Assembly (NCBI GenBank): GCA_024679065.1
Contig: JAGIQG010000024.1
Location: 18,910,001-18,974,000, forward strand
From: Sphyrna mokarran
Taxonomy: Eukaryota
Reading direction: 5' to 3'
DNA length: 64,000 nt
This document shows, piece by piece, positions 1 to 64,000 of this stretch; the first letter of the stretch is position 1, and each line of letters starts with the position of its first letter. The notes below the pieces were generated by a model that saw only the letters and a program-made list of their open reading frames with translations, was not told the origin of the DNA and ran no database searches. The position numbers and the translations under genes were made by a program.

Positions 1-47
1 CCTGATAGCTTTGCATAATCGACTGTAAGTTTATGTTAAATAAACAG

Positions 48-188
48 ATGGCACGGTCATTTGGTGCATTGGCCATGTTAAATTCTCCCTCAGTGTACCT
101 GAACAGGGTATGGTGACTAGGGGATTTTCACAGTGACTTCATTGCAGCGTTAATGTAAGCCTACTTGTGATACTCTTAAATAAATTTT
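48..188 (+). mobile_element. HE1-type SINE, internally deleted, tail type B
   Basis: GGCACGGT head stub joined to TTGGCCATGTTAAATTCTCCCTCAGTGTACC...GTTAATGTAAGCCTACTTGTGA, the same tail as the full copy at 3870. Confidence 0.85.
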
Positions 189-294
189 AATGTTTCAACG
201 TGGGGAAAGTGCATTTGCCTGATTAGACCCTGCTAGACATATAAAATAAAAAGCAATCCTTTCAACAGAAATGAAATAGTTTGCACTTAAATAG

Positions 295-470
295 CTCTCA
301 TGACCTCAGGATGTCGCAAATGCTTTAAAGTCAGTGATGTAGTTTTCTTAGTCACCCTTATAGTGCAGAGGACATGGCAGCCCATCTGTACACAGCAAGA
401 TCCCACAAACAGCAATGAGATAAATGGCCAGGTCATCTGTTTTAGTAATGTTAGTCCACAGGAATATCTT
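295..470 (-). mobile_element. Deu-domain SINE (SacSINE1/AmnSINE1-like), 3' half
   Basis: Reverse complement reads CATTGCTGTTTGTGGGATCTTGCTGTGTACAGATGGGCTGCC...GTGACT...AAAGCATTTGCGACATCCTGAGGTCATGA; homologous to copies at 24310 and 28750. Confidence 0.75.
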
Positions 471-744
471 GGCCTCTACTGGTTCAGAATTTAGTTGCTG
501 GTAGATTGCTCCACAGGGGAGTCAATGCTGATTCTCGCTGAATCTGCTCAAGCTTCTGGTTATAATTGCAGCTCAGGTGCTGATGATATCATTGGAACAA
601 TTTATACATTTGAAGCCAGATCCAGATCCCTTCCTGGGGAGCGTCCTGCTCAGCCACACAAAAATATCAGGATATGGTGGGGAGGAAGAAAGTGACTCTA
701 CTGCTGTCCCTGCACTCAGTTTCTATCAGACAAGGACAGTTAAA

Positions 745-1080
745 AGGGGGCCTTGAGTACAAAAAGGAAGGCAGATACGCTAAACCTTTGAAAATCAGAT
801 CTCAGGAGCAGATTTGGGGAACTACACTTCAGGGAGTGTGTCAAGGCCATAGAGAGGAAGCAAAAAAGATTTTTACCACCAGGGATGAAGGACTCCGCTT
901 ATGTGGAGAGGTTAATGTTCTGCTTGGAAAAGTGAAGACTGAGGGGAGATTAAATGGATGTCTTCAAAAATGTAAAGTAAATAACAAAAAACCTGGCAAG
1001 TGAATCAATAACCGGAGGATATACATTTAAGGCAATTGACAAAAAGAATTGGGGGGGATAAAATCATAAATTCCTTTACT
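745..1080 (+). mobile_element. Old CR1 LINE ORF2 3' fragment
   Basis: Degenerate similarity to the 3' end of the intact CR1 at 44040-44440 (e.g. GACTGAGGGGAGATTAAAT, GGATATACATTTAAGG). Confidence 0.6.
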
Positions 1081-1707
1081 TAATAATTAAGATGGACATT
1101 TTCATGGTTAATTAAGCAACAGCACAGCAACCCCACTATAGAAATCCTAACATCAGTTTTAATGCAAAAGGACCATCGCTCTATTGCATCTTAACTTTCA
1201 AGAATTTGAAACCTTTATAACTTCAGTCTGTATCCAGATATACAGAACTCAGCTACAAAGACACTATAACTGACAGGCTCTGAGTATCAGCTCAAATGAT
1301 GAGAAGACAGGAACTAAACCCAGAGCTATTTGATCAAGCAGCAATGCGCTCCAAGTCAACCATGGTGACATTGAAATACCCCAGTCAACTATGCATTTGA
1401 AGGATAGACCAATATTTATGTTGTAGTTTGATCAGTACATGATATTGTATGTTTCTAACACAATCATTGCATGATTTGTAGCTTAATCAAGCTTTAATAT
1501 TTTGATTTCTACTTGATGTTTATGATAATTGAATAGGGCTTTTCTCATACCATTCATTATTATCTGCAACATGGGAGAACACCAAATGATGCATCATGAT
1601 GAGCAGTGCTGTAAACTAACGGGACCCACTGAAAGAATGTGGAAGCACAATGCCATAAATCTTGAAGTATTAGTCTTTCAGATTGTGTTGTTTTTGAGTT
1701 GGTATTC

Positions 1708-2000
1708 CAACCTTGCATTTATGTAGCACCTTTAATAGAGCAAAATGTTCCTAGGTATTTGACAAGTGCCAAGTGCCATCATTTGGTGCCAAACCACATA
1801 AGGAATTATTAAAAGAGATGAGCAAAGAGGTAGAAACACCTTAAAGAAGCATAAGGCAGAGAAGTTTAAGGAGGGAATTCCAGTAATAAAAGCTTAGGTA
1901 ATTGAAATCACTGGTTGCCAAATTATGGAGTGACTAAAATAGGGAATGCAGAGGAGGCTAGAATTGGACGATCACAAAGATCTCAGAGGATTGTAAGACT
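1708..2000 (-). mobile_element. L2-clade LINE 3' end
   Basis: CTTGCATTTATGTAGCACCTTT tail and GGAGGGAATTCCAG motif typical of L2 3' ends; tail shared with the Deu-SINEs. Confidence 0.6.
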
Positions 2001-2099
2001 GGCGAAGGATAAAGATGACATGGTGTTGGACTGGGGTAAACACAGTGGGGGGATCTGGGGATTATTTGGAGGGAAGATGTTAGATGACTTTAAACACAC

Positions 2100-2345
2100 A
2101 GCCTTGCTGCCTGGATGAGATCATTCATCACTGCCGCACTGCTTCCAAGTTCTCCTGGAGAGTACCCTGGCACTAACACATGCTGTCACACCTCCCAGGC
2201 TGCGTTTCCATCTCTTCCCTGGGATAGCATCCTGCTGGGAGGGGAGAGAGTGTCCCACCTTGCCTCCACTGCCTCCAGCAACTTGGAGAGATCTGCATTT
2301 GAAAAGCAGAAAGCTGTCTTCCTGGAGGTCATTTCTTCCTGCACT
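2100..2345 (-). pseudogene. Myb/SANT-like DNA-binding protein relic of a PIF/Harbinger transposon (element ~2000-2930)
   Basis: Translation FSNADLSKLLEAVEARWDTL...AAWEV then, frameshifted, TACVSARVLSRRTWKQC matches the Myb_DNA-bind_5 pattern; TIR-like end GGAAACTCTACC near 2925. Confidence 0.8.
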
Positions 2346-3869
2346 GCCTGTTTGTCTGTCCACCCTTGGGGTTTTTGGAGCTGTCCCTTGTTGGAGCAGA
2401 AAGTTGCAGGGAGTTTGGGTGAGTTATGTGCCCGATAGAACATTCCAGCGAGTTTAATGCAGTTTGCCTTGTTACCATGGAGGGGAAGTCAAGTCAATAC
2501 CCTGCAGGTGTGCTGATGAAGTAGAGGGGATTGGGGTTTGTGCCTCTGTGAATGTCAGGGGGCAGGGGGGAGAGAGGTTCATGTTACTCAGCCATCGGGG
2601 CCAAGGGGTGATCAGGAACTATGTGCAAAGGCATCCAATAGGGGGTGGAAGGATATAAAGGGGTCAGTAATATTGAGGAGGGTCCTGATGTTCGTGGCAG
2701 GGGGAGGAAGAGACTCTAGCTGGCCCGGGGATGTTCTGTCAGGAGAGCGACTTTTTCTTCACTTTTCCTGCCCGTGAGTAGTTTGTAGCTCTGATCTGAG
2801 CTGCTGGCTGACTGGCAAATTAAACCCCACCTCAAGTGGCTAAAAACAGACTAGCTCACTTTTTCAAACACTGAATGCACATGATTGGGTGTGAAAACTC
2901 ACCCAAAAAACAGGTCAGGAAACTCTACCGTTTTCACAGTAGCTGGACACTTGGCAAAACATCTTGTAAAATTCTTCCCAAAGTGTCAAATAGGAAATGC
3001 TAAAAAGAAAAGAGTCATTGACCTGAAAGGTCTCCCTCCATATATACTGCTAAATGTTAAGTGTTTCCAGCAATTTCTGTTGTTATTAATGCTGCAGTGC
3101 AGTAAGATGAGGGCCTCCAGCAGAAGACACTCCTGCAAATGCTGAATGGGCATGTGCCCTGAGACGCTGTGTGATTTGACTGGCCAGCCAGACAATCTCC
3201 TGGCATTGTGAATATGCAGGAGTCCAGCTCTGTTAGCATGAACGAGTTCAGAAGAATCACTCCACACTCTCCAGTCTGTTCCAATCATCAAACAGCTTAC
3301 TGAACTTTCATGCCAGTGTGGAGAAATCCCAGGAAAAGCCCAAATGCAACTCCACTGAGGCAAAGAAAACCATCAGCTTTTATACAGTTACTCAACCCAC
3401 TTCGACCGGACACAATCCAATCATAAAGGCTATTGATTACGTACGTTATCCCCTGATCCAGTTGGAGTAGCAGTTAGTCTAATAGGGGTGTCTGAATGAT
3501 GAACAGTTATCCCTGGCACGTTGGTGACACATTCAATTTGTCATTTAAGGCCTTGGATTGGATTAATGGGTACCTCTGCTAAGCCATTCATTATCTCCTC
3601 TTGGTTCTGTCCCTGGCTTAGTCTTGAACATTTAACTATGAATTCTCTCCTTCTAGTTAGGATGGCTTTATCTCTTCGCCTAGTCATGTAACAAAAACAT
3701 TTTCTGAGAACTACATCCTCCCTATGTTTCCTGAGAGGCGTTCCTGATAGGAATGCAAGTTGGGTGAAATATACCATCCTGCTTCTACTAGACTGAAGCA
3801 ACAAAGTTGTGCCATCTTCTCTGACCTTATCAAGTTGTATCCTCCAGTTAGGACACACATGTGTTGTGA

Positions 3870-4166
3870 GGCAGCACAGTGGTACAGTGGTTAGCACTGC
3901 TGCCTCACAGCGCCAGGGATTTAGGTTCAATTCCTAGCTCGGGTCATTGACTGTGTGGAGTCTGCACGTTCTCCCTGTATCTATGTGGGTTTCTTCTTGG
4001 TGCTCCAGTTTCCTCCCACAATCCAAAAGATGTGCTGGTTAAGTCGATTGGCCATGTTAAATTCTCTGTCGATGTACCTGAACAGGAGACCGTGTGTGGC
4101 AACTGTGTTCACAGTAACTTCATTGCAGTGTTAATGTAAGTCTACTTGTGACACTAATAAATAAAC
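3870..4166 (+). mobile_element. HE1-type V-SINE, full length, tail type B
   Basis: tRNA-like head with A box (TGGTACAGTGG) and B box (GGTTCAATTCC), V-domain GGGTTTC...CCAGTTTCCTCCCACA, tail ending TGTGACACTAATAAATAAAC. Confidence 0.95.
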
Positions 4167-4482
4167 ATGCTTGTTGGGAGATTTTGGCTTAACTCTGTGA
4201 TTGTTCTATCATTGTGTTTTGATATATTCATCAGGGGCCCCTACTGATCATGTAGTTAGACCCAGCTTGACCATATAGCCACTCACTATGGTATTAGGTT
4301 GTTTTAACACTGCAGTTTTTGTCAAACAGTTCAAGGTATTTATATTGTTTGATATAGCAGCTAGTCATCCTCCAGTGTTTCACGTACACATTCTGGAGGA
4401 TTTCATGGTAGTACATTCAATATACTTATGCATAAAGACATCCAAACTTTCTGTACATATACTTATCATGCTGCAGGTGGGG

Positions 4483-4803
4483 AATCATAGAATCCCTACA
4501 GTGCAGAAAGAGGCCACTCAGCCCATCGAGCCTGTACCAAACAACAATCCCACCCAGGTCCTCTCCTCATAACCTCATGCATACACCCTGCTAATCCCCT
4601 GACACTGAAGGACAATTTAGCATGGCCAATCAGCCTAACCCACACATCTTTGAATTGTGGGAGGAAACCGGAGCACCCGGAGGAAACCCACACAGACACA
4701 GGGAGAGTGTACAAACTCTGCATAGGCAAACACCCAAGGCCGGAATTGAACCCAGATCCCTGGCACTTTGAGGCAACAGTACTAACCATAGTGCCACCAT
4801 GCC
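4483..4803 (-). mobile_element. HE1 SINE, full length, CR1-type tail A
   Basis: Reverse-strand head and V-domain; tail ...GATGGGCTGAGTGGCCTCTTTCTGCACTGTAGGGATTCTATGATT. Confidence 0.95.
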
Positions 4804-5374
4804 ATCTCTTTTCTCTTTCTTGCGTCAGAGTATTAGTTAATTTGCCCTTGCATAATATTCAGTGAATTTTGGGAGCAATGTTAGTTAACAGAAAAAAACC
4901 CTTGACCCAGCCATTATTTTAAATTGTGAGCTCCGATTTTGATTTGTAAATCAGGGAAGAGCACAAATGCAGTGCCACTTTTCCACACTAACTAGCTGCA
5001 ACTTAGCCAAAGGATTTGATGCTGGGTTTGCCCTTCCCGTGTCTAATCTTCAGCTTCCTAGATAGGCTGCAGACCCAGGATCCCAGCCCCAAACCCATTG
5101 CACCCTTTCCAGCACAGACCATCCACCCCTCAGCAATCCCTTTGAGAATATGGCAACATTTATCGGCATCAAGTCTGCATTGATATTAATATTAATGAAT
5201 GCACCAAAACACTGGATTACTTAGATGCTTTGCAAAAGAAAAGGTTCCTGAAAATTATTGTACCTGGAATTAGCAACTCTGGTCTTTTAATTAATGTAAA
5301 GGTAGGGCCTGACCTCCAGCTACATGATTCTTTGTTCATGAGTAAGTAGTGCAACTAAATTCGAGATGCCTTAT

Positions 5375-6065
5375 AGTCATTCTACTTTCCTCTCTGTCCT
5401 CCAAAACCCTTAATGATTTTGATAATCAAAGATCTGTCTAACTCAGGCTTGAATGTATTCAATAAACAAGTGATTGTTATTATCGGTGTAGACTCAATGG
5501 GCCGAAAGGAATTTTCTATGCTGTAGAACTACAGTTGTTGTCTACAACTCTATTAGTAAGGTTTCATTATTCTCTGGAGAACCATCTTCTGAGAGAAAAT
5601 GTTTCTCCTTCTCTCAGTCTTAAAGAGGAAATTCCTATTTTAAACTGTACCCTGTAGTTCTGGACCGACCCACAAGAGAAAACATCCCCTCAGAATCTAT
5701 TCTGTCAAGGCGCCTCAGGATTTTACATATTTCACCTTTCATTCTAACAATGGGTGTGAACTTAACTTGCTCAGTTTCAATCCATAATCTGTTAATAGAA
5801 CCTTCTCAGAACACACTCTCATTTAATTGCATTATTTCTTAAGTAAGGAGATCAAAACTGTACACAGCGTTCTGGATGCAGTCTCACTCAGGATCTGGAG
5901 AAATCGAGCAAACTTCCTTACTGTTATACTCAGTTTCTTTTGCAATAATTGTCAACAGTCCATTCTGCCTTCCTAATCACTTGCTCTCCCTGATACCTAG
6001 ATTCCTCTGTATCATAGAGTTCAGCAGTCTTTCTTTATTTAAATAACAAACTGCTTTTCTATTAT
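5375..6065 (-). mobile_element. CR1 LINE 3' fragment containing a short HE1/CR1 tail piece (~5470-5530)
   Basis: Reverse complement of CR1 ORF2 end (AAGTAAGGAGATCAAAACTGTACACAG = QFWSP motif) plus 3' UTR. Confidence 0.8.
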
Positions 6066-6139
6066 CTATGTGAAGATTGAATCATAGAATTCTAAAGCAA
6101 AGAAGACCATTTAGCCTGTTACCCCTATGCAGGTCTTTG

Positions 6140-6390
6140 AAGGACACCGTGGTTAGCACTGTTGCCTCACAACATTGTGGACCCAGGTTCAATTGGGTCA
6201 CTGTCTGTGATGAGCCTGCACATTCTCCTCGGTTTCCTCTCACAATCCAAAAGACATCTGGGTTAGGTGCATTGACTGTACTAAATTCTCCTTCAGTGTA
6301 CTCGAACATGTGCCAGAGTATTGTTACCTATATTTCACAGGTAACTTCATCGCAGTGTTAACGTAAACTTACTTGTGATACTGATAATTT
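6140..6390 (+). mobile_element. HE1 SINE, tail type B
   Basis: GTGGTTAGCACTGTTGCCTCAC head and AAATTCTCCTTCAGTGTAC...CTTACTTGTGATACT tail. Confidence 0.9.
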
Positions 6391-7098
6391 TTGCCCAGTT
6401 TAATCCCTTTGTCCCATATTCCTGCAAATTGATCCTCTTGAAGTGTATTCCTTTGGGATCAATGTTCCCAGATTAATTTATTTAAGGACTGGACCAGTTA
6501 GGTTTGGATCCCTCTGGGCTCCTCAGCTCAGGCCAATTACTTGGAGTCCTCCCCACAGGAAAAAACATCTGGTTCCTTATAATGTCCTCCACCTGCTCAC
6601 TAAAACACTAGATCATTTTGCCTGCCTTTGTCTTTGTCTCATCTAATTCCAAACAAAAGTTTATCCATCTTTCTCCACCTTACCATTCAAATATTCCATG
6701 TCCTGGCATTACATCAAAATGATTCAATACATGCCCACCTAAGAGGCTATATTGCCTCTCAGTAGTTGGCGTTTATGTCTTGTTTCATCTGCTGTGACTG
6801 TTCTCCTTAATGCTGCTGTATTGTACAATGTTGTCGTAGATCAATGTAGATTAAGAGAAAATAACAAATGAAATATGCTGGCAATGTTCAGGTGAGTGTG
6901 CAGCAGTTATTTGTTCCAATGTTTTACCAACATTCGAGTGCATTTCAAGATGTTGGACATGACATCCAGGACTATTCCAGTTGAGAGTCAGCAGTGAGGT
7001 AGATACATGGATCCAATTTCCAGATAAATTATCCTGTTGATTTTCAGAATATGTGCTGAAGAAACACGTTGAACCCTTCGAGCTATCAAAAACATCAA

Positions 7099-7274
7099 GG
7101 GTGGAATTTTCCTATCCGTCCAGCCAGTGAGATTCCCAAGCAGTAGGATGAACAAACCATGCAAAGCAGCTTAAACATCAGAGGGACGGGACGATCCCGC
7201 CAGCATTCAATGGGGAGCTACCTCCACTACCAGAAAACACACCACAGTAGGACAAAGGGCAGAAAACTCTGCCC
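7099..7274. mobile_element. Harbinger-type MITE
   Basis: TIRs GGGTGGAATTTTC ... GAAAACTCTGCCC flanked by a 3-bp CAA duplication. Confidence 0.75.
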
Positions 7275-7394
7275 CAAGCCTATGAAGGATATAAGAGATT
7301 TATTTGATTCAGATGTCCTTAATGTACAAAAGCAATAATTTTTTTTTTAATTCTCTGAATTTAATAAACTGCATCACTGGCAAAGGAACTGGGG

Positions 7395-7700
7395 TGAACA
7401 TAAAGAAATAGGGATAGGATTGGCGATTTGACCGCTTGAGTCTGCTCCGCCACTTAGTGAGATCATAACTGATATGATCTTGGCCTCAACTGCACTTTCC
7501 TGCCTATTCCTCATTATACTGGACTTCCCTGTAGCTCAAGAATCTGAGTATCTATGCTTTCAATATATCCAAAAGTTTAGCCTTTGGTCTCTGGGGAAGG
7601 GAGCTTCATAGACTTGCAACATTTAAGAGAAGAAATTCATCCTTATTTCCATTTTAACTGCTTATATAGAAATTACCTTGTCCAATGCTAGATTCCACAT
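7395..7700 (-). mobile_element. CR1 LINE 3' end
   Basis: GAACATAAAGAAATAGG...TTGAGTCTGCTCCGCC, same family as the 3' end at 57835. Confidence 0.8.
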
Positions 7701-8330
7701 GTTAGATCAGAAACTCCGAGGTATTTTGTGAAGTTAGCCTGCATCCTAACTTTTCCTTTTGATTTTGGCATTATTGCGAAAATAAGATATTTCACTCCAG
7801 TTGTGGTTCAATTGGCCCAGTAAGGAGCTTTTAACAAAACAAACATTAATTAAGAACACAGTTAGAATATAACAAAAGAAATACCATAATTTTTATCAAT
7901 TTAAATACATAAGTATGACAAGTTATAATTTTTAACAGCTATCCATATCTATTGTTCAAATTTAAGCAAAATTTCTATAAACATAAATTCTTTCTTTGAA
8001 TCAGCACAAAGACAGATGTGGAAGGTAGATTTCCAGCCTTTTAACACATCTGGACAGAGATCGAGACAGATATATTTCTTCCAACTCTTATATAACCCCT
8101 ACCAGTCAAACATTCACCCCCAAACAGCAGAATCTCAAAGAGACCTGTTTCCTGGCAGATTCCAGATTCCAGCTCCAGGGAAGGAAGGGGTGGCACTGCC
8201 CTCTGACAATTCCAAGGAGTACCAAAGCTTGATTTCTCTGTGTAAGCCTAGATGCACCCAGTCTGCCGATATTACTGTCAATCCACCCAATTAAGTCCTA
8301 CTCTGCAAAACTCCAAGGGAAATTAAAAAC
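7700..8330. repeat. Dispersed LTR-like repeat, homologous to 54680-55400
   Basis: Both begin TCAGAAACTCC and share TTTCACT(C/T)CAGTT, GGAGCTTTTA.CAAA and TTATCAATT blocks. Confidence 0.55.
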
Positions 8331-8859
8331 AGCAGAACAGCATTAGACCAGATTAAAACAGCATTTTAACCATTAGAATAGATAGAAATTGGATGAATAT
8401 TTAAAGGGGAAAATTATGCAGGGTTGTGAACACTCTTATTTCAGCTCTTTATGTCTTTATCAACTCTTTCAGGTAGCTGCCACTAATGTGGCAGGCTTCA
8501 AGGTTTTGTGATCAACTATTATCAGCAGCCAAGAACAAACAACTGAACTCAAATTATTATCCTCCCTTTGTTCTAGTAACCTCCACACCCTCTGCCCCAT
8601 GCCCCATGCAAACATTGTACCGCCCTTTAAAACAGAAAATGCTGCATTCACTTCCGAAAGGATAAAGAATTTTTGCTGTGGGTTCTTATCCACAAGGATT
8701 TCAAGAGCAATCCTCAGAATTTTATTTTATTTGTGACCCTAGATAATGAATATATTACTATGTTTCAGGCCACAGCCAAAGATATCAAAACTGTGTGGAA
8801 CATGAACACCAGCAAAGATGATTTTGACAGGCTGACCTGTTTCCAGGCTGTATAATCAA

Positions 8860-9190
8860 TGATCTCAATGTAAAATCATGAAAGGTTTTCATAGTGTGAG
8901 TAAGGAGAAATTGTTGCCAACATCAGAGGGCACAGACTTCAACAGATGGTAAAAGAACTAGAAGAGACATGAGGGAACATTTTCTTTTTATGCAGTGATC
9001 TGGAATGTTCTGCCTGAAATGTTGGAGCAAGAAAATAAATAGTCACGTTCAAAAGAGAATTGAATATGTACCTGAAGAGGAAAGAAAAGTTACAAAGCTG
9101 TTTTCAAGAAATCAGGGGAGTGGGAATAATTCCACCAAAATGCAAACAGAGGTATGATGAGCCAAATGGTCTCGTTATGTACTGTATTGG
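8860..9190 (+). mobile_element. CR1 LINE 3' end
   Basis: AAAATCATGAAAGGTTTT...AGAGGGCACAGA...TGGAATGTTCTGCCTG...ATGAGCCAAATGGTCT. Confidence 0.8.
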
Positions 9191-9196
9191 TTTACA

Positions 9197-9410
9197 GCGG
9201 CACAGTGGTTAGCACTACTGCCTCACAGCGCCTGGGTCCTAGGTCCAATTCCAGCCTCAGATCACCATCTGAGTGGAATCTGCACATTCTCCCAGTGTCT
9301 GCATGGGTTTCCTCCGGGTGCTCTGGTTTTCTCCCACAGACCAAAGATGTGTGGGTTAGGCTGATTAGCCATGCTAAATTGACCATAGTGCTAGGGAATT
9401 ATCATGGCAG
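9197..9410 (+). mobile_element. HE1 SINE, 3'-truncated
   Basis: GCGGCACAGTGGTTAGCAC head and V-domain. Confidence 0.9.
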
Positions 9411-9419
9411 GTGAGATGG

Positions 9420-9535
9420 GAAAATTCCCCCCAGGATGTTTTGGATGTGTAGGGTACTTGATTACACTGGCTGCTTTCCAGAGACAGCAGGTATGTAGAC
9501 AGTGCCAAAGAATGGGAGGCTAGTCTGCGTGATAT
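9420..9535 (-). mobile_element. Rex1/Babar LINE fragment
   Basis: Reverse complement matches 22330-22430 of the Rex1-like copy (CTAGCCTCCCA...CTACATACC...AAAGCAGCCAG). Confidence 0.65.
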
Positions 9536-10172
9536 TGACCTCCATCTATCTATTTCTCTCAATTTCCCTCAGCACTCTTTATCAATCTATCTATATTTTC
9601 CTGATGTTTTAAGCGCTATCAATAGACTCTGCCCAAGTTGTTAACCTGTCTCGTCAATCTACACACGCTGACTGACCTGCTTGATTAATCCAACATTTTC
9701 CATTTTGATTTCTCAGGATGAACTTGCCTCTGGTGAGTTCTGATGATCATTAAATATTCAGCATGTATTGATTTTATCTGAAAAGCACAGAAGATGCAAA
9801 TTCAATTGTTAACATTTATGAGTCCTGTACTGTGCTAGAAAGAGCTCATCTACTTATATTTCCAGCAAACCAAAGCGGCTCAAATCCTTTGGGACTTAAC
9901 AGACTGACAAAATATGTAATGAACCCACAAATTTTCATTTTCTTTCATGCTGAAAAAAACAAGGGCAGTCTAATGTTCTACCTCTGTTAACATCCTGCAA
10001 TAAATAAGATTTGCCTGCACATGCTATGCAGAGAACCTCATTAAGTATTGTCAGGTTGTAAAACATTGCAATCCTCTATCGTCACTCCTGAGAAGATACT
10101 GACTAGTCAATTTATTCATGATTTCTGTCCTGCCTGCTCCTGTTCTGTTGGAAGTGGATAACACTCAAACAT

Positions 10173-10889
10173 GGGCTGCGATTCTCCCAAAAAAATTCTA
10201 AGTGCCGAATTCACGATAAATCACGATTGTATTTTCCATGGAGTTCACACTAGAATCTCCCACACTCTGCACTGCAGAGGTCACAATCGTGAATATCATT
10301 AAATTTCCAGGGCCAGGAGGCCAGAAAGCTGAAACCAGCAGGATTCTGTGCATGCACAGTGGCCCCATACTGCCCAGTGATCAAGACCATGACCCCTCCT
10401 GCAGTGCTGCCCATCCACCCCTCTCCCACAATTGTGGTCCTCCTGTCCATTCGCAGGCCAGCCCCTATCTCTCCCCATCCTGGATTGCCCTTGGGCATGG
10501 ACGCTTTACCCTTGTGCGCACTGGCTGGCACTACAACAGTGCTCATGCCCAGGGGCACTACCCCACCGCCCAACTCCCTGGACAGCTGCGATTGCCCCCC
10601 TTCACTTCAGTGGGATTATCCTTATAGTTCCCTGAAAGTGGAGAGCCTGTTTGAACCCCGCTGGAATAAAATACTCCTGACGGGGTGGGAGATGCTAGGG
10701 GGCCTGGAGAATTCTGCCCCAGGGGTAGTAATCACTTTAAAAAGAAATGTAAAGTATCTTAAAATGACTTACCTGGTTTTCCCGTTGGTTTCTAGCATGT
10801 TTCTGTCAGCGGCAGATATCCAGTGCTGGAAGATGCATGGGGAACGCATGCGCGTGGAGACATAATGAGGAGGATGGGAGAATCGCCCA
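10173..10889. mobile_element. Non-autonomous Harbinger-type DNA transposon
   Basis: TIRs GGGCTGCGATTCTCCC ... GGGAGAATCGCCC with a CAT duplication; GC-rich non-coding interior. Confidence 0.75.
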
Positions 10890-10914
10890 CATGATGTCCC
10901 CACCTTACCTATAT

Positions 10915-11117
10915 GCTACTACTCTGCACATTCTCCCCATGTCCAGCATGGATTTTCTCCGGGTGCTCTGGTTTCCTCTCACAGTCTGAAAGATGTGCAC
11001 CAGGTGCATTGGCCATGCTAAATTCTCCCTCAGTGAATCCGAACAGGTGTTATTTTCACAGTAACTTCTTTGCAGCATTAGTATAAAGCTACTTGTGAAT
11101 AAATAAACTTTAAACTT
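10915..11117 (+). mobile_element. HE1 SINE, 5'-truncated, tail type B
   Basis: V-domain plus AAATTCTCCCTCAGTG...CTACTTGTGAATAAATAAACTTTAAACTTT. Confidence 0.9.
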
Positions 11118-12383
11118 TAAAACTAGTGTTTGGCCAAGCAACTCCAACAATGCTGACATTCTCTTTGCCCCCATTGGCTGAATCTGTATTCTGCAAGCAG
11201 CTCTGAAGCATTATTCTGAGGTCATTTGGGGCAGTTGGCTTGGTCCTCTTAAAAGCAGGCTTCCCTCTTACAGGGAGGTTACACTGAATAGCATTACTGT
11301 CATTTAAAAGATGAAAATGCAACACTAGGGCAGTGAACTCTTTGGTGATGGTGCATTGTTGGAGGCATTAGTAGAAGTGGCCAGGAGATAAGATGCCTTG
11401 ATTCTACAGTAGCCAGGAAACCTTCAAGGGCCACCCTCAGAAGAGAGTTGGAGAAGCTAGCCATTATTACCTGAAGCGGCATGCCAGGCCTAGGAGACTA
11501 TTCCTAGAAGACTATTAAGGTCTAATAAGGTCACAAGGACAACCAAGTTCAGTGAATAGATCTTCATGGCAACATCCTATAGTACCAACAACTCACAACA
11601 CCACTCGCCAATCCCTCATACAACAGCACTTTCTGCCACTCAGGAATCAAGCCCAGCATTCATACGCTCCATTCCACCCTCACCATAGTTCTGACAGTCT
11701 GGTCTATAGGCCAACACAATGTGGCTGCCATTTAACCCTTTCAGGAGTGGCCCGGCAAGCCACTTTGTATTAAACTCACTTCAGAAAGACCAAAAGGGAA
11801 TGAAATCAACACAATTGATCTGCAAAGGTCTACTTTTTAATGGCTGGGGGCTCTTGACACCAATAGGTAACAAAGATACCTGCATCTCCTGATCCCCGTG
11901 GGAGGAGATAGCTCTCGAGAGCCAACTGAAATAGACTCTCTGATATTCAGTATTGCTGAGAACATTGAAGATAAAGCCATCCTTTTTCCACTTCACTGTT
12001 CCCAGCACAATCCTTCACTATCCAGCATAATGAGTTGATGGTATGGAATGGACCTCTTTCTTCTCATCACAACCACCATTGCTTACATTAGTCTCCACCT
12101 TCTGAGTTTGCTTTTATACATCCAAAACCAACCAGTGGCACAGCCACTAAAGCACGAGAGAAAGAGGGAAAGAGAGAAAAACAAGAAACATTAATAAAGT
12201 GATCTTGTCACTTGCTCACTCAGAAACTGGTACAGTACCTACTTTATTGGTGAGTATAGAATTGGCATCAGCAAGTAGTGAACCAACTGGATGTTGGTGG
12301 GCTATCATCAGACCAGACAGATGGACATATTGTTTTCAGTTCACCAGAGGATGAAGTCACAGATATGTTCTTTCAGAAAGCGC

Positions 12384-12919
12384 TCAGATAAGGAACTCAA
12401 AGGACAAGCATGCACGAGTGTGTTGATGGATATGCAGGCTAGACTGGCTGTGGGGTGAATTGGCTGGCCTTTCGCCATTGTCAAAGAACATGGAAGAGTT
12501 TGGCTCCTGTTTGGCAGAGGGCATTGTGTGAAGCTTGCCCTCTGCAGCCTCTGCTCCATTCTCCTGTTCTGCTGCAGACCTGAGGCACTGACATTGATGA
12601 CCCCCTTCCTCCTGCAATCTTTTTGTGAACGGGTCATTTTCTCCCCTGTGAGAATGCTGAAATACTCTCTGGCAAAATTCTGAAATAACTTGAAAGGATT
12701 TGGTAAAATCCTTAACAAGTTGCAGTGAAGTGCAGGAAATTGAAAGGATAGCCTCCCAACAAGGAGATACATAGGACTGTTCTGTTACCAGAAGTTGTGT
12801 GATGTCACAACAGACCATGTGCAGAATATAGAGATCATATCCTACAGTGTGTGCTTTGGAAGAGCTCATCACAACATCTCCAAAACATTCCAGAGTATTT
12901 CCATACAGCTGAAGAAATC
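12384..12919 (-). other. Putative coding exon or transposon-derived ORF, ~178 codons, unidentified (possibly a Harbinger Myb/SANT partner gene relic)
   Basis: Open frame directly after a TTTCAG acceptor at 12920-12925, with an in-frame stop just upstream; FLQLYGNTLECFG...SFEFLI*; weak Myb/SANT-like words (CWEAI; EKMTRSQKDCRRKG in another frame). Confidence 0.35.
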
Positions 12920-13618
12920 CTGAAAGTTACTTGCAATTTGAATGCCTGGCCCTTTTAAGGAACGCAAGATCAAAGTTCATTTAGCAGCCCCATGCTTGGT
13001 GAATACTGATGACTTTCTTGAATGGAACTGCCTAATGTAAATTGGGTTTCCTGACATTGTCTCAGCTGATTGGGCTATTCTCAGCTTGCTGGGAAGCCCC
13101 CACATGCACTTTACCCCTTAGAGAACATCACACAAGCCACTCAGGAAGCAGCCAATGGCACTTCACGCCCCCACAAAGAGACCCTGGTCTGCGGCAGCAC
13201 CATAGCAATGAAATTTGTGCCATTGTCATCATATGCAAGTCCAAAATGAAAATGCTTCTCTGATACCTATGGGAAATCAGAAGTACACAGAACAAGATGC
13301 TGAATAGAGCAAGTCCTAGAACAAATCCAATTGGCAACAATTTTTTTTATTTATATGTCCAATTCAATCCAATCAAACTCCAATTTAAAGTCTCAGCAAA
13401 TGAGATATTCCAGATCCATGCTGACAAGACAGGCCTCTCATTTCCTGCCTTGGTCTTGGTCTACATGATCTAAGCTGATTGGAGCAGGCATCGCATTGAA
13501 TCCAAGGTTTGATCTCACTTGTATCTGAGCCAAAAGGCCAAGATGTCCCTTTAAAACATTGCTTCAAATGAAGCCTCAGTGTAACCTCATGATTTCAACC
13601 AAGTGCAGCACATCAATT

Positions 13619-13665
13619 AAGAACAGATACTACACTTGATCTTAGCCAAAAGTCCGAGAAGCAAT
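13619..13665 (-). pseudogene. RNU2: U2 snRNA 5' fragment (3'-truncated pseudogene)
   Basis: Reverse complement ATTGCTTCTCGGACTTTTGGCTAAGATCAAGTGTAGTATCTGTTCTT equals U2 nt 1-47 with 2 mismatches, including the branch-point recognition GTAGTA. Confidence 0.93.
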
Positions 13666-14169
13666 AGCACAAATGCTATTGATTAAATGCCATTGGGTTA
13701 AAAGTCCCATACAGTGGTCAGTAAAAAGGAGATTGATATGTACCATGTCTCCATACCTTGTGACTTGTGACATTTATATGGAAGTTACAGAGAGAGTGTT
13801 CAGGCTCTTGCGAAAGTAAATAATCTTAACATTGAGACTGATTTAATTAAGATGGACTTAAGCTAACTGAAAACAGTAGTGAGATGAATTTAAACAGCTT
13901 CATTGTTGCATGAAGACTGCTTCATCTTTAAATTAACTGCACAGATTTTATTTAAATGTTCTCCATTCATCTGTTTTTTAACTCACATTATTCAATATCT
14001 TTCCCATGGGACTCAGCGGGTTTGTTTATTGCAATGAAGTTGAAAAAGTAATAAAACTGGCAATTCTGTCAGAGCTAACAGAGGCATATTTTCCAGATAG
14101 TGCACTAAGGATTTGTTGATGTCTATAATGTAATACCATCAGCATTTACATTGCCGATAATATCTGTTC

Positions 14170-14780
14170 TACGTACACTTTCAAGCTATTCTAGATCTCC
14201 ACGTTACAAACATGATATGGAGGCATTGAGGAGAGCACAAGAAGGATTAACAGCAATTAACAATATGGTGGTACAGGGTGACACATTAGCACAGTGGTTA
14301 GTACTGCTGCCTAACAGCACTAAGAACCTGGGTTCGATTCCCAGCTTGGGTCACTCTCTGTGTAGGTTTGTGGCTGCATGGGTTTCCTCGAGGTCCTCCG
14401 ATTTCCTCCCACAGTCCAAAGATTTGCAAGTTAGGCAGATTGGCCATGCTAAATTGCCCCTTAGTCTCAGAGAGACTAGCTAAGGTAAATGCATGGTGTT
14501 ACGGGGATACAGCTTGGATGGAATTGTGGTCAGTGCAGACTCAATGAGCTGAAAGGTCTCCTTCTGCATGGTAGGAATTCTATGAGTGATGGAATCAGAA
14601 CTGCAAGGTTATAGCAATTGGAATACACTGATCAGTCAAGAAAAGGCTGATAGATGAGCCAATAAAAGTCATCAAAAGAATGAAGAGGTTTGATACATAT
14701 TGCAAAAGAATTTCCACTTGCGGGAAAATCTAAAACTAAGATCATAAATATAAGATGGTCATTAATAAAACCAATACAGA
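14170..14780 (+). mobile_element. Old CR1 fragment interrupted by an HE1 SINE (14275-14585)
   Basis: GATATGGAGGCATTGAGGAGAGCACAAGAAGGATTAAC (DMEAL.R.Q) continues after the SINE; further piece at 15470-15655. Confidence 0.65.
14275..14585 (+). mobile_element. HE1 SINE, tail type A
   Basis: Head with B box GGTTCGATTCC, V-domain, tail GTGCAGACTCAATGAGCTGAAAGG...ATTCTATG. Confidence 0.92.
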
Positions 14781-14859
14781 GGCTATCCCTTCAATTTCAT
14801 GCACCCCATTGCAATTTTTTAACGATTTTCCAAATCAGATCATGTCAACAATATGTAAT

Positions 14860-15465
14860 TTTTTTTCCTATTCTTTCATGGGATGTGGGCATTGCTGGCT
14901 AAGTTAGCATTTATTGCCCATCCCTGTTGTGGATCTGAGCTACATGTAGGCAGATGTGGGCGGCACGGTTGCACAGTGGTTAGCACTGCTGCTTCACCGC
15001 TCCAGGGACCTGGATTCGATTCCTGGCTCGGGTCACCATCTGTGTGGAGTTTGTCGTTCTCCTCGTGTCTGCGTGGGTTTCCATCAGGTACTCTGGTTTC
15101 CTCACACAGTCCAAAGATGTGCAGGTTAGGTTGTTTGGCCATGCTAAAAAAATTGCCCCTTAGTGTCCTGAGATGATAGGTTAGAGAGACTAGTGCATAA
15201 ATTATGTAGGGATATGGGGAGTAGTTCCTTGGTGGAATTGTGTTCGGTGCAGACTCAATGGACCGAAGGGCCTCTTTCTGCACTGTAGAGTTCTATGATT
15301 TCCCTCCCCAAAGGACATTAGTGATTCAGATGGATCTTAACAACAGATTTTTATTGGATCTAAATTTCATCATGGTGAGATCTGAGCCCAGGTCCCCAAA
15401 GCTATACCCTGGGTCTCTGGTTTACTAATCCAGCAACAATGTCACTACACCTCCGCCTTCCAATT
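14860..15465 (-). mobile_element. tRNA-derived SINE 'family X' with a nested HE1
   Basis: Tail GGGATGTGGGCATTGCTGG..., body AAAGGACATTAGTG, head ...GTCACTACACCTCCGCC; homologous to 20640, 25390, 31085 and 55970. Confidence 0.8.
14958..15300 (+). mobile_element. HE1 SINE, full length, tail type A
   Basis: GGGCGGCACGGTTGCACAGTGGTTAGC head; TTCTATGATT tail. Confidence 0.95.
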
Positions 15466-16489
15466 TACCTCCATGTGGAGTAGTTGAAGCAAACAGGATG
15501 AATATTTAAGGAAAGCTAGATAAGTACTTGAGGGAAAATGGAACAAAAGGATCTATTGATAGGGTTAGATGGAGTTTGAAAGGGAGAGGCTTATTTGAAG
15601 TATAAAATAAGACACAGGCCACTTGAGCAGAATGGACAATTCCTGCATTGTAAATCTCTTTTGTATTTCAATGTATAATCCCAGTCTTTCTGGTGTCTTA
15701 GAAGCCAATATGAACACAAAGGAGAAAGTGCCTCTTTCAATTCTATAAAGACATGTGGAGTTCTGAATTCATGGCTTGGTGTATTTATACCTGGTATTTT
15801 GTCCCTAGCTTTTATAGTTTAACCCATAGAGTGAAATATATAGCCATTGGATGAGAAGGAAAATTGAGGAGGAAGATGGGTAGAAACTACCCACAGTTCA
15901 GTTTTCCACAAAATAATGCCAGTATCTCAGGATTTGATTGTGGCCAGTAGATATATATGGAAGATTAGCAGGGTATATAATTTGATGGTAGATCCTCAAA
16001 CATCCATACTCCCCTGTCATATTTGAATGACCTGGCAACAGTTAAAAATTATGAAATCGGGATCACAAAAGGGTACCAGCTGAATTTTTTACCCAAAAGA
16101 TATTGGATTAATCTAGTAAGTGACCAAGGATACCACAAAAGCAAGTAGATTTAAGAAGTAACCAGCATGATTCTAAAGAGAGAAGAAATTAAAGAACATA
16201 GTGGGGCAGTGGGGAGGTGAGGTTGAAGACCTGAAGTGTGCTTCAGGAATATAATGAACAAGTAGGTATTGTGGATTGAGTGATGGGGCAAACAGATTCA
16301 GTGAAGGGCAGACTAGGAACAGCACCGGTCATACCATAAAAATGGGATATCAATCTGATGAAGCTACTACTTGCATGTCAAACTAACAGAAGCAGCATAT
16401 GAAAAAACAGAGCTTAGCAATTCCACAATCAATGGATGAGATCTAAATTCTGTAGTCTTGCTGCATGCAGTCATAAATGATGGCGCACC

Positions 16490-18095
16490 CACAACTTCCC
16501 CCTATCTCAGCCCACATTAAACAATGAACGAGTGGAGGGTCCAAGATATCTCCATCCTCAATGATGACGGTCACCCAGCACATCAGTATAAAAGATAAGG
16601 CTGATGCATTTGCATTACTCTTAAGCAGAAGTGCCAATTGGTATTCCACCTCATCCTCACAAGATGTCCCCAGCATCACAGATGCCAGTTGTCAGTCAAT
16701 TTGATTAACTCCATGTGATATCAAGAAATGGCTTAAGGCACTAGATGCTTCTAAGGCTATGGGCCTTGATAATATTCCAGTAATAGTACTGAAGATTTAT
16801 GTTCCAAAACTAACCACATCCTTAGCTAATTAGTTCTGTCAAAGCTACATTGGCACTTACCCAGCAATGTGGAAAATTGCCCAGATTCTTCCAGTCCACA
16901 AAAAGCAGAATAAATCCAACCCATCCAATTACCACCCATCAGTCTACTTTCGATCATCAGTAAAGTTATGGAAGGTTTAGCCGACAGTGCTATCAAGCAG
17001 TACTTACCCAACAAATGTTCAGTTTGGGTTCCATCAGAGTTACTGAGCTCCTGATCTCATTGCAGCCTTGGTTCAAACATGGACAAAAAGGCTGAACTCT
17101 ACTCCACATTGGTTGGAGTCATATTGAGCAGAAACAAAGATAGTTGTGGTCACTAGAGGTCAATCGTCACATTCACAGGATATCACTATAGGGATTCCTC
17201 ATAGTCCCCTAAAGACCCAATCACCTTCAGCTGTATCATCAATGACCTTGGTCAGAACTGGGGATGTTTGCTAACAATTGCACAATGCTCAGTAACACTT
17301 GTGATTCCTCATGCCATTGCATGTCCATATGAAACCAGACCTGGACAATATCCAGGCTTGGGTTGATAAGTAATATTTGCACCACAAAATTGCCAGGCAA
17401 TGACCATCTCCAACAAAAGAGAATCCAACCAACTCTTTTTAACATTCAATGGCATTGCCATCACTGAATCCCCCATTATCAACATTCCAGGTGTCACCAT
17501 CAAACTGAACTGAACTGGACTAGCCATATAAATACTGTGGCTATAAGAGCAGGTCAGAGACAGGGAATTCCCCTCCAGACTTCCCAAATCATTTTTGTCA
17601 TCTGCAAGGCACAAGTCAGGATTGTGAGAAAATATTCTCCACTTGCCTGGATGAGCGTAAAACATTCAACAAATAAAAGCTTGACACCATCCAAAACAAA
17701 GCAGCCATCCATCATCTTCAACATTCACTTCTTCTAGCACCAACACAAAGTGACAGCATTATATACTATCTACAAGATATCCAGCAGCAATTTACCAACC
17801 TTCCAAACCAATCTATCATCTAGAAGGATAAGGGCAACAGATGCATGAAACGTCACCACCTGCAATTTCCTTCCCAACCACCATCTGACTTGGAAATATA
17901 TCACCGTTCCTTCACTGTTGCTGGGTCAAAATCTGGAGCTCCTTTCCAAACAGCATTGTGAGTGTAATTACACCAGATGGAGTACAGCGGTTCATGAAAG
18001 TAGCTCACCACTGCCTTCTATGGGCCAATTAAGGATGGGCAATAAACGTTGGCCTAGCCAGCGATACCCACGTGCCATGAAATATTTTTTAAAAA
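16490..18095 (+). mobile_element. Decayed LINE with jockey-like RT (CR1/L2 supergroup), 5'-truncated
   Basis: RT words KAMGLDNIP, WKIAQ, NPSNYHPISLLSIISKVME; 3' tail GGATGGGCAATAAACGTTGGCCTAGCCAGC; many stops and frameshifts. Confidence 0.85.
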
Positions 18096-18534
18096 GGTGA
18101 AGTTGAGGGCCAAGGTGAGAAGGTGCATTTTGAGGATATGGTGAGAGGGTGGATAGGTGGGATTGAGGGATAGGATGAGTAGGTGTGCGCACAGTGAGGT
18201 GATGAATATGGATATGCACTGAGTGGCATAAAGTAGCTGCTTTTGCATGGTGGACATGAATTAAATTCATCACGGAAAATTATTTCATGTCGTGGCATCC
18301 TTTTAATGGCATGATCGCAGTTAATTACTGTCAGTCAACTGGCACTGAAAATTAGCTATTGCAAATATGCAGTCTCATTCTGTCAGCTGTTAATTGCTTT
18401 TTGAGATATTATTTCTTCTAATTTACAATGTTAATTTCATCATGTTTTTGTCTCTTTTTCTTTTTGCTGATTTAATCTATCTTCCCCTTGTTTTATTTCT
18501 CTTTGTGAACTTAGTTTGACATTGAATTCATCTC

Positions 18535-18616
18535 TAACTTATATATAACTTACATACAACTTACATACACATATCTTACATATAACTCACATATGCCTTA
18601 TACATAACTTACATAT
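18535..18616. repeat. Degenerate ~11-bp tandem repeat (AACTTACATAT)
   Basis: About 7 imperfect copies. Confidence 0.75.
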
Positions 18617-19317
18617 CCTTCTCAGAGCTTGCACTATTAATTTCATAATGCTTCAATCAGTTTTGTGAAGTGATTGCACCCCTGTTTGCCCAGTTCATTC
18701 AGGTCCTTCATGCCCAGTTTCCAGCTCTGTGCCATTATCAGTTCACACTTTCAGCAACTTCCCACACAAAGAATTTTAGATTCTTAATTGCAAGTTTATT
18801 TAACAAGGGGATCATTAAGTACTGAGAAGGGCTTGTGCCTCAGTACCTGCAGGGACAGCAAGAGATGCTAGTCAATCAGACTGGCTGGGAACTCCTTAAG
18901 GTGTGACTGCCTCCCAGTGGGGTAAGGGCGGAAGACCTACCCAACCCGAACATTTGCAGTGATATCCTGGAAATGAAATGATTGACCTCAAAGACTACAA
19001 CCATCTATGTTTATGCTAGGTATGATTCCAACCAGAGTGAAGTTTTCTCCGATTCCCATTGATCCCAGTTTAGTTAGAGCTCCACAATGCCACACTGACC
19101 TAATCGTTGTTGTGTGCTGGTATTGTTACTGCGGGCCATACCTTGTCTCCATCAGACCGACTATTTTGTCAGTGGTAATGGGATGAGTGGGCACTATCAT
19201 TTTCCCCAACACCCTGTAAAATTCAGCTATCTAGGTTTAAATCTCACGCCAGGATGTATGAGAAGGGGATGTAAGTCAGCATCTCATATGCTCTCCATTG
19301 TCATAAACAATAGCTAA

Positions 19318-19456
19318 AGAGTAACTGCTAATCCCATGATATAAATTTCTGTTCATGCAATTTCAAAAACTGCAAGTTTTAGGGCATAGAAGACTCATTA
19401 AGCTTCGAAAAATTGCTTTATTTGATGGGAAAGTATAATAACTCTTGTTCACCAGT
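19318..19456 (+). repeat. ~140-bp direct repeat, copy 1 (copy 2 at 21516-21651)
   Basis: Shared AGAGTAACTGCTAATCCCAT...CTGCAAGTTTTAGGGCATAGAAGACTCAT...GGGAAAGTATAATAA...TTGTTCACCAGT. Confidence 0.9.
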
Positions 19457-20639
19457 TAAAAAACCTGGTTGGGCAAGTTGTCAATCAGTCTGTCAATCCT
19501 TCCGATACTTGCCCTCTATTCCCTGGAGGGAAAATATATTTGTTTAAAAATACAAAGCAAACAATTTGGTTCCAGTAAACTGTGGCCCTTGTTTTTATGA
19601 GAAAGACACCTTTAAATAATGGCATTTTTATGATTTAATTCAGCAGTACACAAGGCGTCTGTGACGATTTATTGTTTTAGAGAACCAAAGGAACTGTCAA
19701 GATCAGTCATGTCAGTTGAATAAAAGTGTTTTGCTTTGACATTTAAACAAAATGCTTTTGATGGCGGCTCAGGCCACAGGAACAATCAAACAGTCCTCGT
19801 AATTATAAACTTGGGTCAGGGAAAAAAGCACAGCACAAAACTTAATGAAGGTTAATGGCCATGATGAAAACTTTACAACTTTTTAATTTTCATTGAAAAC
19901 CCTTTCAGTGTTTTTTGAATTACTGACTGTCAAAGCCAGTAGAAGATTAGATCTATCTATGCACTGTTATAGAAAATGGAGCTGGAATAAGCCATTTTTG
20001 TGGTCATTTAAAGGGCATAAAATGGATGTAGAAAGGCCCAATTTGGGTACCACAGCTCTCAAGGACATCTGATTTAGACTCCTTGCAGAAATTAGACATT
20101 GCTGGAGATGGGCCTTTGAAATCCTCAACAGTCATTAACAATAGGTTAGTGTGGCAACTTGGCCACAAAAATGTCATCCAACACATTGTGATATCCAATC
20201 TTCTTTACTTATAAAAATATCAAACTACAGTACAGCATGGATTCAAAGCTGGAGACAGCTAGTCACACAGGTCCCTCATGGTAAGACTAAATCCACAAAA
20301 AGACTGTGCTATCAAAGATGTTACTTGCATATGCTCATACCTGCTAAAGAGATCAGTACATTCAAACTGGAAGAAGCTTACTATAACACCCTATAATAGT
20401 TACGTTAGCAAAATTCAGCTCCCTTGGTGTTGAAAATGGCTGGGCTTCACTCCCCACACCAATTGGCATCTCTTGAAGGCAATAGTTGTTAATTATGTAA
20501 ATTAACATTGTAGGCAGGTGGGGAGTATTGATTGGATGAGATACTGATGGTGCACTGTGGAGTTCTGAGTTATATACGTGCAATGACTCACTCTGTGATA
20601 ATCTAAAACTGAATCTAATGAATTAGCTTCTGCTGTCCT

Positions 20640-20850
20640 TTTTTTATTTGTTCATGGGGTATGGATTTTACTGTCTGGGCCTGCATTTATTGTCCTTCCA
20701 TTAGGGCATTTAAGAGTCAACCACATTGCTGTGAATCTGGAGTCACATGTAGACCAGATCAGCTAAGGACAGCAGATTCCCTTCCCTAAAGGACATTAGT
20801 GAATCAGATGGGCTTTTATGACAATGATTTCACGGTCATCGTTAGACTTT
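20640..20850 (-). mobile_element. tRNA-derived SINE family X, 5'-truncated
   Basis: GGGCATTTAAGAGTCAACCACATTGCTGTG...CCCTAAAGGACATTAGTGAATCAGATGGG. Confidence 0.85.
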
Positions 20851-21470
20851 TCAAGAAGTTAAGAAGGTTTTATTTGTCTTCATTATAAGAGGACTTGAGC
20901 ACAGGAGCAAGGATGCTTTACTGCAGCTATATAGAGACTTGGTGAGACCACACCCAGAGTATTGTATACAGTTTTGGTCTCCTTTCCAAAGAAAGGATAC
21001 ATTTTTCAGAGAGGGAGTGCAGCAAAAGTTCACCAAACTGGTTCCTGGGATGGTAGGATTGTTGAATGAGGAGAGATTGAGTTGATTGGTCTGATTTCAC
21101 TAGAATTTTGAAGAATAAGTGTGATCTCATTGAAATGCATATATAACTCTGACAGGATTGGACAGACTGAATACAGGGATATTGTTTCTTCTGATTGGGG
21201 TGTCTGAAACAAGAGGTCACAGTCTCAGGGTACAGGATAAGGCACTTAAAAATGACATGAGAAGAAAATTCTTCACTCAGGAGGTGGTAAATGTGTGAAA
21301 TCTATCACAAAAAGAAATAGATAGATTTCTAAACTCTGAAGTTCTCAAGGGATATGGGGACACTGGAGTATCGTGTTGATTTAGTGGATCAGCCATAGTC
21401 ATTCTGAATGGAGGAACAGGCTCAACAAGCCAAATGGCCTATTCCTACTCCTATTTCTATGTTTGTATGT
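20850..21470 (+). mobile_element. CR1 LINE 3' fragment
   Basis: LLQLYRDLVRPHPEYCIQFWSP...KFTKLVPGM, followed by CR1 3' UTR. Confidence 0.92.
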
Positions 21471-21515
21471 TTTAATCAAACCTTTTATGTAAATTGGCAT
21501 CCTATGTATAGATAC

Positions 21516-21651
21516 AGAGTAACTGCTAATCCCATAATTTAAGATCTTTTTATGCAACTTCAAAAGCTGCAAGTTTTAGGGCATAGAAGACTCATCAAGC
21601 TTCCAGAAACTGTTTTTTTTTGTTGGGAAAGTATAATAATTGTTCACCAGT
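21516..21651 (+). repeat. ~140-bp direct repeat, copy 2
   Basis: See copy 1 at 19318. Confidence 0.9.
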
Positions 21652-21959
21652 GAAGGGAAAACAAAACAACACATTTATTTACAGGTAAAGGATGTATAGA
21701 GAATTAAAACTTCATGGCTGTAGCCAGCTCCTGAGATGGTTGTAGAACACAAACCGATGCTTAATGGGGTGAACCCTTGAGCTGGTCCCTGATTCGTTTC
21801 CTTGAACATGTGACCCTTTAAAGAGACAATCTTAGCAGAATGGCTAAGTGACATGACAAAGGGCAAGTTGTAATGGAAGACTGTGTACAATTGAGCAATG
21901 ATGTGCTTCAATGTAATTGACATATCTCATTAAATCACTATGTCAGACAAAGTACAGGA

Positions 21960-22712
21960 ATGAGACAAAGAATCTGGTGAATCTCTCCCTTAATGTCAAC
22001 AAAACGAAGGAGATTGTTATCGACTTCAGGAAGCATAGAAGAGAACATGCCCCTGTCTACATCCATGGGAATGATGTAGAAAGGGTCAAGAGTTTCAAGT
22101 TTTTAGGTGTCCAGATCACTGACAACCTGTCCTGTCCCCCCATGTCAACATTATAGCTAAGAGAGCCCACCAATGAATCCAGGAAATGTGGCATATCAGC
22201 TAAGATTCTCACCAACTTTTTACAGATGCACCATAAAAAGCATTCTTTCTCATTGTATCACAGCTTGGTGTGGCACTGATCTGCCCAAGAATGCAAGGAG
22301 CAACAAAAGGTTATGAATGTAGCCCAATCCATCATGCAAATCAGCCTCCCAATTGATCTATCTACATTTCCCGCTGCCTCAACAAAGCAGCCAACATAAT
22401 TAAGGATCCCACACACCCCAGACATTCTCTCTTCCACCTTCTTCTGTCAGGAAAAAGATACAAAAATCTGAGGACGCATACCAACCAACTCAAGAAAGCT
22501 TCCTCCCTGCTGCCATTAGAGTTTTGAATGAACCTGCCTTGCATTAAGTTGATCTTTCTCTATGCTCTAACTAAGACTGTAACACTACATTCTGCACCAT
22601 ATTGTTTCCTTCTCTATGAGCAGTATGCTTTGTCTGCACAGCATGCAAGAAACAATACTTTTCACTGTAAACCAACGCATGTGGCAATAATAAATCAAAT
22701 TAAATCAAATAC
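21960..22712 (+). mobile_element. Rex1/Babar LINE 3' part
   Basis: NLSLNVNKTKEIVIDFRK...VERVKSFKFLGVQITDNLS; tail TTTTCACTGTAA...TGTGGCAATAATAAATCAAATTAAATC. Confidence 0.9.
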
Positions 22713-24058
22713 GTTCTGAGGAGAGCTCATTATCCAGTGTTTTCTGTTCTTTCAGGTGTCTAGCCAATTTCCTGTTTTTCTCATTGTGATTAAGAAGGAA
22801 AGCGATGTAAATGGAATTTCACACGGTTAATAGAATTCATAGGAGTACATGAACAAAGAGTAAATTACTAAACCCCTAAAGTTGTACTGTTACTCAGTGA
22901 GATCTTGACTGATCTATACCTCAACTGCATTAATCTGTCTTTGTTCCACAGCCCTTGATACATCCTTCACCTATTGACCTCAGTCTTATTGACCCTGCTA
23001 GGATCGAAATCCTTTTGTGAATTAAAGGTTCAGGTTTCTATTACTCTTTGTGTTTAAAAGTGCTGCTTGATTTGGCTTTCCTGTTTGATTTTCACTCAAA
23101 GATGCATCTCCTCATTCTTAATATCCCAAGAGGTGCCAGAGATTGGGATGTTTTTTGTATTTTGATGGGTTAAATTTTCTATTCTCCATTCATTCTATTC
23201 TTATTTTCTGTTCTTAACAACATGAAATATAGGTTGGATTGGTTTGCATTCTAAAACATGTTGCTTGACTTTGATTATTGTTGTTAGAGGTAGGGATAAG
23301 ATTTTATCACAGTGAAGAACTTTGAGATGTGCTGAGATTGTAAAAAAATGCTATGTAAATGCAGGTCTTTTGTTTTCTTGTAATCAATTGCCAAAGTTTG
23401 TATCTAAACCTAAGGATGAATTGAGTTGACAGTTTATATTAAACTAAATTAACATAAACAGGGAAGCTTTAACAGGAAATGATGATATTTTGATTAAAGG
23501 AAGATTAATTACATAGAAAGGAATTGGAAAGCGTTCATTATTTATAATTAGCAGGAATGAATCTGTTATATAACTCACCTACTCTGCAGTGACAAGCAGT
23601 CCATGGTATTGTACTTTCAACAAACATGTTCAAGCAAACTACATTCCTAATAATGCTAAAAGCTCAAAGGAATGTCATACCTCATGATCTTTAATAAAAA
23701 ATCACATAGAACATAATGACATAAAATTGATTTGAATCGGACATACATGCTATTTTTACAAGTGTTTGACACACACCTAATTATAGTGAGAAAAACATTT
23801 CTTTGCTTTTCCCTTTATCCCTCGCTCATCTACCCACAAACACCAATAAAACAATATAAAGGTAATTCTTTGTATACCTAAGAAAATATTACATTGATGT
23901 TAGAAAAGACAAGGTAATGAAGACTAACATTGTTCATTTTGTGAGGCGCTTATGAGTATACACAGCATATACTGCTATGTGTTGCAGAGGAGGCTGTCAC
24001 AGGGGTAAGATAATTGTTGAAAAGACATTATGGGATCTGTTTTTTTAAGGAGGGGAAT

Positions 24059-24307
24059 TGTTGCCTATGTGCTGTTATCTTAAAGCAACGGGTTTGGTTT
24101 GGTGATTGTCCCTTTAAGGCCAACACGGCAGAGTAAGGATCACCTGACCTGAGGCGACCAATCAGGAGTGGGGAATCCACCCATGTTAAGGGATTTTCCT
24201 CAGCAGAGGTATTTTAAAACCAACTGCAAACATATAGTAGCTTATGAAGATCTCTAAATAAATCCCTTTTTATTCACTGATGAAATCGCTGAAAGTGCAT
24301 CATTACA
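24059..24307 (+). mobile_element. Probable LTR (3' LTR with polypurine tract)
   Basis: TG...CA ends, preceded by AAGGAGGGGAA; internal CCAAT box and AATAAA. Confidence 0.5.
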
Positions 24308-24309
24308 TT

Positions 24310-24765
24310 TGGTTAGATATAAAACTGAGCACCTATATAGCCTCCTAATGAAAGATCCAAGGGTACTATTTTGACAAAAAACAGGAAAGTCTTGTCTGAT
24401 AACTGTTATCCCTCAAGCAACTCCAGAGATTATCTAGTTACTTATCCCATTGCTGCTTGTTCGATCTTTCTGTGCACAGATTGGCACCACATATCCTACG
24501 TTAAGTGACTACATTTCATAGAATCGTAGAATCCCTAATGTGAAGGAGGCCATTCGGCCCATCGAGTCTGCAGAGACCACTATCCCACCCTTGCTTTATA
24601 CTCATAACCCTTCCTATTTACCACACTAATCCCCTGATACTAGGGTCAATTTACCCTGGCCAATCAACCTAACCCGCACATCTTTGGTCTTCAAAAGTAG
24701 TTAATTGGTCATTCAGTTCTTCGGAGTGTTCAGAGGATGTGAAAAGCATTATATAAATAGAAGTT
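24310..24765 (+). mobile_element. Deu-domain SINE split by a reverse HE1 3' fragment (24516-24688)
   Basis: AAAGATCCAAGGGTACTATTTTG...GTGACTACA | CTTCAAAAGTAG...GTGAAAAGCATTATATAAAT. Confidence 0.8.
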
Positions 24766-24974
24766 TGTTTTTGTTTCTCAAAATAATGGTCTGAAATACT
24801 AAAATATCTATAACAAAAGAGCATGAAGAAAATTCAAACTCAATTCCATTAGTCTTTGCTTCCTCCTATTATCCATCCACTGGCCTTTACAGCAATAGCA
24901 TTTTTTTGGCGTTATTAAAGATGACTGGTTCCTGACTCCCTTCATCTTCTCTCCTACACCCCCCTTTCTTCAAA

Positions 24975-25098
24975 GAGGAGTTTTCCTGACCCACCACAAT
25001 GGGAATTGTAGCGGGTAGGACACAGACCATACAAAGGTCCATTGACTTTGGATGGGATTTTCTGGTCTTAGGGCGAGTGTGGCTGGAAAATCCCATCC
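24975..25098. mobile_element. Harbinger-type MITE
   Basis: Ends GGAAAATCCCATCC; reverse-complement homolog of 39444-39570 and related to 26480-26620. Confidence 0.7.
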
Positions 25099-25389
25099 TT
25101 GGGGTCTAATTAAGTACCTCAATACTTGAGCAAGGATCTTCAGTGGAAAGGGAGTGTTTGTTTTTCATGGACTGTCTATAAATTTTTAGCTTAACCTGAT
25201 GCAAAAGGTTGACCATATTCTATAGATGCAATGGTCACTCACCCACTCATGGCATCAAGTAGGACTTTTTGAGAAGGAGCAATTTTCTAATGTGTAATTC
25301 TTGCAAGAACGGCTTGAAATTTGAGTACATCTTTAGAAAACAGTTACCAAAACCCCACTTATTTCTGTATCTCAAGATGTGTTGTCTTG

Positions 25390-26050
25390 GATTTTTTTTT
25401 AATTCATTCATGGAACATGGGTGTCAGTGACTGGCCAGCATTTATTGCCCATTCCTAGTTGCCCTTGTTCATAAGGCAGTTGAGAGTCAACCATATTACT
25501 GTGTATCAGGAATAACATGTAAGACAGACCAGTTAAGGTTGGTAGGGGTGGCATGGTAGCACAATGGTTAACACTGCTCCCTCACAATGCCAAGGGCCCG
25601 GTTTCAATTCTGGCTTCAGGTGACTGTCTATGAGGAGTTTGCATATTGTCCCTTGTCAATATGGGTTTCCTCCTACAAATATGCAAGCTAAGTTAATTGG
25701 CCATGCTAAATTGACCCTTCGGAAGATTAGTATGGTAAATACATGGGGTTAGGGTATAGGGCTTGGCTGGGATTGTTGTTGGTGCAGGCTGAATGAGCTG
25801 AATGGTCTCCTTCTGCACTGTTGAGTTTCTATGATTCTATGACTTCCTTCCTTAAAGAATATTAGTGGTCTAGATGTGGCTTTCCAATGATCGACAATGG
25901 TCATCAGTAGACTTTTAATTCCAGATATATTTTATTGAATTCAAATTCCTCCATCTGCTATGGTGGGAATCGAACCCTGATCCTCAGAGCATAAGTTGAG
26001 TTTCTGGATTAATAGTCTAGTGATAATATCACTAGGCTATCATCTCCCCT
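25390..26050 (-). mobile_element. tRNA-derived SINE family X with a nested HE1 (25545-25842, +)
   Basis: Tail, body and tRNA head (GGGAATCGAACC B box in reverse) continue across the HE1 insertion. Confidence 0.88.
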
Positions 26051-26929
26051 ATTAAGGCTGTTAATGTTTCCAATGAATAACAAAACAAGTAGAACTCAAT
26101 CCAAAATCCTACCTCTTGTTTATTTATGTGGCACTGTACTAATGGTGATGGGGCTAGGATATTGATTTGAGTGTGTGCGAATAATATGGTGATTTATTGG
26201 CAAATAAGCATTTAGCCATGATGCTCCATGAATTACGGTGTGAGAATAACAAGACCTCACACAATCCTGAACCTGTACCCTTGCATGATCAAGTTCTGTT
26301 TATGGTGTCCAGCAGAGGTTGAGGAGTAATCATTGTATCTCATCCCATGACTGGCAAAGATGTGTAGCAGGAAGGGATTAATTAGAACTTTGAGAAACCA
26401 GCAAAACAAGTCTCTTAAGCCAAAAAGTAATGTGTGGCAAGAGAACAAGGGAACACATGTTCAATCTGGAGAAAGGAGATATTGTTCTCACGTGTCAGGC
26501 TGGCTTGTATGGCCTCACACAACCTGAGACCGGAAAATCCCGCCCAGAATCGACAAACGTGCCCATTGTCTGCCTTTCTCCTGCTCCAATTCCTGGACGG
26601 GCAGGGTGGTAGAATTCTGGCGATTGTGACAAACACTGTTAGGTATCAGCCTTGAACCAGTGATAGCATTCTCATCTCAGAGTCAATCGATTGTGCTTCA
26701 AACTTAATGCCCTCATTTTAATCCCTTGTGCTGAACTGTCCACCACTGTGAGCTTTCTTTGCTCCATATCTGGATCTGTTGTAGACTAATGGGTAGAGAT
26801 TGAATGCCACGGTCACTAAACAACTCTTTTATTGTTGTATCATTCAACTCCACATTGTAAGAAAAGGCAGGCTAGATGAACCTTAGTCTTATTTTTCTGT
26901 CCAGCAATTCCTATGATTCAAATGTTGAC

Positions 26930-27500
26930 AGAAGAGGAATGAGACTGATGTATATCTGACAATGTCAAATAAGTGGAAAAGTGCTGAAAAATTCACGAGA
27001 CAGGTTGGTAGAATGGGCAGAAACAAGGTGGATACAGTTCAGTCCAGGTAGTCTTTAAGGACAAGAACAATGAAGGGAAGTGGACTAGAAATGACAACCC
27101 CTTAACAGTGGAGGCACAGGGTTCAGGTTTTTACATGGAATTCTTAATTTATGTGTTTCCATTAACTACTAAAATATGGAAGTAATTTTGAACATGTAGA
27201 AAGTGTTGGTTGAGTTCCAGGTTTGAATATTTCTTGCATTTAAGGAAGAATATTAAATCCAAAGAAAGAGTACAGCAACGGTTCACTGAAACAATATTAA
27301 CAATATGGAACAGGCCAGATAAATAGAGGCATTTTACCAGTCAGTCATTGTTAACATGTTTTTCTGAAAGTTTATAGCTATGAAATAAGTCTCAAAAACC
27401 TAAAGTTTTCAGAACAAAGGAATTAAGAAAGTTTAGTAAAAGTAGAAATTAGTAATGAGAAACAGAAAGTTGTCACTGGGTGGAGAATTGAGATGACTCA
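26930..27500 (+). mobile_element. Very old CR1 ORF2 fragment
   Basis: TTAAGGAAGAATATT...GAAAGAGTACAGCAACGGTTCACT (ERVQQRFT). Confidence 0.6.
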
Positions 27501-27824
27501 GAATTTACATATCCAGATGTGTTGTGATTAATGTCTCACTGTTTATTTTTTCTTAAGTTTGATGAGACAATTCTCAAAATATGCTCCTTAGTGATGGGAG
27601 ATTACCAATTGTTTGAAGCTATTTTTCAAATTAGACAATTGGATAATCACAGAATTCAATTCATTCACATCGGTGGGTGTGAGTTGAATAATGTAAAAGT
27701 TCTTGCAAGTTGTTTACTTGTGTGCTATAGGAGACAATAGGATAAATGTTCACACTTTCTTTCTGGATGATATTCCGGCAGAGCAGAAGGCCCACACATT
27801 GTAACACCCACCTGATTCTCATTC

Positions 27825-27905
27825 CACATTCTCGCCTTTGAGTCAGAAGGTTGTGGCTTCAAGCCCCACTCCCGGGATTTGGGCACAAGTTGAGACCTAG
27901 GAAAA
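27825..27905 (+). mobile_element. Deu-SINE tRNA-like head
   Basis: CATTCTCGCCTTTGAGTCAGAAGGTTGTGGCTTCAAGCCCCACTCC. Confidence 0.7.
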
Positions 27906-28033
27906 GGGGAGTGTCTGACCATGGGCATTTTGCTAAAGATTCCCTCACCCCATTACCCGTCTCTAGCCTCAAGAAGCAATAGAAAGAGAATATGAGATTT
28001 GTCCAAACAGTGCCAGTTTCTGCAGCAGAAAAA

Positions 28034-28340
28034 AGTTTAAGTTTATTTATTAGGGTCGCAAGTAGGCTTACATTAACACTGCAATGAAGCTACTGTGGAA
28101 ATCCTGTAGTTGCCACACTCCAGCACCTGTTTGGATACATTGAGGGAAAATTTAGCATGGTTAATACATCTAACCAACACATCTTTTGGACTGTGAGAGG
28201 AAACCGGAGCATCCAGAGGAAGCACACGCAGACATGGGGAGAATGTGCAGACTTTGCATAAAAAACACCCTAGCCTGGAATCAAACCCAGGTACCTGCAG
28301 CTGTGAGGCAGCAGCGCTAACCACTCTGCCACTGTGCCCA
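28034..28340 (-). mobile_element. HE1 SINE, tail type B
   Basis: AAGTTTATTTATTAG...AAGTAGGCTTACATTAACAC tail and reverse head. Confidence 0.95.
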
Positions 28341-28344
28341 ACAG

Positions 28345-28520
28345 GAAGCCAGGAAGGGTAAAATGGAATCCTTCCCTCTGTGGGTACAGGACTTCTCACA
28401 TCTTCTGGTCATCCTCCACCAGCACATCAGGTGGCATGTCCAAGAACCTGCAAGCTCTTCCTCCTCAGTATCTAAGCCATCTTGCAACAAGTCACTGTAT
28501 ATTAGCCAGTGCACTTCACA
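28345..28520 (-). pseudogene. Harbinger Myb/SANT fragment
   Basis: Frameshifted RR/EVLYPQREG resembles RRKDVLY of the copy at 53400. Confidence 0.4.
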
Positions 28521-28749
28521 TCTTCATTCAAAGTGGGCGTGAAGAGCCCACGTATATGATTGCAAGAAAATTGCATATAAGCAGTGCTCAAGCCGCAGGC
28601 TTCTGGTTTAACACCTCCGTGCAAGTTCAAATTGTTGTAATTTAGCAATTAGATCATAACTGTGTGTTAAATCTAGGCTTTCAGATAGATGTGTCTTAAT
28701 AGCACGGCGTCATTTACTGCCCGTTTTCATCTTATGACCAAAATATACA

Positions 28750-29340
28750 CTCCACCTGATTATTATCACGATGTTGTTTGTGGGAGTTCATTGTGTACAG
28801 ATTGGTTGCTGCATTTATAACAGAGACTATCTGGAGGTCCTGTGGTGCAGTGGGTACTATCCCTGCCTCTGAGCTAGAAGCTTTAGGTTCATATCCTACT
28901 TGATCTCAAGTGAGATACATTCATAACACAGGAAAGCCGGTCGAGTATCAACTTCCAATCCTTCCAATATATGGCAATGACAGACAGCCGTAGTGAGAGT
29001 GATTCCTATGATGGAAATAAATTAGCGCCTTCACCATCATGAATATAACTCCGAGCCATGACATGCACGTAAAAATGTATATTGCCACAGCTATATGGAC
29101 TCTTTGAAGAGGTTGGCTTTGTTGAACAGCCAGCATGGATCTGACTGGCTCAATCCATGGGTTGGATTTGGGACTTGCCTTAGCCTTGATGGAGATTTTG
29201 GGTCAAGCCTACCTATAGCCAAAGATCTCGAGAGGAAGAAGAACAGTGACTATGCTTCAACAATTCAACATTAGCTGTAAAGTGCTTTGGGATTATTCCC
29301 AAGGTTACGAATAGTGCTATCTATGGGCAATTCCTTTCTT
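28750..29340 (+). mobile_element. Deu-domain SINE 3' half split by another SINE
   Basis: TGTTGTTTGTGGGAGTT...AACAGAGACTAT | AACAGTGACTAT...GCTGTAAAGTGCTTTGGGA. Confidence 0.8.
28831..29241 (+). mobile_element. tRNA-headed SINE ('family Y') with a 12-bp target-site duplication
   Basis: Head TGTGGTGCAGTGGG...GGTTCATATCC, tail GAGGAAGAAG, flanks AACAGAGACTAT and AACAGTGACTAT. Confidence 0.75.
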
Positions 29341-30027
29341 TATTTTGCAATGACTGGGGTTGACAATAACTTCATGCAAAACTGATTTGCAATCTTGCAA
29401 GAGACTGAGGAAAAGGAAACTCCCAGCTCTGGGAATCACGTTCCCCTGTCCTGTTCCCTCTAATAGAAACTCCACTCTTTACTAGACCAGGTTAGAAAAT
29501 CAAAGGCAATGTAGACATACCTTGGGAGTGGTGGAGAACTAGCGATGAGCAATAAATGCTGCCTAGCCATCGACACCCACATCCCACAAATTAATAAAAA
29601 CACTGCCATACAAAATGCATGGCTCCTTTAAGATGGTACATTTTTGCAACCTTGAGCGCTTCCTCCTCTCACCCTGTGGTCAGAAGCAGTCATTAAAATC
29701 TGATAAATCATCAAGTTTGACATTAGAAAAACATTCATTTTCACTCTCACAGACTTGCAGAGATAAATGCAAATACAACTGATACAAAACTAATTAGTAT
29801 TTATTATAATCCAGGCACTAATTAGTTTCATTGAAGCTTGAACATGAAGGTCTATTGCTGCTAATGTGCAGTTTGAAGAAAGGATTAAATGAATGTCCAT
29901 CTTTTGATATGCAACACCGAAATATGACAGAGACCACATTGAGGCACTGAAGCGATGTACCAGGCTGTACCCAGGAGCTAGATTTTCACAGGACTTCAGG
30001 TTCTGAATATTAACAGTCCTAAAATTC

Positions 30028-30296
30028 AAAGTTTATTTATTAGTGTCAGAAGTAGGCTTACATTGACACTGCAATGAAGTTACTGCAAAAATCCCCTCAT
30101 CGTTACAGGCACACTGAGGGTGAATTTAGAATAGCCAATGCACCTTTCAGACTATGATGGGAAACCAGAGCAGCTAGAGGAAATCCACAGGGAGAATGTG
30201 TAGCCTCCGCACAGACAGTGACCCGAGTTGGGAATCGAACACATGTTCCTGGTGCTGTGAGGCAGCAGTGCTAACTACTGTGCCACTATGCTGCCG
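30028..30296 (-). mobile_element. HE1 SINE, tail type B
   Basis: Same tail and head as 28034. Confidence 0.92.
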
Positions 30297-30559
30297 AACT
30301 TGTGGGTAACCTCTGGGACAGCTTATGAGGTGGGTGGGGGTGGAAGGAGGGGTGGGAAACATGGTCGTTGCAAATTAATGACCTCTTAAGCTCATTAAGG
30401 AATCCCTTTACCCTTGTGCTGTCTTGCTTTTTGGTTTGATCATGAGTTTGCTAAAATTCATTTTTGCAGAGTTCTGACAGAAAGTCATTCATCTGAAACT
30501 TTAACCCAAACTTGTATATATAGAGCACCTTTTACAGCACTTGACAGGTGATACGGTAT

Positions 30560-30805
30560 CAATGAGTGGGTTTTGAAAACAAGAAGAGATTGTGGATTAT
30601 GTTTGTATGACAACCAACCTGATAGAAAGCCACCATTTAAGGTAGAGGTAGGTGGATTCTTGTTAGGCAGGGGAATCAAAGCTTATTGGAATTGTAGGAA
30701 TGTTGAACTTGAAGCACAAACAGATCAATCATGATCTTATTGATTACAGCCGGATCACACTGAGGGGCCAAATGGCCCATCTCTGCTCCTATTTTGTTTG
30801 TATGT
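30560..30805 (+). mobile_element. CR1 3' UTR fragment
   Basis: TTTAAGGTAGAGGTAGGTGGATTCTTG...GAGGGGCCAAATGGCCCATCTCTGCTCCTAT. Confidence 0.75.
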
Positions 30806-31084
30806 TCATATATTGGTATTTAAATAAGGGTTACCATTCCCAATGCAGAGCTTCATACAACACGAGGACAGAGGTGAGGCAGATGACAATGAATACCCAA
30901 ATTCAGGCTCAAATTCATAATGTTCACTCCTGTCACACACAAAACTCTTTTGGAATTATAGGTGCAATCCACAAGGGTTATCCTGGATTTTCCAGGAATT
31001 GGATAGTAATTTCTTGAGTACTGCTGCAAACAGCACCAAAGAAGAAAAATCCAAGGGCTATTGAAGAATAAATCTAGTGGATTT

Positions 31085-31690
31085 ATTATTTATTCATTCA
31101 TAGGATGTGGATGTCACTGGTTATACAGCTTTTTGTTGCACATCTCTGATCTTCCTTGAGAAGGTGGTGCTGAGCTACATCCTTCAATACAACAGAAGGC
31201 TTGCTAGGTATTTCAGAGAACAGTTAATATTCAACCACATTGCTGTGGGCCTGGAGCCACATACAGGCTAGACCAGGGATTGCTGACAGGGTTCATAGAA
31301 TTATAGAATCCTACACTGCAGAAGGAGGCCATTTGACCTATCGAGTCTGCACCGACCATAATCCCACTCAGGGCTAATCCCCATTACCCAATGCATTTTC
31401 CCTAACTGGTCCCTTTGACACTAAGGATCAATTTAGTATGGCCAATCAACTTAACCTACACATCTTTGGATTGTGGGAGAAAACCAGAGCACCCAGAGAA
31501 AACCTACACAGACACAGGGAGAATGTGCAAACTCCACACAGACAGTGACCCAAGCCAGGAATCAAATTCAGGTCCCTGGTTCTGTGAGGCAGCAGGACTA
31601 ACCACTGTACTATTGTGCCGCCCCCTCGTGATTTTTATGACAATCCAGGAAGTTAAAGCTTATTATTACCAATACTAGCCTTCTGATTCT
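31085..31690 (-). mobile_element. SINE family X interrupted by a full-length HE1 (31294-31622, -)
   Basis: X tail and body up to 31290, HE1 with tail A, then X body resumes (TTTTTATGACAATC). Confidence 0.8.
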
Positions 31691-31699
31691 ATATTTTAG

Positions 31700-31817
31700 A
31701 ACATACAACATAGAAAAACTACAGCACAAAGAGGCCCTTCAGCCACAAGTTGCACCAATCATATCCCTACCTACTAGGTTTACCTATAACCCTTAATCCT
31801 ATTAAGTCCCATGTACA
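31700..31817 (-). mobile_element. Short 3' tail of the young CR1 family
   Basis: CATAGAAAAACTACAGCACAAAGAGGCCCTTCAGCCACAAGTTG matches 44590-44640 in reverse. Confidence 0.8.
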
Positions 31818-32499
31818 TTTTATTTAATTAATTAGATTGAAACACCCAAGCTTAAGATTTGAACTCACATTGCTACATCATTAATTCACATTGCTTCTTC
31901 ATTCTCCTGGAACACTTATTAAGTTATAAAAATGCCAGGGGTGGATCGCTTAATTGACAGTAAAGAATCATCTAATCTGGTAATGAAGAGACTGTTCTCT
32001 TTCTGATTGGCCACTTCAAGGATGGACATGTTGAACAACCAATGGCAGAGGCTTGTGGGTGGGAAAGTTGGAAGTGGGAGGCCTTAAAATCTCCAAGAAT
32101 TCATCCAACAAGAGTTGGCAATCCTAACTGGAGTGCTAAATCAAAATGTTTACCTCATAGTTTTGTGTACAAATGTTGTGACAGGGTACAGATTGGTACA
32201 AACACTTGTACTAATAATATCTGTGTGCTATTTAAACACAGACTGTTTACTACTGCTTGTGTTAAATAAAAATCTTCAGAGAATGATAGAAGTGTTCCTT
32301 CCAACGTCAAATAAAAAAGAGCTACCCCACAGCCAAACTTCTGCGCCATCGTCTTTCATACTCACATTTGGTTACCTTTTCCTTCACTTACAGCTTGGCA
32401 CCGCAATACTGTCCCTTCACCAGCCCTCTTTTTAACAGCCAGTCAAACAGCCATTTTAATTCATCTCCAATATGACAATTATAGCTTAATTATTGAAAA

Positions 32500-32700
32500 T
32501 ATGCAAAGCAATTTGTTCGGCAAAAGTATATTAGCCTTTTATGCCAGGCATTTGCAGTATAAGAGCCAGAAAGTCTTGCTGCTATTATATAAGGGCTTTG
32601 GTGACACCACATCTAGAATACTGTGCACTATTTTGTTCTCCTACCTAAGGAGGGATATACTCGTCTCAGAAGGAATACAAACAACAATATTTCACTGAAT
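32500..32700 (+). mobile_element. CR1 ORF2 fragment
   Basis: LAFYARHLQYKSQKVLLLLYK...SYLRRDIL. Confidence 0.8.
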
Positions 32701-33289
32701 CATGAAGCATCTATATCTGTTGGGATTGCTCCTGATTTAGAATAGAGACAACTAATTTCTCAAACCAGTTTCTCCAGGCATGGTTTTTTTTGGCAATAGA
32801 CACAGCTTCCTGCTGTGTGAGCTACAATCCCAAAATAGTTCTCTAGCATGAAGTGAATATGACTGTCATATACTATTTTTCCTTTTGATCTTTATCTAAA
32901 CCAACCTTCCCAGAAGTCAGTTTTTAATTACCTTTAATACATGAACTCACCTTTTTATAAAAAAAAATGAAGATTCACGGTGAGAATTTTTACCACCTTT
33001 TAACTTTTGACAGTGCATTTCCCATTTTTACCAACTTGCCTTTGTTCATAATATTGCAAGACTAATCAGCATATCAAAGCCCTTGATTTTTAACCCAGCC
33101 AATCTGTCTTTCTTACAATTTCTGTTTTAAGAAGTTTTTTTTCCCCCTTTAAACATTCAACTACAAGAACACATCCCCAATAATTGGATTTTTTATTTTA
33201 CCCATTTTATCACAATCTCCTAACAGATAAAACAGACTATGCAATGGGAGTGGAAGAGATGCCAATCAAGATGGATGGCATCCCTTCCA

Positions 33290-33657
33290 GTCTCATTGCA
33301 CAGTAGCAGCTGTGTGTACTATCTACAAGATGCAAAGCAGGAACTCGCCAAGGCTCCTTAAGCAGAATCTCCCAAACCCATAATTGCTAGCATTGAAAAG
33401 GAGAAGGGATATGGGAACACCACTACTTAGAAATTTACCTCCAAGCCACACACCATCCTGACTTGGAAATATGTTGCCGTTCCTACACTGTGACTGGATC
33501 AAAATTCTGGAACTCCCTCCCTAACAGTAGGCATCCCTACACCACAGTGGTTCAAGAAGGCAGCTTACAATCACTTTCTCAAGGGCAATTGAAATAGGCA
33601 ATGAATGCTAGCCTAGCCAGTGACACCTACATTCCCTGAATGAATAACAAAAAAAAT
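33290..33657 (+). mobile_element. 3' end of the jockey-like LINE
   Basis: Colinear with 17740-18090; A-rich end. Confidence 0.88.
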
Positions 33658-33659
33658 GA

Positions 33660-35560
33660 TGAATATGGAACTGTCTATGCCCAAAATTCCATCCCTTATG
33701 GTGTGTTTTGAGCCATCTGCTATATTCCCAGATTGCAAAGTGCTTGCAATGCTTTGAAGAGGCAATAGCAAGTTTTGCTGCCATGAAGGACAATAGGAAA
33801 ACAATTTTATTTCTTCAATATGACAGTAAAGAATTAGAAGACATTTTTGAAGCATAGCTGGGCAAAATGACTATGACTCAGATACAAGAGCACTAACATC
33901 CTGTTTTATGTCCAGGAAAAACACAAGAATGAAACAATCATTTTCAGATGCACAAAGGTAGATGTCAATTGACCAGTATCGCACACTCTTGAGGCAACCA
34001 AATGTGACTTTGATCTTTTGGAATAGGCTGAAAGGAAAATAAAAGCACAAATCATCAAAGATTGTCATTCCAGCTAACTATACCGAAAAGCACTTGAAAA
34101 AGACAGAAGGCTGCCAGGGTTGTTGGAGCGAGCAAGATCACAGTTGCTTTCCAAGTCCAGAATTACTGAAGTTGCGGCTGTCAAAAACCACACTTCAAGT
34201 TATACTCTTGCAAAGATGAATAATTGCTTACATACCAGTAAAGCTATTCCAGCAATGCCACAGAGAGCTGTGACTTGTCTACACAATGCTTCCTCTGCTA
34301 CAGTGTTTAACCACATTGAATGGAGTATTCTGCCAAATGCAAAGCTTATGGAAAGCTCAACCAGTTGGTTTGTGTTTATCAGGAAAATCAACTAATCAGA
34401 CAAATATTAACAGAAGGGTGCCACATTTGTGTGCCAAGGCAAAAGGGCAAGAGAATGGAGCCAATGCCGAGATGCATGATCCTGAACATAATTTTGTGCT
34501 CTTTCAGACAGAGAAGATAGCCACTGTGAGATTGGCCATTGGTTGCTCCCATGATACGGGAGAATCTGCACCCACTCCAGCACCTTCATTCACAACAACT
34601 TACCCTGCACGTGTGCATCTGACTATCAAACAATGATTGTCAGCAAGTTGCACAAGTGCCCATTTCAATCCTGAAAGAACCACTAAGCTCATTGTAGTTG
34701 CACGTTTGGTTAGAGTAAGTACAGTTGTTGGTGCATGTCTGATTAGCGTTAGGTACAGTTGTTGATGCATGTTTGGTTAGGGATAGGTATGGTTGTTGGT
34801 GCTAGTCTGATTAGGGTCAGGTATGGTCATTCATGTGGGCCTGGTTAGGATTAGATATCGTTGTTGATGCAGGTCTGCTTAGGGTTAGGTACAGTTGTTG
34901 GTGCAGATCTGGTTAGGATTGGGTATGGTTGTTGATGGTGGTCTAGTTAGGGTTAGATACAGTTGTTGGTGCAGTTTTAGTTAGGATTAGGTATGTTTGT
35001 TGGTGCAAATCCGGTTAGGGTTAGGTATGGTTGTAGATGCAGGTTTGGTTAGGATTAGGTACAGTTGTTGGTGGAGGTCTGGTTAGGATTAGCTGAGGTT
35101 CTCATATAAAAAGGCAAGGCAGGAATGTATCAATTGATGCAATAGCAAGTAAATCATTAACACCTGTAGAGCAGCGTTATTCACAACAGAGAGAAAAGTG
35201 CTCTCAATTGCATTTTTATCTCTATATGTGTGGAAGAAAGTTTGAAGCTATAGCCAATTATAAACAAGTAACCTTGTTGAATAATCCACATAGCAAACCA
35301 CCTACTGTAATAATGCATTGGATGCTCAAACTACAAGAGGATGGGTTCCATGTTGAGTGTCAGCCAGGGAAGCTCAACCCAGTGGACTATTGATTACATT
35401 TGTTGCCAACAGTCAATTATACTAATCGTGAGGAAACAACATCTTAACTGTGTAAGCTTAAATGCGTTGCCAAAATCTCTAAACTAGCTGGCACCAAACT
35501 GGAAACAAAACAAGATGCAGCACTCCAATAGAGTGTGATGGCTATCTAATCAAGAAACTG
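33660..35560 (+). mobile_element. Decayed Ty3/Gypsy element: gag fused to RNase H, with protease and RT missing
   Basis: gag words IDQYRTLL, KIKAQIIKDCHSS*LYRKALEKD...LLERARS; RNase H words AHFNPERTTKLIV, ASKSLTPVEQRYSQ, SKPP...WMLKLQ...QPGKLNPVDY. Confidence 0.88.
34691..35097. repeat. 34-bp minisatellite, 12 copies, containing GGTTAGG(G/A)TTAGG
   Basis: Consensus GTTGTTG(A/G)TGCAGGTCTGGTTAGG(G/A)TTAGGTACA; first copy 33 bp, then an exact 34-bp period from 34724. Confidence 0.95.
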
Positions 35561-35562
35561 GA

Positions 35563-37560
35563 AAGAGATAAAAACAGAAAATGCTGGTAGAACTCAGGAC
35601 TGGAATTTTACCACCTCGGCCGCCATGCAAGGTTCGCAGAATAGAAATCTCCAATGGTCATGGGTGGGATTTTAAGATCTCACCAACCGAGGTCATAAAA
35701 TCCCACCCAGCATATCTGGCAGCATCTGTGAAGAGCAAAAGAGAGTTAACATTTTGGGACCGTATGAGTCTCCTTCAGAACTGAAGAGAGATAGGAATGT
35801 GATGGGAATTATGCTGTTGCAAAATGCAGGAGGGGCAAGTGGTGCAAAATAGAAAGTCAGGGATAGGTTAAAGGGTGTGGAAGGTTAAATGACAAAGGTG
35901 TAAAGGAACACAAGACAAAAGGAGTGGTAATGTTAGAATAAAGACAAAGGGTGCGATCTTACCAGCCGTTCACACCACACTCCCGTTGCAGCAAGGTCAG
36001 GGAATTTGGCAGCCAGCCAACTTTCTGTTCACTGCAGTGGGAAGGGAAAAGAAAATGGTGATAAGATTCTGGCCAAAAGCTTTGGCACGGAGAAGGTGTT
36101 AATAGCAGGACAAAGCCAGCATTGTCTGAAAGCAAAATAGCATAATGTGTTAATAGCAGAGATAGAGTCAGTGTTGCCTGAAAGCAAAAATATGAGGACA
36201 AAATATGGATTGGCACTTGGAGGGAAAAGTCAGAATGGAAGACAGATTTCATGGTCTGAAGTTATTGAATTCAATGCTGAGCCCAGAGGATTAAACAATT
36301 GGAAAGTTGGTGTCATGCTTGCAGATTGAGTGAAGATATTCCCTAAAGTGTTCACCCAGTTTGCGTTTAGTTTCCCCAGTGTAGAGGAAACCACACTGTG
36401 AGCAGTGAAGGCAGTAGACTAAATTGAATGAAGTGCAAGTTCACCTAAAAGGAAAGCTTGAGGTGTTGGAACCAAGAGGGGGGAGGAGATAAAGGAGTTA
36501 CACCTTCAGTAATTCCATGGGAAGGTGCCCTGAGAAAGGAACAAGAAGTTGGGTGAGATAAAGGAATGTCACAGAGGGAACAGTCCTTTCAGATTGCTGA
36601 TATGGGAGGTGAGCGAGAGATGTTCTCAGTTGTGGCATCATACCGGAGTTAGCAGAAATGAGGGAGGATGATCCTTTGAATATGCATGTTGGTGGGGTAG
36701 AAAGAAAGGTCAAGAGGTGGTAGGGGAAGTGGTAAGAAGTGTGGGAAATAGAGCGGAAATAAGAATCCTTGGCTGAGGGAAAAGGAAAAGATGTAAAAAG
36801 ATTCACCATGGAAGGCAGCATCATCAAAATACAAATGACAGAGATGGAGAAAATGGAAGAGTGGAATGGAGTCCTAACAGGAAACAGGGTGTGTAGAGGT
36901 GTAGTTGTGGTAACTGTGAGAGTTGGTGGGCTTGGAATGAATACTGGGAAACAGTCTGTCATCAGAGATAGAAACAAAGAGAGGCCAAGGAAGGAAGGGA
37001 AGCTTGGGAGATGGAGCATATGACGATGAGAGAAAGGTGGAAATAGGAAACAATGTAAAGAATATTTTACAGGTTGAGAAGAGAGGATGAAATAGCACTG
37101 ATACAGTCATTGCTGTACCAGAAAAATAGGAATGGAACACAAAGTGCTCACATCGCACAAGAAGACAGGCATGCAGCTATCCATAACCACTCCTTTTATT
37201 GGGAGAATTGTGACAAGTTAAAGGAGAAATTGTTCAATTAGAGAATAAGTTCAGCCAGTCAAAGAAGGGTGCTGGTGAACAGGGATTGTTCGAACCTTTG
37301 TTCATGAAAGAAGTGGAGAACCTCAGACTGTCCTGGTGGGGACGGAGGTGTAAAGGAATTGTTCATCCATAATGAATAGCAATGGTTGGAGCCAGGGAAC
37401 TGGAAATTGTTGAAATAATATTTAGGGCATCTGACAAGTCACAAATGTAGGTGGAAATGAACTGGACAAGAGGAGAGAAAATAGAGTCAAACTGGAGAGG
37501 AATAAATTCAATTGAGCACTAATAGATTGAAATGATGATCGAACAGGACAGAGAGTTATG
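35563..37560 (-). mobile_element. Penelope-like element, decayed (RT end, GIY-YIG, pseudo-LTR)
   Basis: Reverse translation near 36310-36440: TCTSFNLVYCLHCSQCGFLYTGETKRKLGEHFREYLHSI (GIY-YIG endonuclease). Confidence 0.9.
35598..35707. mobile_element. Harbinger-type MITE nested in the Penelope pseudo-LTR
   Basis: GACTGGAATTTTA ... TAAAATCCCACC flanked by CAG/CAG; removing it restores ACTCAGCA..TCTGGCAGCATCTGTG. Confidence 0.8.
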
Positions 37561-37584
37561 GACTCGCTGATGGAAGTAAAAACT

Positions 37585-37750
37585 TTAAATTTATTTATGA
37601 GTGTCAGAAGTAGGCTTACATTAACATTGCAATGAAGTTACTGTGAAGATCCCCTAATCACTATCATGGTATGTTTTGTCTGTAAATCATGACAAAAACA
37701 ATACTTTTCACTGTAACCCAGCATGTATGATAATAATAAATCACATCAAC
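37585..37750. mobile_element. HE1 type-B tail (-) abutting a Rex1-like tail (+)
   Basis: AAGTAGGCTTACATTAAC followed by AACAATACTTTTCACTGTAACC...AATAATAAATC. Confidence 0.75.
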
Positions 37751-39443
37751 TCAAAAGATGCTTAACAAGAAAACCTACAAGGTGTTACTAACAAGAAGCC
37801 AAAATACATGTAAACCTTGGAAATGTTTCTAGCTTTTTCACTTGCTGGATCAAAAAAAAATGATCGTTCTCATCTGAAACATCTCAGGCATTTCTTTTTA
37901 ATTGCTCTAGTGAGTTTGATTATGCTGCCCACAAATCTCAAATACGATACAGTATTTCCTTCTATTGGCCTGGATTTTTCAACCACCTGTTGTGGAACAA
38001 TCTGCTTTTCAGAACTTCCTAGATTAATTAAAAAAGCATTTGTTTCCAGATTGCAGAGACATCTGCCAACACTCAGCTTCAGGGTTCACTAGAAAGAAAT
38101 GGCCACTTGGGAATGGTCTGTATTCATGGGTCATGTTTGTCTCAATGGATCATCATCTTGATACGCTGCATTGAGGGAGCTGAAAAGCAAATTTAAAAAA
38201 AAATTATTATTGACTATATTAAGAAAGTCTAGAATTAATTTATTTCCAAGTGTAGGACAAGTACAGATTCATTTATACGTGAAGAAATTTGCTGAAATCA
38301 TAGAAATTCATAAATGTTTTACCTCGGGTCAATTCCACTTGTTCTATTTTCGCTGGAGATGGATAAATTAAAACTTGGCTTCTAGTGGCAATTCAGTAAG
38401 CCAAAATTTGATTAAATTGTTTTGCTTCTTTCCATGTGCCTGACTATTTGATGAAGCATTTGTTTGAGAGAATCAGAACACATGTTAAGTTACAGCGGCT
38501 GAACCATAGCTCGATATGGGTTCTGCTGCAATTAAGTTGCTGGAATAAAGTATATGTCATGTTATCTGACTCCTTTGGGGGGTAAGGGAATTAAAAATAC
38601 ATGTCCTTCCTGAGAGAGAGCAAGAGAGAGGGTAGCCACAGGAACGGTGTATCGAATATAATGAAAACTCTGGCTGCATGCCAGATGGTTTTTTTAAATA
38701 AATTTGTCATCTATCTGGGTTCAAATACGTGGTCCTCAATTCTTCAGAACTCTTTATCAAACAGAAAGCTGCAAAGAGAAATGACGTGTTCTGCTGTGCT
38801 TACAACGACAAGTGGTTCAATCATTATATATTATTTCAAGTCAAGTTGAATTTTGAATTTGTGGTGAAATACTAGAATTCTCTGAAGTACCTGCTGTGGA
38901 TATGAGTCAAGTTATTCTATTCAGTAATTTGTGATAACAACTTTGATGTTCTTACTTAGGAGCAGCAATTGCCCATTGACCCTTCTTCACCATGTTATAA
39001 GCTATATCAACTCTATCTGCATCATTCCAGTAGCCTGTCTTAAACTACAACCAAAGAGGATTTAGATTCAGGTTTAAAGAGCAGTGGTCAATTCATGTTA
39101 CACAGCACAAATGCAGACCATTTGGCCCATCCAATCTGTGATGCTGGCAACTGCACGGAAACAGGCCATTTGATCCATCCAATCCACGATACTAACATTT
39201 ATGTTCCAGTCAAGCCTCTTCTCATCTAAATCCGCCAACATAATCCTCCATTTCTTTTTCTCTTGTTATACATATTACATCCCTTAAGTACATCCTTAAA
39301 AAAAATTTGGATGAGCACTTGAAATGTCGTAACATTCAAGGATATAGGACAAGTTCAGGAAAATGGAATTAGCAGTAGTTATTTTCATTGCAGACTCAAG
39401 GGCTGAAGGGCCTTTTCTGCACTGTATGATTCTATGATTGTGA

Positions 39444-39570
39444 GTTGGTGGGATTTTCTGGCCACACTCGCCCCAAGACCGGAAAATCCTGCCTGACACC
39501 AACAACCTCTGTATGGTCCTGTCCCACCCACCAAGATTCCCGTAGGGGGCAGGATGGGAAAGTCCAACCC
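39444..39570. mobile_element. Harbinger-type MITE inside a CR1/HE1 tail
   Basis: GGTGGGATTTTC ... GGAAAGTCCAACCC between TATGATT repeats. Confidence 0.7.
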
Positions 39571-40339
39571 TATGATTCTATATTATGCACCTCAGCCATT
39601 CTTGGTAGTTTTTTCCACATCCTCACTTTCTGGATAATGAAGTTCTCTTCTGAATTCTCTAGTTGATTTCTTGGCAAAAATAGCATGGTTTTATTCTTCT
39701 CCAAAAATAGAAATGCTCTCTCTCTTCATCTTTATTAAAATCTTCCGTTATTTTAATTTTACCTGTATTATGGCACCCCTTGGCTTTCTCTTTTCAGCCA
39801 GCACAGGCGCGATGGGCAGAGTGGCCTCCAACTGTGCTGTAAATTTTTTGACATTTTGCTAAATTTTCAAAATATCCGAAAAAGAGGAATGTGGTTGGAG
39901 GTCAGCGGAGTAGCAGTGCATGATTGCGCCTTAAAACAACCAGAAAACAGTTATGTTAAACTAATCTGCCAAAATCCTGTGTCATTTAACCACCCCTATG
40001 TTCACCGCAACACAGACTTTCCATTTTGTTTTTTGGTCTCCTCCTTCTTTTCCTGTCTCTGTCCTTGCTTAAAAACTGATATCTCTAACCTGTTCAATCT
40101 TGATAAAGGATCAACAGCCCAAAACAGCCTCCTGGCAGCAAGCAAGCAGGGCCAGACATGTATCCTGCATGGCAGCCCAGCCTGGATCTATTGGGCTGCA
40201 AGGATCACATTCATGGCCACAGCCCATTCTGTGCAGGGAGTTTTTCCTTGGCAATTAATGATGTCCTGGTAGCTGTGGCCTCTGTTCTCTTTGTTTACAC
40301 ACAGGCTGGGTGATTGTTTCGTGGAACATCTCTGCTTAG

Positions 40340-41000
40340 TCCACAAGCTTGATGCTGAGCTTTCACTCACTTAATTCATCACCTTGCTCTCATGTTCACA
40401 TTTCTGTCCTCTGCTTGCTGCAATGTTGTAGGGAAACCCATCAAGAAATATGGGCACCATGGTGACATAATGATTAGCACTGCTGCCTCACAGCACCAAA
40501 GACCTGGGTTTGATTTCTGGCTTGGATCACTATATGTGTGGAGTTTGCATGTTCTTGCATGTCTCTGTGGGTTTCCTCTGGGTGTTCTGGTTTCCTCCCA
40601 CAGTCAAGATCTGCTGAATTGGCCGTACTAAATTCTCCCTCGTATGTCCGAACAGATGCTAAAGTGTGGCGACTCGGGAAATTTCACAGTAACTTCATTG
40701 TCGTGTTAATGTAAACCTACTTGTGACATTAATAGATAAACTTTAACTCTACTTCTTAATAGCATTTCATCTTTTAATTTGACACTACATTTACAGCCTT
40801 CTGGACTTGGTGAGTTCAACAATTTAAGACGATGAACTCTGAACCATTTTGATTCTGTTTTTGCTGGTCTGAATCTTTTTTTTCATGTTTTTGTTTTCAG
40901 ACGGAGCTGCTCATTATTGTGCTATTTAGATTCACTCTTAAGTGCTTCCATTACCAATTTCTTTGCCTTATATTCCACGCCAGCTTTTCTCATTTAATGG
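40340..41000 (+). mobile_element. Penelope-like 3' fragment split by HE1 type B (40452-40747)
   Basis: PCSHVHISVLCLLQC before the SINE; HFIF...LQPSGLGEFNNLR after it. Confidence 0.7.
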
Positions 41001-41918
41001 CCCAGAGTCCTGGCCTGCTAATCATATTTAAATAATATTAAAATAACCATCTAAATAGTCTTCGCGTCTCCTTGCCGATTTCCAGTGCGGAACAGATGCC
41101 ACTGTAAGTCCAGTGCTGGGAGATGCAAGTGCTTACATGAACCCCAGAAATGGACCTACTCGAGAAGTTAAATTAGCACAGCGGAATGGGAGAATCACAG
41201 CCAGTGTTTCTGGGATTGCAAGCTGATACTTGTTTAAATTGATTGCACAGAATGGTAGAAATTTTATGCAGGAATTCAGCGAAGCAATTTTGGATCAGAT
41301 CAGGGATGGATTTAAACTTCCAGGAGAAATCTGGTGCAAGACTTATGAGGTGTTACGACCTAGAGCGGATGAGATTTAAAATTTGTGATCTTGGAGATTC
41401 TGTCTGGTTCCTGACATCTCTGGGACAGACCTGAATTTTCAGAGAGCACGGAGAACTCACTCGCTGACATTAATGGTCCCATAAGTTCCTTAGGGAGTTT
41501 GTTAAGGGCCTGTGCATTTGAGACTGGAATCTTCCTTCTTTGATTGAGCGAACCTGAAGTGTGGCTGTCAGTGAGGTTATCAGAAATCTTCCCTCCATTT
41601 ATATAAAATTGATCTTCCCTGGCACTCTTCCTGCCATCTCGCCCACATGCTCCTTTTCATTGCAGTGGAAACTTCTGGCCTGGCCGGGTGCTGCCTGCTC
41701 TCTTCGATAAGACATTGGCAGCCCCCAGTATGGCTCCCATCTGCTCTCGCTGCTGCCACAAGGCAGGTGGTTGCACTGCCTGAAAACACCATGAATTGGT
41801 TACAAAGCGCACCTCCTTAGTTGAACTTGAACATAGCACTATGAGAGCGACACGCCCCAGGCATCGGTTGGGAGCTAGAATTTACCAGGTTCCCGGCACC
41901 ACAGTGAAAATTCGGCCC
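41000..41918. mobile_element. Adjacent non-autonomous Harbinger-type pieces
   Basis: TIR-like ends GGGAGAATCACAGCC (~41200) and GTGAAAATTCGGCCC (~41915). Confidence 0.5.
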
Positions 41919-42067
41919 GTGGATTTAGTTCTGAGAGAGAGCGTGGCTTCAGTCATGGAAAGGATTGTGCGTCTGGTTCGAAGAAGAAATAGGGTTTCGG
42001 TTTTGAGAGCTCCAACTTCACTTGAGTGGCAAAAGGGTGGCTTTTGTTGAAAGAATTATTATTATTC

Positions 42068-42353
42068 TTATTATTTATCAGTATCACAGATAGGTTTACA
42101 ACTGCAATGAAATTACTGTGAAAATCCCATAGTTGCCACATTTCTGCATCTGTTCGGTTACACTGAGGAAGAACTTAACACAGCTAATGCACCTATCCAG
42201 CATGTCTTTCAGACTGTGGGAGGAAATTGGAACAACCGGAGGAACTCCTCGAAGACAGGGAGAACACACAGACTCCATATAGATAGTCACGCAAGCTGGA
42301 AATAAAACCCAAAACCTTGGTGTTGTGAGGCAGCACTGTGCCATTGTGCCGCT
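42068..42353 (-). mobile_element. HE1 SINE, tail type B
   Basis: Reverse tail and V-domain. Confidence 0.88.
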
Positions 42354-42719
42354 CCAAATGTTAATTGTGTTGACTTTCACATTCATTAAAGATTATTTTG
42401 ATTCAAGGTTATTAACAGTTGCAAATCCAGACTAAGGAAGGAGCAACTGACTGTGTCGCTGCTGCAAATGTTTCCAGTCATCAGGCTGAGAAGATTAGAC
42501 AGATTGTAGCTGTGAACATGACTGTGGAGACAGGGGCTGGAATTAGAAATTCTGTCTCACATGCTCAGAAATTTGATTAACCATCTGAAATAAAAGTATT
42601 TAATTCCCCAGTGCCATGCTCATTGACTCAAAGAGTGCTAATTTCGAAATAAGATCAGACATCTTAAATCAGCCACACTTCAAAGTGGAGTTCACATTTC
42701 ATTTTTAATGCACTCTGAG

Positions 42720-42990
42720 AGGATATGGAAAGAGGAGTAGGCCATTCAGCCCTTTGAGGCTGTTCAACCATTCAATCAGATTATCTCTAATCTGCATTTT
42801 AACTCCATTTATCTCCTTTGCTCCATAAACGTTAATACCTTTGGCTAACAAATAATAATCAACCTCAGCTTTTATCTGAGGGGAGTGGGGGTGGAGAGTT
42901 CCATACCTCCACTATCATTTGTGTAGAAAGCCCTTCCTAACATCAATCCTGAATGGCCGAGCTCTAGTATTAATCTTTTGCCCTGTCAGG
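42720..42990 (-). mobile_element. CR1 3' UTR fragment
   Basis: AGGAGTAGGCCATTCAGCCCTTTGAG...CCATTCAATCAGAT. Confidence 0.75.
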
Positions 42991-43525
42991 GCTAATGAGT
43001 TAGGCTTAATCCAATATCCTCTTTCTAACAGACTTCAACATTATCTAATGAGGCATTTGATGAATCACGGTTCTGTGGTTACCTTACTTCGAATCCCAGG
43101 AGCTGCTGTCCAAATAAATCAGTCTAAGCTTTCTGAAATACAACTCTCTGTCTGGGTAAAATCACCAACCTTCTTGCATTGCCCTGGCATCTCCAGAATT
43201 AAAGACAAACATCTAGGATGCTGCTCTGAGCAGCCCAGGGGACTCATTTTTTTAGACAAAGCCTTTTGCCAAAATCTTGCTGTCTTTTGTGCTGACAGGA
43301 TATTACAATGGTGCATCCCACCATGGGTTTCCCAATGGAGAGAGGGTCATTCAATGGGTAACCCCATTAAGAACGAGGAGACTGTAAGATTCCACCGTCA
43401 ATGAGTGGTGCATCACCTCCCAGCACCGTGAAACAGGCCACAGAGAGAGAAAAATCCTGCCCTGAGTTTTTGAACATAACATTGTTTTAACACATTGGGA
43501 ATCATAGAAACATGGCCAGGAAGCC

Positions 43526-44557
43526 ATGAAGGTGAGAGGCCATGGGATCCAAGGGGCTTTGGCCTTGTGGATCCAGAACTGGCTTGCCTGCAGAAGGCAG
43601 AGGGTGGTTGTGGATGGCTCTTTTTCTGCATGGAGGTCGGTCACCAGTGGAGTGCCCCAGGGATCTGTTCTAGAACCCTTGCTGTTTGTCATTTTCATAA
43701 ATGACCTGGATGAGGAAGTGGAGGGATGGGTGAGTAAGTTCGCCGATGACACGAAGGTCGGTGGTGTTGTGGATGGTCTGGAGGGATGTCAGAAGTTGCA
43801 GCATGACATCGACAGGATGCAAGACTGGGCGGAGAAGTGGCAGATGGACTTCAACGCGGATAAATGTGTTGTGGTCCATTTTGGCAGATCCAACGGGATG
43901 AATGAGTACACGATCAAAGGTAGGAGTCTTAGCTGTGTGGAAGAGCAGAGGGATCTTGGGGTCCGGGTCCATAAGACTCTCAAATCGGCCTCCCAGGTGG
44001 AGGATGTGGTTAAGAAAGCTTACGGTGTACTGGCCTTCATTCATCGAGGGATTGAGTTCAGGAGTCAGGAGGTAATGCTGCAGCTTTATAGGACCCTTGT
44101 CAGACCACACTTGGAGTACTGTGCGCAGTTCTGGTCGCCTCACTATAGGAAGGACGTGGAAGCTATTGAAAGGGTGCAGAGGAGATTTACAAGGATGTTG
44201 CCTGGATTGGGAGGCATGCCTTATGAAGACAGGTTGAGGGAGCTGGGACTGTTCTCCCTGGAGAGACGAAGGTTGAGAGGCGACCTGATAGAGGTTTACA
44301 AGATGTTGAGAGGAATAGATAGGGTGGACTCTCAGAGACTATTTCCCAGGGCTGAAATGGTCGCGACGAGAGGGCACAGATTTAAGGTGCAGGGAAGCAA
44401 GTACAGAGGGGATGCTAGGGGAAAGTTTTTCACTCAGAGGGTGGTGAGTGAATGGAATCGGCTGCCGTCGGTGGTGGTCGAGGCGAACTCGCTGGGGTCT
44501 TTTAAAAGACTTCTGGATGAGTATATGGGATCCAATGGGATTGGGGGTTATAGATAG
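43526..44557 (+). CDS. CR1 LINE ORF2, C-terminal 343 aa of reverse transcriptase (young, 5'-truncated; 3' UTR to ~44642)
   Basis: Uninterrupted frame with [22 protein letters not shown]-like EEQRDLGV, RPHLEYCAQFWSP, ERVQRRFTRM; CpG-rich; tail GTTCTATGTTCTATG. Confidence 0.97.
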   Translation: MKVRGHGIQGALALWIQNWLACRRQRVVVDGSFSAWRSVTSGVPQGSVLEPLLFVIFINDLDEEVEGWVSKFADDTKVGGVVDGLEGCQKLQHDIDRMQDWAEKWQMDFNADKCVVVHFGRSNGMNEYTIKGRSLSCVEEQRDLGVRVHKTLKSASQVEDVVKKAYGVLAFIHRGIEFRSQEVMLQLYRTLVRPHLEYCAQFWSPHYRKDVEAIERVQRRFTRMLPGLGGMPYEDRLRELGLFSLERRRLRGDLIEVYKMLRGIDRVDSQRLFPRAEMVATRGHRFKVQGSKYRGDARGKFFTQRVVSEWNRLPSVVVEANSLGSFKRLLDEYMGSNGIGGYR

Positions 44558-45470
44558 GTCTATGGCTGGGTAGGTTTTGATGTGTTCGGCACAACTTGTG
44601 GGCCGAAGGGCCTGTTTGTGCTGTAGTGTTCTATGTTCTATGATATAGCACCGAAGAAGCCTGTGCAACTCAACAGATAGATTTTTGTTGCTGGCGTGCC
44701 AATCTCAATGTGGGAACAAACCCAGGAGTGACTACAGTAAGTCATTCGATGCAATCTTCCAGAATGGCCCAATATAAATTCTCTCAGCCTAATTAAAAAC
44801 GGTAGTCATGTACCACCATCAGGGAGCCCATGCAGCATGTCTTGTGAATACGACCACTCCAACTGTGTAGGCAAAACTTGGCCACAAGAGCGACAATGGC
44901 CACGCCATGAAGGTGCCTTCAATGGGAGGAAAGTGGCTGCCACATAATCAGGGCAAGCTTGAACAGTGACAACTAAACTGGTTGCAAGGCCATGCCAACT
45001 GCCTATGTTAATTACTTCCAGTGAATGAATGTAAACCCTTTCACTGTGAAGCCACTTCCAACCAACTTTTGGGAGTTCCTGATACCATGTCAGGACCAGT
45101 GTTGGTAATGTGTCCTGGGGCAAACTGCTTGCTAAATAGAAAAATGCATTTCGGCAGCCCATTACCAGCCTTAGATCACCTCCAGGAAAAGCATGGACAG
45201 ACATGGACATGTCAGGGTGCCAACCCAAACCGTATTTTTCCAAATGTCCTCATGGTCTCGTTTCCAAGCCAACCTGCCATGTGGAGGCCGATAACATTCA
45301 GCCAATCATGTCTGCCCCAGCTCTTTGGTAGAGGTATCCAATTAATTGCACCCCTGCCTGATCTTTCCACTGGCCCTGAAAAGTTACTTTCTTTCAGGTA
45401 TTTATCAAATCTTCTTTGGTTTACTAGCTATGAAAATATTGGCAATGAAAGAAAGATGTCTGTTTGACTG

Positions 45471-45707
45471 ATAGAACATAGAGCACTACAGCACAAACAC
45501 GCCCTTCGGCCCACAAGTTGTGCCGAACATATTCCTACCTACCGGGCCTATCTATAACCCTCAATCCCATTAAATTCCATGTACTCATCCAGAAGTCTCT
45601 TAAAAGACCCCAACAAGTTTGCCTCCACCACCAGCGATGGCAGCTGATTCCACTCACTCACCACCCTCTGAGTGAAAAACTTACCCCTGATATCTCCTCT
45701 GTACCTA
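45471..45707 (-). mobile_element. Second copy of the young CR1 3' end, inverted
   Basis: Closely matches the reverse complement of ~44400-44642. Confidence 0.92.
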
Positions 45708-45989
45708 AATGCTCCAAAATCATCTACTCAGGTGGATATGTACCTTTCGACTATTCAATCAGTGTGGGAAAGCAGGACAATGCAAGTAATGCATTTGAGG
45801 AGTGGGATGTTTGGAGGCTAGAGTTCATATGATGGCGCACTCAGGAACATGTCCAAACTGGGCGGAAATCATGCATGCAGAGAGTCACTTGACAGTCAAC
45901 AGATCAGAAGTCAGAAGGAACCAATGGAAAGGTGTTTTTCTGACTGGAGATCTGTGACCAGTGGTGTTCCGCAGAGAAGAAAGCCCAGG

Positions 45990-46100
45990 GCTCTCAACAT
46001 TCCAAAAAGCATTTATACCAATGTAACCTCCGGATATTCCAAAGCATCTTACAGCCGATTAAGTACTTTTGAAGCGTACTCACTGTTGCGATGTAGGAAT
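45990..46100 (-). mobile_element. Deu-SINE tail
   Basis: CCAAAGCATCTTACAGCCGATTAAGTACTTTTGAAG...CACTGTTGCGATGTAGGAA. Confidence 0.7.
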
Positions 46101-46518
46101 GTATTCCAGTTAAAAGTATTCTATATTCTGTAGCCTAAAGGAACATGCAGGCTTCAGGAGAGCAGCACATTCTGTTGCTAAGCATCGCACTATGAAACAT
46201 TTCAAAGCAACAAAATAGCAGATAATACCTATTATCTCCCCTGATCAGACCCCTTGGTAGCAATAAATAACCGCAAATAATTGGGTGCTGATGCTGTTAT
46301 CACATCGGAAATTCGGACTGCTAACTCTGGCTGCCATTTGTCATGGTCATCCTCACGGTGTCCCACCATCCCATAAACAATTGGGAAGCAAATAGGCTTT
46401 GTTACATGACTGGATGATTTTTAACTTCAATCAATCATCCCTTTTTCCCACCTCCACTGTTTGTTTGGACCTTATGAATGAAAACTTTAAAACCATAAAA
46501 TTTGTGAATACTTTGCAT

Positions 46519-46709
46519 CGGTTTCCTCCCACAGTCCAAAGATGCACAGGTTAGGTTGATTGGCCATGCTTAATTGTCCCTAATGTCCGTGGATAAGCAG
46601 GGTAAATATGTGAGGTTACAGGAATAGGGCCTGGGTACGTTTGTGGTCAGTACAGACTCAATGAGCCAAACAGTCTCCTTCTGGACCATAGGGATTCTAT
46701 GATTCTATG
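46519..46709 (+). mobile_element. HE1 SINE 3' half, tail type A
   Basis: CGGTTTCCTCCCACAGTCCAAAGATG...GGGATTCTATGATTCTATG. Confidence 0.92.
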
Positions 46710-48335
46710 GTATTCATAAAGGAGAAGGGCATGGTGGATGGCAAATCTAGAGAAGGGTATGTTGATATTCTAGTGCATGTTGATATAAGAAAGGAGAAGG
46801 TGTTCGTGTTTTGAATAAGGTAGACAAGTCCCTAGGACCTGATGGGATCTATTCCAGAATACTGAAGGAGGGAAGGGATGAAATTGATGCATGAAATCTT
46901 TGTATCCTCTTTAATCACAGGACAGGATCCAGAGGACTGAAGAATAGCCAGCGTTATTCTTTATTTAAGAAGGACAACAGAGATAATCTAGGAAATTATA
47001 CACTGATGATCCTTACATCAGTGATAGAAAAATTATTGAAGAAGATTGTTAGGAACACGATCTACTCACATTTGGAAAATTGTGGACTTATTCACAATAG
47101 CCAGCATGGCTTTGGACGGGAAATGTCGTATCGCAAAAACCCGATTTGAGATTTTGAGGAAATGACAAAGGTGATTGATGATGGCAGGTCAGTGGATGTT
47201 GGCCTCATGGACTTTAGCAAAACCTTTGACAACGTCACTCATGGCAGGTTGATGCAGAACGTGAAGTCACATGGGATCCACAGTGAGCTGGTAAAATGCT
47301 TGCAGAATTGGCTTAGTCATAAGAGGCAGAGAGTAGCAGTGGAAGAGTTTCTCTGACTGGAGATTTGTGACCAATGGTGTTCCACAGGGATCAGTGCTGG
47401 GACCCCTATTGTTTCTAATATATATAAATGATATGAAGGAGAATGTAAGTGTCTTATTAGTAAGTTTGTGAATGGCACAAAGATTGACGGAGCTGCGGAT
47501 AGTGAGGAGGATATAGATAGGATACAGTAGGATATAGATAGGCCAGAGACTCAGACAGAAAAATGATAGATGAAATTTAATCCAGATGAGTGCAAGATGG
47601 TGCATTTTGGAAGATCTAATGCAGGAGGGAGGCAAACAGTAAATGGCAAAACACTTAAAAGCATTAACATACGGAGGGATCTCGGTGTAAAGGTTCACAA
47701 TTCACTGAAAATAGCAATACAAGTGGATAAGGTGGTCAAGGAGACATACAGCATGCTTGCCTTCATTACTTGGAGTATAGAGTATACAAATTGGCAAGTC
47801 ATGTTACAGCTGTTAGAATTTTGATCAGACCACATTTGGAATGTTGCGTACAGTTCTGATCATCGCACTACTAGAAGGATGTGGAGGCTTTGGAAAGGGT
47901 ACAGAAAAGATTTGCCAGGATATTTCCTGGTTTGGAGGGCATTAGCACTGAGGAGATATTGGACAAACTTGATTTTACTAGAACATCAGATACTGAAAGG
48001 CAAGCTGATAGAAGTTTACAAAAAGATGAGAACCAGGGATAGAATGGATTGTCAGAGTCTTTTTCCCAGGATAGAAATGGCAACAACTAGGGGACATAGA
48101 TTTAAGGTAAAAGAGGATTAGAGATGTGAGAGGCAAGTTTGTTACACAGAGGATGGTATTGCCAGAGAAGATAGCAGATGTTGATGCAATAACAATATCT
48201 GAGACAGACACAAGAATAGACTGGGAATAGAGGGAAATGGACCGGATAGAGGCAAAAGACTTTAGGAAGGCATCATGTATCAGTGCAGACTTGATGGGCT
48301 GACAGGCTTGTTCCTGTGCTGTACTATTTTTTATT
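46710..48335 (+). mobile_element. Decayed CR1 ORF2 (RT) with 3' UTR
   Basis: [57 protein letters not shown]; stops and frameshifts. Confidence 0.95.
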
Positions 48336-48439
48336 CTTTGTAAACAATATGATGGTTTCTCTCCTTGGAAGGGCATAATTGGTAAACCATCAATTCCTGA
48401 AGACTACAGGATAATCCTGCAGGGTTGGCAATCTGTGTG

Positions 48440-48880
48440 GGAATCAGCAAAAGGACATCTGAAATTCACAGAATCTTTTAACTGGAAGCCATTTGTCCAT
48501 CACGTCTGCACAGGCTCTCCGAATGAGCAATTTCCTCAGTATCATTCTCCTGCCTTCACCCTTGAATCCTGTACATTCTTTTCATACAGCAGTTAATTCA
48601 CTTTTGAATGTCTTGATTGAACCTGCCTTCACCATACTCTCAGGCAATCCATCCCAGACCCTATCCACTCTCTGAGTGAAATTCTTGTTTCTTATTTCAT
48701 TTTTGCTTCTCTTGAAAATTAGTTTAAATCTGTACTCTCTCATTCTTGATCCTTTCACAAGTAGGAATAGTTTCTCCCTATCCATTCTGATTTTGAATAC
48801 CTATATCAAATCTCCTTTCAGCCTCTAAGTGGCAACTTCTCCAATCTATATTCATAACTGAAGTTTCTCATCCCAGGAAC
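48440..48880 (-). mobile_element. CR1 3' fragment
   Basis: ORF 48582-48785: DREKLF...YRFKL...FTQRVDRVWDGLP. Confidence 0.85.
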
Positions 48881-49391
48881 CAATTTTGTGAAAAACCATC
48901 ATTTGGCCAACATCTAAGGTAGCTGTTTCACAATTGCTTAAAGCCCAGTCATTGACAGATGTAAAGCTCAGTCCAAAATTCTTGGTGAAATAGTCGCATT
49001 GGAATTCACTTCTAGCATCAGTTATTCAATACATTATTTTTATCACCATTTAATATTGCGCTAAGTAGGTTTCTCTGAAGTAGCACCAAGTCTAGCACCA
49101 TAACTGCTTCCTACAGCTTTCTAACTTTATTACTTTATTGCATTTTCCTTAGTTTCTGCAGAAGCTGTTTACTTTTGTATTTTTGCCAAAGGCCTAGTTC
49201 ACAAAGAACGCTGGAACAATGTGATTTTGTTTCATATATATGATATTTAAAATATAGCTTTAGGTGGAAGAAATATGTAATCTTGTTCCCATTTCATTGT
49301 CCTTGACAGTGGAAAGGGGGATTGGTAAACAGATGAACTAAAAATACTTCAACAGAATATATTTTGCAGGATAATTGGTTGTTTCACACTT

Positions 49392-49708
49392 TAGAATCCA
49401 ACATGCAGAAAGAAGCCATTCAGTCCATCGAGTCTGCACAAGCTCTCTGAAAGAGCATCTTACCGAGGCCCACCCATCCCACCCTTATAACCATATGTCC
49501 ATGCACTTACGTTGCTAATCATCAGCTACTAAAAGGCAATTTAGCATGGCCAGTCCACATAACCTGTGTATCTTTGGATAGTGGGAGGAAAATGGAGCAC
49601 CCAGAAAAAACCCATGCAGACACTGGAAGAAGATGCAAAATGCTCACAGACCCGAGGCTGGAACTGAACCCAGCTGCCTGATACCAGTGCTAACCACTGT
49701 GCTGCCCT
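49392..49708 (-). mobile_element. HE1 SINE, tail type A
   Basis: Reverse head GTGCTAACCACTGTGCTGCCC and CR1-type tail. Confidence 0.9.
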
Positions 49709-50599
49709 AATACCTTATGCAAAGGTAGATCACCAGCTGTAAAGATCTTGGGACCACCTAAGAGAGTGAAAGGCACTGAGTATAACAGAAAGTAATGTTT
49801 TTTTTTCTGAATCTCAGGTTTTTCTAGCTTGGTTTCACTAAAAGGCAAAAAATAAAAACAGTGCATGTAGAATTCCAGGCTGGGCTGTTTCAGGGTTATT
49901 TGGCAACTTTTAATCAAGTAAAGTGCATTTTGATAAGGATGTAAGGCTCGCAGTGGTGCGAAGTATGTGAAAGTGAGTTAATGTACATGTGATTAAGATG
50001 AATCCTCTTCAGGCAGAATTTCATATTGACTAGACAGACCATGAAATGACAAGCAATGGTGTTGAGTGCACATCCCAATGCCATTGTGCTCTCACATAAT
50101 TCTTTGGTCGGCAGGAACAGGCATGGACCAACAGCATGCCCAACGACAATAACGGTGCTAGTTGAGAGGATTAACTCCCCAACTGACCAGAGTTTAACAT
50201 TGCCCGTGCGATTTGAAGTTCATCACAAAGACAACATGGCCAGCCAGACCGACTGAATTTGGCCTTCATTTATTCAAGCGTGGGATATTAGGGTTCTGCA
50301 CCGAAGATTAGATAAGGAGTTCAGAGTTTCTGGGAGCGAGATAAGGTGATATTTTGGAGTGTTGATAGAGTGCTTTCTGTAATGAGTAAATCACAGTCTG
50401 GAGCTCACAGTTTCTATCCTCTGAGTCCCTCTGTCACCCCTGGGGAAAGGTAAACCCTATTTGCCATCCTGTATTGTATACTTAGCAAGGAGCACCTCCT
50501 CTGAGGAGAAGGAGGACAAGGAGGAGGGGGAAAAAAGATTGAGGAGATCATAGACATCCCCCCTTGCGCAGAGATCCAAGCAAAGGGTGATCAGATCCA

Positions 50600-50960
50600 T
50601 CAGAGAGAGCAATTCAACCACCCAGGAGAAGGCTGAGCACCCAGATGCCAGGGTGCACAGGCAGTGACCAAATTACATTCAAATGACTGAGGTCAAGTGC
50701 AACAGGAAGTTCCAGCTTTCAAGGGAAGCCGTGCTGAGCCTCTGCCAGATGAAGGTCAGGTGATAGCCTCAAACTGTCAGGAAGGATACACAATGCCTAT
50801 GGCTCTGAAGGTCACTGAGATACTAATCATTTATCTCTCCACATGGCTCCAGAGCACTGTGGGTGAACTATGTGGAGTCTCTCAGCCAGCTGTACACAGC
50901 TGTATCAGGCCAGTCACTGGGGCTTTGTTCAGGCGTGTGAGTAGATTCAGTCACTACACT
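50600..50960 (+). pseudogene. HARBI1-like Harbinger transposase N-terminal relic
   Basis: MPMALKVTEILIIYLSTWLQSTVGELCGVSQPAVHSCIRPVTGALF matches the Harbinger helix-turn-helix region. Confidence 0.85.
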
Positions 50961-51090
50961 TCCCAACCAACTCCTCTGATATGGTCACAGACATCAGTGT
51001 GCCCATATCCGCGAGGGTGCTCAATGCTGAGAAATGGTGTGCTGCTTGTGTATCCCTTAATTCCTCGGGTGTCAAGGGAAGTGAAATAAG

Positions 51091-51439
51091 TCATAGAATC
51101 ATAGAATCATAGGATGCCCACAGCGTAGAAGGGGTCCATTTGGCCCATCAAACCTGCACTATCAATAATCTCACTCTAGCCCTATCCCCATTACCCCACA
51201 CATTTTTTCTACTAATCCTCTTGACATCGCCCTGACACTCAGGAGCAATTTACCATAGCCAATCAACCTAATTCGCACAGCTTTATTCTGTGGGAGGAGG
51301 CTGGAGCACCCGGAGGAAACTCATGCAGACACAGGGAAAATGTGCAAACTCCACACAGACAGTGGCCCAAGCCATGAATTGAACCCAGGTCATTGGCATG
51401 ACGAGGCAGCGATGCTAACCACTGTGCTACCGTGCTGCC
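51091..51439 (-). mobile_element. HE1 SINE, full length, tail type A
   Basis: (TCATAGAA)n tail, V-domain and head in reverse. Confidence 0.93.
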
Positions 51440-51444
51440 AAAAT

Positions 51445-51697
51445 ATAGAAAAGAACAACTATAGTTTGCAAGTCAGTGGAGGCCTGTATCCCTTCAGCAG
51501 ATTCCCTTTTATTTACAAGATCTGTTATACTTCACAGAGTGTTACAATCTCTAATTCAGCATCCAGAGTGCCAGGATACCAGTCAATCCTAGTTATATTG
51601 ACAACAAAGGCTCCCTGATTGGACAAGCAATAAAGAGGTCAATCAGGGAGTTCATGTTCTAAGCGGCCAATCTCAATGCTTCATTGAAGTCATTACA
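51445..51697 (-). mobile_element. Possible solo LTR
   Basis: Reverse strand starts TGTAATG, with CCAAT boxes and AATAAA; internal inverted repeat CTCCCTGATTG...CAATCAGGGAG. Confidence 0.4.
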
Positions 51698-52954
51698 GGA
51701 GGGTCTTCAGCCACTCAGCTGGCTCTGACCTCTCCCACAGCTGGGATTCTCTGGTCCAGCGAACGGAGAATTGCTGAGCACCAAATTCCCAGTTCTTGTC
51801 AGCAGGGGTAGCGTGAACCGACACAGAATTCCACTCATATCGCACAGATTAAAATCTCAGCACGTGCTGCCATTGCAGTTGGTCTCAGTTGCGTTGAGGT
51901 TTCCCAGTGACCGATGCATACCTGAGGTCATTCTGATGGACAAAACACTCATTCATCACTTTCACTCTCAGCCCACTGGGCTCTTACCTTCCTCTGAGAC
52001 ACCAACCTCTCCGTGACCTGATGATCTGTTCCCTCACTCACCCTCCAGCTCCAGCCTGCCAGTTTATGGCTGCTGAGGATTTCCAGGTTTGGCACTCCCC
52101 CAACGGCCACCCCCTACCAATCCCAATCACTCCCTATTGCTGGCTATGTTTCTCCTGCAAGTCAGTGCAGAGCTCCATTGTGTACTGAAACCTTCACCTC
52201 CAATTCCATACCATATACCTCCCCAGCTTAGATCGTCTCCTGAGAGGGTTGAGAACCTCTTTGGACACCTGATGGACCAAAGGCTGCTGATTCATCTCTC
52301 CAGCCTTGGGACGCACATGCACATGTGTGCTCTGAGACTTCCTGAAATCTACATACACGTTTGCAACCATGTATGACCATCCTTCTCAGTGCCCCATTGA
52401 ACACAATGTCCACTCAGTACTCACCTATGCCAAATGCAGAAGGTTATTGAACCTCTGTCAGCATTAGAACCAGGTGTGCAGAACCAGGTCATGCCTGCTG
52501 ACCTCCATTGCCACCTCAATCCATGCCTTCTTGGGGAAGTGCGGTGGCCTCCTCATCTCATCTCTCAGCATCAAGATGTCCCTCCTTCCTGTTACAGCCT
52601 TCACCAGGACTCTACAGCAGAAGTCTGGAAAATGAGGGCTTGGCTGGCTGCTTGAGTTCCACTCCTGCCTTCTGGGTCTGCCTGTTGTAGCTATTCTGTA
52701 TCATGGATTCAGCAGTAGCCATTGGACAGAATGCCTGCCACATGCCCACACTCCTCCACAGACCCAATGCAGTCGTGATTAGCAAAGGAGCAGCCAGCTA
52801 ATGTCAGGATTTCTTACTGGAATCGGCAGCTCCCAGGCCTGTCAACTGAGTGGGCACATAGTATTTGAAATTCTATCCTCAGAGATTGCTAATAAGTAAA
52901 TGATGGGGTATGTGAGTTAAGCACTGGCTGAGGCTGCTGTTAGGATAAGGCATT

Positions 52955-53243
52955 TAAGTATTAGTGTTACAAGTAGACTTACATTAACACTGCAGTGAAG
53001 TTACTGTAAAAATTCCCTGGTCACCACACTCAGGTGCCTGGTTAGGTACACTGAGGGAAAATTCAGCATAGCCAGTGCACATAACTAGTACGTCTTTTGG
53101 ACTGTGGGAGGAAGACAGACACCCGGAGGAAACCCACGCAGACACGGGGAGAACATGCAGACTCCACACAGGCAATGACCCAAGGTGGGAATCGAACCCG
53201 GATCCCTGGAGGCAGCAGTGCTAACCACCATGCTACGATGCCA
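52955..53243 (-). mobile_element. HE1 SINE, tail type B
   Basis: Reverse tail AAGTAGACTTACATTAACAC, V-domain and B box. Confidence 0.93.
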
Positions 53244-53269
53244 CATTTGAAGGTGCATTCACTGGCCTT

Positions 53270-53491
53270 GATCATTCAGCATGAATCTTCTTGTAGCACT
53301 GTGTACAGATCCTCGGGGCTAGATTCCAGACGGTAACCTTCATGGCTATCTGTACCCATTGTCTTTACATTTGTGCCTGAAGGGTCTCCTAGACCATGCA
53401 GATAAAGGACATCTTTCCTTCTTTCAACCTCCTCTGCCAAGATCTTCAGTGCAGCCATGGGAAACTTGCATTTTCTTCTTTGCTCAGACAA
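53270..53491 (-). pseudogene. Harbinger Myb/SANT partner gene relic
   Basis: RRKCKFPMAALKILAEEVERRKDVLY then, frameshifted, IAMKV...PRICTQCYKKI. Confidence 0.8.
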
Positions 53492-54679
53492 TCTTCCGTC
53501 TTTCCGACATAAGACTCAGCTCATAAAAGATTCCAAGCGCAGAATTTTTCCTGTGAGCTCCAGGACTCCAACGTGGCTGACAGCTGGAAAGCTGATTTTT
53601 GTTTTGTTCAGTTTTTTTACTCAATTTAATAAAGTGCCAGATCTGCCCATTCCCCAGCCTCCATCCTCATTCTGAGGGTGACAGATCTGACTTTTAATCT
53701 AGCACACCATTTCATATACATGGATGTCAGTCTCTATTAGTATATATGTATATATTGAACTGATTTGATATGTTATTTCACATTGCATCTGAAGATGTTG
53801 TATTCTTCCTAAATTTCCATCATGGGGAACACCGTTCTTAACAGCATTCCTGCGCTGTATACCAGTTTTCCTCACTGGTATGCTGCATCCAGGTGAGATC
53901 TTTGTAAACAAAGTAATTTCCTCTGCAGCCTCTTGAGAGTGGATGGTAGTGGTTTGCAAAAATGTTCTAAAGAGGCTTGTGGTCGGACTCCACTATCATG
54001 ATGCCATTCCCAAGCAAAAACAATAGTCAGGCTCTTCTCAATCTGAGCAAGGTACCATTCCGTTTGCGTTAGTGCCCTGGATATAAATGCAACTGGTTGT
54101 CCTGGCTGCTTCAATGTTGCTCCCAGATCCATCTTGCTGGCATCAGACTGCAAGGTGACATCGCCAGTGCCATCACAGTACTTCAGCAATGGCACTGAAG
54201 TCACTGGTGGTTTGATTTGAGAGAACGCTGTTTCTTATTCTGTTCCCCAAAACCACAGAACTTCCTTGGCACTGAGCTTGTGTAATGATCCACATTTGGC
54301 TGACAAATTAGGCACAGACTTAGATAAATAGTTCTGAAATACCATCGCATTTCTTTCATCTCTGTTGTTGCTGCATTACTGCTCTTATTTTCACCTTGTC
54401 AGGATCCAGGCAAAGACCTTTGTCTGTCAACACGTGACCTACATACTTGATTTCAGGTACTTTCAGTTGCAAGATTTTCTTGTTCAGCTTCAGATTCATC
54501 TAATGATGAATCCTTTAGCAGTTGTATTAAATTCTGATCATGGTTAGCTATGCATCATGTCTCTACATCTATAAGCAAATATATCACTGCTCTAACCTCC
54601 ACTCTGGGAGGGCCACTGATTATCTCATGTTTTTTGCATTGATACTCTTCTGATCTGTAGAAATTTCAACAGTATGCTT

Positions 54680-55400
54680 TGGAGTCAGAAACTCCAAAGT
54701 CTTTCATGGAGCCCACCTGGATCGTAACTTGAATTAGGTATGCTTGATAGGTTTCACTTCAGTTATGATTCAAATGACCCACTAGGGAGCTTTTATCAAA
54801 CAAAGTTCATTTAAGAATATGGTTAACATGTATAGTAAGAAAATTAGCAAGAACTCTTATCAATTACAAATAAGAAACAAAACAATCACTATAATGTATA
54901 ACCCTTAACAGACATATCTAATTTGTTCCAATAAAACCAATCCTGTAGACAAAAGACCTTTTTCACAGGTTTAATGCAGCATAGATTAATGCCCACGTGA
55001 TATTGAACTGAGTCCTTTATATGAAGTTTGCAGTTCTCTGGATAGACTCGGAACAGTTTGAAGTCAGAATATCTTCTCAAAACATCAGGGACTTTAGGCA
55101 ATCCACCTGCAGCAGATTCCTCCCACCACCACCACCCCCCCACCTCCCCACCATCAGAAAGGCAAGATCTTGCTACTAGCTAACCAGCAGAATTTCCAAA
55201 ATCAGGGAGAGGGAGAAACTTCTTTTCAGCTTGATGCCCATTCTAAAACTAAGACTCAAACTAAACAATAGCTCAAACTGAAAATGAACTCCTGTCACCT
55301 GACTTACCAACCAGGCTTTCTCATCACAATGCAGAATCATAAATATCCAAGTCAAAGCAAACAAAACCCTCATTTCAGCAGCAACACAAAGACTCTCATG
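54680..55400. repeat. LTR-like repeat homologous to 7700-8330, lying inside the Gypsy relic
   Basis: See feature at 7700. Confidence 0.55.
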
Positions 55401-55969
55401 GACAGCCTGGCAACAATGAGAAAAACAAACTGAAAAAGTTTGTTTCTAACTGCAGAGTACATGATTTTAAAAAAAACTTATTGAAGTTACACTAACATCA
55501 CAATGCACAAATATCCCCTGAACAGCATCCAGAATATGATTACGAAGCTATTACTTTCATCCAGCTTCACTTGCTAGTTACCAACATACACATTGAGGGG
55601 AGCGAATTTCTTTGCCTTGGCAAATTGCAGCAAAATTCCTTGGCCTCGGGTAGTAAAGTGTCCTCGGTGCTTTATTAAGATCCTTTGGGTCTAAACATAC
55701 TTGCAGCTTTTTTTGTTATTTCACTGTTACCAAACTGCTAATTCAGTCTATAAGAGTTATCACTTTTCTGATTCCTCCCTTTTTTTTCAGCTCTTCTGTG
55801 TTGTCCTTTCAGTTTGAGTTTAGGACAGCTGGAATTCATCTCTACACTTACTCAATAGGTCTTTCACTATCTAATTCTGGATGTTATTTTCCTAATAGAC
55901 ATCCTATCTCTATAAACATGTCATTGTACTCCTCTAGAATCTGTTCACTGTCACTGATTCTGTGCACTT

Positions 55970-56335
55970 TCCTTTTCATTTATTCAGGGATGTGGGCATT
56001 GCTGGCTGGGCCAGTATTTATTTTCCATCCCTAATTGCCCTTGAATGTAATAGTTTTCCCAGCCATTTCAGAGGGCATTTAAGAGTCAACCACATTACTC
56101 TTAGTCTAGAATCACATGTGGACCAGACCAGGGAAAGGTGGCAGATTTCATTCCCTAAAGAACTTCAGTGAACCAGATATGTTTTTACAACAATCTACAG
56201 TGGTTTTATAATCATTATTTGATTTTTAATTTCAGATTTCAGTTGAATTCAAATTGCACCATTTGAACCCAGGCCCCCAAAGCATTACCATGAGTCTCTG
56301 GATTACTAGTCACCACTACTCCACTGCCTCCTCAC
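55970..56335 (-). mobile_element. tRNA-derived SINE family X, near full length
   Basis: Tail, body and head (TTTGAACCC, CACTACTCCACTGCCTCC) uninterrupted. Confidence 0.9.
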
Positions 56336-57834
56336 ACTTTGACTCTGTTGATGTGTTCAGGGTTGCCAGTCTAGCTTTAGACTGGCTTCAGCTGGAATGA
56401 GTGGCCATCGTGTTCCGTCGAAGATCTTGGAAAGTTGGACTTTCCTTCTTGCCATTGGGTTGGACTCTTAGGCTAATCTGGACTCTCACTCAGTACATTT
56501 ATTGACCCATCGCATAACTTCAACCTTTCAGTTTTAGATTGCCATGTTGAGTGACTTTGCATAGATCTGTGAAGACGTTATGTTTCTTATTCACTGGATG
56601 TTCTCCTGCGGTGATCATTGTAATAGTTACAAACCATTTATCACCTATAGACTGACTGAACTAACTCCTTGTATTGTGTATAATTCTTCATCAGACTCGT
56701 CCGGTGGCTATCTGGATACACTTGTTTTCCTTTTTCCTGATCGAACACGTGTGTGGAAAATGATCTTGCTTCTTGCAATTGAAGAACTACTTTCCTCATG
56801 CTGGGCAATCCCTCTTTTCCTATACATGCTGTCCTCTACAGTAATTACATCCTGCTCTTTGTCTGCAATAGCTTCTGGACTGTCTCTCAGCATAATATGT
56901 AACCTGGTCTTCTCATCCATGCATGTGCCCTAGCCGATGTTTCATAACTTTTGCATTTTGAAACATATCTAACACTTTCTTCAGCTTCAGTTCCTCACCT
57001 ATCAGTAGATTTGCTCTCACCAAGGGACTTTTCATACCTAACAGCAATTTATTTTTATGTAGGTCATCTTTTAATTCTGAGTTCACACAATTCTGCCAGC
57101 TACATTACTGTCCTCACATACTATTCAATGGTCTCATTTTGTACTTCGAACTTTAGTGTTGAATATATACCTTTCATATGTAACATGTGCTGAGGGTTCA
57201 AAACGTGGAATGTGAAATCTTTCCTTGTCTGTTAGATTTAGAGTAGTATAAACTTTGTAGTAGCCAATTCCCAGTACTGTTAACAGTGTGGTTTTTCTTG
57301 TTCGTTCAAGGTTGTTCATTAAGTCCATTATAATCTCATAGTTTTGCCATTGTATGTGGAAAAACTGTCAAATTTGTTATGATAACCATCCAACATTAGT
57401 GAAGATGGGATTGGAAAATTGTTGCTCAGTCTAGTTTTTTTGTAGCCTTTGTTTGCGTTCCCTTTGTCCTTTTCTCTGCAGTCAATAATTTCACTTGCAG
57501 CCTATGTGTGCTCTTCATTTATCCTTTTCCCTGCAGCCTGTAATTTCACTTGCATCTTGTCCTTTTTAGCAGCTTTTTTGCAGTATTGTACATTTCCATG
57601 TTCCTTCCTAGTTGTGTCTCACTTGCAACCTCACAGCTTTTATCTGATTTTTTTTGTCCTTTTCAGCAGCTTTTTTGCAGACTTTGAACCTTTCTGTGTA
57701 GTTGGGTTCTCTGTGTCCTCTTGGTCCTTTTACAGAGTTCAAAATCAATTTTTATCCACTTTTGTGCACTAAATTTCATTTTAAACAGCAGTTTTCATCA
57801 ATGTGTACCCAGTTAGAGCCTTATTGAACTAACT

Positions 57835-60800
57835 GTAAGACCATAAGATGTAATAGCAGAAGTTGGCTATTAGAACTATTGAGTCTGCTCCATCATACAA
57901 TGAGGTCATGATTAATCAGATAAAATCATCAACTCCACTTTCCTGCCTTATCCCCATAACCCTTGATTCTATTACTGATTGTAAATCTGTCTATCTCAGC
58001 TTTGAACATACCATTTACTACAGTTTACTGCAGTAAAGAATTCTGCTGGACCATTCCCCTCTGAGAGACGAAATTCCTCCGCATCTTTGTCTTAAATGAG
58101 TGATTCCTTACTTTAAGATTACACCCCTGGTTCTAGATTCTTCCGCAAGGGCAACAACCTCTCAGCATTTATCTTATCAAACCTCCCATGCCTCAATCAA
58201 GTTATCTCTAATGAATAGAGGCCCAACCCACTCAATCTTTCCTTGCAAGAAAATCCTTCCATACCTGAGTTCACCTTAATGAATTTTCTCTGGGCTGCCT
58301 CCAATGCCAGTATATCTTTCCTTAGAGAAGAGGAGCAAAACTGTTTACACTATTCCAGGTATGGTCTAACTAGTGTCTTGTATAATTTTAACAAGACTTT
58401 CTACTTATAAACTTCCATTCTTCTGAAAATAAAGGCCAACAATACATTGTATTAGCCAATAGTTACCTGTTTGTTAATCTCCCTCCCCTTTTAAATAAGG
58501 GTGTTACATTGGCAGCTTTCCAATCTTCATGGATTTTCCACACTTTAAGGGACCTTGGAAAATTATTATCAGTGCATCCACTATGGCTGTAGCTACTTTC
58601 TTTAATATTCTGTGATGCAATCCATTAAGTCCAGGGGACTTTTCAGCTTTTAGTCCCATTAGTTTCCCCAGCACTTCATCTCTAATGATAGTTACCATAT
58701 TTATTTCCTCCCCAACAACACCACTATCACCCCCTCCTCCACCCCTCCCCCACCACCCCTCCAACTCCCAACACATATTTGCTCTTTGCTTCTTTAGTAT
58801 TTTTTGGAATATTATTTGTGTCTTCCATCATGAAAATTGATGCAAAATATTTGTTTAACTCCTCTGCCATTTCCTCGTTCCCCATTATTATTTCCCCAGT
58901 CTCATTCTTTAAGGGGCTTATGTTTATCTTGGCCTCCCTTTTGCTTTTTATATATTTAAGGAACCTGTTTTTATATCCTTGCTAGTTTATCCTCATAGTT
59001 TACCTTCTCCCTCTTTTTTTCATCATTTTTTGTTGGTTTTTATAACTTCTTCAGTCTTTTGACTTATCACTACATTTTGTCACATTGTATGTGTTTATCT
59101 TTCAGTATTAATATCATCCTTAACTTTCTTGTTTTGCCATGCTTGACTTATCCCTTCCTAGAATCTTTCAGCCTCACTGGGATATACTCTTGCCGTGAGT
59201 CATGAACTATTTTTATAAATATCTGCCATTGCTAACCAACTGCCTATCCTATTAATCTCTTTTCCTAGTTCACTCCAGCTAACTCTGTTCTCATTCCTTT
59301 ATTATTGTTCCATTTTAAGTATAGTACAATTGTTACTGAATCAAGATTCTTACTCCCAAACTGAATGCTGAATTCTACCATGTTATGGTCACTATTTCCT
59401 AAAGATTCTTTTGTACTGCGACTGTTTATTAAACCTGTCTCATTACATATTAACAGATCCAAAATAGCCTGATCCCTGAGTCCATAATACATTGTTCTAG
59501 GAATACACTCTATGAATTCTTCCTCATGACTATCTCTGCCAATTTGATTTTCCCAATTTACATGAAGATTGAAGTCATCTATAATTAAATTATTGCCTTT
59601 TTTTACATGCTCTTATTATCCCATGATTTATTCTTCATCCAACACAGTAGTTACTGTTAGGGAGCCATTAGACTACTCCCACCAGTGTCTTCTTCCCCTT
59701 GTTTTTTCTCACTTCCACTATATGGATTCTACATCTTCTTGCTATTCTATTTATTCCAGCTTGTACTAACAAAGCAATCTCACTATCTTTTCCTTCCTGC
59801 CTGTCCTTACAAGAAGTCACATACCTTGAATATTTAGTTTATTGCTTTGAAATCCTTGTGACTTTGTCTCTACAATGACAAGAAGATCATATCCATTAAC
59901 CTCAATTTGTGCCATTGATTCATTTATTTTCTGTTGAATACTATGTGCATTTAAGTAAAGAATCCTTAATTTTATCTTGTTATCATTTTTCCCTTTCTTG
60001 ATCCTAATTGTTGGTTTTCTTAATGTTTGTACATTCTGTCCCTTCCTGTCACACTCTGAGTATCATTACCTAAATAGCTGCTTTGTAATGCTGCCATATC
60101 CGTTTACTTTGAAAGCCTACATAATCCCTCTCCAGAACCATCCCTCTCTCTATTTCGTTTAAAGCTCTCTCTACTTCCACAGTTATGTGGCTTGCAACAA
60201 CACTGCACAGTTCAGGTGTAGACCGTCCCAATGGTATCCCACTTTCCCCATCTTCTACCAGTGTCTTATGAAACAAAACTCACTTCTCCAACACCATTCT
60301 TTGAGCAATGTATTAATCCCTCTAATTTTATGTACCCTCTGCCAATTTGCATGTCATTTATGTAATAATTCAGAGATTATAACCTTGGATGTTGTGTTGT
60401 TTAATTTAGTGCCTAGCTCCTCAAACCTTCTATTCAGAAACTCTTTACTCATTCTACCCATGCTGTTGGTACCTACATGGACCACAACAACAGGATCCTC
60501 CTCCTCCCATTGTAAGTTCCTCTCTAGCCCAGAACAGATGTCCCAAACCCTGGCACTGGGCAGGCAACACAGCCCTCTAGGCTCTCACTCCTTGCTAAAC
60601 AGATGAGTACCAATCCCCCTCCCTACACTGTCCCCTACTATCACTATCATCTATGCACTTGAATGGCTTCCTGTCTCGGAACACAATAGTAAGTCAGCTC
60701 ATTCAGCTTGCAACCTCCACTCTCATCCAAACAAGCTGTTGGACAATCACAGAGCTGGCATTCCTGCCCTCTTACTCCTCCTGGAATCCTTACTTGCCTA

Positions 60801-61260
60801 AGCCACAGTTACAACTGGTCAGTGTCCCTGACCACTTTGCAAACCAGAAGATTCTATCCTGAGTGGTGTGACCACCTCCTAAAACAAACCATCAAGGTAA
60901 TCATCCCCCTCCCTGATGTGTCAAAGTGTCTGCAGTTCAGCCTCCAGCTCAATGACTCTGAGCCAAGACTCCGCAAACCGTGACAGTTGCTGCAGTTGTG
61001 CTTGCCTTGGATAACCCCAGTGTCCATGAGCTCCCATAAGCTGCAGCCACAACACATCACCTGTCCTGCCATACTTAAGATCTTTAACTCATGACTTCAT
61101 TATTTTATTCAAGTATTTATTTTCTTTAGACATTAATTAATTGTATCACAACATGTAGGACAAATTTAAACCTTTGGAAAATAGACCTTGACCAGTTATT
61201 TACTAGATACTCACCAACAGCTCATCTCCTCTCTGTAGAACATCAGAACTCAATTCCTAC
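57835..61260 (-). mobile_element. Near full-length CR1 with an internal RT deletion
   Basis: ORF1 start MAGQVMCCGCSLWEL...CSNC, SGNH esterase IVGDSVGRG and VVVHVGTN; endonuclease AILDLL...LGNSDHNMVEF; KSPGLNGLHHRILK; jumps to the ORF2 end near 58450; 3' UTR at 57835. Confidence 0.93.
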
Positions 61261-61509
61261 AGGATGAAAATGTTAGAAAAGCAAAAGACATCCACCCTCA
61301 CATCCATTTCTCACCAAACTGCCACATTCTCCACATGTTTTGGAAAGAGTACATGCTAATGTATGAGAATTAGTTTTCTGGAGTCCCTCAATCCATCGTG
61401 GCAAAGGGCCAGGATGATCAGAACTCGGAAACTCGCCGGCATGCATCACCGTCTCTGGATTTTGAGCAAATGTCACCATTCCTGCAAACAGAGAACGTGG
61501 GCTTAAAAA

Positions 61510-62075
61510 AAATCGATGTCCCGAGGCATGGTACATTGACAAGACCAGGCAGAAGCTATGACAATGGATGAATGGACACTGCTTGACAATCACCACACAG
61601 GAGTGTTCCCTTCCTGTTTCGGAACACTTCAGCAGTCACAGGCACTCAGCCTCTAATCTTCAGGCAAGGGTTCTCCAAGGCGGTCTTCAAGACACACGGC
61701 AATGCAGAATCGCCGAGCAGAAACTAATAGCCACATGAGGAAACCCTTAATCGGGATCTTGGGTTCATGTCACATTACCAGTAACTTTCACGACTTGCCT
61801 GGGCTTGCAAAATCTCACTAACTATCTTGGCTTGAGACAATTCACAGCTCTGTAACTTGTGCTTAACCCTCTCTCCATTCGCGTTGTCTGTACCTGTAAA
61901 AATTTGATTACCTGTTAAGACTCGCATTTCAACCATTATCTTGTCATTGAGTTTGTGTCTATATATATTCTGTTTGTGAAACAAATCCTGCACTCACCTG
62001 ATGAAAGAGCAGCACTCCAAAAACTCCTGTTACCAAATAAACCTGTTGGACTTTAACCTGCTGTTGTGTGATGCT
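61510..62075 (+). mobile_element. Penelope-like element 3' end (GIY-YIG plus pseudo-LTR)
   Basis: CPEAWYIDKTRQKL*QWMNGH...LPVSEHFS...RIAEQKLI...LNRDLGFMSHY; terminal AATAAACCTGTTGGACTTTAACCTG. Confidence 0.9.
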
Positions 62076-62820
62076 TACTGATCAACTGTGGAATAGCATT
62101 GTAGAAGTCCAGCTGACAATATGGATTGTTTCATTCGGATGGCTAATTTGGAAGTCAACCAAAAAAAAAATCTTTCATAACTTTACAAACTCAAGTAAAC
62201 AACACAGTAACAAAAGGATATTAAAATATTTATTTGCATCGTCTGAGAAGGCTGGATGCACTCTAATTGAGTGTAAATTTTTCATATGCCTTATTTTTAT
62301 ATCTTGCTATTTGTGGTAAATATGCAGGCAGGAGCAGTTGAAGCATAGTACCATGTTTTTCAGAATGTTCCCTCACCAGAATATTACCCAGGAAATAAGA
62401 AATTACAGCAACTTCTATCTCCTGTGTAAGTATAGTGCTGACAATCACCCACCCCTGCCACCACACCAATCTCACCACAGGATACCTCAGCTTCCTTTCC
62501 TCCCATCCCCAGCTACTCCCCACATGTCCAGCTAATCCTGACTACCTCACCAGCTTCTAGCTGTACCTCTATCCTGACAGCCATCGTCCAACTAATTGCC
62601 AACTTGCTGACTAACCACGCGACCCCTGATTACAACCCCATCCCCGAGTATAGATATCCATCCCCCTTACTACCCTTCCTACCTCCAAACCATAGCTACC
62701 CCATGACTATCTCTACCCCCAGATACTCCCCTCCCCGATTTAACTTTGACCTTCAAACTGATCACTAAGCCCTCAACCACTGACGATCAAACCCCTCATG
62801 ACCCATCCTGTTCCCTGTGC

Positions 62821-62997
62821 TGACCACTGACTACCCCCATTGACCACCAAACACACACATTAATCCCTCCAACTGACCCACTTGTCCCCCTCCACTGACC
62901 ACTGACTGCCCCCATTGACCATCAAACACACACATTAATCCCTCCAACTGACCCACTTGTCCCCCTCCACTGACTACTGACTACCCCCATTAACCAC
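62821..62997. repeat. 75-bp tandem duplication (2.3 copies) in a C/A-rich low-complexity tract (~62440-63450)
   Basis: 62821-62895 and 62896-62970 differ at 2 positions. Confidence 0.92.
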
Positions 62998-63919
62998 TCA
63001 ACATCCACAATGCCACCTCCCCAGTGATCTGCTCTCTGCCACTGATAATCCGACTGACCTTCAATGACCATCCGATGATGTTAATCACTGCTACCCATAC
63101 TCCCCAACTGGCCACCTGACCTGTCCCAACTCCCAACTGACAACACTCCACCGCCCCACTGACCAACTAACCTTCTGCTACTGATGAACCAATCGCTGTC
63201 AACTGACCACACAAACCTCTCCCCATTGACCATGCAACCACCGTCCCTCACCATCCAACTGATTTCCCTTCATTGACCATCTGCCCTCTCCCCACCACTG
63301 ACCATCCTAACCCTGCTCGACCATCCAAACCCTCAACTATCAATTCCCCCCCCAAACCATCTGATTCCTACTTAGCCATCCAACTCCTTCCCTAACAACT
63401 TGACCCACTCCTATGACTGACCACCTGACCCATCCCCATTTTATCCACTTACCTTATACACTGGCATTTGCAGAAATTTGCCGCCTCACCTGCCTGAGGT
63501 TCATGAGATCCTGCCCAAGGTCAATAGAAAGTTCAGCAAGCCTCACCTGCCCCGATTCTGTGATGGGTGAGGTGGTAAAACTGCAGACATCCTTCTCAGA
63601 ATAACTGGGATCTTTAGACTTGTCTACATTACAGCAGCAAATGTTGTGTAACAGGGGACATGGCTTTCTTTTCACCAGTTCTTCTGCACTCGACTGATAG
63701 CCTCAGTTATGGCTGCACTTGTTCTATTCTCACCTAGCCTGAGTTGAAAGGTCAGGTAGGAAATGTGTAGCTACATTTTATTGTGTGTAAAAAGAAGTGG
63801 AATGACAATCGACTGTGACTGCTAATCTAAGTACCTGAACATGCACATACTGGAGATACAAAGAGAAAACATCAAAAAAAACATGTAAAACCATTAAAAA
63901 ATGATGATTTGGAAAAAAA

Positions 63920-63990
63920 ACAATGAATACTGGAAAAACTCAACAGGTCTGGCAGTATTATAGGGAAGAGAAAACAGTTAACATCCTACT
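63920..63990 (-). mobile_element. Penelope-type pseudo-LTR fragment
   Basis: ACTGGAAAAACTCAACAGGTCTGGCAG...AAACAGTTAAC resembles 35570-35755. Confidence 0.6.
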
Positions 63991-64000
63991 GTTTTTACTT

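What the first reader, a model, noticed from the sequence alone, without database searches (positions are those of the whole stretch)
34660..35200. Telomere-like minisatellite apparently born from the RNase H catalytic motif of a Gypsy element
Seen: twelve 33/34-bp units sit exactly between AHFNPERTTKL (upstream) and GLAEVLI...ASKSLTPVEQRYSQ (downstream). Removing one base from the unit gives GTT GTT GAT GCA GGT CTG GTT GGA TTA GGT ACA = VVDAGLVGLGT. One copy keeps CCG GTT (PV), and the first copy is the codon-compatible 33 bp. Known: Ty3/Gypsy RNase H carries the IVDASPVGLGA motif, with the first catalytic Asp, at this position. Inference: the motif was tandemly amplified after a 1-bp insertion that created GGTTAGG(G/A)TTAGG telomere-like hexamers, which may have promoted the expansion. 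This would be a rare case where the coding origin of a minisatellite is still readable.
Basis: partly seen in the sequence, partly recalled or inferred. Interest (0 to 1): 0.7.

Follow-up and report, generated by a model that had tools for sequence, protein, structure and literature searches.

The report
Minisatellite born from retrotransposon catalytic motif
Twelve copies of a 34-base repeat come from the stretch of a dead jumping gene that once coded for its RNase H active site; the repeat is shared with related species, likely arose by ordinary copying slips after the gene died, and its telomere-like letters are probably incidental.

Summary
The array is real (34692-35098; one 33-bp and eleven 34-bp units, 77% alike) and its origin is shown. 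Other genomic copies of this Gypsy-type family most often hold 26-28 bp where the window holds 401. The units match that single-copy segment, which carries the RNase H first catalytic Asp (Ty3 D358). No second array turned up in this genome. Orthologous arrays occur in samples from four other studies, 2-8% different in the flanks, with gains or losses of 34, 68 and 102 bp. It is an old, slowly changing minisatellite. A telomere-driven expansion is unproven: no (TTAGGG)2, no three-tier G4 motif, weak folding score, and about one such array is expected by chance among thousands of dead copies. The G/T skew and three TRF-type sites keep that idea open. Repeats born from transposons, coding parts included, are well known; this scan noted a similar case in another genome (e1-9140075). 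New member of a known kind; interest 0.3.

The parts
33301..34548 (+). 5' part of the dead LTR-retrotransposon copy (gag-like and protease-like region; many stops and frameshifts)
   Evidence: 63-74% DNA matches to other genomic copies, several of which also hold the RNase H part downstream; no Pfam hit; the gag/protease label rests on position and recalled motif resemblance
34548..34625 (+). Junction of an internal deletion of about 1.3-1.4 kb (likely most of the reverse transcriptase), shared with orthologs
   Evidence: 77-89 bp here against 1,444 and 1,400 bp in copies L089 and L097; contig of run X3 runs through 34100-34674; RT motifs in the copies seen by eye only, Pfam gave 0 hits in 12 frames
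34625..34691 (+). Left flank: end of the connection region and start of RNase H
   Evidence: 72-89% identity to other copies; the same stretch in copies maps to PF17917 from position 1
34692..34724 (+). Unit 1, 33 bp; carries the array's extra base and has lost another base in this lineage
   Evidence: orthologous unit is 34-type in runs X3, X6, X4
34725..35098 (+). Units 2-12, 34 bp each, derived from the RNase H DAS-motif segment; last 6 bases of unit 12 decayed in this lineage
   Evidence: orthologs keep the family-like end at 35093-35097
34879..35023 (+). Three exact TTAGGGTTA sites (34879, 34947, 35015), 68 bp apart; the only ones in the 64-kb window
   Evidence: named as the TRF1/TRF2 Myb site in PMC3241663; binding untested
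35099..35571 (+). Right flank: rest of RNase H and linker; the copy breaks off here at a high-copy repeat, no integrase or LTR found
   Evidence: PF17917 34-104; DNA matches to copies up to 35566-35571 and no LTR pair in 28-42 kb; depth jump at 35558

Best explanation
This is a single-locus minisatellite whose unit is the RNase H first-catalytic-Asp segment of a dead Gypsy-type retrotransposon copy, likely amplified in place in the host chromosome after the copy had died and likely without function. Shown: homology of unit and motif, one extra base in all units, single locus, presence in related organisms, unit gains and losses between them, CpG decay among units. Inferred: (1) the copy first took up the extra base and two residue-changing substitutions in the motif; (2) a first duplication was seeded by 2-4 bp of identity at the segment ends (replication slippage, flap processing or unequal exchange); (3) further unequal exchanges built 12 or more units well before the sampled lineages split; (4) since then the array has drifted slowly. 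The TTAGG period is a by-product of Val-Gly-Leu-Gly codons plus one base.
For: Of 49 other loci, 32 hold both anchors; the commonest distance is 27 bp (10), then 26 (4), against 401 = 27 + 11 x 34 here; none holds an array there. In 19 copies with a 25-30 bp gap the units match best exactly at that segment among about 6,300 places in 9, and within the top 5 in 15. The motif's Asp aligns, through a better kept copy, with chain position 360 of Ty3 RT 4OL8, which is D358 given a two-residue offset (inferred; catalytic residues from PMC5371799). Five majority differences between units and 15 copies fall on third codon positions, as expected of coding ancestry; the changes at the Ser and Pro codons and the extra base are shared by most or all units, so they came first. 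The array and its junction motif were found only here. Orthologs differ 1.5-8% in flanks and 2.6-11.8% in the array, while units differ 22-24% from each other. Positions 32-33 read CA in 5 and TG in 5 of units 1-11, and CG in orthologs. Rough chance expectation: 1 array of this size class in 283 kb of background times 6,549 candidate RNase H relics x 33 bp gives about 0.8.
Against: Microhomology is short and seen only in other copies (4 bp in 4 of 15; chance 2.4% per site), below the 5-10 bp of the Haber and Louis model, and the window's own left edge keeps only 2 bp. Changes shared by all units could also come from later homogenisation. The unit is unusual: G+T share in the top 1.3% and G4Hunter in the top 10% of background 34-mers, TTAGGnTTAGG absent from 283 kb of background, and the TTAGG core varies less than the rest (9% against 18%, Fisher p 0.036; p 0.16 without the CpG columns; column permutation p 0.078). 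The chance estimate rests on one background array (95% range 0.03-5.6) and on unscored candidates. No close relative of this copy was found (best 65-80%), so the founder state was not seen.
Confidence: 0.8

Rival explanations
1. Same origin, but the new TTAGG(G/A)TTAGG and the G-rich, C-poor strand drove the expansion, through two-tier G-quadruplex stalling or binding of telomere proteins.
For: The only amplified copy is the only one with the dimer (0 in 87 background loci). G4Hunter mean 0.55 in units against -0.21 to 0.36 in 15 copies; five G2-type motifs. Three TTAGGGTTA sites; orthologs read G at two more units (34986, 35088), so more units may once have held TTAGGG. Slight excess conservation of the core.
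Against: No (TTAGGG)2, no G3 four-tract motif, best 25-nt G4Hunter 1.04. G4-driven minisatellite instability needs short loops and G-triplets (PMC5491262 passages); loops here are 3 nt between G2-G3 runs. TRF binding at interstitial sites depends on length and conservation (PMC6410037 passage). The array has changed by only a few units between species. The pattern was picked after the fact from one case.
Confidence: 0.12
2. The array was made by reverse-transcriptase stuttering or template switching during the retrotransposition that created this copy.
For: Units are old: 22-24% apart, not far below the 29% between this copy and its family. Younger transposon families yield more tandem repeats, which the authors link to retrotransposition (PMC3389668).
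Against: Units share residue-changing substitutions in the catalytic motif and a frameshifting base, which points to a decayed founder. No other copy carries an array (0 of 49). Unit gains and losses went on in the chromosome.
Confidence: 0.05
3. The telomere-like part was written by telomerase during break repair inside the motif (a one-hexamer interstitial telomeric insertion replacing five bases), or the whole array is a foreign satellite inserted there.
For: TTAGG pre-exists in 5 of 15 copies and could prime telomerase; short interstitial telomeric sequences exist (PMC6410037; the telomerase-repair paper seen only as a title in its reference list).
Against: One added base and one synonymous-position difference explain the stretch. 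A foreign satellite is excluded by the homology of the whole unit to the motif and by its absence elsewhere; among 100 of 111 listed matches to a paired telomere-dimer pattern nearly all others are telomere-type arrays.
Confidence: 0.03

Closest known systems
Transposon-derived minisatellites (Ahmed and Liang 2012, PMC3389668, passages read; Jurka and Gentles 2006 seen only through it)
   Same: Tandem array grown in place from a piece of a transposon copy, single locus, expanded after insertion; 7,276 of 31,472 human minisatellites examined were of this kind, 1,597 from ERVs.
   Different: Here the parent is the catalytic motif of a Gypsy-type RNase H, the array has 12 old, diverged units (their set required 95% unit identity and Alu-derived arrays average about 2.3 units), and orthologs date its changes.
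Satellites from transposon ORFs (chicken HinfI from CR1 ORF2, Phodopus PROsat from L1 ORF2, rye satellite from gag; review PMC9659126, section 2.2 read)
   Same: Repeat monomer taken from coding DNA of a retrotransposon.
   Different: Those spread as satellites away from the parent; this one stays inside the parent with both flanks in register. The review does not mention RNase H (0 occurrences).
Microhomology-mediated tandem duplication / Haber and Louis model (PMC13167724 passages; Haber and Louis 1998 seen only through PMC3389668)
   Same: Duplication of a segment bounded by short identical ends.
   Different: Only 2-4 bp of identity here, seen in other copies, against 5-10 bp in the classic model.
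Short interstitial telomeric sequences and G4 minisatellites such as CEB1/CEB25 (PMC6410037, PMC5491262, passages)
   Same: TTAGGG hexamers inside a chromosome arm; G-rich strand.
   Different: Never two full hexamers in a row, 22-bp non-telomeric spacers of coding origin, no three-tier G4 motif, low instability.

Membership tests
Transposon-derived minisatellite | Head-to-tail units of 10-60 bp | tested here: met
   12 units of 33-34 bp
Transposon-derived minisatellite | Unit homologous to a single-copy stretch of the element at the same position | tested here: met
   27 bp against 401 between anchors; best match at that segment in 9 of 19, top 5 in 15 of 19 copies
Transposon-derived minisatellite | Array not part of the element family itself | tested here: met
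   0 of 49 other loci; single locus in the genome searches, which are lower bounds
VNTR | Unit number varies between lineages | tested here: met
   13 units in the spanning contig of run X3; steps of 34, 68 and 102 bp
VNTR | Unit number varies among individuals of the species | not testable with these tools
   Only one run holds the near-identical sequence and it may be the source
Ty3/Gypsy LTR retrotransposon (parent) | Ty3/Gypsy-type RNase H with the DAS motif | tested here: met
   PF17917/PF17919 hits in 6 of 6 copies; alignment chain to Ty3 RT 4OL8, E 0.02 and 1e-8
Ty3/Gypsy LTR retrotransposon (parent) | Domain order gag-PR-RT-RH-IN and paired LTRs | tested here: inconclusive
   RT region deleted, no integrase, no LTR pair in 28-42 kb; clade not determined
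Interstitial telomeric sequence | Run of tandem TTAGGG hexamers | tested here: not met
   5 single TTAGGG, 0 (TTAGGG)2
Interstitial telomeric sequence | Binding of TRF1/TRF2 | not testable with these tools
   Three TTAGGGTTA sites present
G4-driven unstable minisatellite (CEB1/CEB25 type) | G-triplets with very short loops | tested here: not met
   No G3 four-tract motif, best G4Hunter 1.04; rule from PMC5491262
Haber and Louis minisatellite birth | 5-10 bp direct repeats at the segment ends | tested here: not met
   At most 4 bp, in 4 of 15 copies

The most novel reading that the evidence does not exclude
One inserted base turned the Val-Gly-Leu-Gly codons of a dead RNase H into a telomere-repeat dimer, and that new shelterin site or two-tier G-quadruplex is what made this one segment, out of thousands of dead copies, amplify and persist: a telomere-like interstitial element born from coding DNA without telomerase.
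Probability: 0.12. Interest if true: 0.6.

Novelty: new member of a known kind. Interest (0 to 1): 0.3.

Why it matters
Minisatellite birth is hard to study because the parent is usually lost; PMC3389668 could assign a mechanism to only 6% of transposon-derived repeats. Here the un-amplified segment survives in dozens of other copies and the array survives in several related organisms, so the order of events (decay, extra base, amplification, CpG decay, slow unit gain and loss) can be read. It is a clean teaching case and, with thousands of dead copies as matched controls, suggests a genome-wide test of whether G-rich or telomere-like founders are favoured. Nothing here points to a function.

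Tried and rejected
A 68-bp higher-order repeat: even-lag against odd-lag identity differs by 0.023, permutation p 0.063, and orthologs read G at two of the A units, so it is not established, although one lineage shows a 68-bp step. Hairpin folding of the array: z -0.14, no support. Direct structure-database searches with the window ORF, three decayed copies and their alignment found no RNase H; only a better kept copy reached Ty3 RT. Pfam did not detect RT in the upstream frames of four copies. The extra base as a junction insertion was rejected because it lies inside the unit and is present in unit 1. No host gene was seen in 42 of 71 long ORFs scanned; short exons were not sought. Literature searches listed no minisatellite from an RNase H motif; the library lacks most subscription journals, and Taylor and Breden 2000 was not held. 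A search for a printed TDAS motif found nothing.

Full report
Observation. Tandem Repeats Finder reports period 34, 11.8 copies at 34692-35092. The array splits into a 33-bp first unit and eleven 34-bp units ending at 35098, with 77% mean pairwise identity. A contig of run X1, possibly the source sample, is identical across the array. The window lies at 18.9 Mb of a contig that reaches at least 42 Mb, so it is not telomeric. The host is probably a shark or ray; that label comes from earlier notes of this scan and was not tested.

The parent. DNA searches of the genome gave 43 and 36 other matches; 49 distinct loci were examined, 32 with both anchors. The distance between anchors was 27 bp in 10, 26 in 4, 11-33 in most others, 141 in one with an unrelated insert, and negative in two with deletions; some values are projection errors. 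The window has 401 = 27 + 11 x 34. None of the 49 has an array there. Sliding units 2-11 along both strands of the 19 loci with a 25-30 bp gap put the best match at that segment in 9 and within the top 5 of about 6,300 places in 15; four ranked 83-577. Six of six copies tested hit PF17917/PF17919 across the motif. A better kept RNase H copy aligns with Ty3 reverse transcriptase 4OL8 (E 0.02), its DAS on the Ty3 TDAS at chain position 360, and aligns with a family copy (E 1e-8). With a two-residue offset, which I infer from the chain length and the downstream Glu, this is D358, one of the four catalytic residues (PMC5371799, one passage). The copy is a wreck: about 1.3-1.4 kb missing between 34548 and 34625, no integrase, no LTR pair.

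What changed before amplification. Against 15 of the 19 copies (four with one-base deletions left out), the best unpaired unit position is 21, an A in 10 of 10 units, also present in units 1 and 12. Five majority differences fall on third codon positions of the copies' frame, the mark of divergence between once-active subfamilies; two others change the Ser and Pro codons of the motif. The simplest reading is that the segment had already decayed when it was first duplicated; later homogenisation is the alternative. Segment ends share 4 bp in 4 of 15 copies (2.4% by chance per site) and 0-2 bp in the rest, a plausible but short seed.

Single locus. The array as a query found only itself, and its junction motif with one mismatch gave 5 matches, all in this array, against 2 for the reversed control. 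A paired telomere-dimer pattern gave 111 matches, 100 listed; apart from this array nearly all are telomere-type tracts. These searches are lower bounds.

Orthologs. Twelve runs from six studies hold part of the stretch; eight were laid, one of them possibly the source. Flanks differ by 1.5% (X2), 5.5-5.9% (X3) and 8% (X8); array pieces by 2.6-11.8%, partly through register shifts. One contig of X3 spans the array with 13 units: one fewer at the left, two more at the right, and a 24-bp deletion at the left edge. Runs X8 and X9 show a 102-bp step; their total is unknown. Units differ from each other by 22-24%, so amplification is much older than these splits, and the array has moved by only a few units since.

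The first unit in X3, X6 and X4 (one study, two samples) reads GGTTAGGAGTAGG, a 34-type unit that shares the distinctive G at position 25 with the window's unit 1; X8 has one extra letter in 34626-34782 (place not shown) and the X11 contig stops at 34713, where the gap lies. The 33-bp length is therefore a later loss. At 35012 all 7 runs from other samples read T, including X2 and X11, whose contigs are anchored in the right flank, so the CCG is new. Orthologs also keep the family-like end of unit 12, and read C at 34790 and 34824, giving CG where the window's units read CA (5) or TG (5): CpG decay after amplification.

Telomere-likeness. The array has 5 TTAGGG, 5 TTAGGA, no (TTAGGG)2, no G3 four-tract motif, G4Hunter 0.55 on average and 1.04 at best. 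TTAGG pre-exists in 5 of 15 copies. For a role: the dimer is absent from 87 background loci, the G+T skew is in the top 1.3%, three TTAGGGTTA sites are present (Myb site per PMC3241663, passages), and the core is slightly less variable (p 0.036, falling to 0.16 without CpG columns). Against: the rules for G4-driven instability (PMC5491262, passages) and for TRF binding at interstitial sites (PMC6410037, passages) are not met, the array is quiet, and about 0.8 such arrays are expected by chance over 6,549 candidate RNase H relics, on a background of one array in 283 kb.

Known kinds. Transposons gave 7,276 of 31,472 human minisatellites examined (PMC3389668, passages), and ORF-derived satellites are on record (PMC9659126, section 2.2 and passages). 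Microhomology-mediated tandem duplication is a general, mostly neutral process (PMC13167724, passages). Searches listed no case from an RNase H motif; supplements were not consulted. This scan noted a satellite from a reverse-transcriptase motif in another genome (e1-9140075; unchecked).

Verdict. A real, well-traceable, old minisatellite born from the RNase H catalytic segment of a dead Gypsy-type copy; new member of a known kind; interest 0.3. The telomere-driven reading keeps about 12%.

Noticed in passing
window 53875-54234 (-): A second, separate Gypsy-type RNase H relic (PF17919, E 1.4e-12).
   Followed up: no
window 43508-44554 (+) and 59268-59612 (-): Reverse transcriptase ORF of 349 aa (PF00078, E 1.7e-12) and a weak endonuclease hit (E 0.006), likely LINE relics.
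   Followed up: no
window 62820-63001: C-rich 75-bp repeat, 2.4 copies, 94% alike, inside a longer C-rich degenerate tract.
   Followed up: no
L123:3020-3300: A young 51-bp x 5.5 minisatellite (96% alike) about 1.2 kb from another Gypsy RNase H relic; its origin was not examined.
   Followed up: no
L011, L014, L046, L058, L042 (motif region): Several other copies have small deletions or an insertion within the same DAS-motif segment; whether this exceeds other parts of the element was not tested.
   Followed up: no
G000:C224:81268496-81269166 (L076, L077): Telomere-type array about 8.5 Mb inside a contig that also has such arrays at about 0.6 kb and 89.8 Mb: a possible fusion relic or mis-join.
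   Followed up: no
G000:C794:48707560-48707633 and C916:3595-11233: Telomere-variant repeats with short non-telomeric spacers, apparently subtelomeric.
   Followed up: no
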